The translations under genes and the position numbers were made by a program. A stretch of DNA of 7,963 nt, from IMG/VR virus record IMGVR_UViG_2695420658_000006, one strand, 5' to 3'. The notes under the pieces are model-generated. The model saw only the letters and a list, made by a program, of their open reading frames with translations, did not search any database and had not been told where the DNA came from. Positions 1-7,963 of this stretch are shown one piece after another (within the stretch, counting starts at the first letter, position 1; each line of letters starts with the position of its first letter). This DNA comes from a virus. Taxonomy: Duplodnaviria; Heunggongvirae; Uroviricota; Caudoviricetes.

Positions 1-187
1 AAGCAAGATAAACAATATCGGGCACTCTAGTTTTTATAATTAACAATTAAACGTCCATAAAATGTTATTTACTTTTCTTCGCTATTGTCATACGATTTTT
101 TATTCTTAATCCAAGAACATACTCCCTACCTATAGCAAAATCACTTTTTTAACAAAAGAATAACGTATTTAGGTAATCATTACGAAT

Positions 188-769
188 TTACCCTATAGGT
201 GCTACTGGCCATTCAATATCCGGTGCAGTTGATGTATCAACACGGTTCAGCAACACCCGATACTTTTTCCAAGCTTCCAGCAACAAGGTTTCTTTCTCCG
301 TTGCGATCTCCAGATCCACAGCATCCTGAAGCGGCGCTATATGCTCACTGGCTACCTGCATCAGGCTGTTTTTTGTTTCTTCCGCCTCCCGGATCCGGAA
401 CAGTTTTTCTGCTTCCGTATCCTTCACCCAGGCTGTGCCGTTCCACTTCTGAAACTCCCCTTCCGGGGATAACCAGGTGACATTTTCCGGTAATGAGCCG
501 AGTTCAGAAATAAATAACGCGTCGCCGGAAGCCACGTCATAAACCGTTTTACCCCGATGATCTTCAACGAGATGCCACGATGACTCATCACTGTTGAAAA
601 CAGCCACGAAACCAGCCGGAATATCTGGCGGTGCAATATCGGTACTGTTTGCAGGCAGACCTGTATGAGGCGGAATATATGCGTCACCTTCACCAATAAA
701 TTCATTAGTTCCGGCCAGCAGGTTATAAATTTTTATGGTCCGTGCTTGTTCACTCATTCTGAATGCCAT
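188..769 (-). CDS. tfa: Tail fibre assembly protein (lambda Tfa-like), 193 aa
   Basis: Complete ORF; ATG at 769-767 and TAA at 190-188. Product begins [41 protein letters not shown], which is near-identical along its length to lambda Tfa as recalled from memory. It sits immediately downstream of stf, and its start overlaps the stf stop by 1 nt (TAATG). Confidence 0.9.
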
Positions 770-3700
770 TATGCGAGCCTCACAATATAGTTAAATGCGA
801 TGTTTTTGACGGTGTTTTCCGCGTTACCAGCAGCGTTAACGGTGATGGTGTGTCCATGTGAACCAATCGCAACAGAGTGCGTATGAGCACCAATACCGAC
901 AGTATGCGCGTGTGCACCCGCAGATGCTGCTGTGCCGGACAGTGAGTGTGTATGGTTTCCTTCTGAAGATGATTTACCTACCCATTGGGAGGTGCCACTG
1001 GTTAATGAGCCACTGATACCAACCTGATTAGTCCCGCTAACTTGAGTACTCCCTGCCGGAAACATTCCAGTAGGTTGACTCCCGCTATTCGTTCTGGGCC
1101 CAGTCTGACTATGTTGGTGGGCCCCAGCTGAACTTGTAGAGCCGCTCAGACTGTGCGTATGCGCCCCGGTGTTATTCGTGGATTTAGTGCCGTAATCAAA
1201 CGACGATGTGGTTTTCGTCCCCAAATCCGTACTGGATGCGCTGGCGCTGTGGGTGTGCGATTTAATGCCATCCTGTTCCTGAGACAATACGGCACGACCA
1301 CTGGCGGGCTTGCCCTTAATCGTCCAGCCACGCATATCAGGGATCACGCCTGACGGATAAGCGGCTGCAAGTTTCGGGTAAGCAGATTTGTCAAAAGTCT
1401 GCCCCTGCATCAGGGCATAACCAGACGGAACGGTATCTGATGGCCACGGGATTGGTGCACCGACTGGATAAAACTCTGCAGGAGGATGAGCCGAGGTGTA
1501 AAGCTGCGCCCACGGCGACCAGTTTGCGTCGGTCGTATCCCGTCGTGAACGAATAAATGCCGGAGCATGAGCACCGCTTGTACCACTCCAGCCGATGAGT
1601 AACTCACCTTCGCCAACGGCTGTCATCCCTTTCAGGTGAATGATATTTCCATACGCTGTTGGATATCCGTTGTTATACACCTCGTATAACTCAAGACCTG
1701 CTGCCCCCTGCGTATTGTCTGTCAGCGCGGCTACCCGACCTTTTGAAGCCAGATTAACTGATGATACTGCTGTTCCACCTGACGGTAGCGCCCCGATCTC
1801 TGATGCCGTTGGCTTATTTCTGGAGTTATAGTCCCTTCGCCAGCCAGGTGAATAATCTGTTCCGTGATTAATATAGGTAAACTGGGCGTTGGTTGTTCCG
1901 CCACCGCTGGATGTGGTCGGAGTGGTAATGCGGATCGTCATCGCTGACTTTATCCCCATTACTTCAATGACAGCTCCGGCGAGATGAATATTACCGCAGC
2001 CAGTATCAGTAATGATTTTATTATTGCCATAAGACCAGGAACCCTTGCACATCCAGTATGGATGGTTAAATGCTCCCTGAGAATCCAGCCACTCGATAAA
2101 CTGTGCAGTCGTCCAGTTTCCTGTTGTTGTGCTTACTGACCCACCGAAGGCACGGCAGGCACCAATATTTTTCGTAAAGGTGTCTTTGCCAGGGATATCC
2201 GCACCGTTCTGATCTTTCTGCAGACGTTTCTCAGCATTGTCATTGGCTGCTTTTACTGCCTTTGGCGTTGCCGCCAGCGTTTCAGACGTGCTGTTGGTCG
2301 CGCTGCTTAGCTGGATTATCCCTTTCTGTGCTGTCGTTGCATCCTGTGCGGTGTATTTCCCGTTAGCCAGGTCATACGCGGCCTTAACGGCTTTTGGTGT
2401 TGCCGCCAGTGACTCGGAAGTGCTGTTAGTCGCACTACTGAGCTGTACTATCCCCTTTTTCGTCGTGCTCGCATCCTCAAGCGCCACGGCGGATGCAATA
2501 TCCTCTGCCCGTTTTGCCGCTGTCTCAGCGCGCGTTGCTGCAGATTCCGCCGTACTTTTGCTCTGAGCTGCTGCCGTCGCACTACCAGCAGCCTCTGTCG
2601 CCTTCGTGGATGCCGTCGTGGCGCTGCCCTTCGCTGCTGACGCCTGTCTGGTCGCCTCATCTTTTGAAGCAGACGCCGATGATGCCGATGACGCCGCCGA
2701 ACTGGCGGACGATGCGGCAGCCGTTTTTGAGGATTCTGCACGGGTTTCCGACGCTTTCGCGTTCGTTTCGGATGTCTTCGCTGCGGAAGCTGACCTCGCT
2801 GCTGCCGTGGCCTGCTCAGTGGCTTCGCCAGCCTTCGTTGTGGCTGTTGAAGCGGATGATGCGGCGCTTTCTGCCGATTTTCCGGCGGCGGTGGCACTGG
2901 CTGAGGCCTGCCCGGCACTTGTTGACGCGGCGCTGGCAGACGACGCAGCCGCTGTTTTTGAGCCTGCCGCAGCTGAGGCACTCTGTCCCGCTGCCGTTTC
3001 AGAAGACCTGGCGTTCGTCTCGGACGTTTTGGCCGCCTTCGCAGAATTTGCAGCCGCCGTCGCCGAGGAAGCTGCGCTACTGGCGCTTGATGATGCGTTC
3101 GTTTCTGATGATTTTGCCGCCTCTTTTGAAGCCGACGCATCCCGGGCTGAGGTGGCAGCTTCTGACGCTTTCGTGGTCGCGGTGGATGCAGAAGTGGCTG
3201 CTGATTGTTGTGACGCTGCCGCATTCGTTTCTAACGTTTTCGCCGCACCGGCACTGGTAGCCGCCGCGCTTTTTGAGGACTCTGCAGCGGCAGCACTTTT
3301 TGAGGCTTCAGTGGCCTTTGTTGATGCCGTTCCTGCGCTGGAAGACGCTGACTGAGCCGACGAAGCGGCCTGTCCGGCTGACGTGCTGGCTGCACGTGCT
3401 GAATCTGCAGCATCAGTCGCATGGGTTGCCGCCTCACGGGCTGATGTGCTGGCATCGCTGGCTGATTTCTTCGCGGCTGCCGTGTTCTGTGCCACCGCGG
3501 ACGCGTTACGCGCCACCTCTTCCACCATCAGCTCAAAACGGCGCAGTGCCTCCGGACGGGCATCATCCTCCGTCATGGCACCGAGAAAATCATTCAGCGT
3601 ACCGGGTCGGGAATCTTCATACACGGTGATGGTCCCGGCATGTGACGGCGGGAATCCTTCCACCAACAGAATAACGCTGTACTGACCGTACTCAACGTCC

Positions 3701-3852
3701 ATGCTGTAACGCCCGGCTTCATCCGGATTTTCTGAGGCCAGCGTGTTCACCACCACCGTGGTGCTGTTACGTTTTGCTTTCAGCTGGATTGTGCAGTTCT
3801 GTACCGGTTTTCCTGTGCCGTCTTTCAGTACACCTGAAATCTTTACTGCCAT
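769..3852 (-). CDS. stf: Side tail fibre protein (lambda Stf-like), about 1027 aa
   Basis: Start placed at the ATG at 3852-3850 ([26 protein letters not shown]..., matching the lambda Stf N-terminus) rather than the GTG at 3858 used by the ORF track; a GGGG Shine-Dalgarno-like motif lies 5-8 nt upstream. Stop TAA at 771-769. Contains a long Ala/Ser/Thr-rich low-complexity region, two tail-fibre repeat motifs, and C-terminal His-rich GAHxHS repeats ending ...[18 protein letters not shown], typical of Stf/T4 gp37-like distal fibre tips. Confidence 0.9.
2239..2460 (-). repeat. Two tandem copies of the phage tail-fibre repeat motif within stf (coding repeat)
   Basis: [30 protein letters not shown] (2371-2460) and [30 protein letters not shown] (2239-2328), 30 aa each with a 14-aa spacer. 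Lambda Stf carries one such motif ([24 protein letters not shown]) as I recall it. Confidence 0.8.
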
Positions 3853-3863
3853 ATTCACCCCAC

Positions 3864-3890
3864 AAAAAAGCCCGCCTGAACCGGCGGGCT
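3864..3890 (-). terminator. Rho-independent terminator downstream of lom, immediately upstream of the stf start
   Basis: On the minus strand: 8-bp GC-rich stem (AGCCCGCC / GGCGGGCT, plus 3869-3876 pairing with 3883-3890), 6-nt loop, followed by a U-tract (plus-strand A run 3864-3868). It lies 27 nt past the lom stop (3917-3919). Confidence 0.65.
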
Positions 3891-3895
3891 GTCAT

Positions 3896-4219
3896 AACAC
3901 TGTGTTACCTGGCTAATCAGAATTTATAACCGACACCCACGATGAAACCGTCAGTGCGCCAGTCACCACTGCCGGAACCTTCATAAGCAAGGTCAATGGC
4001 CACGGATTCGGTCGGGTTAAACTGCACGCCAGCCCCCCACGCCAGAGACGTGTNNNNNNNNNNNNNNNNNNNNNNNNNNNNNNNNNNNNNNNNNNNNNNN
4101 NNNNNNNNNNNNNNNNNNNNNNNNNNNNNNNNNNNNNNNNNNNNNNNNNNAACACTGTGTTACCTGGCTAATCAGAATTTATAACCGACACCCACGATGA
4201 AACCGTCAGTGCGCCAGAG
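3896..4219 (+). repeat. 69-bp perfect direct repeat (3896-3964 and 4151-4219) flanking the N run 4054-4150
   Basis: Both copies read aacactgtgttacctggctaatcagaatttataaccgacacccacgatgaaaccgtcagtgcgccag. Copy 1 continues into the intact lom 3' end; copy 2 joins directly to agacgtgt, i.e. it lacks the 83 nt at 3963-4045. Confidence 0.9.
3917..4053 (-). CDS. lom: Lom C-terminal segment (3' end of a lom reading frame; upstream part lost in the N run 4054-4150)
   Basis: Minus-strand translation reads ...NTSLAWGAGVQFNPTESVAIDLAYEGSGSGDWRTDGFIVGVGYKF followed by TGA (3919-3917). This matches the lambda Lom C-terminus as recalled, including the terminal aromatic residue typical of outer-membrane beta-barrels. 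Confidence 0.75.
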
Positions 4220-4688
4220 ACGTGTTGCTGTGGCGACCGTCATCACTTCCGGTCAGCACATCGTGCGTTTTCCCCTTATTGTCAGTTACGCGGATATAAT
4301 CCCCGGAAAAAGTCGACACACGGCTGTAAGCCACACCCGCCATCGCATACGCGCTGAACCATTCATTCACGCGCACAGACGGCCCCGCCATCACGCTGAA
4401 CCAGCGGTTACGCACGGAATCTTCATGCCAGCGGGTATCGCTGTAACGGGTCAGCTGGCGATTCTTGTCTCCTGCATAGCTGAATGACGTCACCAGCCCC
4501 AGCGTATCCGTAAACTCATAACGGTATTTCACGTTAATCCCGTTCAGATCATCACTGCCGGGAACGTTGGTCCGGGCATGAAGATACCCCGCGCTCAGCG
4601 TGGACTGATGTTCAGACGCCCATGCAGGCGCACCGGATACGGCCAGGCAAATGGCTGCGGACAAAATGGCTGCACAAACTTTACGCAT
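4206..4688 (-). pseudogene. lom: Lom/Ail-family outer-membrane protein, C-terminally truncated copy (160 aa; possible pseudogene or contig-join artefact)
   Basis: ATG at 4688-4686 with a GAGAGG Shine-Dalgarno motif 5 nt upstream. Signal peptide MRKVCAAILSAAICLAVSGAPAWA, then a mature region close to lambda Lom. The frame ends ...RHSNTSLAH-stop at 4206, where lambda-like Lom continues ...SLAWGAGVQFNPT...GYKF. The break is an 83-nt deletion between two cgccag direct repeats. Confidence 0.8.
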
Positions 4689-4710
4689 AATTACCTCTCG
4701 CTTTTCTGCA

Positions 4711-4736
4711 ATAAAAAAGGCACCATTTCTGGTGCC
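4711..4736 (-). terminator. Putative Rho-independent terminator between the J 3' end and the lom start
   Basis: On the minus strand: 6-bp stem (GGCACC / GGUGCC, plus 4719-4724 and 4731-4736), 6-nt loop, followed by a U-rich tract (plus 4711-4718 ataaaaaa). It sits about 23 nt upstream of the lom ATG. The upstream context is hidden by the N run starting at 4741. Confidence 0.5.
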
Positions 4737-5015
4737 CGTANNNNNNNNNNNNNNNNNNNNNNNNNNNNNNNNNNNNNNNNNNNNNNNNNNNNNNNNNNNN
4801 NNNNNNNNNNNNNNNNNNNNNNNNNNNNNNNNNNNNNNNNNNNNNNNNNNNNNNNNNNNNNNNNNNNNNNNNNNNNNNNNNNNNNNNNNNNNNNNNNNNN
4901 NNNNNNNNNNNNNNNNNNNNNNNNNNNNNNNNNNNNNNNNNNNNNNNNNNNNNNNNNNNNNNNNNNNNNNNNNNNNNNNNNNNNNNNNNNNNNNNNNNNN
5001 NNNNNNNNNNNNNNN

Positions 5016-5409
5016 ACCCGTGTATCGCGTGCCTCCTGGGTTATTTCCGCTCCCCGGATCGTCATACGCTATACCGTTAAAAATAATGGGCGGAATAATA
5101 ATCTGGCGGTCAAAGTTATGATCATCGCTTATGGTGACTGTAACCGTCCCGTTTGGTGTTTCCGTGTTACCCCACGTACCAGCCTGTTTCGGAAATGATT
5201 TGGATACAGCTTTAACGAAGTCACCTCTGACCTGAGTCGCCTCCAGCATGCCCTTAATCGTACAGTTTTCATTTACCGTGACATTGTTGAGCGTCCCGGC
5301 GTTCGCATTCACACTGCCACTGATATCCGCATTTTTAGCGGTCAGCTTTCCGTCCGGAGTCAGGGAAAATGCCGATGGATTTCCACCGCTGGTAATGGTG
5401 GGGGCCGTC
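5016..5409 (-). CDS. J: J C-terminal region segment (segment C), partial, bounded by N runs on both sides
   Basis: Minus-strand translation [75 protein letters not shown]...[21 protein letters not shown]...GGTRYTG is colinear with the receptor-binding C-terminal part of lambda J as recalled. No stop is visible; the J stop presumably lies in the N run 4741-5015. Confidence 0.75.
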
Positions 5410-5628
5410 NNNNNNNNNNNNNNNNNNNNNNNNNNNNNNNNNNNNNNNNNNNNNNNNNNNNNNNNNNNNNNNNNNNNNNNNNNNNNNNNNNNNNNNNNNN
5501 NNNNNNNNNNNNNNNNNNNNNNNNNNNNNNNNNNNNNNNNAATAAATATTGTTATTCTTCCGCTCATGTTTAGCACCGCGAAACGCCACCGCGGGAATAA
5601 CAATNNNNNNNNNNNNNNNNNNNNNNNN

Positions 5629-6349
5629 CATAAACCCTGACGGTAATGGTCCCTGATGGCCACCTCTCCGGTGCCCGGGAGTCCCGTGGGAAAGGTTTGC
5701 CCACTGTTTTAACGAGATCGCCTTCAATCTGGTTCGCGGACAATTTTCCCAGAACCCGACAGTTCTTATTAATCGTGACGTTGTTGAGCGTCCCGGAGTT
5801 CGCGTTCACGTTACCGCTGATATCGGCATTTTTCGCCGTCAGCCGTCCGCCAGGTGTCAGGGAAAATGCCGGAGGATTACCGCCGCTGGTAATGGTCGGA
5901 GCCGTCAGGCATTTCAGGAACACGTCGTTCATGAATATCTGATCGCCCTGACCAACAAACATCGGCTTTGTGTTGCCATTCGCAGGATTAATCATCGCAA
6001 TCCTGTCTGCCGCCAGCAGCACCTGACTCTGCATTCCTGCTGGCGTATTCTCAATACCGGCACCGATACCCGCAATATAAAGGCGTCCGTCCTTCATCTG
6101 TTGCAGCTTCACAGCCCACATGCTGTTCAGGTTATTATTTGTATCAACCTGAACTTTCTGTATCTGCTGGATTGCAGCACTCTGATTTTCCAGTTTTTTA
6201 TTNNNNNNNNNNNNNNNNCTGACATTCGTAATGGACGTCCTGATTTCAGTCAGGTCCGGCGCAAGCTGACCGTTATCAATCTGCGTCCACAACTCCTTGC
6301 CGAGATGCGTTTTATTGATCAACCCTTTATAAAAATTCAGATAACCTTC
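5629..6349 (-). CDS. J: J segment (segment B): divergent second copy of the central to C-terminal J region, partial, with an internal N16
   Basis: Minus-strand translation [43 protein letters not shown][N16][56 protein letters not shown]...[41 protein letters not shown]...[11 protein letters not shown]. It duplicates the end of segment A (roughly 90% nt identity by eye) and the start of segment C (roughly 80%), and is in a different codon phase from both. Confidence 0.75.
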
Positions 6350-6579
6350 NNNNNNNNNNNNNNNNNNNNNNNNNNNNNNNNNNNNNNNNNNNNNNNNNNN
6401 NNNNNNNNNNNNNNNNNNNNNNNNNNNNNNNNNNNNNNNNNNNNNNNNNNNNNNNNNNNNNNNNNNNNNNNNNNNNNNNNNNNNNNNNNNNNNNNNNNNN
6501 NNNNNNNNNNNNNNNNNNNNNNNNNNNNNNNNNNNNNNNNNNNNNNNNNNNNNNNNNNNNNNNNNNNNNNNNNNNNNNN

Positions 6580-7963
6580 ATACCCGCGATATAAAGGCGT
6601 CCGTCCTGCATCTGCTGCAGCTTCACAGCCCACATGCTGTTCAGGTTATTATTTGTATCAACCTGAACCTTCTGTATCTGCTGAATTGCCGCACTCTGGT
6701 CTTCCAGTTTCTTATTGACGGTCTGCGTGATTTCATTGCTGACATCCGTAATGGACGTCCTGATTTCAGCCAGGTCAGGCGCAAGCTGACCGTTATCAAT
6801 CTGCGTCCACAGCTCCTGAGCCAGATGGGTTTTCCCTATCTCGCCTTTGAAAAAATCCAGATAACCGGATGCATCATCACTCGGCTGACCAACAGCCTCC
6901 ACGAATGCCGATTTGCCAACGGTGTTCACACTGCGGATATAAAAGTAATAATCATGGCCCGGTTTGATATTGATACTGGCGGCTATCCAGTACAGCGCCG
7001 TGCCAAGATAGCGTGCTGTGGTTTCAACCTGCCTGATATCCGCAATCCGCTTTTCCGAGAACCAGAACTCAAACTGTACCGTCGGATCATAAACCGCAAG
7101 ATGCGGCGTGGCGGTTATCTGAAAATAGCCCGGCGTCAGCTCAATCCGCGACAGCGCTGCCGGTGCGGCAATCCGGAACGATACCGACGCCGGATCGCCC
7201 TGCTGCCCCCACGCATTTACTGCCCGGACTGTCAGCCTGTAGTTCCCCAGCGCCAGTTGTGTGAAGCGGTAAGTGGTTTCCGTCGTCCGGGCCGTGCTGA
7301 CCAGCCGCTCACTGCCGTCATCCGCTGTTACGGTCAGACGGAGCAGGAAGCTCACGCCCTTCACCACCTTCGGCGTGTCCCAGCGCGCCAGCACCTGATA
7401 TTCCCCGCTGTCTGCGGTGACTTCGGCAGTCAGGTGCTGCACCGCTGGCGGCGTGACACCATTCACCGTGCCGCTCTGGTCGCCGTCAAAGTGCGCCCCG
7501 TTATCCACGATGGCTTCTTTTTCCGGCACATGCTGCACGGCGGTGATGGCATACGTGCCGTCGTCGTTCTCACGGATACTCACGCAGCGGAACAATCGCT
7601 GGTGCAGCGTCGGCAGCTTCAGCCCCCACACGCTGTATTCAGCAACACCGTCAGGAACACGGCTCACTTTTACCTTCACGCCGTCGGTGACGGACTGGAC
7701 CTCCACGCTGACCGGATTCCCCTGCCCGTCAACCAGGCTTATCAGCGTGGTGCCGGAGGATGGCAGCGTGATTTCACGGTCGAGCGTCAGCGTCCGGGTC
7801 TGGCTGTTCACCGCCAGCACGCGCCCGCCGGTGCGGATACCGGCATAGTCATCATCGCAGATTTCAATGACATCGCCCGGTACATGACGAAGCCCTTCAG
7901 CACCCACGCTGAAATCCACGGTCTGCGTCTCCAGCAGTTCCGTTTTAATCAGCCACAGCCCGG
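6580..7963 (-). CDS. J: Host-specificity / tail-tip protein J, 5'-partial (continues beyond the window end), interrupted 3' by the N run 6350-6579
   Basis: The open frame runs off the window at 7963 (...[67 protein letters not shown]...). The fibronectin-III-like central region ([29 protein letters not shown]...) and ...[57 protein letters not shown]...DGRLYIAG match lambda J architecture as recalled. The M at 7919 in the ORF track is an internal GTG, not the start. Confidence 0.85.

Follow-up and report, generated by a model that had tools for sequence, protein, structure and literature searches.

A mosaic insert with two probable shaft knobs in the distal side tail fibre protein of a lambdoid phage

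The stf gene of this phage raises the question of what occupies the stretch between its fibre repeats and its tip, where some 260 residues do not resemble phage lambda, and whether that stretch selects the receptor on the host. The window analysed here is a 7,963-nucleotide piece of DNA of a tailed phage (IMG/VR record IMGVR_UViG_2695420658_000006), and the features around stf are collected in Table 1; positions 1462-2238, minus strand, which encode Stf residues 541-799, are called the block below. Our main reading, to which we assign a probability of roughly 80%, is that the block entered the distal half of a lambdoid Stf as a mosaic insert, made up of a conserved linker and two tandem shaft knobs of the P2/P1/Mu type. 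The block is an ordinary, widely shared knob pair, and as an instance of the well-known mosaicism of tail fibres it is nothing new.

Table 1. Segments of the stf region (window positions; Stf residues are counted from the GTG codon)
Feature	Positions	Strand	Stf residues	Basis and remarks
stf open reading frame	769-3858	minus	1029 aa	counted from GTG
N-terminal baseplate-attachment domain	3451..3852	minus	3-136	Pfam phage_tail_N, E 1.4e-71
Ala/Ser/Thr-rich repetitive shaft	2479..3450	minus	~137-460	homologue of the lambda Stf shaft
Two Phage_fiber_2 repeats, KGI(V/I)...(S/T)...	2239..2477	minus		Pfam PF03406, E 6e-37, two stretches
Conserved linker	2161..2238	minus	541-566	alignments to 8JU3, P2 H and P1 Sv'
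Knob A	1801..2160	minus	~567-686	carries Cys568, Cys604 and Cys621; one helix and beta strands predicted
Inter-knob linker	1753..1800	minus	687-702	mosaic joint; P2 and Mu homology stops; pLDDT <50
Knob B	1489..1752	minus	~703-790	predicted six-strand antiparallel beta domain
Junction before the collar	1462..1488	minus	791-799	last non-lambda residues; lambda homology from 1461
Collar domain	1318..1461	minus	800-847	Pfam Collar PF07484, E 7e-12; common to lambda Stf and T4 gp37
His-rich needle and receptor-binding tip	772..1317	minus		T4 gp37 tip homologue; PDB 2XGF, E 1e-81, residues 796-1029
tfa	188..769	minus		tail fibre assembly chaperone for a gp37-like tip; 92.8% nucleotide identity to lambda orf-194 (tfa)

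The stf gene and the limits of the block

Lambda Stf begins with MAVKISG, which makes the ATG at residue 3 (window 3852) the probable true start of the protein. Counted from this ATG, the block cysteines 568, 604 and 621 become 566, 602 and 619, exactly the numbers given in a preliminary description of the locus made from its letters, and the translation quoted there is that of the block. Six of the 11 Stf tryptophans also lie in the block. In the N-terminal half, residues 3-96 match PDB 9E7M (a tail fiber protein chain, E 1e-51), residues 1-328 align with lambda at 85% by tblastn, and the shaft contains a family of 46-nt direct repeats (D1) at a GC content of 0.59-0.64. The 107-nt fibre repeat (D2) is present in two copies, at 2371-2477 and 2239-2345, with a period of 132 nt, and the upper block edge at 2238 adjoins the second of them. 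Four short open reading frames (1640-1831 and 1984-2139 on the plus strand, 1410-1616 and 1731-1904 on the minus strand) were considered as genes nested in the block and were rejected, on account of their small size and of the strong conservation that the Stf frame shows along them. An Rfam scan found nothing within the block.

Comparison with lambda sets the limits of the insert. By tblastn, the lambda stf region matches only Stf residues 1-501 and 797-1029, and residues 502-796 are unmatched; at the DNA level, the homology ends within the second Phage_fiber_2 repeat (window 2252-2345) and restarts exactly at window 1461, the first base past the block. These two comparisons leave residues 541-799 with no lambda counterpart. 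The preliminary description had stated the difference from lambda correctly, and its reservation that the block might be present in lambda Stf itself falls away. Ur-lambda Stf, that is, orf-401 plus orf-314 of lambda PaPa, shares with the present protein the N-terminal domain, the Ala/Ser-rich shaft, the first fibre repeat, the collar, the His-rich needle and Tfa. It differs in the sequence of the tip loop and in having ~150 unrelated residues (LDSPALTGTPTAPTA ... GAGENSAFPA) between fibre repeat and collar, a place taken in the Stf described here by a second repeat, the linker and both knobs. The traits of an Ur-lambda Stf orthologue are present (a phage_tail_N N-terminus, a gp37-like collar and needle, and tfa downstream); collinear homology to Ur-lambda Stf along the whole protein fails.

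The block is widely distributed. About 800 of 5426 complete E. coli genomes have it at no less than 95% identity over at least 80% of its length, and at E<=1e-3 it matches 1029 clusters of 50% identity, many of them with two to six matched stretches. As to which phages share it, a point left for checking in the preliminary description, 149 phage records match. The lambdoid phages PhiR68_2, PhiR29_1/2, PhiR42_1, mEp460_ev081 and Salmonella phage SPF_0923 have the same Stf architecture, as do Qin-site prophages of E. coli such as that of strain NH-21, with blocks 97.7-100% identical (99.6% in PhiR68_2 and 100% in NH-21).

These relatives also bear on whether the non-lambda stretch is an artefact, arising where the assembly of a gapped scaffold fused two prophage fibres into a chimera. 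The window does contain six runs of N, and its J and lom region has overlapping, duplicated pieces, with the overlapping J fragments in 4054-6579. However, stf itself is free of N runs, the same architecture recurs in 800 complete genomes, and the matches of stf to PhiR68_2 (unbroken over 2735 nt, 98.1%) and to NH-21 (2717 nt, 96.9%) cross both block edges. Because the block lies inside the unbroken PhiR68_2 match, N runs and scaffold problems elsewhere leave it unaffected. The artefact reading is refuted by these matches and genomes, and we give it practically no weight.

Two knobs with separate relatives

Outside lambda, the block has relatives in P2 gpH, P1 Sv', P7, D6, SSU5 and the S' fibres of Mu and D108. 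The linker motif QNGADIP(G/N)K, at Stf residues 544-566, is also found in 8JU3, P2 H and P1 Sv', and in the fibres of P2, P1 and Mu, knob A always has the linker before it. The PDB entry 8JU3, the structure of the Mu G(-) tail fibre S' (gp52), is reportedly that of Mori et al. from 2024 (Virology 593:110017, as cited in PMC11821841). Knob A matches it with a phmmer domain E value of 1.3e-70, in an alignment that spans Stf 544-725 and 8JU3 residues ~178-320 and is gapless in the knob core. In P2 H the nucleotide identity to Stf is 77.7% over aa 461-684, ending where knob A ends, and D108 homology extends to aa 685; P1 Sv' matches knob A at 76.9% nucleotide identity over aa 546-680 (66.8% aa identity), and its knob B homology starts from aa 707.

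Structure prediction, a check suggested in the preliminary description, leads with AF2 and Foldseek from knob A to 8JU3 and from knob B to fibre knobs with weak E values. In the model of the whole 259-residue block (mean pLDDT 59.7), the knob A part reaches 72-87, and the linkers and knob B are unreliable. The predicted knob A fold matches 8JU3 with E 1e-17 and probability 1.00; taken over the whole model, TM reaches only 0.40, owing to the poor placement of the linkers and knob B. Modelled alone, knob B reaches a pLDDT of 81.3 and a pTM of 0.72, with six strands. Its best 12 Foldseek matches in the PDB are all fibre knobs, of T4 gp34 (5NXH, 4UXG, 4UXE), of pyocins (6CL5, 6CL6) and of 8JU3, and these matches are weak, with probabilities of 0.97-1.00 but E values of 6e-3 to 0.1 and TM of 0.39-0.58; on 8JU3 the model superposes with TM 0.52 and an rmsd of 3.8 A over 93 columns. 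The best of them, R1/R2 pyocin Knob1 and Knob2 (6CL5, 6CL6) and the globular domains of T4 gp34 (4UXG, 5NXH), share 15-17% sequence identity with knob B, a likeness that comes from the prediction of a monomer; they are small antiparallel beta domains of five to six strands, arranged in tandem along a trimeric fibre (PMC6116203). In BFVD, knob B finds tail fibres of unrelated phages, namely the Goslar fibre at 75% identity and gp37 of Acinetobacter phages 133 and Acj9, and its aa identity to P1 Sv' is 63.5%.

Domain databases are less informative for both knobs. At residues 656-715, where knob A ends and the linker follows, the Pfam family Gp34_trimer (PF21446) scores 18.3 bits (E 0.0034), short of its gathering threshold of 27 bits, and it gives no match once the knobs are scanned one by one. 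A 12-sequence profile of knob B found no match in the PDB even at E<=10, and knob B has no Pfam match, gp37_C (PF12604) included. The latter family describes the second knob of P2 H (32.2 bits) and of Mu S' (24.8 bits in D108 S'); in hhalign, knob B aligns with this Mu/P2 second knob in the C-terminal 29 columns only, at a probability of 70%. NCBIfam matches neither Stf nor the block, and no Pfam or NCBIfam model exceeds its threshold over the block. The preliminary description had allowed that the block might match some common tail-fibre domain already annotated; it does so by way of PDB 8JU3 and the PHROG tail-fibre families, but not by way of Pfam or NCBIfam.

Knob A and knob B have no similarity to each other in BLASTP (E>1), so no recent internal duplication gave rise to the block. 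Their order varies among proteins: B precedes A in P1 Sv' and many E. coli proteins, Photorhabdus proteins have the order A-A, and in other proteins A is followed by a different knob, assigned to gp37_C by Pfam. The block is not one domain; it comprises a linker and two knob modules that have been shuffled independently. The idea of a swapped-in mosaic segment rather than something new, put forward in the preliminary description, agrees with its absence from lambda and its presence in P2, P1 and Mu fibres and in lambdoid phages, whereas the notion of a single domain does not hold.

Each known system shares only a part of this arrangement. In Mu S' (8JU3), the linker and knob A align residue for residue with Stf, and a second knob follows knob A in both. 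However, the second knob of Mu belongs to another sequence family, the gp37_C one, with just its last 29 columns alignable to knob B, and neither the tip nor the chaperone U' of Mu is related to the gp37-like needle and Tfa found here. P2 gpH is like Stf in its collinear succession of Phage_fiber_2 repeats, linker and knob A; unlike Stf, it has an N-terminus of the Phage_tail_fib type (PF12571), more fibre repeats (at least four, against two here and one in lambda), a Mu-type second knob and an unrelated tip. P1 Sv' and Sv (the variable parts of the C-segment fibre), P7, D6 and SSU5 hold both knob B and knob A, but in the reverse order: B, spacer repeats, A, a Mu-type knob and the tip.

The P1 fibre is that of a myovirus, with Sv' and Sv in a Cin-invertible segment, and the Mu fibre lies within an invertible segment with gix sites, in contrast to the window, which has none. 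A search of the window for the gix/cix/pix crossover site (AAACCNNGGTTT core) found no copy with one mismatch allowed, and the gix-encoded peptide NLGLQ is absent from Stf. With no Gin/Cin/Pin crossover site in the window, switching by an invertase of the Mu G, P1 C or e14 P type is unsupported.

Missing Pfam and NCBIfam models at threshold, together with the cysteines, could be taken to mean that the block is a new prophage-specific domain with a cysteine-based redox or metal function. Among 76 distinct knob A sequences, positions 604 and 621 are C/C in 74 and jointly M/V in the other two, and positions 606 and 629 covary (G/A in 41, C/C in 31). However, 12 of the 76 have A, G, S or Y in place of Cys568, and the covariation comes from related sequences and would fit a simple structural disulfide or packed pair equally well as catalysis. 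The novelty of the block is refuted by the near-identical copies in NH-21, PhiR68_2 and hundreds of genomes and by the presence of knob A in a solved fibre structure, so that we regard a new functional domain as highly improbable.

Structural role of the knobs and choice of receptor

The block most likely acts as a trimeric shaft and folding module. The insert is spliced between an N-terminal half of the lambda type on one side and, on the other, a lambda/T4 gp37-type collar and needle tip with the chaperone Tfa. Knob A with the preceding fibre repeat and linker corresponds to the module of P2 gpH, P1 Sv' and Mu S', and knob B to the one that lies early in the Sv and Sv' segments of P1. By analogy with solved knob-containing fibres, each chain may contribute a small antiparallel beta-sheet to each knob, three of which would pack round the fibre axis, and two such globular knobs in tandem would thicken and lengthen the trimeric shaft. 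Such packing could provide stable nuclei for trimerisation and folding as well as rigid beads along the shaft. In R-pyocin fibres, which are homologues of P2 fibres, tandem antiparallel knobs of five to six strands have been proposed to aid trimer folding (PMC6116203). Moreover, engineered lambda-P2 Stf chimeras are functional (PMC11338833), and horizontal exchange of stf genes among unrelated phages has long been documented (PMC3945230 and references therein). The text of the paper on Gifsy-1 Stf contains none of the domain and binding terms that we sought in it.

The receptor of lambda Stf is of the OmpC type. In the phage described here, the receptor would be picked by the variable tip and not by the block: the T4 gp37-like tip together with the downstream Tfa (tfaQ in E. 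coli genome annotations) is the most likely determinant of the choice. Knob A is ~75-85% identical across fibres with differing tips, hosts and receptors (E. coli, Yersinia, Salmonella, Photorhabdus), and therefore it cannot discriminate hosts. The lambdoid relatives differ from the present Stf only in a hypervariable tip segment (aa ~906-968) and in the number of Ala/Ser repeats; in PhiR68_2 and NH-21 the match to Stf is broken from aa 906-912 to aa 965-969. Both the conservation of knob A and the location of these differences speak against the proposal of the preliminary description that the block sets receptor specificity.

A different role in adsorption can be considered, in which the knobs form an auxiliary receptor-binding region, one or both of them binding a conserved envelope saccharide such as the LPS core. 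This would add a second contact ~100 A from the tip, orienting the fibre or raising reversible adsorption. Knob-like domains recur in saccharide-binding fibres and tailspikes, and the abundance of Trp and Tyr in the block is a frequent trait of sugar-binding sites. The second knob of R pyocins is among their two most variable regions, hence a putative binding region (PMC6116203), and for the knob A carriers P2 gpH and the Mu(-) fibre the receptor is the LPS core (PMC11338833, PMC11821841). However, the conservation of knob A over differing tips, hosts and receptors argues against such a role, as does the fact that lambda Stf works without the block, and we consider it unlikely. A more specific version also appears doubtful, in which the conserved knob A, perhaps together with knob B, serves as a generic secondary adhesin that recognises a conserved sugar of the LPS inner core and is stabilised outside the cell by a Cys604-Cys621 disulfide. 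If true, Stf would touch the cell at two separate places, with the knob on LPS and the tip on a porin, an arrangement also proposed for R-pyocin fibres, and insert-bearing lambdoid phages would adsorb unlike lambda.

Under the preferred reading of the block as a shaft insert, its significance is small beyond annotation. Knobs A and B are very common yet have no Pfam or NCBIfam model, and curated domain models with 8JU3 and the knob B family as seeds would give better annotation to thousands of entries now named "phage tail protein". The joints at about aa 541, 686-703 and 790-800 may serve as natural fusion points for the engineering of chimeric Stf proteins. Overall, this Stf offers a worked example of mosaicism, in which P2/Mu-type and P1-type knobs stand, with sharp joints, between a lambda-type base and a gp37-type tip.

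Layout of the window and departure from lambda Stf

The minus strand of the window encodes the right-hand end of a lambdoid tail module; the window's six runs of N all lie within 4054-6579, with none inside stf. As called by the ORF finder, stf opens with a GTG (MNMAVK..., window 3850-3858), from which residues are numbered here. Met1 of lambda Stf (MAVKISG) lines up with the next ATG, where PDB 9E7M, a tail fiber protein chain of 94 residues that matches the Stf N-terminus and agrees in sequence with the beginning of lambda orf-401, begins too; the true start is therefore probably the ATG at window 3852.

Features of the window and segments of Stf with their closest matches
Feature	Position	Strand	Match or remark
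J, C-terminal part		minus	interrupted by N runs
J segment	window 6580-7963		PhiR68_2 J nt 1494-2877, 96%
J segment	window 5708-6347		PhiR68_2 J 2590-3235, 85%
J segment	window 5016-5409		PhiR68_2 J 3037-3430, 92%
lom		minus	same tail module as J, stf and tfa
stf	window 769-3858	minus	
tfa	window 188-769	minus	
phage_tail_N	Stf 3-136		Pfam
Phage_fiber_2 repeats, two	from Stf 464		Pfam
Linker	Stf 541-566	minus	
Knob A	Stf ~567-686	minus	
Short linker	between knob A and knob B		
Knob B	Stf ~703-790	minus	
Collar	Stf 800-847		Pfam
P2 gpH (nucleotide)	Stf 461-684		77.7%; stops at end of first globular module
D108 S' (nucleotide)	Stf 547-685		74.4%
P1 Sv' (protein)	Stf 503-689		Sv' 168-358, 66.8%
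P1 Sv' (protein)	Stf 684-789		Sv' 47-153, 63.6%

The block singled out in the preliminary description as unlike lambda Stf is present as quoted at window 1462-2238, corresponding to Stf residues 541-799; the cysteine positions given for it (566, 602 and 619) are exact if numbering begins at the ATG, two codons after the GTG, and become 568, 604 and 621 from the GTG. The lack of resemblance to lambda is confirmed. Comparison with the lambda stf region by tblastn matched residues 1-328 (85%), 317-501 (59%) and 797-1029 (70%), and gave no match between residues 501 and 797; this failed collinearity rules out a full orthologue of lambda Stf. In the DNA, homology to lambda is lost inside the second fibre repeat (window 2252-2345). 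It returns at window 1461, next to the lower edge of the block (1462); the upper edge (2238) adjoins the fibre repeat's second copy (2239-2345). At the counterpart position lambda, read across the known frameshift of its stf region, has a different segment of ~150 aa (LDSPALTGTPTAPTALRGTNNTQIANTAFV ... GAGENSAFPA).

The J region (window 4054-7963) holds three partly overlapping J C-terminal segments with N runs between them and looks like a gapped scaffold; either several lambdoid prophages have been mis-scaffolded here, or alternative receptor-binding cassettes of J are stacked. The lom-stf intergenic piece (window 3896-4217) appears twice, before and after the N run 4054-4150. Window 4151-4217 equals positions 5277-5343 of the locus in E. 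coli strain NH-21, which are also covered by a long match starting at window 4048, and this double match points to an assembly overlap. The block itself is not an assembly artefact, since the match to the lambdoid phage PhiR68_2 is unbroken across both of its edges.

Downstream of tfa, window 1-187 is AT-rich (GC 0.34); in PhiR68_2 and NH-21 tfa is succeeded by the invertase gene pinQ, of which the window stops short. A full-length match to Rfam IS009 (RF02111; window 228-426, minus strand, 218 bits, gathering score 117) falls wholly within the tfa coding sequence. Over the Ala/Ser-rich part of stf (window 2448-3355, both strands) there are other-frame and opposite-strand ORFs of 249-258 aa, with low-complexity translations rich in Arg/Pro or Ala/Asp; most likely these are compositional by-products of GC-rich repetitive codons and not genes.

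Composition and distribution of the block

The search for an annotated domain in the block had a divided outcome: two dozen PHROGs tail-fibre families and a solved structure were matched, whereas Pfam returned Gp34_trimer alone, below threshold (18.3 bits vs a cutoff of 27), and the NCBIfam scan had no matches. We regard the PDB sequence match as decisive for the identity of the block: 8JU3_A aligns to Stf 544-725 (E 1.3e-70), almost without gaps up to residue 690. The phage Mu entry carries the name "Tail fiber protein S, Tail fiber protein S'" and represents the Mu G(-) fibre (gp52), for which PMC11821841 cites Mori et al. 2024. Beyond the block, Stf 796-1029 corresponds to the T4 gp37 needle tip (PDB 2XGF, E 1e-81).

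In P1 Sv' the match to the second half of the block lies upstream of that to the first half, the reverse of the order in Stf. Among 120 database homologues, the halves occur joined in the Stf order or in reverse order; in other arrangements the first half stands alone and is followed by a different module, and in Photorhabdus homologues it is duplicated in tandem. These arrangements, together with the limits of the P2, D108 and P1 matches, divide the block into a linker, knob A, a short linker and knob B. Comparison of knob A with knob B detected no similarity. In two partial E. coli fibre proteins (P0018 and P0019), block residue 96 is joined to ~168, from mid knob A to a point before knob B, with half of knob A and the linker missing; these fibres may have arisen by deletion or may come from a pseudogene.

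Judged by these matches, Stf is a natural lambda/P2/P1 fibre chimera. Chimeras of this type have been on record ever since the fibre genes of P2, P1, Mu, lambda and T-even phages were first compared (work cited in PMC3945230), and engineered lambda-P2 Stf fusions recreate them on purpose (PMC11338833). An invertase-switched segment was ruled out, there being no gix-like site in the window. The proposal of a swapped-in domain rather than anything new thus holds: sequence, architecture and the structure of knob A are already publicly recorded, and the finding is therefore ordinary.

Block protein identity is 97.7-99.6% in the lambdoid phages PhiR68_2, PhiR29_1/2, PhiR42_1, PhiR26_1 and mEp460_ev081, and likewise in Salmonella phage SPF_0923; 149 phage records match. 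Of 5426 complete E. coli genomes, 800 carry at least 80% of the block DNA, mostly at no less than 95% identity. NH-21 is the single genome among them with the block at 100%; there it belongs to an ordinary prophage end (J-lom-stf-tfaQ-pinQ) located at the Qin site. E. coli K-12 strains (e.g., J53) keep the final 269 nt, 100% identical, where the annotation reads nohA and "phage tail protein"; this looks like a truncated fibre remnant with only the end of knob B. An exhaustive HMMER search gave 1029 clusters (50% identity) at E<=1e-3, with matched proteins of up to 3594 aa, often carrying several matched stretches.

Folds and cysteines of the knobs

Modelled whole with AF2, the block came out poorly (overall pLDDT 59.7), with a decent knob A part (72-87); Foldseek matched the model to 8JU3 (E 1e-17), then weakly to fibres of R pyocins and to T4 gp34. 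At sequence level knob B is linked to no solved structure, even by a family profile, and it aligns to the Mu/P2 second knob over the last 29 columns only. Modelled alone with 23 homologues, it gave a confident six-strand all-beta domain (pLDDT 81.3, pTM 0.72), whose best 12 PDB matches are every one a globular fibre shaft domain, among them T4 gp34 (5NXH, 4UXG and 4UXE; TM up to 0.58), R2 and R1 pyocin fibres (6CL6 and 6CL5) and 8JU3 (TM 0.52, rmsd 3.8 A). Its matches in a viral structure library were the fibre of Goslar, a jumbo phage (75% identity), those of Acinetobacter phages 133 and Acj9, which are gp37-like, and many more. Buth et al. described exactly such an element in R-pyocin fibres, a tandem pair of knob domains, each with five or six antiparallel strands; the crystallised pyocin fragment corresponds to P2 fibre residues 291-669 (PMC6116203).

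In 76 distinct knob A sequences, positions 604 and 621 (window 1972-2050 encodes residues 604-629) are both Cys in 74 and jointly M/V in two, and positions 606 and 629 covary as G/A (41), C/C (31), G/C (3) and G/V (1). Cys568 is dispensable, being replaced by A, G, S or Y in 12. The covariation suggests that these residues are paired in space, possibly as disulfides, with one disulfide or packed pair at 604/621 and a second at 606/629 in P2/P1-type variants. The sequences are mutually related and the evidence is that of covariation, so this pairing is something we infer.

Probable roles of the knobs and the tip

The lambda-type N-terminal half would fix the fibre to the tail, and the gp37-type collar, His-rich needle and tip, with Tfa-assisted folding, would contact the receptor, which for lambda Stf is OmpC (PMC11338833). 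For the inserted knobs, the most likely role is that of rigid, self-trimerising beads that would lengthen the distal shaft, and three points favour it: the conservation of knob A among fibres that differ in tip and host is too high for a specificity determinant, the lambda fibre is functional without the block, and Stf differs from its 96-98% identical relatives only in the tip segment (aa ~906-968). The specificity role first proposed for the block is not borne out. Knob domains also occur in T4 gp34 and saccharide-binding tailspikes, and were suggested by Buth et al. to aid trimer folding (PMC6116203); the main rival to the role of shaft-lengthening beads is a generic secondary sugar-binding site. 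Within the gp37-like tip, the stf genes of PhiR68_2 and NH-21, otherwise 96-98% identical, lose DNA similarity at window ~955-1141 (Stf aa ~906-968), regaining it at aa ~965-969, and this hypervariable segment is the likely receptor-specificity loop of the fibre.

Follow-up and report, generated by a model that had tools for sequence, protein, structure and literature searches.

An apparent tandem array of phage J segments very probably results from mis-scaffolding of two paralogous prophage loci

Described systems and the layout of the scaffold

In bacteriophage lambda, the tail genes follow the canonical order J-lom-stf-tfa and gpJ has the domain order FNIII-A_GpJ, Phage-tail_3, Ig_J, Ig_J_second, Phage_Tail_Tip and Ig_GpJ_C, both of which are shared by one of the two loci considered here (locus 1). 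This locus differs from lambda in an 83-nt frameshifting lom deletion that is typical of Shigella sonnei, and there is otherwise nothing unusual about it. Use of more than one receptor-binding end by a single tail gene is known from the invertible G/C segments of Mu, P1 and e14 (Gin/Cin/Pin) and from diversity-generating retroelements, to which the J segments described below bear a superficial likeness. A closer resemblance is to the false joins made by paired-read scaffolding. S. sonnei drafts produced by the Velvet+SSPACE+GapFiller pipeline, which has been described as greedy, prone to false joins and inserting gaps of N, comprise a mean of 405 contigs (PMC5320598). Irregular N lengths, redundancy bounded by Ns, duplication across a gap, contig ends that switch paralog within exact repeats, pieces that match two finished-genome loci perfectly and sibling assemblies that differ in their breakpoints are features that our scaffold has in common with false joins in drafts of this type.

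The stretch of DNA analyzed here (the window; 7,963 bp) is the entire deposited scaffold CXCK01000176.1 of the draft GCA_001260575.1, and its source is a short-read draft assembly, almost certainly of S. sonnei. The original prediction described three overlapping J segments on the same strand, and their coordinates, ends, strand and overlaps all hold: segment A ends at ...DGRLYIAG, segment B (5629-6349) starts at EGYLNFYKG...KTHL, and all J segments, including segment C, lie on the minus strand in J order (Table 1). A and B are homologous over 137 nt (93% identity) and 128 nt (85%), and B and C over 219 nt (75%). Both overlaps reflect true homology rather than chance. A and C share no overlap at all. 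Two elements had been overlooked, namely a fourth J piece of 64 nt (island X) and a 67-nt stretch of the 3' end of lom that is repeated exactly on the two sides of the gap N97.

Table 1. Features of the window and their assignment to locus 1 or locus 2. L and P numbers are handles for reference records and proteins.
Feature	Position	Strand	Assignment
tfa, tail fibre assembly protein, 193 aa	188-769	-	Locus 1; exact protein beside stf in complete S. sonnei chromosomes; Pfam Caudo_TAP
stf, side tail fibre, 1027 aa	769-3852	-	Locus 1; exact protein in ~3,700 collection blocks including complete chromosomes; window 93-3962 100% identical to L004
lom 3' end and stop, 67-nt duplication copy 1	3896-3962	-	Locus 1; 100% identical to 4151-4217; piece 1-4053 matches locus 1 only as far as 3962
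Locus-2 intact-lom fragment	3963-4053	-	Part deleted in locus 1, with no locus-1 match; 88/88 to L001, 90/91 to L024-L029
N97	4054-4150		Spurious gap; 3962 directly joins 4218 in the real locus; lom piece 4151-4731 contiguous in L004/L006
lom 3' end, 67-nt duplication copy 2 (redundant)	4151-4217	-	100% identical to 3896-3962
lom, 160-aa product	4206-4688	-	Locus 1; 83-nt frameshifting deletion typical of S. sonnei
lom-piece end	4722-4740	-	Locus-2-type J-lom intergenic hairpin; 8 mismatches vs locus 1
N275	4741-5015		Stands for ~259 real nt of locus 1 (3' end of J and J-lom spacer)
Segment C	5016-5409	-	Locus-1 J aa 961-1092 of 1165; 394/394 identical to L004-L009 and L011-L019; 1 mismatch in L010
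N131	5410-5540		Probable artefactual join, locus-1 piece to locus-2 piece
Island X	5541-5604	-	Locus-2 J' aa 1062-1083 of 1159; 64/64 identical to L001 and L020-L030; continues B1 in P0102
N24	5605-5628		Stands for 23 real nt (DDQPFDRQ codons)
Segment B1	5629-6202	-	Locus-2 J' aa 863-1054; 573/574 identical to L024-L030, vs 90% to locus 1; Pfam Phage_Tail_Tip
N16	6203-6218		Stands for 22 real nt (SNEITQTV region)
Segment B2	6219-6349	-	Locus-2 J' aa 812-855; 130/131 identical to L024-L030 and L001, vs 85% to locus 1
N230	6350-6579		Probable artefactual join, locus-2 to locus-1 pieces
Segment A	6580-7963	-	Locus-1 J aa 447-908 of 1165, cut by scaffold end; 1384/1384 identical to L004-L019

Six runs of N interrupt the window. 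They are already present in the deposited record and, since the window is the whole scaffold, they are the assembly's own. Each segment restart coincides exactly with one of these runs, and thus no redundant junction is backed by sequenced bases. The lengths of the runs are estimates that depart from real distances: 16 Ns take the place of 22 nt, 24 that of 23 nt and 275 that of approximately 259 nt, B measures 721 nt in the window vs 727 nt in the reference, and A and C stand 1,170 nt apart rather than 159 nt. The codon phase of B does differ from that of A and C when Ns are counted literally (phase 1 vs phase 2), as had been noted. Both this shift and the in-frame change formerly read between A and B (NV-N16-NKK) are by-products of the inexact lengths of N16 and N24. 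One could instead suppose that the Ns are length-preserving masks over contiguous sequence and that the literal layout is true, and B2-N16-B1 does happen to keep frame at the literal N count; yet N24 breaks frame, neither run has the length of the sequence that it replaces in the closest references, and redundant sequence stands on both sides of N97. The gap-length mismatch and the presence of the Ns in the deposited record led us to reject this idea, the probability of which is vanishingly small. A protein look-up with the 485-aa ORF that runs across the Ns (4206-5663) gave no match.

The invertible segments of Mu, P1 and e14 differ from this arrangement in that the J copies are direct, lie on the same strand, lack inverted repeats at their flanks and do not adjoin one another in real sequence; the sole inverted repeat in the window is a 27-nt, 70% match within X. 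An invertible cassette was rejected on the basis of the direct orientation and the lack of flanking inverted repeats. Neither an invertase nor a reverse transcriptase was found among the identified genes of the window, which are the ORFs of at least 100 aa that match real genes (tfa, stf, lom and the J pieces); the remaining listed ORFs of at least 100 aa overlap these or cross N runs. Mismatches between the copies show no adenine bias, being spread over all four bases in ordinary mixes of transitions and transversions, and a diversity-generating retroelement was rejected on this ground and for want of a reverse transcriptase among the identified ORFs.

Two J-lom loci behind the segments

Window positions 93-3962 and 4151-4721 together with segments C and A align colinearly, at 100% identity, with complete S. 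sonnei chromosomes (L004, L006, L007 and others) that encode a single 1165-aa J. There, 159 nt separate A from C, and the genes after J are lom, stf and tfa. Along this path the true locus measures 6,570 nt vs 7,871 nt in the window, an excess of 1,301 nt. One J each is likewise present in the 16 instances of locus 1 that we collected from S. sonnei assemblies, 12 of them on chromosome-scale records of 4.8-5.0 Mb. Segment A covers the end of Phage-tail_3, Ig_J, Ig_J_second and the start of Phage_Tail_Tip, and segment C covers Ig_GpJ_C and the start of the receptor-binding C-terminal domain. A and C are thus successive parts of one 1165-aa J gene and not alternative copies of it. The real locus, which has the chromosomal surroundings IS1-int-yfdC-like-mlaA, is an ordinary lambdoid J-lom-stf-tfa module. 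As a side observation, an exact protein-cluster look-up reported the stf product as absent from the collection, though a contig look-up located the same protein; this discrepancy does not affect the verdict.

B2, B1, X and the fragment 3963-4053 match one other J-lom locus (locus 2) colinearly at 99.2-100%; in the positions of N16 and N24 this locus has 22 and 23 nt, respectively. The full-length J' of this locus (P0163) is annotated as S. sonnei and occurs on 105 contigs, including one of 4.9 Mb; among the places listed for it by a separate look-up that merges similar ones, all are draft contigs. Its chromosomal surroundings, ipaH-dinI-aspS-nudB-yebC-ruvC, put it at a different site from locus 1. 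A search with the 191-aa translation of B1 returned nearly exclusively contig-end fragments and no full-length J, and full-length J' was then used as the query. Both L004-L019 and L024-L030 contain a full-length J that has the complete set of six domains and, as its neighbours, the tail genes L, K and I and lom, and the J paralogs of the two loci diverge most in their last ~130 codons, at the receptor-binding end. Of the three mutually divergent segments in the original prediction, B indeed diverges, but A and C belong to the same gene and have no mutual overlap, so the divergent J copies are two paralogs rather than three.

Other S. sonnei genomes, and the fact that this assembly contains both types, suggest that locus 2 lies elsewhere in the same isolate. 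A mixed or contaminated sample would also account for the B-type pieces, which might then derive from a second strain such as enteroinvasive E. coli (EIEC) or another Shigella, with the tandem layout still an artefact. The B, X and lom' pieces are 99-100% identical to a locus of the EIEC strain CFSAN029787; against this origin, the same J' is annotated in S. sonnei on the contigs noted above, many independent drafts of S. sonnei contain fragments of the B/X type, and both loci are likewise mixed in two further drafts of this species. We consider contamination very unlikely. In many unscaffolded drafts, C-terminal fragments of the B/X type are found on their own 1-2 kb contigs, annotated as 'partial [Shigella sonnei]'.

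The lom pieces contain switches between the two loci within single sequenced pieces. The fragment 3963-4053 is fused to locus-1 sequence within a shared repeat, with the switch at a 39-nt exact repeat common to both loci, and window 4700-4740 is 100% identical to locus 2 (L001/L020/L024), with the switch at the edge of a 71-nt shared repeat; taken together, exact repeats of 39, 65 and 71 nt shared between the loci are the sites of the intra-piece paralog switches. The lom span is 590 nt in the window vs 673 nt in E. coli genomes, and its product matches positions 1-159 of 199 of Pfam Ail_Lom. An exact search with the lom junction (window 4196-4245) found no match among species-representative genomes, where S. 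sonnei is not a representative. The possibility that this junction is an assembly chimera was rejected, as it is the real S. sonnei lom deletion, found in complete chromosomes and in the exact protein 'outer membrane protein [Shigella sonnei]' (Ss046 Q3YZL0), which is on 861 contigs.

Origin of the serial layout

Our data indicate, with a high degree of confidence, that the tandem J array is a draft-assembly artefact produced by mis-scaffolding of two paralogous prophage loci. The starting point would be a genome with two or more lambdoid tail modules, locus 1 with the order J(1165 aa)-lom(83-nt deletion)-stf-tfa and locus 2 with the order J'(1159 aa)-lom'-short tail fibre-DUF4376-ipaH, whose J-lom regions alternate long exact repeats with divergent stretches. 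The assembler would have resolved only the divergent stretches, as short contigs, and some contig ends would have strayed into the other paralog within the shared repeats. A paired-read scaffolder would then have joined the contigs via these repeats, placing alternatives for the same position serially with estimated N gaps between them. Under this model the true structure would be A, 159 nt, C, ~259 nt, lom, stf and tfa, with one J gene, and B2, B1, X, 3963-4053 and 4722-4740 would belong to the other locus. The accession series and gap style suggest that Velvet, SSPACE and GapFiller produced this record. Sequence identity, colinearity, the positions of the Ns, the source record and the recurrence in sibling drafts are direct observations, and we infer which software was used and what happened in the assembly graph. 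Between the two loci compared, exact repeats of at least 31 nt are found neither at the end of A (L004 8574) nor at either of the two short gaps inside B, and for this reason there may also have been a contribution from a third paralog or from low coverage.

The alternative envisaged in the original prediction is a real tandem array in which remnants of alternative receptor-binding ends of J persist as direct repeats. Such remnants would lie between J and lom, and illegitimate or homologous recombination between prophages could have created them. J C-terminal remnants do occur in defective prophages, the pieces share strand and J order, and a scaffolder requires some read-pair links to group pieces at all. 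Nonetheless, such an array has no sequenced junction, finished genomes of the lineage have one unbroken J to which A and C are 100% identical, and B, X and the lom' bits derive, in colinear order, from a locus at a separate site. A real array would additionally need a partial duplication of lom, including a 67-nt exact repeat on either side of an N gap. Sibling drafts provide a further argument against it, as their layouts differ and do not recur. The S. sonnei drafts CXBN01000105.1 and FTVF01000064.1 contain serial repeats of the same two loci with other breakpoints, each at an N; the serial layouts at L031 and L032 differ from one another and each is on a single contig, as is each of the sibling chimeric J proteins. 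We therefore regard a real array as extremely improbable, and there is an equally slight chance that, in this one isolate, recombination between prophages truly inserted a J'-derived block between the halves of the locus-1 J and that short reads yielded only gaps there. The other possibility raised originally, that contigs from paralogous lambdoid prophages had been wrongly joined, is borne out by the mapping of the segments to two separate S. sonnei loci at 99.2-100%.

Implications for draft prophage sequences

The mis-scaffolded layout has no biological importance in itself, and its relevance is one of data hygiene. In sibling drafts, the same artefact has given rise to "host specificity proteins" of excessive length (1512 and 1720 aa) that stand in public protein databases under normal names. 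In genomes with several lambdoid prophages, a literal reading of N-containing scaffolds leads to recurring false tandem receptor-binding cassettes, and a simple filter for this class of artefact is to check if all the junctions between repeats fall at runs of N.

Layout of the scaffold and its N runs

All genes of the 7,963-base window read on the minus strand, and beyond lom the sequence resembles J, a lambda gpJ-type host-specificity gene, in four pieces that are set among six N runs (see table). On re-reading the window, we found that the original prediction had described the coordinates, ends, restarts and codon phase of segments A, B and C accurately; taken literally, the codon phase of B is unlike that of A and C. 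It had missed island X, a 67-nt stretch of the lom 3' end that is exactly duplicated on either side of N97 (3896-3962 = 4151-4217), and the presence of an N run at every restart, such that sequenced bases span none of the redundant junctions. The A/B overlap (137 nt at 93% and 128 nt at 85%) and the B/C overlap (219 nt at 75%) are genuine homology. A 250-aa ORF spanning both N16 and N24 was found in a single record, CXCK01000176.1 (GCA_001260575.1; 7,963 bp). Because the reverse complement of this record is the window, the latter represents one entire scaffold, a small one, from a fragmented draft assembly, and its Ns are those of that assembly.

Features of the window
Feature	Position	Length (nt)	Strand	Remark
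tfa	188-769		minus	
stf	769-3852		minus	
N97	4054-4150	97		
lom			minus	two pieces around N97
N275	4741-5015	275		
Segment C	5016-5409		minus	a further restart of J sequence
N131	5410-5540	131		
Island X	5541-5604	64	minus	J island
N24	5605-5628	24		
Segment B	5629-6349		minus	restart about 95 codons earlier, at EGYLNFYKG
N16	6203-6218	16		within segment B
N230	6350-6579	230		
Segment A	6580-7963		minus	ends ...DGRLYIAG

Two J-lom loci account for the pieces

The exact stf and tfa proteins of the window occur in thousands of assemblies, many of which are complete chromosomes of 4.8-5.0 Mb, including HE616528.1 of S. sonnei 53G. The stf protein gave about 3,700 blocks in a contig look-up, yet was absent according to an exact-sequence cluster look-up. 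Window positions 93-3962 and 4151-4721, C (394/394) and A (1384/1384) are each 100% identical to, and colinear with, S. sonnei chromosomes carrying this locus (locus 1), where J is a single gene of 1165 aa whose product has the full gpJ domain series. A and C represent aa 447-908 and 961-1092 of this one protein, spaced by only 159 nt, and C is followed by the remaining J, a spacer, lom, stf and tfa. Window 93-7963 covers 7,871 nt and the corresponding real path 6,570 nt; of the 1,301 nt in excess, 255 nt fall at the lom gap, 35 nt between C and lom and 1,011 nt between A and C. IS1, an integrase, a yfdC-like gene and mlaA are the chromosomal neighbours of locus 1.

Relative to E. coli lom genes, which are intact, the window lom (4206-4688) lacks 83 nt at junction 4217/4218, and the resulting frameshift yields a 160-aa product identical to "outer membrane protein [Shigella sonnei]" (Ss046, Q3YZL0). 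As this exact allele is found in Ss046 and in 861 contigs, the deletion appears to be fixed in the S. sonnei lineage; a chimeric origin for the junction was considered and rejected, the allele being authentic. Separately, a 79-nt stretch downstream of tfa (TCTTAATATAGTGGC...CTTTCATGG), present in 16/16 fetched S. sonnei locus-1 loci and in one locus-2-type locus (L030), is missing at window 92/93 and, since no N stands there, reflects either a real deletion in the isolate or a wrongly closed gap. Within stf, the Ala-rich repetitive shaft of the side tail fibre is reflected at 2239-3286 in several families of direct repeats: two of them, with units of 46 nt and 29 nt, have five copies at 61-76% identity, and a pair of 107 nt is also present.

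The remaining pieces all match one other J-lom locus (locus 2): X at 64/64, the two parts of B at 573/574 (B1) and 130/131 (B2), and window 3963-4053, which is precisely the lom stretch deleted in locus 1, at 88/88 to L001 and 90/91 to L024, both locus-2-type loci. Against locus 1, window 4722-4740 has 8 mismatched positions; against locus 2, 4700-4740 is identical at 41/41. A terminator-like J-lom hairpin at 4716-4733 reads GGCACCA-TTTC-TGGTGCC in the window (locus-2 type) versus GGCGTCA-TTCC-TGACGCC in locus 1, compensatory double changes that retain the stem. The full-length locus-2 protein J' (P0163, 1159 aa), named "host specificity protein J [Shigella sonnei]", is found on 105 contigs, one of 4.9 Mb, and belongs to a second, complete tail module, after which come lom', a 470-aa fibre, DUF4376, an ipaH-type effector, dinI, aspS, nudB, yebC and ruvC, a chromosomal context different from that of locus 1. 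Many drafts carry B/X-type C-terminal fragments, labelled "partial [Shigella sonnei]", on their own 1-2 kb contigs. In four Logan contigs (L020-L023), which differ from B1 by 2 mismatches and a 1-nt gap, a frameshift splits the locus-2-type J' into 912-aa and 255-aa ORFs.

Each of A, B and C matches J genes in thousands of complete E. coli genomes, but the best-matching genomes differ from segment to segment. X is matched in only 10 genomes, 9 of them exactly, and 8 of these 9 are within the top nine matches of B. When mapped onto intact loci, A, C, lom and stf are colinear in E. coli LD93-1, the same holds for B2, B1 and X, at 99.2-100% identity, in enteroinvasive CFSAN029787, and the J coordinates covered by B are those of A's end plus C's start. 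In CFSAN029787, N16 corresponds to a real gap of 22 nt and N24 to one of 23 nt, X and B1 lie 23 nt apart in the X-matching genomes, and a J' protein in which X continues B1 (P0102) is uninterrupted across the N24 site (...TVRVY-DDQPFDRQ-IVIPAVAF...). The N lengths are thus estimates, and the phase shift and the supposed in-frame change between A and B (NV-N16-NKK) are therefore their product.

Since A and C match locus 1 and B and X match locus 2, there are two paralogs, not three. Of the proposed three divergent J copies, the homologous and divergent overlaps stand, but A and C are one gene. The suggestion that contigs of paralogous prophages were wrongly joined is borne out by these assignments together with the N run at every restart, whereas direct-repeat remnants of alternative J ends are unsupported.

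Origin of the tandem arrangement

The tandem J array is not a real feature. A genuine array in the isolate is very improbable, as it demands that every junction be unassemblable by chance, that colinear fragments of a distant locus have broken into the lineage-typical single J, and that part of lom be present twice, as an exact repeat on the two sides of a gap. We also rejected an invertible cassette, which requires opposite orientation, inverted repeats and an invertase (0/3 present among the segments, repeats and identified ORFs of the window), and a diversity-generating retroelement, which depends on a reverse transcriptase and leaves mismatches biased to adenines; here the mismatches have no such bias, and a reverse transcriptase is not among the ORFs identified in the window.

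Exact repeats, the longest of 86 nt, alternate with divergent stretches when the two loci are aligned, and divergence is greatest in the last ~130 codons of J. Paralog switches within pieces lie inside shared exact repeats: an inter-locus repeat of 65 nt ends where C starts, and the lom piece and the first piece change type at repeats of 71 and 39 nt. Such switches would be expected from path-switching in the assembly graph inside repeats common to both loci and from subsequent greedy scaffolding with paired reads and gap filling. Velvet, SSPACE and GapFiller are greedy tools that can make false joins, with joined contigs receiving an N run that GapFiller then attempts to close, and S. sonnei drafts of this pipeline average 405 contigs (PMC5320598). 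From its accession series and gap style, we infer that CXCK01000176.1 came from this pipeline. At A's end and the two short gaps inside B, comparison of the two loci gave no coinciding exact repeat of at least 31 nt; low coverage or a third J paralog may have contributed, the latter being hinted at in the N-terminal portion of the over-long J protein P0151.

Over-long J proteins in other drafts

Two other S. sonnei drafts encode 1512- and 1720-aa "J" proteins (CXBN01000105.1, of a neighbouring accession series, and FTVF01000064.1) within serial repeats of locus 1 and locus 2. One sibling-draft contig (L031) holds the 3' part of locus-1 J twice at 100%, with the locus-2 J' end between the copies, and the restarts in these drafts each fall at a single N or N11. 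Breakpoints vary between drafts and each chimeric protein was seen on one contig only, so that the layout behaves as an artefact would rather than as an inherited structure.

The over-long chimeric J proteins P0151, P0156 and P0158 (1720, 1512 and 1304 aa) contain internal repeated segments and are deposited under ordinary names, for example 'host specificity protein [Shigella sonnei]'; the scaffolds behind P0151 and P0156 are joined at single Ns, and P0158 lies on a 904-kb contig. An E. coli-type J of 1882 aa labelled Bacillus thuringiensis Sbt003 (P0152) probably represents contaminating enterobacterial DNA with the same kind of duplication artefact. Public protein databases contain over-long chimeric J proteins from such scaffolds, and repeat junctions that coincide with N runs should be treated as unsupported.
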